Assembly: GCA_013239625.1 (NCBI GenBank)
Contig: MU054925.1
Span: 3,977,934-4,041,933, forward strand
Reading direction: 5' to 3'
Origin: Lama guanicoe
Lineage: Eukaryota
Length of the DNA: 64,000 bases
This document shows positions 1-64,000 of the stretch, piece by piece. The notes beneath the pieces were generated by a model. It saw nothing but the letters and a program-made list of their open reading frames with translations. It was not told the origin of the DNA and made no database searches. The translations under genes and the position numbers were made by a program. Position 1 is the first letter of the stretch; each line of letters starts with the position of its first letter.

Positions 1-2
1 GC

Positions 3-329
<327 letters not shown>

Positions 330-1647
330 TAATGGACACAAACCTTCATGGACTCATGCATGTTACACTTCATTTTAAATACTCTGCAGTAACTTAGTGT
401 ATTCAGGGACTGTGCCTCTCTGCCTCCCTGTTCCTTGTTGCCAGTGTTTTGGTCCTTCTTTTCCCCTCCCTGGTCAAATTCACACGCACACCTATTTCGA
501 GATTTCTGCCTGGTGGCAGCATCCAGCAGGAGAGAAAGTAAAATTGAAACCAAGGGTATCACATGCCCAGGAGCTCTTATTTAGGGTTGGCGGGAAGACT
601 TCTCTTACATGGATTTAGATTCCCAAAGCCACATGGCTCCATTACTAAGGAGAAATACAAGTTTGGGAGGTGACAGGTGTAGGACTGAGGGGTTCAGCAG
701 AGAAGAACTATGTTTTGGAGGGGCAGGAGGTGACTTGACACAGAAAACAAGCAGAGCGTTTAGTCTTCTATCATTAATCAGTTTCATAGTTTAGGGATAG
801 CACCCTTTCTAAGCGTCTATGCTGGGCAGAGACTGGTACCTAAATTAGTTCCTGCCTGAGCAGTTCAGCCTCGGCAGGTCAGCTCACTCAGCACTGAGAA
901 CAATCAGAGGCAAGGCAGCTTCAGAGGACAGTAGCCTGTTGCCTCTCCAGTCTTGACCGTAGCGCAGTTCCAGATGATCACCAAGAAACCCGCCCAGGGA
1001 GGGAGGCCCGCGAGTGTGCGAGGCTGTCAGCTGTCACTGCCTTGCCTGGTCGGTACTGCTTTCTGTACAAGAGATTTTTAGAAGTGTGAGGATTTGGACA
1101 AATCACTAGATCGTTGCCCCCCCCACCGCCCAATTCCGATTGTGACGACGACACCCCGTGTTCTTTGCATTTCCTGTGCTCTTGGTTTGATGCCTGGCAG
1201 ACTCAGCCTGGCAGACTGAAGGAGCATGGGCACTCTGGTTTGAAGATGAAAAGGTCTTTCCCTCAAAACATGTGATGGTATAAAGATGAAGGCCCTGAGC
1301 CTGTCTTAACCTGTATTCACAGGTTAGGGCTTTTGTTAGAGATCCCCGAGGCTGTCTCCTTCTAAGTGCTCAGAAAGAGCAAAGACCTCTGTGTTGTCAA
1401 GTCCACCATAAAAAGAAGCCCCCAGCCGGAAACACTGTTTAGGAAGAAATACTGTTCTGTGACAGACTAGGTCCGGAGCCAGTCCTCGAACACAGATTAT
1501 CGAAGAATTAATTTAGATGGGGGCCTCATGTTCTAATTTTTTATTGTAATTATTTCCCCATGAGTTTACTTCCCTGCTTCTTTTCCCAAGAATGTTACTG
1601 TCCTTTTTTAATAGACGTGTGTGTGTGTTGCTTTTAAAATACCAGTG

Positions 1648-1903
1648 TTTTTATTCGACTGTGGTAAGAACTCTTAACACAAGAGCTTCCCAAACAAATT
1701 TTTAAGCACACAAGACAGTATTTTTAACGCTGGGCACCACGTTGTACAGATCTCCAGCTCTTACTCATATGACGGAAACTATCCCTGCTGAACAGCAGCT
1801 CCCCACGTCCACCTCCCCCAGCCCCTGACAAGCACCATCCTGCTTTCTGCCTGTGAGTTTGACCACTTTGGATACTTAATAAGACTGGAATCGTGCAGTG
1901 TTT
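1648..1903 (-). mobile_element. old LINE-1 (L1M-type) 3'-end fragment
   Basis: Resembles L1M 3'UTR in reverse (cccccagcccctgacaagcaccatcctgctttctgcctgtgagtttgacc...ggaatcgtgcagtg); boundaries approximate. Confidence 0.65.
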
Positions 1904-3493
1904 TGTTGTTGGTGGTGGTGGTGTTTTTTTTTTTTTTAAACTTTATCTGAGTTACTAGTGAAAAAGAGAAAGGAGGCAGAGTGAAGAAGGAACAACCTGA
2001 ATGCAAGAGCTTTGCCTGTGGGTACCAGGCTGAGTTGACTTGTTGGCAGCCGAGTCTTTCTTGGCTGCCCACGTGCTTTCCGCATTCACAGCTCTGCCGT
2101 GACTGAGGAGGGGCAGGGTCCCCCGTGGACAGCCTTGTTAGTGCCCTTGGAGGTACTTTTCACTGCCTGACCACAAACAGAAATACACAGAAGTGTTCCA
2201 GTAAAATGTATACATCTGAAAATGGGAACAGTTTGGGAAACAAGTAATAGCCTCTGAGGAGAGAACTTCAGTGAGGAGGGCTGGCCTCTGAAGCAGAGGT
2301 CCTCGCCTTAGTGTAACAGCAGTCAGGGCTCACCTGGGGTGGGTCCCACATGTACACAGTGGGCCCATGGCTCCTGATGGCACCCCGCAGCCTGGCTCCC
2401 TGCTCAGCAGTGCTGACTGGTGCGTGGCCTGAGCAGCTGCCCCTGTTCTCAGCGGCCACGTCTGTTAGATACACAGAATTGGCCTGGGTGGGCTCCCTGG
2501 GTTACCTTCCCTCGCTGATCTCTGCGGTTCCTCCAAACCACAGAGCACAGTTATTATGCAGATGAGCAGCCACCATGGCCTCTTCCACCAGCAGAGCTGC
2601 AGCTGCCGTCTTTGTGGCTGAGGGTTCCCTGTGAGCAGCCTTACTTGAGTCCACAAACTTGCTGTGGGCCTCCTGTCCTGCCCACCTGCACCCATGGTTC
2701 TGAGTAGAAGCAGGGACCCCAGAAGGGGTTAGCTGAACTCTGCTGGTTGGAAAGTAGATGGTACTTTTAGGAGTGCTGATGAAGTGGCCTGGACTGATCA
2801 TTCAGAAGCCAGGTCAGTCTTTTCTTTGAGTGGGCCCAGCAAGGGAAAAACCAGCCTGGAGGCAGAACAGTGTTAGATGCGCAGCGGTGCACAGGCAAAG
2901 GCCGATAAATGAAAGCCGCCCTCACAGGTTTACCCAGCCTGGCCCATCGGCGGCGGAAGAGTGTTTGCTCCCTGATGGAATGAGCTGGAATTGGAGGGGC
3001 AGGCAGCCTGTTTGATGCCACTACGTCTTTGTTTACATTTGCCCTCCAACCTGAAGCTCAGCTGAATGACAACATATTTCATTCAGCCAACAAGGCAGTT
3101 CAAAAGCTAAAATGTGTGTGAGACCAGTTTACCCAGTGCCACATGTAACTCTGTATAGTCACAGAGTATAGTGTGCTGATAAGCAAAGGTTGTTAGTAAA
3201 GTACTTTTTAAGTGATCCTCTCTCTGGCCAAGACATGAGACTGGCGGGAGCGGGGAGGTTCAGCACGAGTGGTCACAGGAGGTAAGTATCCCCAAAGCTC
3301 TTATTGGTTACAAAGATGAGCTGTAACTGGACGGGGTGGGGCACTTTGAGCGTCTCTGCACTTCCCTCCAGGGTGGCAGGCTCATCTGGGGAGAATGGGT
3401 CTCAGATCACGGATGGGGGTTCTCCCCATGGGCGCGGAGCTGTCGGGGTTTGTCTGGATGCCTTTTTCTCATCTCCCGTGTTGTGCCTTGCAG

Positions 3494-3553
3494 ATACTGG
3501 GTTACTTTGACTATGCTTTCACAGCCATCTTTACTGTTGAAATCCTATTGAAG
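3494..3553 (+). CDS. CACNA1D: exon 22 (IIIS2) ILGYFDYAFTAIFTVEILLK
   Basis: ccttgcag|ATA...AAG|gtaatg; 60 nt, phase 0/0. Confidence 0.96.
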
Positions 3554-3633
3554 GTAATGGCTTTTTCATTGATCCTCGCATATGCTAAAGCAGCCGTAGC
3601 AATAATGGTTGTAATTCTTTGTTTACCTTCCAG

Positions 3634-3693
3634 ATGCTAGGTTATGCAGATTATGTCTTCACTGGTACTTTTGCATTTGAGATCATTTTGAAG
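3634..3693 (+). CDS. CACNA1D: alternative exon 22a (second IIIS2 copy) MLGYADYVFTGTFAFEIILK
   Basis: ttaccttccag|ATG...AAG|gtaaca; 60 nt, same phase and paralogous peptide as exon 22, 80 nt downstream of it. Confidence 0.88.
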
Positions 3694-6165
3694 GTAACAC
3701 GTTCCACAGGAGTGTGTTTTAGGGGCCTGCTCCTATGTGTGACACACAGCCAAGACGTGTGACGTGCTTTTGGCCCTTTTCAGTTTTTGTCCTCTGTGAT
3801 CAAGCTCCACTTTTTTTTTTAACCAAAGAATTTTTTTCTGTAACCATTCAACTTGGTTTTGCTGTTTCTTTTTAACCTTTGAATGCATGAGGGAGCTCCT
3901 TTGGCTTCCTAATAGCAATTGGAAATTCCTTTTTGCTCCATTTTTTTATATCCCCTGAATTTGTCAACTGGTAACAGGTACAACACTATGTGTGAACTTT
4001 CTTCCACCCTTCCTGACGTCAAAGTCAGAAGAAAAGCATTTCTTCGACGAAGGGGATGTCTCTCTTCTCATTTCTTTGGCTGCATTTTCAGTTCCCTAAA
4101 ATAGTAACACACTATTTTCTTGCAAGAGGATATTTGCAAGACAGTGTTGGTCTCTTTGTGTTAAGATATTTTAATGGATGGGCTTACATTTGCTCAACGA
4201 GAAGAGCTCCCTTTGGGCAGGGCTCCCGGAATGTACTGCCCATGCATGAGCTACGCGTTGCCACTGCTACATGTGGTTTGTGTACTGGTTGTGAAGGCCA
4301 CCTTGGGGTGAGCTCATTCCAGTGTACTCCGAGGTCTGGAGACCCGCAGCAGAGAGCCCAGAACCCCCAGACTTGCTAAGAGGTGGGCATCGCAGCAGCC
4401 CTGGGACAGTGTGGCCTCTGACAACTGTCAGAGCACTCATCTCCTAGTGGGGAGGCAAGCTGGGAAATGAAGGCTTTGAACCACATTTCTTTAAAATCAT
4501 TTTGGGTTTTTTGTGTGTGCATCTCAGGAAAAGAATGTATTTTATGTTAGACTACTGTGGAACTTGGGCTCTTTACAAACTCTTCTATAAAATGAAACCT
4601 CAGTTAACATTCCAGGCAATAGAGTATTTAGTTATTTTCTTTCTTTTTTTTTGTTAGTGAAAATATTAGCACAAAACCAACCAACACCTCTTTAAACCCC
4701 TGTTAAAAATCTTCTAAATATTTGAGTTCATTTTCTTGCCTTTTTTGCCAGTAAACTTGGTTAACAGTTGTCCTAAGTGAGATGTGTGCCTGGGCTAGTG
4801 AGCGGATTCTAGCACCTCTCCGTGGCACGGGGCATCGATGCAGAAGGCACAGGGCGTGGGGTGCAAGGACCCTCGCCTGGCCTCTGCTGGATCCTGAGCT
4901 GCCTCTTTCTCCACTCTCCCCCCTTTTTTTTTCCTTTGTAATTTGCCTTCTCCTCTAACTGAATAGAAAAATGTTCTACTTAACCTGTTAGCCTGGTTAA
5001 TTGAGGTTTTATTTTACTTTCCACATTTTTAAGTTGTTCAATGAATATAGTTACTGTTGGGCTTCAGAGTTTTCCTTTGTTTAAAAGAAAAAACCCATGT
5101 TGCTGCTTTTCAATTTCTGTATATTTGTCTCAGTGACTTAAATCTTTGAAGTCAGTCTTCATTTTGAAGGTATCTTGGAGAACAGAAAATAAGCTGAAAT
5201 AAGGATTCAGAAAGTGGGAGGTTCTCCAAGAAGTAGCTGACATCTGAAAGGGTGGTTCCTGGTGGCCTGGGGAAGATTTGGGAGGCTGTTTGGTTACTAG
5301 GTTAAACCATTTGAAGTGGCCTTTTTTATGTGTTAAAAAGGGTTAATTAAGTATTGGCAGATACATATGGTCCAGGGTAATTAGTTCCTGGCTCTGCATC
5401 TCTTCTCTTATACTTATCTGAGCCTTTACCCATTTTTTTTTAATAAGCAGTGAACTTCATGTTTTAGAGTGTTTAGAGCACTTCTTTACTAAACTCCTTT
5501 TCCAGAGTTGCCCGCAGTGGTGTCCGGGCACACAGGGCTGTGACTTTGAGAGCGGTGAGGCTCACATGGCGAGGCCAGGGGACGGCTTCCTAGCCACAGC
5601 TGGCACGTGCTAGAGCAGCTGGGCTTCAAGGAGCCTTTTATGGCTGTATCACCAAGGACCATTATCAGCAGTAAGGGGCCTGGAGAAGTGATTCAAGTTT
5701 CTATGTCAGCAGAGCGTGGGAGCCCGGGACTCCAGTGCATCTTCTAGCCCCAGCTAAGAGGCCTGGATGGGAACAGTGTGAGCTCTCCAGGGGTCTCCGA
5801 GGGGCCAGAACCAGCATTTTACAGGGAGGCCAGGTTGTCTGGGCAGCGATTATGTCATGACAAACCTGGTCACATAAACTCTTTCCTGAGACAGAGCCTT
5901 AGGACATGCCAATGATATATTCATACTTGAAATGTGTCATCGCTGTAACGAAGTCTACATTGGTCTCTTCTTTTAAAATGTATTGGAAATGAGCTGCCTT
6001 TTTTCATTTTTGAACAAAGCATTCAGTTGCTCTGCCTTGTTGGTTTACATTTCTGGCACACTTGTTCATAAAGTCATATTTTGCTCAAGATTTTGTAAAG
6101 AGCCCAGGTTTCATTTTCTCTGGAGAGAAAAAAAAACAGTAAATTCCTCATGTTTCTGCTTCTAG

Positions 6166-6273
<108 letters not shown>

Positions 6274-7728
6274 TAAGTATTCTGGGGGGGGTGTACACAG
6301 GACCGTTGGGCAGGACGGTCTCTGCGGGGAACTTTAACATAATGCATAAAGCCTTGGCATTGTTTTAATGATGACACTCCGCTATCTGGGAAAGCTTAGT
6401 TAGTGCCCATGTCAGAAAGCATTGGGACAGCTCCTGCATTTTTGTGGTTCTGTTTTTCTTTTCATGCCCTCTGTTGGGTTGGGCTCAATACTCTGTGATA
6501 TTTGCTTTCAACAGGGGGTGAAAGATGTCTTGACTAGGAGGGAGAGCAGCTGGGCTGTATTCTGGATTCTCCAGGGGCTGGCCCAGGGCCTGGGAGCCGG
6601 GGATCCTCTCCCAGAGTCTCAGTTCCCCATCTAGGAGGGTTAGGACTAGGTGGCCTCTCAGACCAGCTTGGATATTGAAGGCTTTCCTTTATCTCCAGGA
6701 TAGATCAGCTGCTATGACCCTTTTCTTTTGGCCTCTACAGTTTTCATCTAGGAGGGGCCAAAGCTGCAAGTCAGAGCCCCAGGGCCTCTCCATGGCCTTG
6801 TGGGATTTCTGGTGGGGGGTAGCCTGAGCTGCACACTGCCTGCCTGCTGTACACGGGGGTTTGGGGCAGAGGCTCCAATGGGAGTGTCCAGGGGTGGCCT
6901 TGCTTTCCTGCTGACTTTGAAGCACCTCTGCTTAGGTGCTGACCATCAGTAGCCCCCATATGAGAGTGTGGGTACGTACATGACCTCTGAGCTAAAGGTG
7001 AAGGAGAGACTCTGTCCCCCTCAGAAGACCAAGGACCCCTGCCTGAAACTGCCCTATGTGCTCATCTTCATCCTCGCCTCCCATCATTGCCTGGTGGGAG
7101 GGAGCCACATAGTCACAACTTGGAAAGACATTCTCACTAGTGTTTTTGCAACTCCTCTAAGCTCCCAGCTGTGCCTACAGCCTCCAGCTGCTGCCCAGTC
7201 CACTGCCTCCCAGGCATGTGCTTGGGCCGCACTCAGCCACTTGCCACTACATGAGCCGCAGCTTCCAATCTAGGGCCTTCGCAGGTGCTGCCCCCTCAGC
7301 TGGAGCCCCTTCCCCCTTTGTCTAGCTAAATCCCACTCCCCCCCTGGGATTCACCTGGACATCACTTCCAGGGAGCCATCCCGGACTCCCTAAGGCATGG
7401 TCCCCTGGCATCACAGACCACCTTCCCTCTGTTGTCACACCCACATGCTGGGTTACAGCCCCATCTCTCCTACCAAAGAGTGGACTCTTAGGCCAGAGAA
7501 GCCCGGCACCAGGGCACTGCAGCAGGCCTCCAAACAGAAAGCCAAACCAACACAGCTGAAGCCTAGAAGCCGAGTGCTACCTGGTGTTCACATCAGGTGG
7601 GAGCCATGGGAGAGATGAGCTCCACTCCCACATGTTGCATAGTCCATATTAAAGTGAAATTATCTCCAAGTATTTTCTCCCATTATAATACATCCTGCTT
7701 GCTTGCTTTCCTCTGTTCTTTCCCTTAG

Positions 7729-7816
7729 ATCCAGTGCCATCTCTGTTGTGAAGATTCTGAGGGTCTTAAGGGTCCTGAGGCCACTCAGGGCAATCAACAG
7801 AGCAAAAGGACTTAAG
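7729..7816 (+). CDS. CACNA1D: exon 24 (IIIS4 voltage sensor) [29 protein letters not shown]
   Basis: tcccttag|A...AAG|gtttgg; 88 nt; R/K at every third residue. Confidence 0.96.
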
Positions 7817-7947
7817 GTTTGGATTCCTCTCTGGGTTGGGTGGGCTTTGGTTGGGGTTAGCTGTCCTCACTGACCTCTCTGGACTGGGGCTGGGCTGAGG
7901 CCTGATGGATTTTCAAGTGGGTTATACATTTGAAAAGGACATTTCTG

Positions 7948-8126
7948 GGAGGGCATAGCTCAGTAATAGAGTGCATGCTTAGCAAGCACAAGATCCTGGG
8001 TTCAATCCCCAGCGCCTCCATTAAAATAAATAAATAAACCTAATTACCTCATCCCACCCCAAAACAAACAAAAGTAGCCTGAACATGGTAGATTAATTAA
8101 ACCAGGTTATTAAAAAAAGAAAAAGG
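7948..8126 (+). mobile_element. tRNA-derived SINE, camelid Vic-1-like
   Basis: Head ggagggcatagctcagtaatagag (A box) ... gggttcaatccc (B box), body attaaaataaataaataaacctaattacctc, A-rich tail; perfect 14-bp TSD aaaggacatttctg at 7934-7947 and 8127-8140. Family name recalled, not searched. Confidence 0.85.
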
Positions 8127-8577
8127 AAAGGACATTTCTGACCAACAAAGCTGCCTCTGCCAAGTGCTGGTAGCATTTTTTAAGTTATTATTTGTTTTTG
8201 TTAATTTATTTTTCTTTATTTGATTACTATTTATTACTTTTTTCATTATTAATAATTTTTAGCCTTTAAATCTGTTCTCATGCAGTTCATATGGAAGGCC
8301 AGAGGGTTTGGCACTTCTTCTGACTAAACTCACTGCTTTAGAGGACACCAAGGAGGGGCTGCTAACAGGGCATTCCTCCCCGGTGGCCACAGCGCACTGG
8401 GGGCAGCTCCCCACAGATAGCTACCTGAAAGAGGAAGCACAGGGAACTGCCAAGTTGGAAAATCATATAAAAATGCCCTTAAACATAGAAAATCCTGGCT
8501 GGTATTAGCTCACCCTGTGGCTAAAACAACACAGACAATTAACACTCCCCTGTACCCTCCCTGCCCCATCTCCCCAG

Positions 8578-8685
8578 CACGTTGTCCAGTGCGTCTTTGT
8601 GGCCATCCGGACAATTGGCAACATCATGATCGTCACCACCCTGCTCCAGTTCATGTTCGCCTGCATTGGGGTTCAGCTGTTCAAG
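8578..8685 (+). CDS. CACNA1D: exon 25 (IIIS5) [36 protein letters not shown]
   Basis: tccccag|CAC...AAG|gtactg; 108 nt. Confidence 0.96.
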
Positions 8686-8769
8686 GTACTGGGAGGGCCT
8701 TCATGCTCAGATCCCATCTCCTCCTGTAGAGGAAGCCTGCGTTTGACAGTGTGTGTGTTTTGTACCCAG

Positions 8770-8822
8770 GGAAAGTTCTATCGCTGTACCGACGAAGCCA
8801 AAAGTAACCCTGAAGAATGCAG
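8770..8822 (+). CDS. CACNA1D: exon 26 [18 protein letters not shown]
   Basis: acccag|GGA...AG|gtgagc; 53 nt, after an 84-nt intron. Confidence 0.95.
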
Positions 8823-8965
8823 GTGAGCGTTCTGAATGCAGGAGTGGGGAATTTGGAGGGACAGACAGAAAGCTTCAAGAATTTGCTCGTCCCAGTGTTC
8901 TAGGAGTTGTCGTCGTGGACGATAAGAGGCCTGAGTGCTCACCTCACGGCTGAGAGGTGGAGAGG

Positions 8966-9100
8966 TTTTGTTTGGAGGTGAAATTCACCTAACAAAATTA
9001 ATCATTTTAAACTGTGCAGTTCGGTGGCATTTCGTGCAGTCACGTTGTGGTGCAAGCACCACCTCTATCTAGTTCCAAAGCTTTTCATCATCCTAAAAGA
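8966..9100 (-). mobile_element. old LINE-1 (L1MB-like) 3'-terminal fragment
   Basis: gaggtgaaattcacctaacaaaattaatcattttaaactgtgcagttc...caccacctctatctagttccaaa resembles an L1MB 3' end in reverse. Confidence 0.65.
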
Positions 9101-10177
9101 ATGGACAGATGGCTTCTGATGTTTGGTATAGAGTCAGTAAACTGGTGGGGGGGCACTAAAACTTAAAATAACATTATGAGATGCCCCAGAAAACTCTTCT
9201 CACAGACATGTGGATAACTTTTTCCCCAAGCCAGAACTCGAAACATAATTTCCTGGTGTTCAGGAGCTGGCTGCCCTCTTCTGACAGGTCCCTGGCTACT
9301 TCTTCCCTTGCTCCCATCACCCACATTTAGGCCATGTTTCTATTCACAAGAACAGGAAGAGGAGAAAACAGGTGGGAAATAGTCACTCTTATCCCAACCC
9401 ATCCAGAAGACTATGAAGACAGATCAGAAACCACTGCCTGAAGTTCTGAGACTGTGCAGAAGTCCCGGTGTCCCTGCCCTTTTGTGATGTCCCTAGTCAA
9501 GGCCTGGCACTGCTTGTGTTCGTTTGGGGTTTCTTCTCAGCAGAAGGTGCCGTCAGAGAGCACCAGTTGCCACATAACTGTGACCGTGTACCTCCGGGGG
9601 CACTGTTCTCACTGTGGGTGAGGGTGGCCCCCGGAGGGGACAGCACAGCAGTCGTGTGAAGATGCCTCCCCTTCCCTCCCTACGTCGGCTTCCTCATCTG
9701 TGAAACAGAGACATTGGAATCCTTCCAGAAAGGAAATTCTGTGAGCGGTCTGGTGTGCCAACCATTACAGAGTTCTTTTGGAAAGAAAAGTGGGAATATT
9801 GTTAGTGTAAGAGAGGAATTTGATTAAAACTAAAATGCAGACAAGAAGGTTCCTGGGCTTGTTTCCCAGAGCTTGTGGAATTCTCCACGGCCAAAGCATT
9901 TGGGTCTTCATTGCACACTTGGAGCCCGTTGTATGAGAGATGGGTCTTGTTGGCTAGTTTTCATTTGTGATCAGGCACATGCTGGGTGTCTGCCTGGTCA
10001 CTGTGGAGAATACTCATGTAACTAACCATTGCTTGGCATTTATTTGAACCGTGGAGTAGATTAAATGCAGGGCAAGATATGGAGAAATGCAGCCTATGAA
10101 CCAGTGAACCAAGCATGACCATGATGCCTGGGGGAGGGACTGGGCAGGGCGACCAATTCCATGTTCAGCTGGGGTGA

Positions 10178-10348
<171 letters not shown>

Positions 10349-12077
10349 TGAGTACTGGGATCTCACAGCTTTGCCGCCACTCTGGGCTCAGCCGGCTCTC
10401 CTGCAGCGAGTCCTGCTGCCTTTCTCCACTTCTGCTGGCCTTTTCTATGACTTGCTAACTTTGGGCTACTTTTCAGTCATTTCCGGGCCCAGGAGGCTCC
10501 TCTGTCTAATTAGGCAAATGATTGACCTCTGTGGCCAGCTGCCGGGGCTCTCGGATTTGAGAAGCAGGGGTGGGGTAGATCCCAGGTGGTGGCGCATCTC
10601 AGCTGGCTCCTAGGGAACGTCCCTGGAAGGGAATGGGGAGACCTCAGAGGCATTTTTCGTGTCAGTTCCTGTGTAGCCACATCGGTAAAACTGCCCTTAC
10701 GCTGTTCCTAAAGAGGGCCGTGACAGTGTCCCAGATGGTTAGTTCATTGATTTATTCATTTCTCACACTAATATGAGTCATTGTGCCCTGTCTTTCACTG
10801 ACGTACTCACTTGCTCCTTCGTAAAATGTGCTTTTGAGACCAGCTCCATGCAACATGTGGAAGGAACAGAGCTGTCCTGACGTGGTTTGCCCTTTCAAAG
10901 CCCTTATCTAGTCAGTGTCTGGCAGCCAAGCCAGGCAGGAGGGTCCTGGTGCATCAGAGACATGCAGCACAGGGTCCTGAGGAATGGCTAGGATTTTGTG
11001 GATAAAGTCAGAAAAACTGAAAGATGGAAGAAGACAGGGTACAGAAGGAGAGTCTCTTACATTTTTATTATTCCCTGCTCTCTGATAGCCCACCGACTCC
11101 TGCTACTAGAACACGTATACATAGATGCAGTTCTGAATGTCAAGTTCTCGTGCTCAGAAGAACTGCAGAAGGTGGCCAGGCTGGCAGGACTCTCTGGGTG
11201 CATGGGGTGTCTAGAGTCCTGCAGACTGAAAGGACAGTTGGGTGGGGCTTGTTCATTAGGGAATTTATCTTGGGAGAAGAGGAGGATAGAGTGAGAGCCT
11301 ACATTCTACAGAGCCACGGGCTCTAGTCTCAGATTTTAAGCACTGCACTGTAGCAGATGTGGGTGGCCACTGCCACCAGGGATAGCAGTAACATGAACAA
11401 ACCTGGGACCTGGGGCTCAGATGAGTTGATCCCAACTTCCAGCTCTGCCCCCAGGACCGTGACCTTGGGCACTTAGGTCTCTCTCTGAATTTCCTTTAGA
11501 TGGGGATGACAGCCTTTCCAGATGGATGTGAAAGTGTCTAGCACAGTGCATCCTTGGGGGCAGGTGCCTGAGAAAGGCTGAATCTGCATCAGAATGGGGG
11601 TAAATTGAATTGGAGGCTGTTAGAGTAATTTCCCTTCTTCCTGTTCAGAGTTCTCCTTGGCATATATTAATTTTAGTGCACATTTCAGTCTGGGGATCCT
11701 CTCTTAGTTCTTTGGAATTACTCTGGCTGTCCTGTTTACAGCTTTCAATTCTGCCAGTGTCTTCCACATGATGTTCCTCCTTCATTCTATCTGTGAATAG
11801 AAAGGAACATTATTGAATATTTGTAAAATCTTTTGCAGTCCTCAGAGCAATCAGTCAACAAATATATCCCAGGTGCTCACTCCTCAAGGTGCTGGGCATG
11901 CTGGCCTAATGCTAAGGAGGCTTCCTGAGAGACTGCTCTGTGTCCAGGGACCTTGGGGTGGGCACTGACGGTCATTGCCCCCAAGGTGTTGGGAAGAGGG
12001 ACACCTGCAAAGGCAGTGGGGCTGAGCTGCTGGGGCCGAGCGGTTGGCGGTGCTCACTGGGCACTTGTGCTCCCCAG

Positions 12078-12279
12078 GTTGCTGTACAGAGCCATCGACT
12101 CGAACGGAGAGAACGTCGGCCCCATCTACAACTACCGCGTGGAGATCTCCATCTTCTTCATCATCTACATCATCATCGTAGCGTTCTTCATGATGAACAT
12201 CTTTGTGGGCTTCGTCATCGTCACTTTTCAGGAGCAGGGGGAGAAAGAGTATAAGAACTGTGAGCTGGACAAAAATCAG
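12078..12279 (+). CDS. CACNA1D: exon 28 (IIIS6) [67 protein letters not shown]
   Basis: tccccag|G...CAG|gttaaa; 202 nt. Confidence 0.97.
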
Positions 12280-12639
12280 GTTAAAGTCACACACTGTTTG
12301 GGCTTCCATCCCTTGAGCAAGAGAGGACTGATTTCTCTTTTGATGACTTGCCCCTGGGCAGAGAGGGGCGCCCACCTGCTGTCTGTCCCTGGGCTTGGCT
12401 TCCCGTTCAGAGCATGCATTCAGCCGGTTTGAGTCATTAGTGTTGAAGGTTAGTTTCCCAGATGCAGATTAGAGTGTAATTTTGAAATTTACCCGCAGAC
12501 TTGTAGGTGAGAAGTCAGAAGGCTGCCTTCTGTGGTCATGACCCACTAGTGGCAGCTCAGAATCATGTAGGGTGGTGTGGCTTGGGTCCAGAAAGCACTC
12601 ACTGACACGCACACAGTCCCTACTGAGGGAGTCTTTTAT

Positions 12640-12841
12640 CTGGACTGTTGACATTTGAGGCTGGATAATTCTTTGTTGCGCTCTGTGTGCTGTACAGGAT
12701 GTTTAGCAGCATCCCTGGCCTCTACCCACTAGATTCCAGTAGTACCTTCTGCCCTCCCTCACCCACCATTCCCGTGCCATTTCCAGTGACAACCAAAAAC
12801 ATTTCCAGACATTGTCAGATGTCCCTAGTTGAGAACCATTG
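12640..12841 (-). mobile_element. MER20 (hAT-Charlie) DNA transposon relic
   Basis: Diagnostic ggatgtttagcagcatccctggcctctacccactagat...acaaccaaaaacatttccagacattgtcagatgtccc...gttgagaaccattg. Confidence 0.85.
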
Positions 12842-14162
12842 ACCTAGGAGGAAGTACCCCATCACACCATAGGGAAAGTTGCTAAATTTAAACTCAGGTC
12901 TAAGATTACACTGGCATCACTCTCTCTTGACCTAGCACCCCTTTTTTAACCAATCTGATAGAAGCAAGGCCTTTGGCTCTGATTGTGTGATGATGTGAGA
13001 GAGCCAGGAGACCTGCGTTCTACCTGCACTTACTCTGTGACTGAGGGTGCATCCCTGCTCCTCTCTGGGCCTGCTCCCTTATCTCTAAACCAAGGATATT
13101 AAGGAGTTACTCTTAGAGGTCCCTTTCAACTCTAAAATGTTGTCTCTGAGATGGAGATTGTGTTCTGGGCGTTTCCCCCGGTCCTCTATCAGAAGCCATC
13201 TCTGTTTGGTGATGACTTAGTGAGCAAGAATCATCAGGCAGCTCAGGCTTCCTGCGGGGAAGTGGCCGTGCCTGGTGAGGCCGTCTCTCTGGTGTGGCTG
13301 TGAACCCACTGGGGGAAGCATGAGGACAGCACCTAGTTTGTTTGTAGAAAGATGTTGCTGTGAGTTGTGAGGGCGTCCCTGCAGATCCATCCACGTCAGT
13401 CTGAGGGAGCCCTGGCCCAGCTGTTCCCATCCCCTCACCCCTGCCGAGGAAGAAGAGTGTCAGGCCCAGGCCCAGGCCAGCCAGGCAGCACCAGAGCTGA
13501 AACTAGGTCACCACCCGAGGTCCAGAACAAGCTCCTGTCAGGGGTCCCTAGAGTCAGCCTGTGAGGTCACAGCAGGGCCAGGTCCTGGACAGAGAGAACC
13601 TATCTGAAGTCAGAGCCAAAGCAGGAGAACAGGGTTCAGGCTGGACCTAAGAGCAGGTAGGGCCTGATACTGAGCTGAGCTGAGGGCTCCTGGGGCTGGA
13701 GGCTCCCTCTGGGCTTTGCCATAATGGGTGGCCCAGTCTCAGCTGCAGCGAGAGGAGGCAGGGCGGTGCTCTGCCATCATCATGGACCACGTCCTGGGGA
13801 TTCTGACGTGAACACTACAAGCTCCCAAGTCTCAAAAGCCCCCAGATGGACACACAGGTGCCTCCCCACTAGACACCCAGGGTTAACATGCTCTGGCTCC
13901 TGAGAGGCGTCTCGTGTGGTTCCATCCTGGAGCAGCCAGGGACCTCCAGTCTCAGAGTCAGCCCAGTTCCTCTGGTTCTTGAGAATTTCTGTGCCTCTCA
14001 CCAGGGGCTCTTTTCCGTGATGCCCAGTGGTCCCTGTGGAGGGTGCTATGGCCATTTCCACCTTGTCCTTGGTCCCTCCCAATAGATGTGCACCAGCTCT
14101 TGGAGGGCAGTCAAGAACTGTGTCCTTCTTCCATAGACATGCTCAGGACCCCCGTTTCTCTT

Positions 14163-14366
14163 NNNNNNNNNNNNNNNNNNNNNNNNNNNNNNNNNNNNNN
14201 NNNNNNNNNNNNNNNNNNNNNNNNNNNNNNNNNNNNNNNNNNNNNNNNNNNNNNNNNNNNNNNNNNNNNNNNNNNNNNNNNNNNNNNNNNNNNNNNNNNN
14301 NNNNNNNNNNNNNNNNNNNNNNNNNNNNNNNNNNNNNNNNNNNNNNNNNNNNNNNNNNNNNNNNNN
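14163..14366 (+). other. CACNA1D: assembly gap inferred to hold exon 29 (III-IV linker/IVS1)
   Basis: Exon 29 is not visible between exons 28 and 30; left flank ends in a pyrimidine tract (ccccgtttctctt); the 204-N gap can hold the ~53-codon exon. Confidence 0.85.
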
Positions 14367-15381
14367 CTGGGCCTTGGGCGCCGCTCCATGCCCCAAATTC
14401 TGAGGGTGGAGTGCACTCCCTCACCAGAGGAAGGGTTTGATTTTCTGATGAGTCTGGGCTGTAGTTTGGCCAGAGTCCCATTCTGGCTAACAGTTGCCAC
14501 GGCAGGAGTTTGCAGTCTCTCTTTTGCATAAGAGACTGACTGTATAATGTGACTGTAAGCAACATTTACACGGAGCCCAAGCATGGCGTTCAGTTGTGTA
14601 AACCTCGGCTGAGGGCCTCCTGTGGCCAGGGAGCAGTGGAGGGCTGAAGCTCTGTCTGTGTGGAGTTGGACAGACAGGGATTTCAATCCTGGCTTGACTC
14701 CTTACCAGCTGGGTGATCTGGGGAAAGTTATATCCCCTGAGCCTGGCTTTTTTTTATTGGTTAAATGGGAACTCTGTCACACCTACCTCAGAAACAGAGT
14801 TTGCCAGGTCATTCGTGTCAGGCCCTTTGCTCTGGGCCTGTCACAGAGTGACGTTCTGTCCTCAAGTCGCTGTCAGTACGGCGGTGGGAACTCATCCAGT
14901 CTGTGGGATACTGGGTCTGACCTGCATCACAGCTACTCTTTGCTCGCCCTGGAGGCAAGGAATACAGCTCAACTCACTTGGCTGTGTTGGGGCACATGGA
15001 GGTATTAATAACCGCGGACGTTTCCAGCACTCACGTTGTCTAGTGGATGTTGCATTGGGACAAGAGAGACCAAGGTCTAGATTCATTTTCCCACTGACTT
15101 GAAGAATTTGAGCAAATCAAACCAACTCCCAGTGCTGTCTGGAAAATGTATCTAAAGACACCCAAGGATACATTTTCTGGCCCTTGCCTTAAATTTTAGA
15201 ATTCTTTACGAATGAGAAGGCCCATGTGCTGATGTAGGGAAAAGCGTGAAGTCAGGATAATACTGACTTTGATGGAACATAAGCCTGAATGGGATAAAAT
15301 GTATCCCTAACCAAACCTTCCCTTTAGTTACAGACTGTGGGTGTGCTCTGCATTGTGCCTGGGCCGAGGCCCTGAACATAA

Positions 15382-15795
<414 letters not shown>

Positions 15796-16446
15796 TGAAC
15801 CCACTTTTCAAAGGCTGTTGCTGAATCACCCCAGAGAAGCACCCACTTCCTGTCAGTCTTGGGTTGCTGAACTGTGCTGAATTGTTCTGGCCGTTAACTA
15901 AGTTATCACCTGAGAACTTGATTAAATCAGTTAAAATCTGATTAGGGCATCTATGTACATATGAGAAAATAAATCTGCAAAAACAAAACCTCATAAAAAC
16001 AATTCTGAGAAAAAGAAGGGAAGAGAGAGTTGGGAATTTGTAGAATTGAGAGTGTTTTGAAACCTGATGTTCTGTTTCTCGAAGAGTGTTGTCATGCTAT
16101 CTCATGGAAACTTGCGTCGTTACTCGAGCTCTAGAGAAGTCATCTTTATATAACCCCTCAGAGATAATTCAACCCTGCTTTTACTTTTAGATCTCCATCA
16201 TAGAGACTGTGGTTTTATTTGTTCTTGGTCTACAGCATCTTTTTCACCTTTTATGGAAAATTCTGCCAGCTGCAGACCTCTCATGACCATACCATCTTTC
16301 GTTTGTTTAATTTAGAAAAATTTCACTTGACTTTAAGGCAAAACAAGACATGAGCCTTTTAAACTTTGTTGGACGGCTCAGCATATTATGTCTCCTTTAG
16401 TGGGGAGAGAATCCAGTCCCACAGTTGTCAATGTCTGTAGTGTAAG

Positions 16447-16657
16447 AGACAGATGGTACAGTGTCCAAGGGCACGCGTGGTTCCGAAACGAGACTGGATT
16501 CAAATTCCCAAGCAAGTTACTTAACTGTTCTGTGCCTCTATTTCCTCATCCATGAAATGAGGACACTAATAGCCCTATTTCATAGGGTGGCTTAGAGGAG
16601 TGAAGAGTCACCTTATGTGCCATACTTAGAAGAGTGCATGTCATGTAGCACCATGCT
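16447..16657 (+). mobile_element. MIR SINE relic
   Basis: Core gcaagttacttaactgttctgtgcctctatttcctcatccatgaaatgagg; boundaries approximate. Confidence 0.7.
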
Positions 16658-16994
16658 GTGGATGTGTCAGTACTGTTACTGTGACCACCACCATCATTGT
16701 CATCGAGTGATGATATTCCCATGTCCGAAACCCCAGGCAGAGAAGAAGCAAATCCAGGCTGAGCTGTGGGACCCTCAGTTTCTTTTCTAGCCAAGCCTCC
16801 ATCTTTCAGAGTTAGAGAATTAGCGCAGTGACCCAGGTGTCTGTTCACTGGTGTGTAAGGTATCTAACAGCACTAATTGAAGTAAGACTTGGATTACGAA
16901 ATGATGGTTTCACGTCCTCCATACTTGCGTGGAATTCTAATTCAGAACTGTTCCTTTCTTTAATTTGAATTAATTTCTATGCAATCTTTGTCAG

Positions 16995-17024
16995 GTCTTT
17001 GTGGACCAAAAAGAAAGGACACTT
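16995..17024 (+). CDS. CACNA1D: candidate 30-nt microexon '30a' (IVS2-S3 loop) VFVDQKERTL
   Basis: ctttgtcag|GTC TTT GTG GAC CAA AAA GAA AGG ACA CTT|gtaagt; phase 0/0, no stop; resembles recalled chicken exon 30a peptide IFVRKKERWL. Confidence 0.75.
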
Positions 17025-18869
17025 GTAAGTGATCGATCGGGGTGATTGCAGTGGGGTCAGATTTGGCACTTTTGCATGGCCAGATGCTGTATACTGTGAC
17101 TTGTCCATATCTCCATCCAGACACATTTCCTCCCCTCCCAAACGCCTCTGAATTTCTTTTGAGATTTTGGTTTGCTTCCCCCTCCCCTTTCCGTCTTTGA
17201 ACAGTATTTGTCGGGACTAATGGCAAGGTTGCCAAGTAAGAACATCACACTTGAGGTGTGACTCGGAACGTATCTGTGGAACATTTCCTAGGTCCGCTTG
17301 CCATTCCTTCCCCTGCCTGGTGATTAAGCCCTGAGAAGGCATGTGTGTGTGAGTCCTTGTGTGTCTGTGTGTGCCCTCCAGCAGCCCAGGTGTCAGTGGC
17401 TGTGCCCGATGAACCACTGATACCAAACCTGGGAGGAGAGTTGAGTGGCGTGTGAACAGACTGGTGGGGCCAAAGGGAAGTGAGTAGCTAATCTATAATC
17501 AGTACTGATCAATCAGAGTTTTAAAATGAGTGATTTCCGCTAGATGTGCCGCTTTGTGGTTTTCTTCCATGAGATATTTTCATAGCAGAAGACGTCCTCA
17601 GATGACAAGTGAGAGAAATTTTAAAACAGCAATAGCAGCATCTCTACGCTTGAGGGGCACTGTCGCTGTGTTTGCAAAGCAGAGAGATTTTATGCTGTTA
17701 TTGTGTGTCTGGAGGAGTGGGAGTCATTTCACGGAGAAGCCAATCTCTTCTTAAAACTCTCCCTGACTGTCCTGTCTCATCTCCAGTGTCGGCAAACCAC
17801 GGCCAGGCGAGTGGTCTTCCACAGAGCAGTCGGGGGGCAGTGGGGCTGAGGAACCGTGCAGCACAGGCGGCCGGAGCTCCGAGGGGATGGCCGCAGGGGC
17901 AGAGGGCTGGGAATTTGGCCCCTCAGTCTCATCTCAGGAAGTCTTTGTCTCTCGTGAGGAGCTCTGTCACGGGGTCCTTTGGGGCAGCATTCTCCACAGT
18001 GGGGGGCACACCTTCTGGGAGAGCTTGTCAGCATCTGTTAGGGGAGACGGGGGTGGCTGTTGTCTTGTAATACAAGTAGGAGAGTGAAGTTGGACAGAAT
18101 CCTTCCTGGTGAGAAGGCATCACAGGAGCCCGGGTTCGAACAAGTGGAAGATGTTCCAACAATCCTGGCGATGCCTTCCATATTCGAGGGCCTGACAGGT
18201 AAATGGGGCCTCCTGAGAGAACACATTTAGAGGGATGTGGACTGAGGATGTGCAAGGTGAGGTCGTCCAGCCTGCCTAAGCAGGAATGGCTGAGGTAGGG
18301 GGACGGGAATAGGACACCTGAGCTGGGAGCTTCCCTGGTTGGGAAGGCAGGCTCACTCCAGGGGAAGAGTGTGGGTTGGACGAGTGTGGAAGGTGGTGAG
18401 AAGCCAGAGAGCCAAGGAGTGAGACCAAAGCAAGCAGGCTCTTTGGTGGGTAGTGTCATCTCCCCAGGGAAGGCCCACCCATTGGACATGGACCTCATGC
18501 ACTTGGAGTGACCGAGCCACCCTAGGATTTTAAAAGGTGGGCTGTGTTGTAGGTAAGAGACCAGCCCTGTTCCCCAGGCCTTCCCCTCCAGGACTCTCAA
18601 ATGGCAGCCACTAGAGTTCTCCAATGAGTTCTTTTGCTCCAAGGAAGAAGATTGAAGAAGGGCCTTTCCCAAAGTGCTGGCTCCTGCAGGTATAAAGAGC
18701 ACTTCTGATTTGCCTGAGGTCCACTCTCGTGCTTCCAGAAGGTGCCCATCGGATGTTGTGTCCAGCCCATATTGGAGGCCGCGTGCCCTGCCTTGGATGT
18801 GGGCTTTCCCCTGGGAGCCACACTTTGTTCCCAAATCTTAGACCTGAAAGCATTTTGATCTTGGTTCTA

Positions 18870-19034
18870 CAGTTGGCCCTTGAACAACATGTGGGTCAGT
18901 CCAGGTATAACTTAAGAGTCACCCCTCTGTATCCAAGCTTCCTCTGTAACCACGGACCAGTGGCTGTGGTATTTACTGTTGAAAAATATCTTTATATCAG
19001 CGGACCTACACAGCTCAGCCCCGAGAGTCAACTA
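18870..19034. mobile_element. TcMar-Tigger (Tigger2-type) MITE
   Basis: ta|cagttggcccttgaacaac ... gagtcaacta|ta termini; internal gtatttactgttgaaaaatatc...gcggacc. Confidence 0.7.
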
Positions 19035-22000
19035 TACTTTTAAAATGTCTAATTTACATGCCCAGCCACTTGAGCTTGGAAGAAGAGTTATCAGTTTTGA
19101 GGAAGGAAGAAAGTGGTTTAGTGCTGTCCTCATGCTTTTGGACAGGGTGGACATGCAGTGGGCACTGGGTCATCCAGTCCCGTCAGCCTCTGAGGACAGC
19201 ACTCCGTACCCAGAGGCCCTGGCAGGAATGAGACTGCTTCAAAAGCCCCAGCAGCCTTCCCGGAGTACAGAGTTCCTAGAGTGACTAATGTTAATGCCGA
19301 ATAACACCCGAGAGCAGATATTTTTCTTCTCCTTAACTAGAACTTTATGCCAGACTCCTCCAGGGGCTCAGCCTGCCCCTTCCGTGTCGGGGTTTCCCCG
19401 GGCTCTCTCCTGGTCCCCTTCTCACCTGGTAAAAGGCCAGCATGCCTGGGGTGTTAGTGGCCAGCTCCACCTCGCCCCAGCCTGCACTGCCCTCCTCCCT
19501 CCTGAGCTGCTCTGATGGCTGAATCATCCCTGCCTCTAGCCTCAGCCTGCCTCCCTTCATCCCCCACACGCTCCCTTTGTAAACCCAAAGCTGACCGTGC
19601 CACCTATGGTGTGAAAGAAAAAAATCTGTAATTTCTTAATTGAATATTCAAAGTCCTGCACCAAACACTAGCCCACTTACATTTCTGCCTCACTGCTAGC
19701 CTCACTCTCCTGGCCATTCCTCCTCTCCACCATGTCCCCACTGCTGGCATGCTGGACCTTTCCTTGGCACAGGCTTCTATGTCTAAAGCCCTTTTTCCAC
19801 CTTGTTACCCTTTAAGGCCTGTCAGGAATGTGGGCTTCTCCGTGACAGTGTCCCCCAGCCCAGCCAGGTCAGCTCTCCTCTCACATGTGCTTCTTTTAGA
19901 TGCTCACGGTACGTTGTCGACATCAGGACCACCCTTGTCTCTCTCCATTAGGTGATGAGCAGCTGCTCAAGGTCACAGGTAGGGTTGTGTTTGTTTCACG
20001 CAATGCCTGCTACACGCTGGTTACTCAGTAAAAAGTGATGGAAGGAAGACAGGAGTGAAGGGATGAGCCTGTGAGTGTAGCCTCTTGGTATCAGATACTA
20101 CCTGCTTTTCTGTCACAGATTTGGGCAGAGCAGAATGGCCAATTGTGAATGCATTTTCTTTTGAGCCTCCACTTGACCTTTGGAAAGGCTTATGCTGGTT
20201 AGAAAGCTGTCAATTACAGTTTCTGCCCAAAGTCGGCACTGTGGTCATCCATTGGGTCGAATGCTACCCAGGCAACCCCTGGAAGGAATTGGTAAGTGAG
20301 CTGACTGCCTCAGTGAACAGCAAGGTGCCGATCACTTGTCCAGGTATCTTCAGACCTGCAGAGGTGAGAGACCCCAGGCAGCAGAAGGAACCTGGACTTG
20401 GGCTGCCTTTCTCATTTCCATTGCACAGACCTTGCCTCTTACTGTGTGCCACGCCCACACTCTGTCCTGCTGGGGGTCCAGGCTCTGCTTCCAGGAGCCT
20501 AGAGTCAGGCGGGAGACCACGTTGATGACAGTCAGGATAGAGTTCTTAGAAGCAAGGGAGCTTCCTGGCCCCAAGCCCACATCAGTCTGGTTTATGATTT
20601 TAAATTTCTGGAGTCAGAAGTGTTTCTGAGTAATAGATGTTATTGCATGTGGCTGACTTGCTTGGTCCTTTCAAATGGGTGAGGCTGGCTCTGGCTGGGC
20701 TGGTAGGGACTGCTGGTTCCACTGAGGGGACCCAACTCAGCATTCAGTTGTAGGAGACCCTGCTGTCACCGGCCAAGAGGGGAGAGCATGGTGGAAGCCC
20801 TTGCCTCACCTTCTGGTTACCCAGACACTGCGGTGACTTTGTCAGCAAAGGTGGGGGGCTGAGTCATACTCACTTGACAGTGATTTTACTACATAGGCGG
20901 CTACTAAACAGGGAAACGAGATGTGGGAAGAAGGGGCGGGCTGGCATTTTCTGCCTCCCGTGGACCCCTGGCAGAGCCACCTGGTCAGAGCCTGTGACTC
21001 CAGCCACCTGGACCGACTGAAGCCTCCTGTCACCTAGATTAGTGGAGTCAGCTTTCAGTCGAGGAACCCTCAGGAATTTCGGCACAGTTTTGTGAGCGCA
21101 GTTGGACACTCTGGAGAGTGAGGATGAGATGATTGGAGAGTTCCAGGACCCCACACAGTGCATCAAGCCCTTGTCGTGCTAATTTAAAGTGACTTTCCAC
21201 ACCACAGTGGGCCAGGACTGGCCAGTTGGAGAATGGTTTGTAGGCTGATAGGAAGGACCCAAAGGTGAATACTGATAATTCTGCAGAGACAGAAGCAGAG
21301 AGAGAGAGGAGCTATTCAGGAACAAAATCTAAAGTAGGTGAGAGGGGCATTGAGTCCACAGTGAGTGGGCGCGGCCTCGGTAGATGGTGGATATCAAGAG
21401 GTGGAGCAGAGCACGTGGCGCAGCCGCGGGTGGGGCTGGCCGTGTGCCGGGACGGGAGAGGAGGGACACCGGGTCTGCCACCGCTCTGTACCCTGGAGCC
21501 CCAGTTACTGATGACCATGCATTTATAAGGCATCAGCTCCTGCCTAGAGGTGCAGGGAGGGATCACCAGGCTCTGGAGCCTTGGGTTGCTGTTAACCCAC
21601 ATAAAAAAGGTCAGGCCCTGCCCTCAGCAGTTGGGAGAATCTTAAATTATTTAAGATGGAATTTGAAAAACAATCCCAAACCGTAAGTCAGTGTTATAGC
21701 TCCTCCGTAAACGCACTTGGGGTGATTAACAGTGACTAGAAGGAACATCCCAGTTACCAGAACAGCTAATGTGTCCTCGTTCTCTGCAGTGTAATAGAAG
21801 GCGGGGACTCCGCGGTGGCTTCCTCTGGGCCTGCACTGGATCACCAGTTCATGGGACCTGACACTTCAAAGGGCTTTCCGTTCTGGTTTTGAGCACTAAG
21901 TGTACCCAGTTGTAAGCACGCTGGGCTCCGTTTTATGTAATTCAGACCTGAATTTTTATTTCCAAAACATGCTCCAACTTGTTGAAAAGATGCAGTTGAA

Positions 22001-23164
22001 TTGCAGACAGAATCGTTGACCTTGCACCCAGAAGCCTCCGTGCTCCCCGCCTCCCACTCCAGTTGAGAGCTTCCTGGGGGGAATCAGGAGACAACAGGCA
22101 CTGATTTAGCACCTACTGTGCTGAGCCCAGAGGAGGACGTAAAATGTATGCCATGTATCTACAGATTTATAAGTCACAATCTTAGGGATGTTGTACCTTC
22201 AACAAGATATGAGAACCTGAAATAACAGGAACCAGGTACAGTTGAATGACAGGAGGGGGCAGGTTAGTGGAAGGAGGAGGCGTTGCCACAAGTCAAGCAC
22301 TAACTGGGTTCATGGCTCTGGGCTAGGTGGTGGGATTAGTGGAGGAGGGGACAGAGCAGTCATCACGGTCCCCATCAGAGGGCTTTCTGCAGGATAGGCC
22401 AGCAGGCAAAGACCCCAAATTCAGACCTGAAAGAGATGCAGAGTCACCATGACAGTAAGTGCATCAGGAGCATCTGAAAAGGAGCCATTGGGGAATTGGC
22501 ATTTGATTTGACCGTGAAGGAGGAAGTGGATTTGGGCAGATAGAGGCCTGGATTGCAGAGGCATCAGAAGGTGGGGAAGAACCTGGTGGTGGTTTTGAGG
22601 GATGGAAAGGTGTCCTCTTAGCCTGGAGGATGCAGAAGGAGGGGAGGAAAGCCAGAGCTGTGGTGGAAGGAGAGCGTGTAGGGTTTGGGCCTTCTTTGGA
22701 GGACAGTTGAGTGGCAGCATCGACCCTCAGTACTTCTTTCCCTGGGAGACCTGCCATGGCCTCCCTGCAGCGATCCCCAGGCCCCACACCCGCCTCTGTG
22801 CCTCAGACCTCATGCATCGCTGTGCCTGTCTCCCTGTGAGCCGTTGCCACATGTCTGTGTCCCTTTAGACACAGAGCTCTGTGAGGACCACCTGCCACAG
22901 GGCATACCCTTTGCAATAGTTGCACTAGTGGACAGGAGGAAGGGATACTGGTTTGTTTCAAGGCCACAGAAGTGACAATGTGTGAAATGTCAACCACAGT
23001 GCTCTTAAAGTGGGAGAAGAGAAGAAAGTGGGGTGATTGGTGACCCTTCTCCATCATCCAGTGAGGGGTTGGGGTCATGACCCTGGGTGCCAGGGCACGG
23101 TCACCAAATGCCTCTCTCTGTCCTGCAGACACTCAGCTTGGTTCAGTGCTGTCCAGGACCGTGA

Positions 23165-23166
<2 letters not shown>

Positions 23167-23198
<32 letters not shown>
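23167..23198 (+). repeat. (TG)16 microsatellite
   Basis: Read directly; ~200 nt upstream of exon 31a. Confidence 0.95.
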
Positions 23199-23201
<3 letters not shown>

Positions 23202-23401
23202 ATACGTGTGTGCCCTCACACATGCAGGTGCCCGTGCCCCATGTCACTCTCCACTGTTGGCCAGTATCATCACTTCCCTTTGGCCCTTGAACCCCACTGG
23301 ATTGCCGTGGGTGCCGTGGGGCCCAGGTGTGTCCCCACGTGGTCAGCATGGCGTCTCATTGCTATGTGCTCATAAACGTCTGCCCCGCCCACTCTGTCCA
23401 G

Positions 23402-23485
23402 GGGTACTTTAGTGATGCCTGGAACACGTTTGACTCCCTCATCGTAATCGGCAGCATTGTAGACGTGGCCCTCAGCGAAGCTGAC
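23402..23485 (+). CDS. CACNA1D: exon 31a (IVS3) [28 protein letters not shown]
   Basis: ctgtccag|GGG...GAC|gtgagt; 84 nt. Confidence 0.96.
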
Positions 23486-23934
23486 GTGAGTATGTGCCCG
23501 CCTGGGGCGCCCCCCTCCCATCCTCTCTCTGTCTGTGCACCTCCACTCCCGCCCTGCACTGCATCACCTGGACAAGTCACAGAGCCCAGTCGTACTTGGT
23601 CGAATACCAGGAGTTTTCTAATGAGAGCTGAACAGAAGAGGCCTTTTAGGGTAGAGCCTGATCCTGGGCCTTTCTCAACGCAAAGCACCTTAGGGAGGGC
23701 CGACTGCTTTGCACTATCACCCAGGTCACTGGCAGGCAGGGCAAGAGAGGCATCTGGAACTGTTTTATCTGCTGTGTCAGAAGTGGTACCCAAAGTGATG
23801 TACCTACAACATGTTTGCTTTAGGGCGATTTTTCAAGTAGCCAGGTGGCTTAATGCTAGAATGTTCCCCTTTTATAACACTGTCCTTTTCTTCTTTTTTT
23901 CCCCATTGTGCTTCCTCTCTTCTGTGGCTTCTGA

Positions 23935-24074
23935 NNNNNNNNNNNNNNNNNNNNNNNNNNNNNNNNNNNNNNNNNNNNNNNNNNNNNNNNNNNNNNNNNN
24001 NNNNNNNNNNNNNNNNNNNNNNNNNNNNNNNNNNNNNNNNNNNNNNNNNNNNNNNNNNNNNNNNNNNNNNNNNN
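23935..24074 (+). other. CACNA1D: assembly gap probably hiding mutually exclusive exon 31b (IVS3)
   Basis: A long AG-free pyrimidine tract (~23861-23934) runs into the gap; the known 31b peptide is not visible elsewhere. Confidence 0.6.
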
Positions 24075-24283
24075 GTTAAGTCTAACGGGGAGGAGACCAG
24101 AAACCCTCCCCATGGATCTCTGAGCACTTTAGAAATTCATGCACACATTCATTTCAAAAGGCAAAGAACAGTTTGTCGTCTTCCCTCCCTCCCCCTCCCC
24201 CTCTCTCCTGAATGAGAGTGGGGAAGTAAGTGTAGAATTGCTATTTTGGAACAAATACATCATTTTAAAAGGAGACCTTATTA

Positions 24284-24874
24284 GGACAGTATGGAGGTTC
24301 CTTAAAAAACTAAAAATAGACACACCAGCAATCCCACTCCTGGGCATATATCTGGAGAAAACTATAATTTGAAAANNNNNNNNNNNNNNNNNNNNNNNNN
24401 NNNNNNNNNNNNNNNNNNNNNNNNNNNNNNNNNNNNNNNNNNNNNNNNNNNNNNNNNNNNNNNNNNNNNNNNNNNNNNNNNNNNNNNNNNNNNNNNNNNN
24501 NNNNNNNNNNNNNNNNNNNNNNNNNNNNNNNNNNNNNNNNNNNNNNNNNNNNNNNNNNNNNNNNNNNNNNNNNNNNNNNNNNNNNNNNNNTGTTGAGTGA
24601 AGTCAGACAGAAAAAGACAAATATCATGATACCACTTATATGTGGAGTCTAAAAGTAATGATATAAATTCTATTTACAAACTAAAAACAGACTCACAGAC
24701 ATAGAAAACAAACTGGTTACCAAAGGGGAAAGGGCAGGGAGGGATAAATTAGGGGTTGAGAATTAACAGACACACATTACTATATATAAAATAGATAAAC
24801 AACAAGGATCTACTGTATAGGACAGGGAACTATATTCAATTTCTTGTAATAAGATATAATAGAAAAGGAAAAAA
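24284..24874 (+). mobile_element. truncated LINE-1 (ORF2 end and 3'UTR), sense to host gene, partly gapped
   Basis: cagtatggaggttccttaaaaaactaaaaatag...ccagcaatcccactcctgggcatatatc...agactcacagacatagaaaacaaac...acagggaactatattcaa; TSD agaccttatta at 24273-24283 and 24875-24885. Confidence 0.9.
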
Positions 24875-27800
24875 AGACCTTATTAAAATGTTAAGCGCCA
24901 GGAGTTAATTATGTGAGTATGTGAACATTATCGCTCACTAGCTGTGTGACCTTGGCAGGACACCCGGCTGCTTTGTGCCTCAGTTTATCCATTTGGAAAG
25001 TAGAGCTCATAATATTTGCCTTGGTACCCACTGTGGCACCCACCATGGTGGGTACCAAGGCACAGGGGGGATGCCCCACAGCTGTGCCCTGAGCACATGG
25101 CCACCACCTTGGGTGTCCTCACCTGTACCCTGTGTCTGCCGAGTCCTACCAGTGACCCTGGGTAACATCCCTGTCCTAGCTCCCCAAATATCGATGCAGA
25201 TTGAAGGCTGCCCTGGGCTAGGGGACAGAGGGCCTAGTGTGTATCAGGGGAGGGTGTCTGTGCTCTCTCGTTTGTTGCACCCAGTTGAATTCTTTGTTGA
25301 GGGAACAAGTGCAGTAGCAGCGTGGTAGCTTGAGTGAACCTCCTGTAGGAAGTACCCTGAGAATGCTCCTCAGAATTCAGGGGCTCCAGAAAGGGGAACA
25401 GTGCCTCCCACTCGCCCCTTTTGGATCTGACCCATGCCTAGACTGAAAGGGCCCGAGGCCAACAGAAATGGCCCTGCCCACCTGGCCTGTCCCCGGTTCA
25501 TCAGCAGGTCTCTGTGGGTGTCCAGCATGTGCCACTAGGTTGTGTGAAGCCCTTTTCGGGGATGGGTGGAGCATGAGGGAACTGTTGGGCTGTGCTGGCT
25601 TCTTGCTCCACACTGCCAGCCTGGCCTTCCTTCCCCAACACCTGGCCGGGAAGGGGTCACCATGCTCTGCCTGGCTGACATCTGTGGGACTGCATGGTCC
25701 ATCCTGGTGCCTAGACAGCCTGCCTCACATAAAAATGATGGTGTCTCTGAGGGCCACCAGTTTGGGGGCCAGGCTGATTGTGGAGTGTAGAATAGTGGCA
25801 CAGCCACTAGCCTGGACCCCAGCCTCTGTTCCCTCGTGGGTCCACTGGGGTGAATGACACCTGCCCTTCCTGCTTTGTAGGTTCATTGCAATGATAAAAT
25901 GATAGGAGTAGTTGTGAAGATACTTGTTCAAAACCCAAAAGTGTTAGGAAGACAAAATGGAATTATTTTAAATGTAGATTTTCCCCGTATTAATAAGGAA
26001 AATGAACTGTAAGACTTTACCACGTGCGTGAGGGTGTGAGTCGAGCCTCATGACACTCAAATTCGTGCCATGACAAAGGAGTAAAATGGTATTTTCCTAG
26101 ACCTCAGTACATGCATCCTCCAACCTCCAGAATCTCAGACTTGTGAATTATTTCACACAAAGTGGAATTCATATAAATCACCTATAAAATTGGCACTTAT
26201 AATATGTAAATTATGCTTGGTTATAAAATAACCTTATACTAATGGGAGAGCAGCAGGGCTGCTCACCAGGCTGCCGTGGGCTCTCTCCTGAGTTTATGAC
26301 CAGACATCTACCTGCTTAATCATCTCACAACATAAAGCACTTACAGCCTTCATCAAAGTACACTTACTTGAACATTCTGGAACCAGACCCTTATGTTAGT
26401 CAGAGGCAGCCTATAATGGAAGTGGAAAAACCATAAACAACAATTTCAGCAGGTCCCTCCGTGCTTCAACTGTTGTGCAGGTGGTAGGGTGAAGGCTTCG
26501 TTTCTGGGCACCAGGATGTGGCCAGGGTTTGTTCACCCAGCAGACAGCCCAGCTCTCTAATGCCTGACCCGCACGCTGGCTGCCGGGTGCTCGGTGACAG
26601 CACACGCCAGTTTCTGGGCTGCCTCGCCGTGTGCTGCGGGCTGGCACCCACTGCACCTTCTCCTCTGGTTCAGCCCTGCTCTTCATTGTCTCCGACATGT
26701 TCCCCTTCACCTTCCATCAGTCAGGAAAGCCACAGGTCTATAAAAGCCCACATGAAGTTTTTTAGGTAGCACTTGACATTGGAGTGTCCATACAATCCAG
26801 GCTTTCGTTGACATTCAGTCATACCAGTTAACTTCCTTGTACTGTTTTTCAGTGTGTAACCATTCTCCTGGTCAGATGAAGGCTGAGACCAAAGCTTCCT
26901 GAGCCCAAAGCAATGCCAGTTCAATGCCCTGGGCCAGTAGAAACCCCCTTGGGGGACCTTAGGTATTCCTGTGCTTGGCCTCAGCGCAGAGGGAATGCTC
27001 AAGGGCCCCTCTTGATTCGGTCCTTTGTCACATCTTTATTGGGCATCTACAAAAAGAAAGAAGAGACTGAGTGCCCCTACCCTCTGCTGACATAACTATC
27101 TGCAGGGAGTTAGTGGTTCTTCCACCCCACCTCCCGCACATCAGGTTCCCCAGGGAAGCAATGCACATCATTTTCCTTGGTGGCCTTGCCCCCCAAGCTC
27201 CTGCGTCAGCTGAGCATGAATATTCTTGGTCCATTGTTGGCTGTTTTTAGCTACCAAACGTCATCATTTTTTGCAATGTTTAACTTGCTGTGCTCTCTCT
27301 CCCAACCTCTGTTGATCTTTCTTTTCTGTTGCCTAATTGATTTTCATGTTGGTTTTATTTTTAGAAAATTGTAGCGGCAAGTATATATAAACATATATAC
27401 GGTGAAGTCGTTGTTAAAGCAAAAGCGCTCGAAAGACTGTATACTTGTCTTTGGCTTCCCCACCTTTGGTTTTCACTGAGTTTCACAGGAGTGCAGTGGG
27501 TTGTGGTCATCTAAATTGTTTGCTGTGCCCTATTTCATTATCTCCAGCCTGAGGCCTGAGCTGGGGCCATCTTGGTCTGTCACGCTTGGCTCTGTGACAT
27601 GCCAGAATAGTCTTCAAAAATGAATGATCTGGCCTGGAAATGAGAAATTGAGCTTGCGTTTGCATTCTTTGTGCAGACATTTTGGATGGCCCTTTCCGTT
27701 GTCCTGCTTGCACGCTCACCCAGCCCTCTCCATCTTGCTGCCCCGCTCCCACGCCCCACACCCTGCCACGGTCATGGTTTGATAGCTTTCGTGGACTTGT

Positions 27801-29129
27801 CTTCATCACAGTTGATCATAACTACACCAAGCTGCTAAAATGTCAGATGAGGAATGGCAGGCTCACTTTTTCCCCTTCTCCGATGCTTGTTTGTCCCTTG
27901 AATAGTGAAATGACCCAGCGTCGTAGTCACCCTAACCTAGGGAATGGCCATGGCTGACATTTAGTCTTTTCCGTTATCGTTATTGCCAGGGAGGCAAAAT
28001 GCTTGTTTAGAAGCCATGCCTGCCTTGTTATTACTTAAGAGCATGTAAAAAGTCAGTAGGAAGCTCACTCCCAGGGACCCAAGATTGGCCCCTGACTTGT
28101 CACGTACTCAGGTTAGACCAGGTGGCCAGTAGCTACACTCAGCCTCTTTTCTGAACCCCTGATCAGGTTATTCAGCCCTCCATTCCTTATGCTACCCTTT
28201 TCTAGGGACCAGATTGCTGGTTTGTGGACACAAACTCAGCAATCCCAAGTACAGAAGCCCTCCATTCCAGAGGTGTTACAAACCAGGTCAGAAGTAGTCA
28301 GAGGGGGCTCCTCCCAAAGATTCTCCAGGACGCCTCAGGGTAACTGGTTTGCTGGGATGCTGGTTTGCTTCTTGTCTGAAATGGAAGACTGCATCATTTC
28401 AGCTTTTCCAGAAAAACATGGGAATGAATGCAGAAGGTGCAGACCCATCCCTTTGATGGCACTTGGGAAACTCAGGGCTGGTTTGGCTCCATGGTTGTGG
28501 GGGGCTGGCCCAAAGCCTACATTGCTAGAACCTGCTTGGGAGCCCTGTGGGGAGGAGCTTTGCAGACCCTGGCATATAGTTTGGCTTCCTGAGGCTGAAG
28601 GCCCATTTCCCTGTAGGGTTTCTAGATGAAGGATGTGGCATCTCAGGAAGGAGTTACCAAGGTCATCTAGTCCAGGCCCTGGGATGACACTGGAAATCCC
28701 TCTATTGAAAAGCAATCACTCAGCCCCTAGCGCTGTCTTTGGAAAGGCCCCTGGGGAGTGAGTTCTTCCCCAGCTTCCCGGGCTCTACAGGTGTCCTGTG
28801 ATCCATCCTGGGAGTCTGGCAGGACGTCAGCTTGCTGATGGTCCATTCCCACCCTCCAGCAGCTCCCTGCATTTCCAAGCCTCCTCCATCCCTTGTAGGG
28901 AAGGCAGAGAGGGCATCTTCTCTCTCTGTACCCTTCTGAGTACTGAACCCTTATCAACCCCAAGAGAACCCTTTGCTGAGCTGTAACAGCCTGAGTGAGC
29001 TTTTCTTGTGCTCCCGCTCTGTGTGGTCACTCCAGACCTCCAGGGAATGTGTTGGTGTGGGTGACCAGCTGAAGACATGGCCCAGCTTTACCCTGGCCAA
29101 GGGCCACCATCCTCAGCTCTGGCTGTAGG

Positions 29130-29270
29130 TTGGTATCACCTGGGAGCTTTTAAAATTCCCAAACTCGGGCACATCCCAGATAATTCCATAAAAATCCTTG
29201 GGGTGGGACCTCGGCACCAGAGTTTGTTAAAGGTTCCCAGGCAGTCCCAGCGGGCAGCCCGGGGTGGGAG
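29130..29270. mobile_element. MER5-like hAT relic
   Basis: atcacctgggagcttttaaaattccc...ggggtgggacc...ttaaaggttcccagg; approximate. Confidence 0.55.
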
Positions 29271-31280
29271 CTGGCCTGCCCTTCTCCTCAAGCTGGCGTT
29301 TGTAGTTTAGGCAAAGCCATCCTCAGGGTCCCTCAGTGTGTAAGATATTTTGGCAACTTGCACTTTCCCCTAGTGCTACCCGTGACATCCTGCCCTGCGC
29401 AGTCCTCCCTGCCCAACATGGCATAGGGGGAGGGAGGTGTCACAGGCTGCACTGGGGGTGCACGCAGCCTGGTGTGCCGTTTGCTCTGCCCTTCCTTTCT
29501 TGCATGTTGTGCTGCCTTGCCCCTCCACAAATGCTGTCTCTTCCTCTTTTTTTTTTTTAAACTAAAGACTACCCATGGTTTCACCTTCATAGCCCAAGAT
29601 TTGTCATGCTTCAAAGATATCAGTTGAAAAGGAGATGTGCGCTTCAAAAGTCAATTTGGCTGCTGACTTCCCCGTATAAGAGGGGCATAGCAGGCCCATC
29701 AGACTTGGGGTAGGCTGGGGAGGGGCAAGCAAGAGAAGCCGTGGCCTGGAAGTGTCTTCCTCAACCATACAGCCTCCTTATTCTCTTGCAGGTCCAAAGT
29801 ACAAGTTATGGACATTGCAAAAGTATACTGTAGAGTGTCTGTCTTATGCACACTCTGGTCCCCTTGAGCATAGGCAAGCATACAAACACACCCCCCACAC
29901 ACTCCAGCTGCATGGGCGAGACTGGAGCCTCCTGCACACAGCCCGTAGGGAGATGGTGTGGGAGAGATTGAGAACTTTGGGAAATAAATTCCTTCACTTG
30001 ATAAAGTCATTGAATTAAAAACCATCATCTGTCCCTTTAAGAAGATGAGATAATAGAGGGAATATAAAAAGAGTGACTGGGCTTTGACCAACCTATTGGA
30101 GAGTTCACATTCTGAGCATCCCAGGTGAAGCAGAAACCTCTTTAGCCCCAGCAGAACCTGTTAGTCCAGGGTTCATAGTCTTGTTGAATTTTAGTTGTGA
30201 TGTGATGTGCTCAAACTCCTTATATTTTTTGAATTTTATAGAGTTTTATGTTTGGTCTCAGGAGGCAGCCGTTGATGAGAGTGGGACTTTAGAACGGAGT
30301 TTTTCCTTTCCCTGTATCTCCAGGGAGGAGAGCCCGTTAGATGAGGGTGTGTGACCATGCGTGCACACACATCCCTTAGCTGTGCAGACACCATGCAGAG
30401 AGGCTCCCTAGAGCCCTGGAGAGTACTCAGCCATCCAGGCCCCCAACCAGAAGAGCCTCCTTCCTTTGCTGGCTGCCAGGTAGACAAGCTGCTTCAGCTG
30501 AGGTGACCCCCCCCCCACCTTGAAGGGAAAAGAATGGCTGTCATTTCCCAGCTCTTGTTCAGTCTCTACTGTTTAAAGATGCCTCCTGATATTTGTGAGT
30601 TTGCTTACAATCTCTGCATTCTCATAAACACTTATTGAACCTCTAGTAAGTTCCAGACACCATGGTGGGCACTGAGTGGAGTGAGGCAAGGTCCCTGCCC
30701 TCAGGGGGCTCACAGGCTGAGCGGGGAGGCAGATGAGCACAGGGTGACAGTGCAGGGATTCTGCACCCTGGGGCCCAAGTGGCAGGAGCCCAGCCAGACC
30801 TGGGGTGAAGCAGCACTGCTGAAGTTCAGGGCAAGCTGCTGCTAAGTTGTTTCTTCCCAAGAGCCACACAGAGCTAAGCTTTCTGGGTTGGGCAGTGAAG
30901 GCTTCTGGAGGGAAACCAGCCCCTCTCCTGCAGTGCCCGGCTCCTTGGCTGCCGCACCAGAGAGGGCCCCACTGGACACGTGCTGCCTAGGTGTGCGGCT
31001 CCGGGAACAGAGTAGGGTCCAGGAGGCCTGTGGACCACAGGGAGCTCCCACCCTGTTTGCCTTGTTTAGTAGAGCCTTTCTGTTCCTCAGGGTTAGGGAT
31101 GGCCTGCCGCAGAGTGGTTAGTTCCTCAGACCCACAACCCTGACAAAGAAAAGAGAACCAGTCTCCCCCCAGAAGCAGAGTCCTCCTCTGCATTTTCGGG
31201 CTCAGAACACTGAGGTCTTGCAGCATTACCTTTTACTGGACGTCTGTCAGCCTTGGAACATTACGTCCTGGGTGTGAGTT

Positions 31281-31357
31281 AGAAAGCAGCGTGTCCGAAA
31301 GAAAAATACGAAAAAAAAAAAAAAAAAAAAAAAAACACAAGAAAGCAGCGTGTCCGA
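31281..31357 (+). mobile_element. orphan poly(A) retro-insertion with 18-bp TSD
   Basis: agaaagcagcgtgtccga at 31281-31298 and 31340-31357 flanks a 41-nt A-rich insert; tt|agaaa endonuclease-type site. Confidence 0.85.
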
Positions 31358-31546
31358 GCCTGTGTCAGCACTGCCCGCCCTCAAGTCAGTTCCAGGCAGT
31401 GCCGCTGGCGTTTCCTCAGGAAGGCAGCAAATGTATTACCCGAAGACATTCACCACAAATTTTTAAAAAGAGGGAGGGGCCGTCCTCCTGACCACCTGCT
31501 TCCTTCCCAGTTCATTAATACATTTTCAATCTTTGATTTCTTAAAG

Positions 31547-31591
31547 CCAACTGAAAGTGAAAGTGTCCCTGTCCCAACTGCTACACCTGGG
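31547..31591 (+). CDS. CACNA1D: alternative exon 32 (IVS3-S4 linker) PTESESVPVPTATPG
   Basis: ttcttaaag|CCA...GGG|gtaaga; 45 nt; TGCATG downstream at 31792-31797. Confidence 0.93.
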
Positions 31592-31912
31592 GTAAGATCA
31601 GTGACTAGTCCCCGGGGCCTGGGCCTTTTCCTTGAGTTTATTTGACCATGCCGAGTTTTCCACTAGTTGTTCTGTATTCTCCATGATTGTCCTTCCAGAG
31701 CAGTGTCTGCAGTGGTTTGCGTTCATCATCAGTGTCCAGTACTCTTGACCAGCCCAGCGTCCCCCTCTTAACACACTAGACCATGTGGACATGCATGTGC
31801 TGTGTGGACGCGGTTTTCCAAGCCCTGTGTTGTTAGCATGTAACTGTTCCTTTCATATCATGCTTCTTAAGGTGAAAAGGCCCTAGAAACACATCTTTAA
31901 TTCTTACCTCTG

Positions 31913-32131
31913 NNNNNNNNNNNNNNNNNNNNNNNNNNNNNNNNNNNNNNNNNNNNNNNNNNNNNNNNNNNNNNNNNNNNNNNNNNNNNNNNNNNNNNNN
32001 NNNNNNNNNNNNNNNNNNNNNNNNNNNNNNNNNNNNNNNNNNNNNNNNNNNNNNNNNNNNNNNNNNNNNNNNNNNNNNNNNNNNNNNNNNNNNNNNNNNN
32101 NNNNNNNNNNNNNNNNNNNNNNNNCTTCCAG
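31913..32131 (+). CDS. CACNA1D: exon 33 (IVS4), mostly in gap; last 7 nt visible
   Basis: Right flank C TTC CAG|gtaagc gives the ...SFQ end of exon 33; left flank is pyrimidine-rich; true start unknown. Confidence 0.85.
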
Positions 32132-34479
32132 GTAAGCGCCGTGCCCGCGACTTCTTTGTCTTTGAAGAATATGTGTGAGTCGGCGGTTGTCCTCTAGCGT
32201 GGAGGGTCCAGACTCCCTTCTGGGTGACCACCTGGGTCTGTAGAGAACATGGGATGCTGAGGAGACCCGGCCCAGCGTTGCTCGGGTAAACCCAACAGGA
32301 TTACTTGCTTAAAGGAAGCAGAGGAGAAAGCAGTAAGGACCAGTGGCTGAGAGATGGGCAGCATTTCCCAGGCTGACTGAGATGCGGGGCTCCCCACCCC
32401 TCCACCCTCCTCAGGATGCCCCGTGTGAATGGTGATGTCTGAGCGTGTGAGGGTCCTGGCCAACCTCTGGAAGCCAGACAGCTTCTCCCCTTAAGTCTGC
32501 CACAGTCTTTGTTGTCCTCTGTTGGCCAACCTAGATACGAATCAGAGACCACTCGACTGGGGCCGGCACGCCATCCCCAGTCACGAGTTGTCCAGTGCCT
32601 GGGAGGGTTACAGAGTGGAGGACATCTGGGTATGAAGTAGGTCGTCTTTGTCATCTGGGACTCTCCAGGCTGGTGCATCCTAGTTCCAGGCTGTTCCCCA
32701 GCAGAACCCAGCTTCTCCTGTGCCTCCCAGCACGCACCCTGGATGTTCTAGCCTCCTGGACTTACACCACTGGGGAGGGGCACAGATTCTTGTTACTAGG
32801 CGCACCAGGTGGGGAGTTTGAAGGTGTGCATAAACAGCAGAAAGTGAGTCGCTGATCTTTGTTTCTTCATCATTTGACTGTTCTTAATTCAAAGGTAGTA
32901 CCTGCTCACACTAACAAATGAGGTTACCCAAGGATACACAAAGCACAAGTTCCACCCCCACCCCCACTCCCACCGCCTCTGAGATAACTGGTGTTACTAT
33001 CCCAGGAAACATTTTTCCACAATGGGTGGGTGAGGTGGTAACAGGTAAAGAGAAGAAGGGATGACATCTAGGGAAGGAGGTAGATTCAAAAACTGAAAGA
33101 TGGAAAATCACAAGTCCTTTTGGGGAAAATGAGGTTGTAGGAGGAACGGGAATGCAGCTCTGAGAGAGGCAAGGGCAGAGCAGGGCCTCAAGCAGGTGAG
33201 CCTTGGTCCTGGAAATGGATAAAATCCTAGATGGTTGCTATAAATACAAAGTACCACAGTTTGTGGACAAACTTCCATAAAAATAGAATGAATTCATGTA
33301 ATAATGTCATTCTTACTTTTTAAAAGAAACAGTTCAACTTTTTTTTTTAAGATTTGATTATTGCAGATAAATTCGTGTCTCAGAGTAGCAGTTGATAAAA
33401 ATTGAGAAACGGTGCCACTAAGTTTTTAAACATTCACTAATCTAGGAGAAAATGCATATAGATATAGTGAGGATAGCCTGGAACCAAGGCTGTGGGACCC
33501 TGTTAGCCAGTCCAGCTGTGAGGATGGGGCCGCTGCACTAGCCCAGCTGGCAGTCACAAATCCAGAGCTGGCACAGTCAGAAAGATTTTTAGCCATTGGC
33601 TTTCAGGTGACTTTTCTCAGCGGAGAAAGTGGAGGCTTTACGCATGTGTGCTTGGCATTAAGTTTAACAATCTGGGCGCTCCCTGGAGGCCTGCCACGCA
33701 CACGGACACCTTCTGTCACCTGCGGTGAGGTAGAAAAGCAGTTGAGGAACCTTGGATTAAGGAACCAGGGGTCTGACCCGACGTGTGCTGGTATTTGATG
33801 TTCCTAAGGGGAGCCCAGGCTTGGTGACTGCTCAGCCAGCTCCTTTTCTTTCCTGGACCAGCCGCCAGCTCTGCTCTTCTTTCAAAAAGTGTACATTTTA
33901 AGAAAGGTGCCTTGCCTTCAACAGCCACAGCCAGAAAGTGGTTCTTCCACTCTGACCCAGTGATTCCACTCCTAAGGCTTCACGCTAAAGAAGTACTTCA
34001 GCAGATGCCAGGTGATTTTGCATAAAGATGTTCCTTTGTAAAGTAGCCCCTTGATCCAACCCCAAACACCCCCACAATAGAAAGTGGAAGCCATCTAATT
34101 ATCCAGCATTTTGGAATTGTTTCATCAATTACAGTAATTTCACAAAGGAATCCAGCGGTGAATTTAAGCATTACCCTGCAAGGGAATTGTCACTGTTTGA
34201 CACTGTTCAGGATTAGGATATGCTGTTAACAACTATGTAAAGCACGTCCCACCTGCAGCTTCGTAACGCAAGTGTGCACGGGCTGCTGTACTCAGGGCTG
34301 AAGTCATCCTGCTGGGCTGGGGTTTAAAAAGCCCTTCCACACCATTGACATCCTTTCAATATAACACAGAAAAGAATACTGTGTGTGCCCCACGTGGGTC
34401 TGCAGTCTGTCCCCGAGCAGTTGCTGTCAGGGCTAGGGGCAGGAGGCCCGCATAGAGCCAGGTGCTTCCTTTCTTCCAG

Positions 34480-34545
34480 GCGCTCCCCTATGTCGCCCTT
34501 CTCATAGCCATGCTGTTCTTCATCTACGCGGTTATCGGCATGCAG
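34480..34545 (+). CDS. CACNA1D: exon 34 (IVS5) [22 protein letters not shown]
   Basis: ttcttccag|GCG...CAG|gtaagc; 66 nt. Confidence 0.96.
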
Positions 34546-35499
34546 GTAAGCTCCAGCCCCTCTGTCTCTGAATCCCCTTTGCTGGGTTGCCCCATATCTG
34601 TGGCAAGATGTCCCTTGGGCAGGTGGGCTGGAAGACAGGTCATGATTTTTCAGCCAGCAGCGATGAGAAAGATGTAGTCCAGAGAGCCGGGCCCAGAAGG
34701 ACATGGGGAGGTTGGAATATGTCAGGGGAAGCTAACCTGGGGACCCTCCCCATTCCCAGTCTGCATCTCAGGAGAGCCAGTCAACTGAGAAGACCCATTA
34801 TTGATTGTTGCAACAGCAAATGCCATACTGAAAGAAGCCCTCATTGCCTATTTTCTGCACCCATGTTGCTTAGAAAGTAGTGAGTGAGACAAAAGTCTGT
34901 TTATCATCTGAAAACATTACAAATGATTTCCAGATGCTGGCTGCTGAACTCAACTCAGCAGCACCCCTCTAAAAAGAAGCGTGAAACCAGGCCCTTCTGT
35001 GGCCTGGGCCTGGGGGCTAAGGGGGTGCAGGATGCTTTCCAGCCCGTCCTGGGGTGAGGAAGGGAATTAGGACTTCACTCACAGCTAAACCCTGCACACA
35101 GTGGGTGGGTAGGGGGCAGAGCCTCCCGGAGGAGAGGGTGGTGGAGCAGCTGGTGGCGCTGGACCTCCCGAGGCCTCTTTGCTACATTCTCTGCTGGGCA
35201 AGGTGCAGCCTTTCAGATAAGGGAGGTTGTGAGTGACAAATAGGTGAAGCATCCCCACAGCAGAGAAATGGTGGTGTGTGCCTTTTTATTCTGAAGACAG
35301 AGAAGTATTTGCAAGTCATTAGGAATCTTACCAGGAGTTTGGAACGAAGAGTTAGCATGCTTGAGTCCCTCCCTGTAATTCAGCAGTAGGGGATGCCCTG
35401 AAGGGTCTTTGATGCCTTAATGTCCTCTTACAAAACTAGAGTTGTCTCAGAGAACCCCAGACTCCTCACACATGCCACTGCGGGTTTACTCTTTGCTAG

Positions 35500-36033
35500 G
35501 CATCACGCCCTTCTAAAATGTCAGTCTGTTTCTGTAATTCCCACAAGTGAAGTATTTACTACCTTCCCCTGGCCCTTAGGGCAAAGCCCATCCTCCTTCC
35601 CGTAGCCCAGCGGCCCCCCAGGCTTGTCGGCGGCCTGGTCTTTGGTCTGTCCATCTGTCACACTCATGGTCTTTTCATTTCCTGGAGCACCTGTGCCTAG
35701 TGGCCTCTGTGCCTTTGCAGGCAGTGCTCCCTCTGCCTGCAGCACTCTTCACCTCCTTGTCACCTGACTGGCTTCTCCTTATCCTTCAGTTCTGAGCCTT
35801 CACCTCATTTCCCCTGGAGGCCCACCCTGCCCCCAGCCCCGATCTGTGAGCCTGGCTGTGCCTCCCTGTCGGGCTGGACTAGCCCAGCTCTCATCGGAAG
35901 GGGCTGCCTGTCTGGTTACTTCTGCACCCCTTCTCCCAGGTGGGGACTCCTTGAATGGAGGATATGCCTGACCTCAGCGCCATGTGCCCAGTGGTCAGTA
36001 TGGTGCCTGGCCCAGTTCTGTTGAATGAATAAA
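35500..36033 (+). mobile_element. L2 LINE 3' relic
   Basis: gcctttgcaggcagtgctccctctgcctgcagcactctt...tccttcagttctgagc...gtgcctggccca...tgttgaatgaataaa; approximate. Confidence 0.55.
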
Positions 36034-36163
36034 GCGCCAGGCACTCCGAGCTGGCCCTCGTGGGTACTGACCAAACTTGAGTTCTAGATTCATGTACAGA
36101 GTTTTGGAGAGTTTTTTGCATGACAAAAGCTTTTCTTTTTACCCTAATACTTTCTCTCTATAG

Positions 36164-36256
<93 letters not shown>

Positions 36257-37113
36257 TGACTGAGTCCAGCCCAGAGCAAGCCTGTCTCCCTCTGGGCTCC
36301 CAAGTGACAGGAACACGTGTTACTCCAGCAGCTGGTCATGGTGGCTTTTTGTATTTGTTTGTTTTGTATTCTCAAACAGACACACGATCATTTTAGTCAC
36401 AGGGGAATTTTGCTGGATTGTGGTCATTCCAATTGTGATGGGCTTAATTAAGGTTTTCCACTTGGGAGTGAGAAGGTCTAGGGAGGCCACCGGGAGGGTA
36501 CAGGATCTGTGCTTACGCGTGGGAGCGAGTGCCTGAACGCAACCAGGAGAAGCGGACATTTAGCAGGAACATAGGGGCCTTTTCAGAGCCAACATGGAAC
36601 ATCCTGAGGTGTGCAATTTCAAGTTTTATGGGATTGTTTTAACTCCATTTAATAACTGCAAACAAAGGGCCATAAAGTGAGAGAACTTTCTAGAAATCAT
36701 ACAAGTAATTCCTAACAACTCTAGTGAGTGGAGAGCAAGTCATCTGTGAGTTAAATGGTTTCTAATTCTTTGCTTTTAACAGAATTGGACGGGGATCTTA
36801 TGAAGTTGTTCAGATGTTAGGTCATTAAAAATAATTAATAATCGTTTAAAAATTATAATATGTGTTTAAAGGAGAGAAGACACCAAAACAAACATCCCCT
36901 TATACAAAAAGAATTGATGTTCTTGTCTCAGATGGTTAAGGTCAATCAGAGGGAGTTGCAGCAGGGCCTGCACTCACTGACAGAAGCTGCATTTGAAAAC
37001 CAGTAGGAATTTCAGTTTATGAACTCTCACTAATTCAAACTGGCTTTTTCCCCAAATTACTTATGTTTTGCTCTAAATTAAAAAAAAAATTTTTTTTCCT
37101 TAAGATTTCTTAA

Positions 37114-37482
<369 letters not shown>

Positions 37483-37730
37483 TGAGGCCTGTTTTACTAG
37501 CACCTTTGTTGTGAGCAGAGGTTGGATGCTAACTAACAGGCTTCACCACCCCAGCTTGTTAGGGCTGCTGGTTCCTTTATAAAAATGTCAAAGCTGCTGC
37601 ACATAGCAGTGACTTGAGTGTGAGCTATTTGGTGCCAAATTATAAAACTGCAGTGTGCTTCGAAAGGTCAGATAATACATTCCTCCTGTCCTCCTGTGAA
37701 ACTATATGCTATAAAGCTATTTTGGAAAGC

Positions 37731-37781
37731 TAGAAGCCTACCTTTTTCTTAAGTTTTAGAAGCCTACCTTTTTCTTAAGTT
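37731..37781 (+). repeat. 26-bp tandem duplication
   Basis: tagaagcctacctttttcttaagtt(t) x2. Confidence 0.9.
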
Positions 37782-37864
37782 CTCCAGAAGGGAAGTTTTT
37801 ACAGCCTCTCGGAGAAGTGGGTCCAAATGTTTTGTGACCGTTATAATTAGGAAGCACTTTCTAG

Positions 37865-38050
<186 letters not shown>

Positions 38051-38121
38051 TAGGTTGTGTGGCTTGTGTGGGCTGTCTCTGGATATTGCCTGTGCATTTT
38101 GTGGAAAGTGGGATGGACTGA

Positions 38122-38409
<288 letters not shown>

Positions 38410-39967
38410 TGAGGAGCTTTCAGATGTGTGACTCTTAGGACACTCTATCAGCCAACAGTAAGAATAGGAAAGGAATTATGTAATTTGTCATCAGGTGGCA
38501 GGAGCGGGTGCTAACAAGTTGCATCATGTCCAGCAGGAGAGAAGTAGGAGTTTGTCAGAGTGGGAAGAGTATTTTGCAGATGGGGAGTCTGGACAGCCCA
38601 GATGTGGAGGCAGGAGAGTAGGGGGTCATCGGTGTGGCTGGAACACAAGAGAGAGCAGCAGAAAGCCCCGGGCTCAAGCTGAGCGTGGCTGTGAGGAGCC
38701 TTCTGTGCCAGGCTGAGTCCCTCAGAAGAATCGCAAGTAGACTTCCATTCTGGAAAGTTGACTCTTGGCAGTGGAGAAGTGAACTGGGGACAGGACAATG
38801 CCCAGGGGAGCTGTTGCCATCTCACTGAGGAGTCCGGAGAGCCAGAGGGAGGGCAGTACAAGTGGGCGTGGAGAGGAGGGAGCGGCTGAGGGAGCTCCTT
38901 GGGAAGCAAAAGGGAGAGGACCTGGTGGCCTGGGCATTTCCCAGTTCATGTGATGGTGGATGTGGTGACGTGCCCCTCCACTGCGGGAGCTCCTTTGCTG
39001 GTGAGCCTGCGTCAGGCAGTGACTTTGCAGGGTGGATTCAGCTCTCCCACCTCACCCCTTTCTGAAGTTTTCACATCAGACTCTCTGCGAGCCCTCGTCG
39101 AGATTTGTTTTCCTTCCACAGAGCTCATGTTGCACCACCTTGAGTCAGCTGTCACAATAGAAAGGATTCCCCCTTTACAGGAGAAGTGCAAGATTTGGCT
39201 TTGGGAAGTCTATCCTATAGAAATCCAACTAGGAATTTAAATGGGATGAATCCTGTGTACACAAGATTTTAGTCCATTAATAGGGAGGAGAAAAGGCTTT
39301 TAAAATCTTTCTCTTAGAATACCTTGTCAGCCAAAAGTAAGAAATTTGGAACTATTTACATTTATAATTCTTTAGCATTTACCAGCCAGGCACCTAGCTG
39401 AATCTCAGTGTCTGTGGTCTCCTTTAACCCTTGCCCGAACCCTTTGCCATGAGCCTGGCACCTGCATTTACAGAGGTTACTGAGGCCAGAGAGGATGTCA
39501 TTCATCCAAGTTCTCTTCAGTTCTCAGTGCTGGTGTTACAGGGGCTAGGGGAGAAAAAAGAGAAGCAGAAAGTGGGGATCCAGCTCTGGAAGACCAGACA
39601 CTCAGAGAAACCACGTGGTCTCGTACACAACACTCCCCAGTGGTCACATCAGGGCAGGGTCCTTGAAGGATACTCCGTGCCTTAGGAATAGCAACAGACC
39701 CTAACCCCGCAACAGCCTTAAGGACATGCCCAGAATGGAGGCCTGACCCCAAGACACTGGGAGAGCCGATTAATGAGAAAGGGAGAGGAATGCGTGAACA
39801 GTAAGGGGACTGAACCGTTTTGAAAAACAAAGTACATCATCCAAGTGCCAGCTTTGTGCTTCATGACTAAATCTTTGACCTTAGTCATCTCAGAGCCCCT
39901 TAACTGGTAGATGCCCCCAAGAAGGCCGTTGAGCTCATTGAGGATTGATGAGAGAGAAGCAGAGTAA

Positions 39968-40620
<653 letters not shown>

Positions 40621-41869
40621 TAGTTCTTGGCCAACACACTGGTTTCAATGACAGAGTCTCCAGGAAGCCCAGCATGTTTGCAGAACACTCAAGGTATCAG
40701 CCAGAGCAGTAGGGCCAGCAGCCGCAGAAGGCCCTTTGGCCATTGGTGCAATTATCTGGGTTAACGTGAGACCATTCCAGACAAAGGAGAGACTTCAGTG
40801 ACAAGGAAACCAAGACCCAGATGACTGAAGCTGGGTTTTCTTGTGGGTGGAGGAACTAGGAGAATAAGCTTACTGCCTGAAAACCAAAAGCCTGTATTTT
40901 GGGGGCCCAAAATGAAATATTTAAAACTAGTTTCCATTTATCCTTCAACGTATTGTTGAAAAAGTCTCACAAAAAAAATTTCAGAAAATGATATTTTCAA
41001 AATGTTCTCGTCAAAACCGATTCTATTACCATAATTACCAAAAATGTCCCTTTAATTAGAATTTAGAGTAGAGACAGAATAGGCATGCTTATTTCCTTCG
41101 TTGTTTATCACAAAATAACTTACTAAACTTTTTTCAGATTTATATATATATAAAATACATATATATATATAAGACAGATACTGTTTTTTCGTTTTGGTTG
41201 AAGTACACATGAACTTACCAGTGGAGGTGGTTGTTTTTTGACTGTTTTGTTTTCAAGTTTTAAAGGTGCAGGATCGGTTTGCTGAGCGCCCCTACCCCTG
41301 GACGCATTAGAAGCATTCCGTGTGTTTTATAACCAACTGAACTTTTATGTGTCACTGTTCCTGCAGCCTTCCAGATGGGGCTGGCTCAGGTCTGGAAGCT
41401 GACTCTGGAACCCCAAGCCAGGACGGTGGCCACCGTCTTTCTCTCTGAGAAGGTGACAACTCTGGCTCTTGGTGGGGCAGAGAGAGTGGCACACTGGCCA
41501 GCTCCGCTCCTCAGCATGACTCGAGAAGCAATGTGAGCTTTTGTCACTGCCACCCATAGCTGGCAGGGCCACTGGCTCAATGCTGGGAGAGATGGCCCAC
41601 AAAGAAATGATAAAAAGAAAGTGCAAAAAAAAAAAACAACCCAGAAAAAACACAAACCAAAAATCCTCCCACCTAGGGAGAGAACCCTGGCTCTCCACAG
41701 GAGAACTGATGCTGCACTTTTTAAAACAACTCTTTGGTTTTCGTTCTTTTCTTTTTAGCTGCACACCCAGGTGCTCGCATGGCTGAGATGAATTGCTTTT
41801 TCAAATCGTTGTAATGATGTGCTTGAGCTTTTTCTGCAGCCTCCATTCCTTTCAACTCTCAGTCTTTCA

Positions 41870-41912
41870 GAATATTCTGAAGCAATTCTGTTTTAGGGTG
41901 GTGGCATGGAAT
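41870..41912 (+). promoter_or_regulatory. editing-site complementary sequence (ECS) for A-to-I editing of the IQ exon
   Basis: gaatattctgaagcaattctgttttagggtggtggcatggaat pairs gap-free over 43 positions (30 Watson-Crick, 8 G:U, 5 mismatches) with the recalled human exon-41 segment GTTCTATGCC...GGAAATTC; this species' exon 41 is in a gap. Confidence 0.85.
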
Positions 41913-44264
41913 CGGAGTTATCTCTTGCCAAGTGTATTCCCCGACATGTTTCTCAACATACAGATGCATGCTTCAGAATAGCGGGTCACGCCTGTCTAGG
42001 TGAACCTCCTCACATGGTCCCCCCACCTCCCTTCTCTCTTGAAATGCCCCTTTCCTTCCAGACCAGTCTCTCTCATGTCAGTGTCCATCCTGGCAAGACT
42101 CACCTGGGGAAGGTCATTCGCATTATTGTGACACTTCATGTCTTTCCATTTCACCAGAAAAAAAGTCCAGTATTTGGCTCCCTTCCTTTGAAAAACTGAT
42201 CAACTTTTTACCCTCCTAGGCTTCTCATAAAGGCTACGTAGTCTTCTGCTTTCTTGGCCCAGCAGTGGCCCCTGGCTTTTTCTCCATGTTTCTTAACATG
42301 GATTGAGGTTTAGGATGACGGGTTCATCCCTTCTAGAATGGCAGCAAGAGTACCAAGAAACAGCGCCTTAGCAGGGGATGGAATGCCCCAGAAGCTCCAT
42401 GGCATGGGTTGTGGGTGTGCCTAGTGTAGAGCTTACCAGGAAGAATCTCAGATAAATGCTCTGTCACTGAGTTTCCAAAGGCAGTGACTTTTAGCCTTTG
42501 GTGACAGACTTGATTGAGTTGTTGGCCAGGATCTTAGCATCTGCATTCACCATTTATCTCTTTATTTTTCTCTTTGACCTTCCAGTAGACTGTGGGTCCC
42601 AGCCTTTCCCACACTATGGGGCACTTAGAAAACGAGGACATTTATATAGCCCTCTGGGCCAGCAGAGGGGTAGCTCCCATGGCTGAGGGGCTCAGTGTCC
42701 CACTCAGGTTCCAGGAGCCTGGGACCAGCCATTGTGGGGCACTCAGAGGGCACCTTACACCCCTGGTGGCAGAGCAAAGTAGTTGCCCATCTTAGGAGGC
42801 TTTGCCGGCTCAGGGGTGATGGGAGATGCCCCCCAGGCCATTATGAGCTGGATGAGATGATACTCGGGAATGCGCCCGGAGCCCAGGTTGAACTCCATGC
42901 TCTCAATGGTACCTTTGGCTACGGGGACAGCCTGTCTACTCTCTCTGCACTGAGCTGTCTCATGTCCCATTTGAATTTTTCACATGTTCTTACCTGCACT
43001 CTTGAGTCTTCTGCCATTTCACTGATCTCCCCCCTCCTTCAGAAGCCCCATCTTTTCCCAGAGACTGTCCTTCCCTTCACTCCTGGACCTGGGTCTTCTG
43101 TGCCCTGAAGAGTGCTCGGAGCTGACACCATCATTCTCTGCAGCCCCGAGCCCAGATAGCCTCCTACATCCTTCCTCTGCTTCCTTCCTTTTCTGTGCTT
43201 TTGGACCTTTGGCTTTTCCTGTTCTTCAGACTCTTCCTGGGCCTGGTCTCAATAGCTCAGCATCTCGGTGTGAAGACCAGGTGACCCTTGATCGCTGCCC
43301 TGCAGAACCCTAGAAGGGTGCCTCTGCCCTGGAGCTGCCGCTTGTGCAGAAACACGGGCCACCCTCTTCACTGAGTATGTCGCAGCCCCAGACTCTGGGC
43401 CAAGGAGAGCCAAGACCCTCCCAGAGGAGCCCCTCTGAGCCCTTCCAGGTTAGCACCATCCAGGCTGGAGGAAGGTAAAAGTTAGGCCTGCTTTTGCTGG
43501 AAGCATTCCAGTGAGGAATGAGGTGGGCCTTCTGTAAATTCAGCAAGTGTTTTTCTTGGAGCCCACAGAGAAGACTTGAAACCCTGGCCTGCAGAGGTTG
43601 GCTAAGTCCCTGGGATTCTCTGCTTGGTCCACAGTCAATCCACCTCCCACATGGAGCCCAATAGAGAGGTAGACTTGGACTCTGGGAGAGGCAGCCCCAA
43701 AGGAGCAGATGGTCCTAGCAGTGGAGGTAGTGTGGAGGAGAAGGAGAGCCCGGGCCCGGGGTACCTACATCCCAACTCATCTGGCCTGGGGCAAGTCATG
43801 AACCTCTGTCCACTGCCCTCTCGCCTTCCTGCCTCTGGACAGTGCATTGCTAGACCATTTAGATCAGCACAAGACTGATGAGGGACCTGGTTTTACATGG
43901 TACCCAAAGACTTAGGTTCACTTTGGTGGCCTCCATGCCACTGTAGGCCTTGCCGTTTTGGGTTTAAAAGGAATGCAACACGCTTCTCAAGGCTGACCAC
44001 CCCAGGGCATCTCGTCACATAGTTAACACTGAGTAGCTTCTGACAAGGGAGTTTGGGGGGCAGCCCAGAGTGGCCCAGCAGTGTCCAGGCAGGGATACTT
44101 ACCACATGGGCACAAAATGAGCCCCAGCCAGGAGGGTCCCAGTGTCTCCACCTGTCATGCTCTCTGCTCCACTTCAGTGGATGTCACTATTGGCAGGTTG
44201 TAAAATAATAGTGACTCTGATGGTTCACAGTCACGTGCCCCCTGACACCTACGACCACCCAAGC

Positions 44265-44420
44265 CAGTGGCTGAGTGCTTTATGGGCCTCTTCTGCCGTG
44301 ATCCTTACAGCTCTTCCAAGAGGCTTAGACCCATTTAGGAATGAGAACACAAGCCCAGAGAAGCTGAGTCCCTTGCCCCAGATCGCATGTAATTTGCAAG
44401 GGCAGCCTGGCCCCAAGTTG
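44265..44420 (-). mobile_element. MIR SINE relic
   Basis: cccatttaggaatgagaacacaagcccagagaagctgagtcccttgcccagatc; approximate. Confidence 0.55.
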
Positions 44421-45240
44421 AGCTATGCTATAGCCTGAGGGCAGCAGTTGCTACTCCTCCCAGCCTCTGCAAGCCATGGTCACCAGTTCCCAGCCCATGT
44501 GGGGTGGGCTTCCCAACCAGGGATGCACCGACGCTGCCAGGGTAGCTTCTGAGAGACAGCCAGAGCCTCTATTCTGCCTCATGCATCACCTTGTCATGCT
44601 CAGGGAGTTCCAGTCCCCCAACAACACATGTGGGGGTTGTTTCTGAACAAAGCCGAAGTAAGTCAGCTCAACTTTGAGGTTAGTTGGAGCTGTCTCTTGC
44701 AGTATCGAAAATAAACAGTTGTGATATCAAACCGAGAAATGGTCTACGGAGGCTATTGGCAGAGAATCAAGGGGGCATATGAAAATCTGGGTTTGCAGTC
44801 ACTCTTTGGAAATTTCTTCTTCTGAGCTTGTCTGTCACCTTTCTGAGTCTCTATCTTTATCTCCAGGCATCGGGATTTGGATGGTTAATTGTCTTTGGTG
44901 TTCGTGGTAATTACACATGCAAATCCCTATGCACAGGGGTGAAAATATGACCCATGAAACCTTTTTTGTTTGTTTCGTAATTTTCATTTTGAGTCAATAA
45001 CCAAGATGGCACTTCATAGTGTTACTAATATGCTGCTCTGTTGATCTCATGACAAGTATGTTATTTTCTGCAATTTTGAGTACCAGTTTATTTAACTGAC
45101 TCTAATTTTGAGCCTTAACTGCTTTGCAAAACCTTGCTTTTCGCTAGATTTAGTCTCCTGAGTCCCAAGCCGAGAGCTCAGTGCCTCCTGCACTATCCTG
45201 CCCCACCCCACCCCCTAGCCAGCAGCGAGTGTTAAGGCTC

Positions 45241-45422
45241 NNNNNNNNNNNNNNNNNNNNNNNNNNNNNNNNNNNNNNNNNNNNNNNNNNNNNNNNNNNN
45301 NNNNNNNNNNNNNNNNNNNNNNNNNNNNNNNNNNNNNNNNNNNNNNNNNNNNNNNNNNNNNNNNNNNNNNNNNNNNNNNNNNNNNNNNNNNNNNNNCGAA
45401 GAACAGCACAATTGCCCTACAG
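45241..45422 (+). CDS. CACNA1D: exon 41 (IQ domain), mostly in gap; 3' end (A)KNSTIALQ visible
   Basis: 45397-45422 cg aag aac agc aca att gcc cta cag|gtgaat; start hidden. Confidence 0.9.
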
Positions 45423-48400
45423 GTGAATTGTTGTTTTGTCTTTTTCTCTTTTCACTAACGATTTTACAAGCTTATTTGAAACACTAGAGAGCTGACTATT
45501 CATGGTTGAGCAGTACCATCAGGATTTTGTTTAAAGTGAGATACTGCACACTCCCCCAAATGTGGACTAGCCATTTCTGGGCCACCAGGTAAGTGCCTCC
45601 CCTCCCTGCCTTCTCTGTCGTGCCCCTGCATCTGCATCCACCGCGGCCCATGTGGCAGGACCTCCGGGACAGCGGCCAGGGCACATCCCTGGCGGGAAGG
45701 GAGCCACAGCTGCCCTCGCACCCTGTCTCCCCCAGGCTTCTCCAAAGGCAGTGTCCTCTGAGCAGGCACCCACCTTCCCCCAGCCCCAGGCTTGGGCCCC
45801 AGCTGCCCACAAAACAGCTTTCCATCTGAATGCAAGTGCTTTGTTTTGTTTCTGTTTGTTTCTTACCCCACTGCTTGTTGGTTTTTGGTCCATTTCAGTA
45901 ACATCCATCACCTCCTAGTGCGTGTGTGCGTGCGTATGTGCATAAGCGTGTGTATGTACGTGCGGCGTGTGTGTCTCTGTGTGTTGTTTCCTGACGGCCC
46001 TGAGGCTCGCTGTGCAAACATTGTTCTCTCGCATCTTGGCCAGCCTCTGGCCCCTATGTCAGCCTGGGCCCTGCCCAGGCTCCTGGAGGGGCTGTCGTTC
46101 CAGGAACCCCTGGTTCTAACTAGGATCTTTGCATTCAAGGGTGTAGAATCCTAGATAAACCTAAAGCCCTAGGTGGGAAGCAGGTGTGTGGGGAAAGGGA
46201 GTCAAAGTGGAAATCTGCTAAGAGGTGCTAGGAAGAGAAGTTGGTGATTCCTGTGGTGAAGAAAGAGGGGTGGAGAAGGAATGGGGGAAAGATGCTAAGC
46301 GCTGCAGAAAGGGGACTGCAGAGGTTGGCAAGCTGTCAAAGCAACTGTCCAGATTAATCAAAAGCCCTGTCATCTCTGCTGTCTGGAATGTGTTAAGTCC
46401 ATCATGAATAAGATAAAGAATCTTTCCCTTTTAAATTTATTTCCTCCCAAATCACTTTTGTGTCCCTGTTATCACCATGTGTCTTAAATTGGGCCTTGTT
46501 GGTATGGGTGAGGTTCAGTGTGAAATAGTCCTTCACTTTTCTTCTAGGGGAAAATGCCCAGCCTTGTTTTGTGTTCTAGGTGATGGTAATTACCAAAGTG
46601 TGAAGACTTGTCTGATCTCTCTGAGAGAGAATGAACACGAATAACAATGAATGAGTGAAGGAAGGAGTGGGGGGGTGTGCATATGGCGGGTTCGGAGATG
46701 ACCTGGTATGACCGTGACTTGTTGATTCATGACGAAACCTGGGCTCTGCCCAGACAGCTACAGGGCGGGGGGAAAGATGGATGCTGAATCTGACCAAAGA
46801 CAATTTCTGGTCTTTCTTCCTCTGATCACATCTTTAAAGGTAGCTTAGTGAGTCACAGGCTCAAAAGCTGACTGCTATCTCAGGTTGTACAATTTGAGTA
46901 AAGTTCTTTCACCTCTGGCTGATCAGTTTGCAAAAATAACAGCCCTTCTCCTGATCACAGTTCACAAGTAGACTCAGAGAGCCTAGCACACTGAAAAGAT
47001 GTGTTTGCAAATTTAAACATAGTTCTTGAGGGCAGTGTGGCCGATTTGGGTGCAAGGACAGGGAGTGATAACGTGCTTCCACTGGCTTTTCTCTAATGTG
47101 GCCCTGGGCCTGGAGGACTTGGCTGGCTGGATTTCAGAGTGTCGTGGTGCCCCCACCCACACCCCTCCTGTCCATTTATAGGGGACCTGCTTGCCGTTCT
47201 CGGATTCTAATTGGTGGGTGTGGTAGAACTTGATGACTTTTCTAGAGGGGGAAACATACTCTTTCATGGATGACTATGTTGTAATTCACAGTAACCAAGG
47301 TAGCACTGTGTTCTGAGACCTTCTGTTTTCTGTGGAAGGCCTGTGTGATGACCACCTGGATACAGAGTTATACCTTTACTGAATCCCCAAGATTTCCCAC
47401 TTAGATGGCTTCAGTGCTTGCTCTGGTAGCTGGATATAATATTTGGGTGTTCTAAAACCTGAACAATAACACATGGCTAAGTAACTCATGGTCACATCTC
47501 AAGGGTGGGTTTCACTGAGTCTTCAAGTTGAAGGTTGGAATGATGCTTAAGCTACATGTATAAGTCATGGGTTAAAGACTGTTACATTGTGTCACAGTAA
47601 TGTTTTACTTTTTTCATTTTGCTGTTTATAGAAAGTTTCATTTCCTTGGTGAAATTAAAATATTTTCAGTTAGATGCTAATATCAACACACTCTCACATG
47701 GTTCCACTGAGAGTTGAGGCTGTGACTATAATTTATGTTAAGTACCCAGCCTAGGAAATTAAGTTGTGTTCATAATCTTGACAGATACATTCTGAAAATG
47801 CGTTTGATTCCTTCAGCAAACATCAAAAATAGAAAATTTTTGTCTCCTTGAAGGATAATTCTAATTACATTTTTGGCTTCTGCTGCTCTAGAAAGGGCTC
47901 TAAATGTGATTTGTCACTTGACTTTGAATTAGCACGACAAGGCTCTTCCTTTCTGCATTGGGGAAATATTATGTGACAGTGTGGCAATTAGGGAAACGGG
48001 GTCTCAGGGCAGTGGGAGGAGAAATGGATCAACAGTGTCACTAGGTTGAGTGCACAGATCCTCAAGGAAGCTCCCCAAAGCAGGCCCAGCCTATTGAAAA
48101 GTGGGGTGAGCTGCTCCTCCTGGGACTGGGGCGCCGCGAGGCTGACGGCTCCATTGCTGTTGGAAGGTGGAGTGAGCACAGGAGTCAGGACGTAGGCAAG
48201 TGCGTGCTTGTGCTGCGTAGAGTGCAGTCTGTCTGAGCAGGGTCGGAGCTGGTCCACGTTCCTGGCCCCACCCCACAATGGAATGGTTTTCGAGGGCACA
48301 CAGATGCACTCTGGTTACCAACCTCGTGGGCTCCATTCGGTGTCCCTCTGTTCAGACCAACCACAGTGCCCCTTCTACATGAAGGGGAGCGGCTTGAGGA

Positions 48401-49421
48401 GGTACGTGCGGGTAGGAGCTCGGCACCCGGTGTCCTCTGGCCTCTGTGGTCTGAATGAGTGTGCAGTTTCCATCCGTACATCCATCTTCATCCTTAAAGC
48501 CGGCCTTCTCTCCAGCCCCTCTCCAAAGGGAGTCAGAGAGAAGCTGCTTCAAGCTTTTCTTTTTTTTCCTCACCCATCCCCTACATGCCACATTCACTTT
48601 AGTTTGACTCAGCCTTTGCTCTTCATCCATCGTTGCTGCATCCCAGTGACCCACGAGTTTCCACAAGGAGCAAGTAAATAAAGGAACACAGCTCTGCAGC
48701 CACGAAAACTCTGTCCCTTCCCAGCAAATAGCAATGCCCCATCTGACCTTCCAGATGAGGACTTCTGTGCAAGATACAGGCGTGAATTCGTCCTGTGTCT
48801 CATGGATTGGGAGGGAAAGGATCCCAGAGTGGGGAAAGTTTTGTTCATTTCTTTTTCTTTCAATACTCAAGGATGTCCTTTATGCAAAAGACATTCTGGT
48901 GGAATCTGAGGAGACTGTTCTCCAGTCATCCCAGATGGGATCCTGCCCATCTTCATGACAGGAAGACTTTAGAGGGATAGCCTTTCTTTTTCTTTCTTTC
49001 TTTTTTTCTTTCCTTTTTTTCTTTTGTCTGTTTGGAAGTTGAGTTTAAAGAGGAGACCATCATTTACAGCTTGTAAAGAATTAGGCGGTTAGGCTTTAAC
49101 CTAATGTGAAAGCCAGAGACCCAACAGATAGTGATGTAGGTGGCCCAGTGGAAAGGTGGGTGGTGTACCAGAATAAAATGACTCTTAGTCCCTCCTGAGA
49201 GAGGCTCAGGCCTAAAGACAGGAAAACGGGACCCACAGACATTTAACCTGTAGAGTATCCGACACCTGTTGTCTAGTCCCCTTATTCTAAGAAGTAGCAA
49301 GATTTTTTGGTCTGTTTTTAAAGCATGATTCCATCGAAAGCCATAAAAAGGCTTTTCTTTTTTAATCTAAGAGAACAGATGCTAACAGATGAGATTTCAC
49401 TGGCTGATTCATTTGTTTCAG

Positions 49422-49442
49422 ATGCTTGAACGGATGCTTTAG
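49422..49442 (+). CDS. CACNA1D: terminal exon 42A coding part MLERML* (short Cav1.3-42A isoform)
   Basis: atttgtttcag|ATG CTT GAA CGG ATG CTT TAG; matches the known 42A tail. Confidence 0.92.
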   Translation: MLERML

Positions 49443-52400
49443 AATTTTCTGCCTGAGCTACAGCACCAAGCTCGTTAGTCGGAAGGCGTTGGTGGCTAAG
49501 GCCTTGAAAGGGAAAAGTCTCAAGTGGGCTTATTTCTACTGAAACAGCATTTCGGGAGAAATGCAGGAAAAAGCAAACCCAAGGCCCCAGGGAGACCCCT
49601 TCCAAGCAAAGCACTCCTCCGGAAGGTGGAAGCGAGGCCGTGGCTCGACTGTGGAGCCGTGGCCTCCTGTCGCGGACGCTGCTCGTGGTGGCTCCTTTTC
49701 ATGAAAGGGAACATGCAAGGCTTAACAGTTTTCCCTTCTGAGCAGAGACTCAGAGAAAGGGAAAGAGTGAGAGAAAGCAAAGGAGGTGGGCAGNNNNNNN
49801 NNNNNNNNNNNNNNNNNNNNNNNNNNNNNNNNNNNNNNNNNNNNNNNNNNNNNNNNNNNNNNNNNNNNNNNNNNNNNNNNNNNNNNNNNNNNNNNNNNNN
49901 NNNNNNNNNNNNNNNNNNNNNNNNNNNNNNNNNNNNNNNNNNNNNNNAGACTGGCAGGCCCCTTGGCGCTGAGCTGACAGAGTTCCTTTTCTATGCCAGT
50001 CCGTCATGACCTCCTGACCATCCAGCTCCGCTCTCTGCAGTGACCAGTGCAGGATGCAGTGAGATGGGGGCGGGACAGGACGCTCAGACACACCCATTTA
50101 AATTAACACATACACCTGCATGCCCAACCAACCCAGGCAACACCTCAGGTTCCATCTTAATGCGTCCACGGGAAATACCACCACACCCCAACCTCATCCG
50201 ACATTGTCCGTCTTTAAGTCAAANNNNNNNNNNNNNNNNNNNNNNNNNNNNNNNNNNNNNNNNNNNNNNNNNNNNNNNNNNNNNNNNNNNNNNNNNNNNN
50301 NNNNNNNNNNNNNNNNNNNNNNNNNNNNNNNNNNNNNNNNNNNNNNNNNNNNNNNNNNNNNNNNNNNNNNNNNNNNNNNNNNNNNNNNNNNNNNNNNNNN
50401 NNNNNNNNNNNNNNNNNNNNNNNNNNNNNNNNNNNNNNNNNNNNNNNNNNNNNNNNNNNNNNNNNNNNNNNNNNNNNNNNNNCAACAATAATAATATCAT
50501 ATGCCTGTTTACTACCAGAACTTTAAGAAATTCTTGTTTTTCTTTGATCTCTTTTCTGTTCTGTACTTTAGTGATCCATTGAGAAGGAGAATTCTCCCTT
50601 TTTTGAGATATCTAGGAAATGCATAAAGATGTAAACAGAGGTAATTCTACAGGCTGTGTTTTCACATCTTATGGAAAGTAGATTTTTGCCCAAGAAGTTG
50701 CTTCACGAGGGGGTCTCATCTGAAACTCTCAGCCAATTCTAGGCAGTGGTTGAGGAGCCAGTACATCTAATGCTGAGCCCATGATACCCAGAGGAGCCAG
50801 TTAACGTTTTAAAGTCAGTACTCAAGAGTACCCTTGAATTCCTGAAGTGTCAAGGGTTATAAGCTTGGTGCAGATGGGGCTGCGTGCGTGGTGGGCGCAG
50901 AGAGCGGCGGAATGTGGGGAGCCGGGCCCTGGCTGCGCTCATCCCTGACCAGGCAGAGCTGGGGAGCCGTGTCGCCAGTGGAAAGAGTGGTGCTAGCGGA
51001 AGCCCCCCGGGCCTGTCCTATGCGTGACTGATGGAGTCCCTTCCAGCCTTGAGGTTTGTTCCAGTGATGTCATCTGTGCTGTGACCTTTGCCCTTTGGCC
51101 CCAGTGGCTCACAGTACCAAGTGGTCTGCCCTGCCTGGATTTAAGTGGACTCCCTGGCCCCACTCTGGAAACAGACCCAGCCCCAGATTCTGCTCCCACG
51201 TGTGCAAACTGTTGTCAGTCTAGGAGCTCATGGTGGTTTTTATGGCATGGGGATGGTGGCGAAAGCCAGCTTGCTCCACTGTGGCTGGACCCCTGTAAAG
51301 ATGTTGAAGCTTGTCTGTATCTGCTGGGTGACAGCTGTAGCCCCAGCACCTTGAGTCTCCTCACCCCCTGCCAGTACCCAGCCCCTCCCCAAACCTCTCT
51401 GTGATCCAGTAGCTAAAGGGCTAATGCTTGTTGTAGTGGAGGCCTCTGGGACCCTATTTTGGGCTGAGAGCCCAGCTCTACTCTGACTGGGTAGTGCCCA
51501 GAGGTTCCAGTTATAAACTGTTTGGTGTATCATCCCTGAAAAGGAAGCTGGTCAGCCCTGTGGGCACAGGTGAGGGGTTTATCCACCATCAGACAAATGG
51601 TCCTTCTGTCTCTGGCCCACTCTGATATCAAGTTTATGAAACACTGAAGGGAGCATATGTGCTCACCCCTCTGTGTGTGGCCCTGGTCTCAGGAGGCCGG
51701 TTGACCAACTGTCTTCTAGATGTGAGTGTCTATGCACTAAAGCCTCATAGAGCAGCCCCAAGCAAGTCGCGTGGCTGGTGTTTCCTTCCAAATAAGTAAA
51801 AACTGGAAAACAGTAACTTTCTAGCTGGGATTTAGGGAATGATTTAAATGAAACAAGACCATCTTGCCCCTCGTGGGCCTGGCCTTGTTGCTGAGTGACA
51901 GCACTGGCTGTGGTTGGTGGCCGAGGCCAGTTCAGGAAGGACAGCCAGAAATTGCAGGGGCTGCCTGTGGCCTCAGCTCAGAAGGAAAACAAGGCTTCCT
52001 CGAAACTTGGTTTACAGTCAAACTGCAGACACCTCTTTCCTTTTCCCTAAGACCCTGGCAGACGAGTATAGCTTTAAATGTAGAGGAGTTGTAAGAGACG
52101 ACTCAAGTTTATTATGTCAGAATCTTCCAGACTCACTGAGCAAACTTGGTGCCCAACCCCAGAATCCATGGTGCTAAACTCTTAAGCTCCTGGATGAAGA
52201 CACGATGCTGGCCAGTATCCATCCAGGGAAGTAGACGGAGGATTGGGCATTGGGCTCTTCTTAAATAACTTATTCTATGGTGTGACCTAATCAAAAAGTT
52301 AAATTGATCTGCAGGACTACGGGGAACTGGATTCTCTACTCTTTCTGAAAGGCGGGAGATCTTTCCCTTCTGAGAATAGTAACTGTTATTGTCAGAGATC

Positions 52401-52822
52401 TTTGAGAAGATAGAATTGCTGAAAAGAAGTAGAGGAAAGTTACGTTATGTAATAGCAAAAGGTCCTAATTACTGAGGCGTCTTACTGAATAATACCCACC
52501 TAGTACCCCTCATCAGCGCAAATATCCCAATTCAATTGCCCAGGGGGAAGAACTTGCCGACCCTGACGGTTCATTGATTGGGGAGGCACCTGCATGAATT
52601 CGTTCTCCTTGGCACACCGTAGCCCTCAGAGAAGTGGCTGTCTGTGGATAACGAGGGCACATCAGTCTAAGGCACAGTGCCAGAGGCTGGCTCAGAGAAG
52701 CCACGAGAAGGACGTTTCTTCCCAAAGTGGAGAAAGGTCAGCGGAATCCCAGGGGTCCTGGATGGGGTGAAGAGTCCAGTGCCTGAGGAAAACATGGGGT
52801 TGCCTGTCTGAGGGTGGGTTAT

Positions 52823-53128
52823 CAGCAGTTCTCCAACTCTTTGGTCTCAGGAATCTTCTATGCTCTTAAAAAGTATTGAGGACCCTTATGTATCAATATA
52901 TACTGCATTAGGAATTTAAACAGATTTTAAAAACAGAATATGCAAGCACAACAATGCTGGAGAGATGAGATCCTGTGAAAAACCCCACTGTGCTCTCAGG
53001 AGCGAATGAGAATATACAAGGCTGAGAGCATCCTAGTTTTTAATTATGCAAATCACAGTGACCTCACAGACCCCTGAAGGTGTCTCAGGGGACCCCAGGG
53101 TCCCTGGGCCACACTTTGAGAACTGCTG
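52823..53128. mobile_element. hAT-Charlie (Charlie1-like) non-autonomous element
   Basis: Perfect terminal inverted repeats cagcagttctc / gagaactgctg; internal ggtctcagga...ttgaggaccc and gacccctgaaggtgtctcaggggacccc. Confidence 0.8.
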
Positions 53129-55471
53129 CTCTAGGGGATTGATCCCATACTCCCTCTAAAGGAAAAGGGTGCTGGAGCTGCTTTATGATCTGTGCACAGC
53201 ACTGCCCCTACCTTGAACCGTTCCCTCCCTCCCTCCCTCCCAGGCCCGTCCCCAGCCCCGGCCCACTCACCTAGACACGGAGCTGCCTGGGCCCCCAGTG
53301 TCAAGTTCAGGCTGATTGTCAGACTGTACATGCCACGTCTCACTGCCTGTGCTGATCTGAAAGAAGGATGATCTGAACTGGTGTGTGACAGATAAGTATT
53401 CATAAGACTCGCAGCTCATCAGAGTGGCACGGCTGAGACAGGAGTGTGCTGAGTGTAGCATCGGTTTGCGTGATACCTGGTGATCATCCGTCATTGCCGT
53501 TGTGACTTAGTGATGCAGGAGCTCTGCTAAGTTAGTTGAAAGAAGGTTCACCTTGATTGAGTGGCACTGCAGTCATGTGGAGCCAGTCATGAGTGAGCAC
53601 GTGACTGAGACCTGATCCCAGCACTCTTTACAGTAGACCCAAGAAAGTGGGGTCAGTGGAACTGCAGGCCTGGGGATCAAGATTCCTAGCTGAGCCTTCG
53701 CCAGCGTGGGCAGGTCCCTTAGCCAAATGGGAGTAGTCTTGGCCCACCCGCTCTCCCTCCCAGGGTGTAGTGGGATAAAGTATGGGATATCATGGGGGCA
53801 GGTACAAAGATGCCATCAGAACAGAGGTCGTGATTTGTGACTTCTGCCAGGCCCACTCTCTCTGTTAATCAGGAAACTGACAAGCAGTTCTCCGATTCTG
53901 GTGTTAAAACCACAACCAAGAATCAAGGTGGAACTAAAACAGGTAGCGCTGTCAGATCATTTGCAGGGAGACGTCAGAGATCGCTTCAGGTAATTTTTTC
54001 TAAGGTTTCCTGTATCTTTCAGAGTGATGGTGACAAACCTGGTATATACAGCTGAGTGCCCCCTGCCAGGGTAACTTCTGTGGTAACGTTGCAGCTGACT
54101 TGTCAGTGAGGGTCAGAGTCACTGTGGATGACTCACGGGAGTGCCGTGCTCATGATTCTAGCCCTTTATGTTTATATATAACTCGAGGATGGTTCATAAT
54201 GGGACACAAAGGCCACGCCATCCCATTTTCCCTGGCGGAGAGCAATGACAAAGTAAGGGGTGTGCCTGTGTGTGCTGTGTGTGCGTGGGGAGGCGGGAGA
54301 CAGCTTGTAGATGAGCAGGTGTATTCTGTGAGAGTTTCATCTCCAGTCCTTTCTTCTGAGGGAGCTAGTCTACAGTGATCCTTTCTGATTGGGTAGGGGC
54401 AGGATTCTGCTAAAGGGTTAACCAGAGCTCGCCTTTAACCAGATGACCACAGGGCCAGCCCTAGCTGAGCGAGACCTGCCTGTGGTAGGGAACAGGCTCC
54501 GCCAGACGGCTCTAAAGGCTGGATTCTGGAAGCCTGGCACTCACACCCGAAGATGAATGGCCTGGCCCAGTCCCGACTGGAGGCTCACATCTCTTATCTG
54601 CACTGTTATAGTGTAGGTTCGGGAGGGGTTCCTGGGCGTCTCTACGTGCTGAGAGCTGGCAGATGGCGGGTGTGTCTGATGGCGCTAGCTTAAGGGGACA
54701 GGCAGTGAAAGCATTTCAGATGCACCAGGTAGGAAAAACTTAACCCTGAAAGTGGGCAAGAGAAAGGAAGGTAAATGAATGTTCCTGTTTGATATTAAAA
54801 TGTCATACTTTAATGCTATTGCTTCAGAAATATTTAGAGAGATTTTATAGTTTGGGGGGGTTGGTGACTTAATCATTCAATAGAGTAAATATCGATAAAA
54901 TTCCAATTAAATGGTGTCTAAAATTTAAAGCAGCAGTCTACAGGCAAAGCGCCAATATTTCTTTAAAAAAAAAATACTCATGAGAACATCTAGCATTTAA
55001 AAATCAACCAGAAACTAGGCTTGATTCTGTTTAATGTTTTATATGATTGGACGTCTTAAAACAAATCAGTAATGTTTATATTTTCTAGCAATTCTGTGTT
55101 TCTTCAAAACCATAATTCTACTGTGATGTTAATGGAATGACTTTATATGGCTTAAACTGTGTTGGGTTAAGTGCTAATGACCACGTTTCAAATTAAAATA
55201 GTATTTTGCTGATAGAGGTAGGCACAGATATGAAATACGAAAGAATAGATAATTTTACTGATTGTAAAGTGTTTGTTTCAAGAAAAACATAGTTTTGTTT
55301 TGTTTTGTTTTGTTTAGGGCTGTAGAAAACAGTAATTTTTTCAAGGGTTTAAGATAGATTTCTGCACTTTGGGAATTGGAACTTGTGCCTATGGAATTTT
55401 TGGAGCAGCCTAAGCTACCTTTTAGCTGGATATGTGTGCTAGAAAATTTTTCATTATCATGTTTTGTGATA

Positions 55472-55480
55472 TGTAATAAA
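55472..55480 (+). terminator. candidate poly(A) signal for exon 42A transcripts
   Basis: TGTA overlapping AATAAA (55475-55480) at the end of an AU-rich block; second AATAAA at 55749-55754 followed by a GU-rich tract. Confidence 0.45.
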
Positions 55481-56470
55481 TTCAGGGTGCTGTGCTTAAG
55501 CTTCGTTTCAGTTCAATTTTGGGAACATGTGTTTCCCTCCTTCCCAGCCCTGGCGACACCCCTGTCCCCTGTAGTGTCCCCCCGCCCATCCTTCCTCCCC
55601 TCCCCTGTGAAAGAGTAAAGTCAGTCCCTGACTGTTAGAAGGTATGTTTCTTCCTGCGTGGAACAAACGAAATATAATCATGTTCTCTAAGCCTCTGCTT
55701 TCCTGTCTGGGAAGAGTGATGCTTTCTCTCCTCCTTTGATGTCTCTTTAATAAATATGTTGTTGTTATTTGTCTTTGGAAGCGGTCTCTTGGGCCACCTC
55801 TCACTTTTCTCCGTGATTTATGTTGCAAACAAACCCTCTGTCTTGTGTCTGTTCACTGCTCTCTCCTAATCTTGTGTATCATTGAAAACATGCTGAAGAN
55901 NNNNNNNNNNNNNNNNNNNNNNNNNNNNNNNNNNNNNNNNNNNNNNNNNNNNNNNNNNNNNNNNNNNNNNNNNNNNNNNNNNNNNNNNNNNNNNNNNNNN
56001 NNNNNNNNNNNNNNNNNNNNNNNNNNNNNNNNNNNNNNNNNNNNNNNNNNNNNNNGGTGTTATTTAAACAGAGCGTTCCTGGCCCACGATGTACATAGTT
56101 TACCTGGGGGTGCTGACTTGGTGCACTGTCACCTGTGTGTGTTTTGTGGCACTGGCAGTGGGTGTCTCAAACCTAGTCTCTTGTTTAGGAGCCTCAGATA
56201 GGTAACAGCGCTTTCTTCCCAGTGATTCAAAATCAGATGGTGAAGCCCTGGCTTAGTTTATCTCCCCTTGATGATTGTGCCCTAGAAAGCACTGCCTGGA
56301 TGAATGGCAGGCTGTTGGGTAGAGCTGGGCTCAGCCTTGCTGCCCCGGCCTGCAGCTCTGCCGGGCAGGAGCTTTCACCCACTTGGCATTCAAGTTGCTG
56401 TCTTGTTGTTTCCCTGAGAATGGTGTGGGTCTGCTGCTAAGCCAGACGGTTCCCCAGGCTCGAATGTGCT

Positions 56471-56701
56471 GGAGGCGGGGATCCTGAGAGGAAAGAGTGA
56501 GTGAGCGTGTGTGCGTGCATGTGTGTACATATGTGTGCATGAGCCTAGGAGGCGGGGATCCTGAGAGGAAAGAGTGAGTGAGCGTGTGTGCGTGCATGTG
56601 TGTACATATGTGTGCATGAGCCTAGGAGGCGGGGATCCTGAGAGGAAAGAGTGAGTGAGCGTGTGTGCGTGCATGTGTGTACATGTGTGTGCATGAGCCT
56701 A
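56471..56701 (+). repeat. 3 x 77-bp tandem repeat
   Basis: Units 56471-56547, 56548-56624, 56625-56701; only one substitution (unit 3). Confidence 0.95.
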
Positions 56702-56941
56702 TGATCAGAGGGACAGGAGAGTGAGAGGCAGCCTCACTGACCGCACCACAAACTGTCCAGGGTTTGGCCCTGGGACACAAGTCATTCCCCTGCCAAGACC
56801 ACAGCATTCCTAGCCTTGAACCTTAAGGCTTTGACTCCAGGCAGCTGTTTCACCCCCACGATTCATAAAATGGAAAGACTTGCTGCTCCAATATTCAAAG
56901 AATGGTTCAAACCAGACCCAGCCTGGTGTGCCATCTTTAAA

Positions 56942-57093
56942 TATATTTTTATTGAGGTATAGTCAGTTTACAATGCTGTGTCAACTTCTGGTGTACAGCA
57001 CAATATTTCAATCATGTAAGAACATGCTTATATTTGTTTTCATATTCATTTTAACCGTAAGTTACTACAAGATATTGAATATAGTTCCCTGTG
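56942..57093 (-). mobile_element. 5'-truncated LINE-1 3' end
   Basis: tttttattgaggtatagtcagtttacaatg...tacaagatattgaatatagttccctgtg; degenerate TSD tggtgtgccatctttaaa (56924-56941) / tggtgtgcggtctttaaa (57094-57111). Confidence 0.85.
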
Positions 57094-58696
57094 TGGTGTG
57101 CGGTCTTTAAAAGGATCCTCTCATAGGTTGAGTGCTATTACGAACAAGGCCATTTGCCTAAAAGCCTCTTGGGAAGGTCTGTACCCCTTGCTGTTCTAAA
57201 TTAGTGTCAGCACCACTGGCGCCTGCAGGACACCAGGCTGCACTTTCCCACATCAGTGGGCCTAGGCTTGTGGAATCTGGCAAGACTACGGCCACCATCC
57301 CCTCCACCCTGCACACCCCCTCCACCACAGGCATGTCTCAAACATGGCTATCACTCTCTGTCTATGTGCTATCCCCACCTGCTGCTGGGGGCTGGGGAGG
57401 GGGGACAGGGGAGTGGTCTCCTCCTCTGATAACCCCCTGCTCAGCCCAGTTCTCCCCTGCAGGCTGTCCTGATGTTGGGGAGTATTAGTTGCAGAAGGAA
57501 ACCCTTACAGCCAGGGTCTCAGATGCTTTCCAAGCCTTTAGCAGCTCCTCAGGGACAAGCAGACTGCCAGCAAATGAGGGAGTACTGCCTGGGTACCGGA
57601 CTGGTGGCCTTAGACCCGGGGCAGGGAGGAAATGCCTCTTTCAGGTGCAAATCTTTTTGTAGCAAAGGATAGAGGAGCTATACTGTCCCTATTAATGTGC
57701 CATTTTTCTTCAGATTGATGGTCAAAACATAGTCTTCTCAGAGCCAGCAACTACCTCTTCCCCATAGATAGTCCGTAAGCATCTCGAATATTTCTCTAAT
57801 GAGGGCAGTTACACGGAAGGCTTCTCCCAAGGGCTGTCTCAAAGGAACCCGGGCCCAGGGTGAAGAAGGGCGGCTGTGAGGGCCTCAGGGAAATGCAGAC
57901 TGTCTGAGCAGCCTGGAGGGGTCCCCTGGCAGACCTTGCACTGCTTCCAGAGGTGTATGAGCCCCTTTCGGTGTGCTGTGGTCTTGAAGAGGGTGACCCG
58001 ACCATTGGCAAGTTCTCAGCTTGAACACAGACTGCAGGCCAGGGTGCCAGGAGATGGCCACAGAGGCTGGCCCTGCACAGCGGCCCAGGTCTGTGTGTGT
58101 CCGTCTGTTGCGTTGTGGTCCTGAGTGTGCTTGTGGTGGCAGTGTGCTGTGTCGCTCCCTTATTCCCATGGCTTTGTAGCAGAACCGGTGGCCCCGATGG
58201 CTGCTTGGTCTGCCTGTCCTCCAGCCTCTGCACAAGCTTCCTCGTCCTGGATGTAGCCAGCTAATACATGGCACCCTCCCTGTAGAGCAGCCTGGCGCTG
58301 CTCCTCCCCGCACCTGGGGCTGCAGGAGATGGTGCTCTGCAGGCCAGCCTTCTGTGAACTGTCGTCTAGGTGTGGACCTGGGCTGTGGCCGTGGCAGACC
58401 CTAGGACTAGTAACCAGGGCTAGTAACTGTTCCCTGCAAGTGGGGGTATTTGAAAAGAAGGTCACTGGCCTCAATTATCCCAGCCTAGGACCATCCTGAA
58501 CTCCTGGCCACACCCTACAACCCTGAGGCTGTAGGGACACATTTGGTTACATTCGAACAAGTGGTCAGGTCCCTGCTGTGTCCTTTGGAGAAACCTCCCC
58601 CTCCCACAATGGAATCAGGCAGGCGCACAGCCAGGACCCAGGCCGGCCCAGGGCTCCCGTGTTGTCTAACCTGTTCTGCCGTTTCCGTTGATCTAG

Positions 58697-58813
58697 GCGG
58701 GATTAAGGACACTGCACGACATTGGGCCAGAAATCCGGCGTGCTATATCATGTGATTTGCAAGATGACGAGCCAGAGGAAACAAAACGAGAAGAAGAAGA
58801 AGATGTATTCAAA
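58697..58813 (+). CDS. CACNA1D: exon 42 [39 protein letters not shown]
   Basis: gatctag|GCG...AAA|gtaatt; 117 nt. Confidence 0.96.
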
Positions 58814-59488
58814 GTAATTATTCCACGCCTAGCTACACACTGGCCACTTGGAAATAGTGGGGCAGGAGTCCAGTTTGGGCAGTTAACGATCTGCGAAAGA
58901 GCCTGGAGAATGCACACCAGCCCCAGGACCTAAAGGCCCTGGTGGCCCATACCCTCCCCAACCCAGCAGACCCTGCCCATTCACCAGCACCCCTTGGAGG
59001 GCCCGGCCTGCTCCTTCCCTGAGCTTGCTTGCTCCTCTGCCCTACACTGGCCACTTCAGAGGAGCTTGGCCACAACCACCAGCCTTTGTGTATGAGCATC
59101 CTGGGTCCTTCCAGCAGCTGCCGGCTCTCCCTCCGTCCTCTTCCCTGGGCCAGTTTTTTGATCTACCAGCCGGCCCTGTGCTTCCCAGACCCCCCAGCCC
59201 AGAGCCGGGCCTGCTGTCCAACCTCAACCACTGGGGCTGCCAACAGTGCTGCTGGGCAAGTCGGCTGACCCTGGAGCAGCTGGAAGAGCCCACTCGAGGG
59301 ACAGCAGAGAGCTTGCCTCCCCAGCCTAGGAACCGGTAACCTTCCTCATTCCAGGGGGACCAGCTGCCACCCAGACAGTCACCCTGATCACTGAGGCACT
59401 CAGATTGTTTTACAGGGATCCTACGGAGCTTACCTAGAATTTGTTGTTCATGTAGAAAAAATTACCTAACATAGCTAGCCTGCATCAA

Positions 59489-59896
59489 NNNNNNNNNNNN
59501 NNNNNNNNNNNNNNNNNNNNNNNNNNNNNNNNNNNNNNNNNNNNNNNNNNNNNNNNNNNNNNNNNNNNNNNNNNNNNNNNNNNNNNNNNNNNNNNNNNNN
59601 NNNNNNNNNNNNNNNNNNNNNNNNNNNNNNNNNNNNNNNNNNNNNNNNNNNNNNNNNNNNNNNNNNNNNNNNNNNNNNNNNNNNNNNNNNNNNNNNNNNN
59701 NNNNNNNNNNNNNNNNNNNNNNNNNNNNNNNNNNNNNNNNNNNNNNNNNNNNNNNNNNNNNNNNNNNNNNNNNNNNNNNNNNNNNNNNNNNNNNNNNNNN
59801 NNNNNNNNNNNNNNNNNNNNNNNNNNNNNNNNNNNNNNNNNNNNNNNNNNNNNNNNNGCATGGCCGTGAGCCTCAAAGAAGGTCCAGTATTAAAAG
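59489..59896 (+). CDS. CACNA1D: exon 43, mostly in gap; 3' end HGREPQRRSSIKR visible
   Basis: 59858-59896 g cat ggc cgt gag cct caa aga agg tcc agt att aaa ag|gtaacc; start hidden. Confidence 0.88.
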
Positions 59897-60157
59897 GTAA
59901 CCTTGAAAATGTATTTGTACTTGGTAACACAGTGTTGGCCCAAGGGGGGGGTCTGTCTCCCTCGTGCTCTGGTACAGGCAGGAGATTCCCCGTGGGCACT
60001 TGCAGTAGGACCTGTGAGTGCGTCAAGGCACTGGCCCTGTGACGAGCCTGTAGGATAGCGGGCCTCCTGCCAGCCTGTATCCTGCTCTGTGAGATGCCCC
60101 TGAACACAGCAGCAGCTGCGAACTCTGCCCTCTCCAACTGTACTGCATACTCAGGGA

Positions 60158-60486
60158 CAGGGACTGGCGAACTTTCTCGGTCAAGGGCCAGAGAGTAAAC
60201 ATTTTAGGGTTGGAGCATTGGACAGTTTCTATCGTAGCTACTCAACTCGGCCGTCAGAGCAGGAGAGCAGCTGTAGATGCAAATGCGTGGGTGCAGCTGT
60301 GTCCCAGTAAGACTTAATTTGCGGACACTGGCATGAGCTTCACATAGCCACACGTGGTGAAATATTTTTCTTCTTTTGATTTTGTTTCAGTTCTTTGAAA
60401 GTATAAAAACTGTCTGTAGCTTGTGAGCCATACCAAAACAGGTGACGGCCTACATTTGGCCCTTGAACCATAGTTTGCCGACCCTG
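60158..60486. mobile_element. MER58B-like hAT element
   Basis: cagggactggcgaacttt...aagggccagagagtaaacattttagg ... catagtttgccgaccctg termini. Confidence 0.8.
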
Positions 60487-60583
60487 CTCTGGGAAGTAGC
60501 TTGATAGCTGCTTTTTCAGTTTCGTTGGAAATATTTAACTTTTATCTTCTCCCTCCCTCCCATGGTATGCCTTTCCTGGATAG

Positions 60584-60610
60584 AACCCGCTATTATGAAA
60601 CTTACATTAG
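60584..60610 (+). CDS. CACNA1D: alternative microexon 44 TRYYETYIR
   Basis: cctggatag|A...AG|gtatgt; 27 nt; TGC at -16 (SRRM4-type position). Confidence 0.93.
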
Positions 60611-61614
60611 GTATGTGCTCGTTGCCTGTTTATGTGTTAACGACCATGTGTTTTAAGTGTAACCATCTGGCCTCTCTGAATGCTGAGAGATGAGAAATTC
60701 CTGGGAGCCAACTAGCCTAGGGTAGGGTGTTACAGCCCCTAACTGTGGACTCAGCAAAGGTGATTGCTTCTTTGTAAGAAAAGGAGCTTTCAGATCCCTC
60801 TCTGCATAGACTCTGTTACCACCCAAGGACCAACACACCCCACAGGCTCGCCCCCCAGGCCTCATCACCGTGCTAGGAAAACCCACTGTGCACTTTTGGG
60901 GTGTCTAGTCTAGGCCTGTGGAGCTGAGCAGTCCTGCTGGTCTCTGCGGTCATCTCGTGGGGGCTTCATAAAAATGTGACGCCCACCTCCTGAAGACCAA
61001 GAGCCAGGCCTTGTCCTTTGTCTCGGGCAGCCCTCTAGCCTTGGGCAGTGCACCCACTCCACGTCTGTTGAACCCATTTGAATTTGGGATGGGATGGTCA
61101 TTGTGTCGGGGCCAGGGAGGGTAGATCTCCTGGTTTAATTATCTCAAGTGATATTAGAAGTCACGTGAGCTGGAGGAGGGCAGGAGAGAGTGAAGAGCTT
61201 GGGGGAAGCGCAGTCCTTTCTTTGGAGAGTGGTGATGTCACAGAGCCTGGCTGGTTTTCCTGAGGACTGAAGCCAGGACAGCTGGGTTTTGGGGGACATG
61301 ACAACAGTCGTGGGGCAGGGCAGTCTTTGAAAACTCAGTGGACATTATCCGGGTGCATCTCTCTCCCCCGGAACACTGTATTCAAAACTCCTATCCCTCT
61401 TTCTGGGTCAGATGTGGTGCCAAGTTTGGATCCTCTCTTTCCCAGGCTCTAAAGTCACATTGGGCCAGGTCAGGAGGACCAGAGTTCAGAGCAGGTGGCC
61501 TGGGCACCCATCGCTATAGGTTTCTAGGGTGGGTGCCCATCGCTATTGCCGAGGCCCGGCTATAGGAGCTGTCTGCCGCCTGCCCAGACGCTCAGGCCCT
61601 CTCTCCTACTGCAG

Positions 61615-61764
61615 GTCTGACTCAGGAGATGAGCAGTTCCCAACTATTTGCCGGGAAGATCCAGAGATACACGGCTACTTTAGGGACCCCCACTGCTTGG
61701 GGGAGCAGGAGTATTTTGGCTGCGAGGACTGCTACGAGGGCGACAGCTCGCCGACCGGGAGCAG
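61615..61764 (+). CDS. CACNA1D: exon 45 [50 protein letters not shown]
   Basis: ctactgcag|G...AG|gtgagg; 150 nt. Confidence 0.95.
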
Positions 61765-63071
61765 GTGAGGGTCCTGTGGCGCGGGCTGCCATTAGGAGGC
61801 CTTGCCATCCCCCGTCCCTAGGGCTCCTGCGCTGTGCTCGGGACGGTCCTGGGAAGCGAAATGGGAGCACAGTCTCCAGGTGACCGCAGAGGTCGGGGCA
61901 GGAGAAAGAGGGCCGCAGAGAAGCAGAGTGGAGGCTGGTTTTTCAGGGCTGTTGACTCATTTCCACCAGGAGCCTATGCAGCTTTTAGCAAAGGTTCCAG
62001 AAATGAGAGCCTTTACTAAACCCTGGGGGCTCTGTCCACATGGCAGCTCGTCCAGCCCAGAGCCTACTTCCTACTTCCGTCCCCTGGAGATGAGGGGACA
62101 TGAGGACAGAGTGGCATCACTGAGCAGATGTGCCTCTCCAGGCTTCTGAGATAAGAACACATGAGGTTAAAGTGGGCCCTTTGCTCAGGACATGTAGCAG
62201 GCAGTGCAGGGGGACAAAGGCCACCAACCACCCTCTGCTCTGTAAACTGCATCTCACGGTGACCCGTGGCCCACAGTAGTGGGCGAGGTTCTATGGTGAG
62301 GTCACTCTGGCTTCTAAGATGTTAAACATTAGCCTCGTGTTCCAGGCCAGCCACAGCCTGACCTGCCCTCACCCTGCTCTCCCCCGCGTCCTCAGATAGG
62401 CCTCCCAGCGCCGCACTTCCAGAACTGCTGGTCCTGAGCTCATTCTGAGTTGCCTTCTTCAGAGCCTTCCTCACGTGCGACCAGCCCTCGGACTCCCTTC
62501 CCCCATCCCAGCTGGCCTCGTCCCACCCTCTCTTCAAGGGTCTGCTCCTCACTCCCGTGACTGGAATCGAAAGGCCTCCCCCATGCCTAGAACTCACAGA
62601 GTCCACCCTGAGCCCCCTCTTCCAGCGCTGACCCCCGCCAACCTGCATTAGAAGTCCCTGCACCTGTGCTATTTAAGTGCATTTGGGGGAGTTGGAGGGC
62701 ACAGTGCTTTCTGCATCCTCGCGTCCCAGTGCCCAGCCCAGCAGCTGGCTGAGGGCAGATGCTCCAGGAGGAAGTGAGTGGGTGATAGTCAAGCTTGCAG
62801 GGCGTCCGCAGTGCACATCTGCCCTGGGTCTGAGGCTGCCGCAGGGAGGGAAGCCACCGGCACCTCACTCGTCACAGGGCTGCCGTCCTGAACCTTCCTG
62901 TAACACCCCTTGCCCTCGATCTAGAATCTCCCATGGAGCTTGTTCTCAGCTAGTCCTACTATGTCCAAGGAAGTAGGGAGAGGACAGTGGGACTGTGCGA
63001 GCTGAGGGCAGCCTTGTTCACTACGTCCTCACATGCCCCTCGCTCTCTCTTCTGGCCTTTCCGACCACCAG

Positions 63072-63247
63072 GCAAAGCTACGGCTACGGCTGCGGCTACT
63101 ACAACCGACACCCAGGCATCAGCTTGGATTTCGAGCGACCACGAGGGTACCATCACCCTCAAGGCTTCTCGGAGGATGATGACTCGCCTGTTTGCTACGA
63201 TTCCCGGAGGTCTCCAAGGAGACGCCTACTACCTCCCACTCCAACAT
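63072..63247 (+). CDS. CACNA1D: exon 46 [58 protein letters not shown]
   Basis: accaccag|G...T|gtgaga; 176 nt. Confidence 0.95.
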
Positions 63248-64000
63248 GTGAGACCAGGTTTTTTGTTTGGCGGGGAAACCTCGCAGAGACCAATGTGCCT
63301 CTCCCCATGCCCTAGCCTGCGGGTGGTGATGCCACGTCAGGGGCCTTCAGTCCTTAAGACCAGTCCCCTGGTTGGAGGTCCTGTGGGCTCACCTTTCTTT
63401 CTCATCCATGTCACACATGGCAGGCTGAACTGCTTCGACGCTGAGAACAGAGAAAGGTAGGGTGGGGCCCTACAGTTGGACAGCGTGTAGTGCCCGATGG
63501 GGGGCTCTCTGTGCACATCATCACTGCCTTTGACTGGGGATCTGCCCTGAGAGGTAGGCAAGATGTGCCCAATGGTGTAGACAGACTCGCTCCCTGGACT
63601 GGGTAACTGACCCTCAGAGGATGGAGGATGGGCCTGTACTCAGAATGGACCTGAGCCCAGGCCTGTCCTACCAAGTCCCAGGCCTCTGAGGAGCATCTGG
63701 GGATTCCTGGTATCCATCCCTCCTCCTTCCTCAGCTCTCTGGCTTCTTCTGTCTCATCTTTGCCTCTGTCTGCCAGTACGCTGTGCTCACAGTGTAGGTT
63801 TTGGCCTTGGTGATGACCTCTAGGGTAGGCGCTCCCATCCTGGAGCCAGGGAGTCCTGTCCCGCTGAGAAGGGGCAGGGGCTGGCTGCTGATCTTCTTGG
63901 GCAGGTGGCCCCCTGGCAGCGCCTAAGTGAGGAACTGGGGCCAGGGAAGGAAATGCAGCAGCGGCCCCACCAGCTCCCGGCCGGGCACTTTGATTTGGGA

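Follow-up and report, generated by a model that had tools for sequence, protein, structure and literature searches.

The central part of CACNA1D (Cav1.3) lies on the + strand of the 64,000-nt stretch of DNA analysed here, referred to below as the window, and the intron between its first exon 31 and the cassette exon 32 contains a set of splice signals that could delimit a 12-nt exon in the IVS3-S4 linker. The signals themselves are confirmed, and a microexon is a plausible, as yet unproven, interpretation of them. We favour the reading that the site is a candidate for a rare, cell-type-restricted, in-frame Cav1.3 microexon that is likely repressed by PTBP1, and assign this a probability of roughly 0.4. 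The coordinates of the site and its neighbours are given in Table 1.

Table 1. Position of the candidate exon, its splice signals and the CACNA1D exons used for orientation.
Feature	Position in window	Strand	Remark
CACNA1D first exon 31 (IVS3), upstream context	23402..23485	+	84 nt, model mapping
AG-free, pyrimidine/T-rich tract ahead of candidate acceptor	27251..27362	+	112 nt
CU-rich cluster, predicted PTBP1 site	27293..27301	+	motif scan; binding inferred
UGC at -35, then two overlapping branch-point-like motifs (-32, -28)	27330..27341	+	branch-point use inferred
Candidate 3' splice-site AG	27363..27364	+	3.1 bits
Candidate in-frame microexon of 12 nt; its four codons give one Lys and three hydrophobic residues	27365..27376	+	splice-signal configuration
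Predicted hairpin over both donors, 8-bp AU-rich stem and 6-bp outer stem	27373..27412	+	-9.6 kcal/mol
Candidate GC 5' splice site (GC at 27377-78)	27377..27384	+	U1 match at -1, +1, +3 to +8
Competing GT donor, 4 nt downstream of GC	27381..27382	+	would give 16-nt frameshifting exon
CACNA1D cassette exon 32 (15 residues, IVS3-S4 linker), downstream context	31547..31591	+	45 nt, model mapping
CACNA1D exon 44, known 27-nt neural microexon	60584-60610		used as positive control

Splice signals between exons 31 and 32

The exons of a human Cav1.3 model can be placed one after another along the window, between position 21 and about 63,260. The solved Cav1.3 chain 7uhf_A matches the first exon 31, and a Camelus ferus model shares 99% identity with the exon at 12078-12279. 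The candidate site is located 3.9 kb past the first exon 31 and 4.2 kb ahead of exon 32, and protein models put the place of a second exon 31 between these two exons. Because the first exon 31 ends and exon 32 begins on a codon boundary, a 12-nt insert keeps the reading frame, and the 0/0 phase that the original prediction assigned to the site is borne out by the exon mapping. Its choice of the IVS3-S4 linker as a place where splicing affects gating is likewise supported by passages in three studies (PMC5279877, PMC6161609, PMC7781618).

The elements originally described, i.e., a pyrimidine-rich tract of about 112 nt free of AG, a branch-like motif, and an AG separated by 12 nt from a GC donor, are all in place. 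The tract is bounded by AG dinucleotides at 27249-50 and 27363-64, and consists of 71% pyrimidines and 49% T, which places it in the top 0.6% and top 0.3%, respectively, of 112-nt windows. In a motif scan, it contains nine CU motifs per 112 nt (top 1.3% of windows), and U-run motifs are also dense around it. Branch-like YTRAY motifs are present at -53, -32 and -28, and YCAY motifs at -134, -104, -101 and -21. The same scan found no RBFOX motif within 150 nt of the candidate, and there is no UGC enhancer within 25 nt of the acceptor, the nearest UGC being that at -35.

Both splice sites are weaker than the average for the gene, as judged by matrices trained on 21 real exons of CACNA1D, a small and in-sample set. 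The acceptor score of 3.1 bits compares with 4.1 +/- 2.2 for the 21 real acceptors, and is equalled or exceeded by 221 of the 4,883 AGs in the window. The donor had been described as matching the GC-AG consensus, which holds for the intron side (+1 and +3 to +8) and for -1, but not for -3 and -2, so the exon side is weak. With 8/11 matches to U1, it is nevertheless one of only six among the 3,639 GC dinucleotides in the window that reach at least that number. Its score is 3.2 bits, against a mean of 4.6 for real CACNA1D donors, and the predicted U1 duplex has an energy of -6.5 kcal/mol, against a median of -7.7 for the 21 real donors.

Two features that do not figure in the original prediction affect the donor region, a canonical GT donor 4 nt beyond the GC and a predicted hairpin that covers both donors. 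Splicing from the same AG to the GT donor would yield a 16-nt exon that shifts the frame and, when joined to exon 32, runs into a stop at codon 8. Such a poison microexon could lower the level of Cav1.3 mRNA through NMD, and decay of the transcript would explain why neither the protein models nor RT-PCR at steady state show it (see below). The GT donor also has 8/11 U1 matches, but lacks a G at -1 and +5, and falls behind the GC donor both in score (0.7 versus 3.2 bits) and in U1 pairing (-4.0 versus -6.5 kcal/mol), meaning that the better of the two short donors served by the main AG is the in-frame one. Moreover, any consensus donor carries a GT at that offset, and the literature on CACNA1D poison exons provides, among the matches listed, no pointer to the site. 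We regard a poison exon as quite unlikely.

The original prediction also offered exons of 6 or 27 nt that start from the next AG, at 27373-74. As for the 12-nt exon, both are in frame and introduce no stop codon, and that part of the claim stands. The second AG, however, scores only -1.7 bits and is located 8 nt behind a better one, the donor of the 27-nt option has 4/11 U1 matches, and inserts of two or nine residues do not occur in the 264 mammalian Cav1.3 models described below, which makes use of this AG highly improbable. A longer exon, or an alternative last exon, starting from the candidate AG was rejected as well: the frame stays open for 49 codons, but supporting signals are missing, with no other GT donor of at least 7/11 U1 matches within 535 nt of the AG and no polyadenylation hexamer before 29983.

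The hairpin has a z-score of -3.1 on a hand-picked 41-nt window, and values of +0.4 and -0.2, which are not significant, on windows of 101 and 201 nt. A hairpin over the donors, along with the density of CU, YCAY and U-run motifs, would suit an element that acts unspliced, where the tract and the weak sites bind PTBP1, U2AF or U1 as a decoy, and thereby tune whether exon 31a or 31b is chosen or whether exon 32 is skipped. The latter exon is a listed target of Rbfox and Nova, and the lack of any trace of inclusion in the 264 models agrees with such a role. On the other hand, the site is about 4 kb away from each flanking exon and shows no complementarity to the exon 31 or exon 32 regions, and a decoy leaves the in-frame spacing of the signals unexplained; we judge this role distinctly unlikely. 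Long-range pairing with exon 31 or exon 32, according to a docking-site model, was rejected since complementarity is absent near either exon; the best long-range match for the site is an AT-rich segment of 14 nt, 27 kb away. Farther along the same intron, positions 29466-29600 hold a pyrimidine-rich, acceptor-like site with 98 nt free of AG, and RBFOX-type motifs are found near 29500 and 29910. No donor with more than 6/11 U1 matches is present within 260 nt of that site.

Chance expectation and sequence origin

Taken alone, the AG-free run is ordinary, because shuffled sequences and neighbouring DNA often give runs of equal length. At 112 nt it ranks third among the 4,891 gaps in the window, where the second-longest stretch measures 115 nt (55780-55897). 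A run that long is present in 32-45 of 100 dinucleotide-preserving block shuffles, and the neighbouring 398 kb contains 55 gaps of such length (35 of them on the + strand, the other 20 on the - strand). A mononucleotide shuffle was dropped as a null model because it ignores the over-representation of AG.

The full package of splice signals was assessed with a composite test that combines an AG-free stretch of at least 80 nt, a pyrimidine tract, and an in-frame GT or GC donor with at least 8/11 U1 matches within 30 nt. In the window, only the candidate matches, and a match is present in one of 100 shuffles. On the two strands of the neighbouring 398 kb, a single match was obtained among 233 such gaps, and it coincides with the end of a genuine coding exon. 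The package is thus rare at the stricter cut, with thresholds that were fixed post hoc; because they were set once the candidate had already been seen, the actual probability of a chance match exceeds 1%. When the cut is relaxed to 50 nt, the window contains two matches, matches turn up in 18 of 100 shuffles, and the neighbouring DNA has six on the + strand, five of them away from mapped exons, and none on the - strand. Ranked by the matrices, the candidate pair is number 13 of 5,830 in-frame configurations of AG with GT or GC, and number 7 of the 2,917 that use GC.

The leading alternative is that the site is a pseudo-exon that is never used and has no function, formed where a T-rich stretch of the intron by chance ends in an AG near a GC-donor-like word. 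This would fit the ease with which AG-free runs of this length arise, the five non-exonic look-alikes and the shuffle matches at the 50-nt cut, the fact that twelve intronic configurations elsewhere in the window outscore the candidate on the matrices, and the absence of the candidate from all models and tables examined. It fits less well with the rarity of the package at the 80-nt cut, with the position of the site, in the right phase, in a known splicing hotspot, and with the tract not being a decayed repeat. A weak hint of constraint is also given by five CpG in a stretch of 71 nt that covers the exon and what follows it, where about 6% of 70-nt windows have at least four. We consider a pseudo-exon possible, if somewhat doubtful.

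In-frame intronic configurations with a GT donor at 19952-19978 (27 nt) and 41759-41770 (12 nt) have higher matrix scores than the candidate. Upstream of the window, microexon-like configurations are found on the + strand at L006:2434-2439, L015:1941-1949, L031:7659-7664 and L039:5522-5551, and the strand bias of six (+) to none (-) at the 50-nt cut may hide real small exons.

An origin of the tract as the tail of an antisense retroposon was rejected, since the 398 kb yield one marginal match (E 0.01), compared with 26-29 for a nearby repeat. A search for relatives of the site elsewhere in the genome, which skips common words, returned only the self match, and a tandem repeat was not found at the site. 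The nearby repeat is part (24600-24870) of an interspersed repeat fragment at 24300-24870, which we take to be L1. With respect to conservation, metagenome scans gave no orthologous intron (0 exact matches); an exon 31 query against metagenome contigs identified one locus, on a short contig with 59% identity, that is of no use for the intron.

Search for use of the candidate exon

Splicing-in of the 12-mer, as proposed in the original prediction, is so far unsupported by protein models, exon tables or brain RT-PCR. The proteins were gathered by protein searches and cluster look-ups (for example, 15 members of a 1,104-member cluster), and of the 454 obtained, 386 contain both the end of IVS3 and the start of S4, and 264 are mammalian and of Cav1.3 type. 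The candidate insert, whether of four, two or nine residues and with or without exon 32, is found in 0 of these 264. The IVS3-S4 inserts that do occur comprise 0 residues in 66 models, 15 in 193, 17 in four and 19 in one; the 17-residue insert is the marsupial exon 32 and the 19-residue insert an unrelated prediction. This sample is skewed towards forms with exon 32 by one query, its entries are not independent, and the pipelines behind the models may miss microexons. Three fish Cav1 models (P0381, P0414 and P0416) carry a three-residue insert, GLQ, in the IVS3-S4 linker, possibly encoded by a 9-nt microexon.

At the RNA level, RT-PCR from exon 31a or 31b to exon 33 in mouse and human brain, with sequencing of the bands, gave only combinations of exons 31a, 31b and 32, as far as the available text of the study goes (LaCarubba et al., bioRxiv 598722). 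The gels are described there as 2-3% agarose, which may not resolve 12 nt. Contigs from four public runs, compared with the intron just upstream of the candidate, stem from close relatives and contain no splice joints. In run X1, contigs of about 97.5% identity extend over 27 of the 30 bins into which the upstream intron was divided, a pattern consistent with nascent RNA or DNA; runs X11 and X12 contribute one short contig each on the upstream intron, and X13 none. The divergence of the upstream-intron contigs, for close relatives only, is no different from the background. These contigs carry no information on inclusion or on deep conservation.

Published exon tables do not list the candidate either. 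The sole Cacna1d entry across four of the five supplement files of Li 2015 is a 27-nt exon, the tables of Ling 2020 contain Cacna1d exons of 84 and 27 nt, and those of Ciampi 2022 a 27-nt zebrafish cacna1d exon. Weyn-Vanhentenryck 2018 gives exons of 60, 45 and 27 nt in a known-exon list, which leaves out novel exons, and one of 60 nt in a developmental list. The MicroExonator supplements of Parada 2021 have no Cacna1d row, and this absence is given little weight because there is no positive control. The original prediction held that a microexon with a GC donor can escape annotation pipelines, and this agrees with the description of MicroExonator discovery, which retains only GT-AG insertions (PMC7821500). 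Because at least this one microexon pipeline is restricted in this way, the negatives from the catalogues are soft. A literature search retrieved no report of the candidate exon within its scope; VastDB, Irimia 2014 and bioRxiv supplements are outside that scope, and may list it.

Proposed repression and comparison with known exons

The reading of the site as a PTBP1-repressed microexon is favoured by the rarity of the composite, the density of CU motifs, the non-repeat nature of the tract, and the in-frame position of the better donor. Against it stand the absence from models, tables and RT-PCR, the donor mismatches at -3 and -2, the lack of a near UGC or RBFOX motif, and the commonness of the AG-free run by itself. 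According to Li et al. 2015 (PMC4317164), alternative micro-exons tend to have T-rich upstream flanks and weak splice sites and to be repressed by PTBP1. As described by Churbanov 2008 (PMC2490688), GC donors are enriched in alternatively spliced genes, and usually stay close to the consensus outside +2. The candidate has a length of 12 nt, within the 3-27 nt of frame-preserving microexons that extend from an AG to a 5' splice site, contains no stop, and is preceded by a CU-rich tract as expected for a PTBP1-repressed microexon.

We envisage that PTBP1 bound to the CU-rich tract would hold the exon off in most tissues, aided by the weak GC donor and by the hairpin over it. In cells with little PTBP1, such as neurons or endocrine cells, U2AF/SF1 and U1 could then define the exon, and U1 pairing at +7 and +8 may offset the C at +2. 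The resulting four-residue peptide would lengthen the extracellular IVS3-S4 linker at its beginning, either alone or together with exon 32. With its single Lys, the insert would follow IVS3, a few residues above the D4 countercharge. Neutralisation of this countercharge shifts activation of Cav1.3 (PMC6161609), and the length and flexibility of the linker tune activation (PMC5279877). Activation would likely be moved by a few millivolts, as with exon 32, in a direction that is not predictable.

A more far-reaching form of this proposal is that the site represents a conserved, unannotated GC-donor microexon that constitutes a third module of the Cav1.3 IVS3-S4 linker, a four-residue insert with a Lys immediately above the D4 countercharge, and switched on in a narrow cell type such as hair cells, photoreceptors, or particular neurons or endocrine cells, where the 4-nt shift between donors would decide whether a gating variant or a poison exon is made. 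We consider this unlikely.

The closest known relative by position is exon 32, with which the candidate shares the intron neighbourhood, the loop and the 0/0 phase. Exon 32, however, is 45 nt long, has a GT donor, is present in 193 of the 264 models and is proven by RT-PCR, in contrast to the unobserved 12-nt candidate with its GC donor. Inclusion of exon 32 is reported to shift activation by about -3 to -4 mV in PMC7781618, whereas a study cited there found a shift of opposite sign, +3 mV.

The exon 31a microexons of Cav2.1 and Cav2.2 are proven, and with 6 nt encode NP in Cav2.1 and ET in Cav2.2. The candidate is similar to them as a tiny in-frame exon for the IVS3-S4 linker with YCAY motifs upstream, a likeness of anatomy, since the genome search returned no sequence relative of it elsewhere. 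The Cav2 exons are repressed by Nova2, as stated in a passage of PMC12149502. As for the 12-nt exon of KDM1A in PMC4317164, the candidate comprises 12 nt in frame, with weak splice sites and a CU-rich upstream flank. The PTBP1-repressed micro-exons described in that paper have inclusion, CLIP signal and conserved flanks, whereas the candidate is known from its sequence alone. Its resemblance to known IVS3-S4 microexons is thus anatomical, and membership in the class is a candidate assignment that depends on inclusion and conservation.

Exon 44, an SRRM3/4-dependent neural microexon of the same gene, has an AG-free zone that is longer than average (62 nt), a branch-like motif, and a UGC at -16. 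The candidate resembles it in being in frame, with a long AG-free zone and a branch-like motif, but differs in that exon 44 has a GT donor, is listed in human and zebrafish tables, and has its UGC much closer to the acceptor than the -35 of the candidate. In microexons that depend on SRRM3/4, the UGC enhancer is usually located about 20 nt from the 3' splice site. That the enhancer is next to the 3' splice site in this subclass is also described in bioRxiv 2024.06.13.598849, and the candidate lacks this near-UGC feature.

Cav1.3 governs pacemaking, hearing, the release of hormones and the excitability of neurons, and changes of a few millivolts in its activation are of consequence (PMC7781618). 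If the candidate is true, it would add a gating variant that the constructs and drug screens now in use, and the interpretation of variants from exons, leave out of account, and would be a clean case of a GC-donor microexon overlooked by pipelines restricted to GT-AG. Even then, it would only extend a known class, because such events are already well known. Elsewhere in the gene, a tandem pair of 60-nt exons is found at 3494-3553 and 3634-3693, which are likely the mutually exclusive exons labelled 22a and 22.
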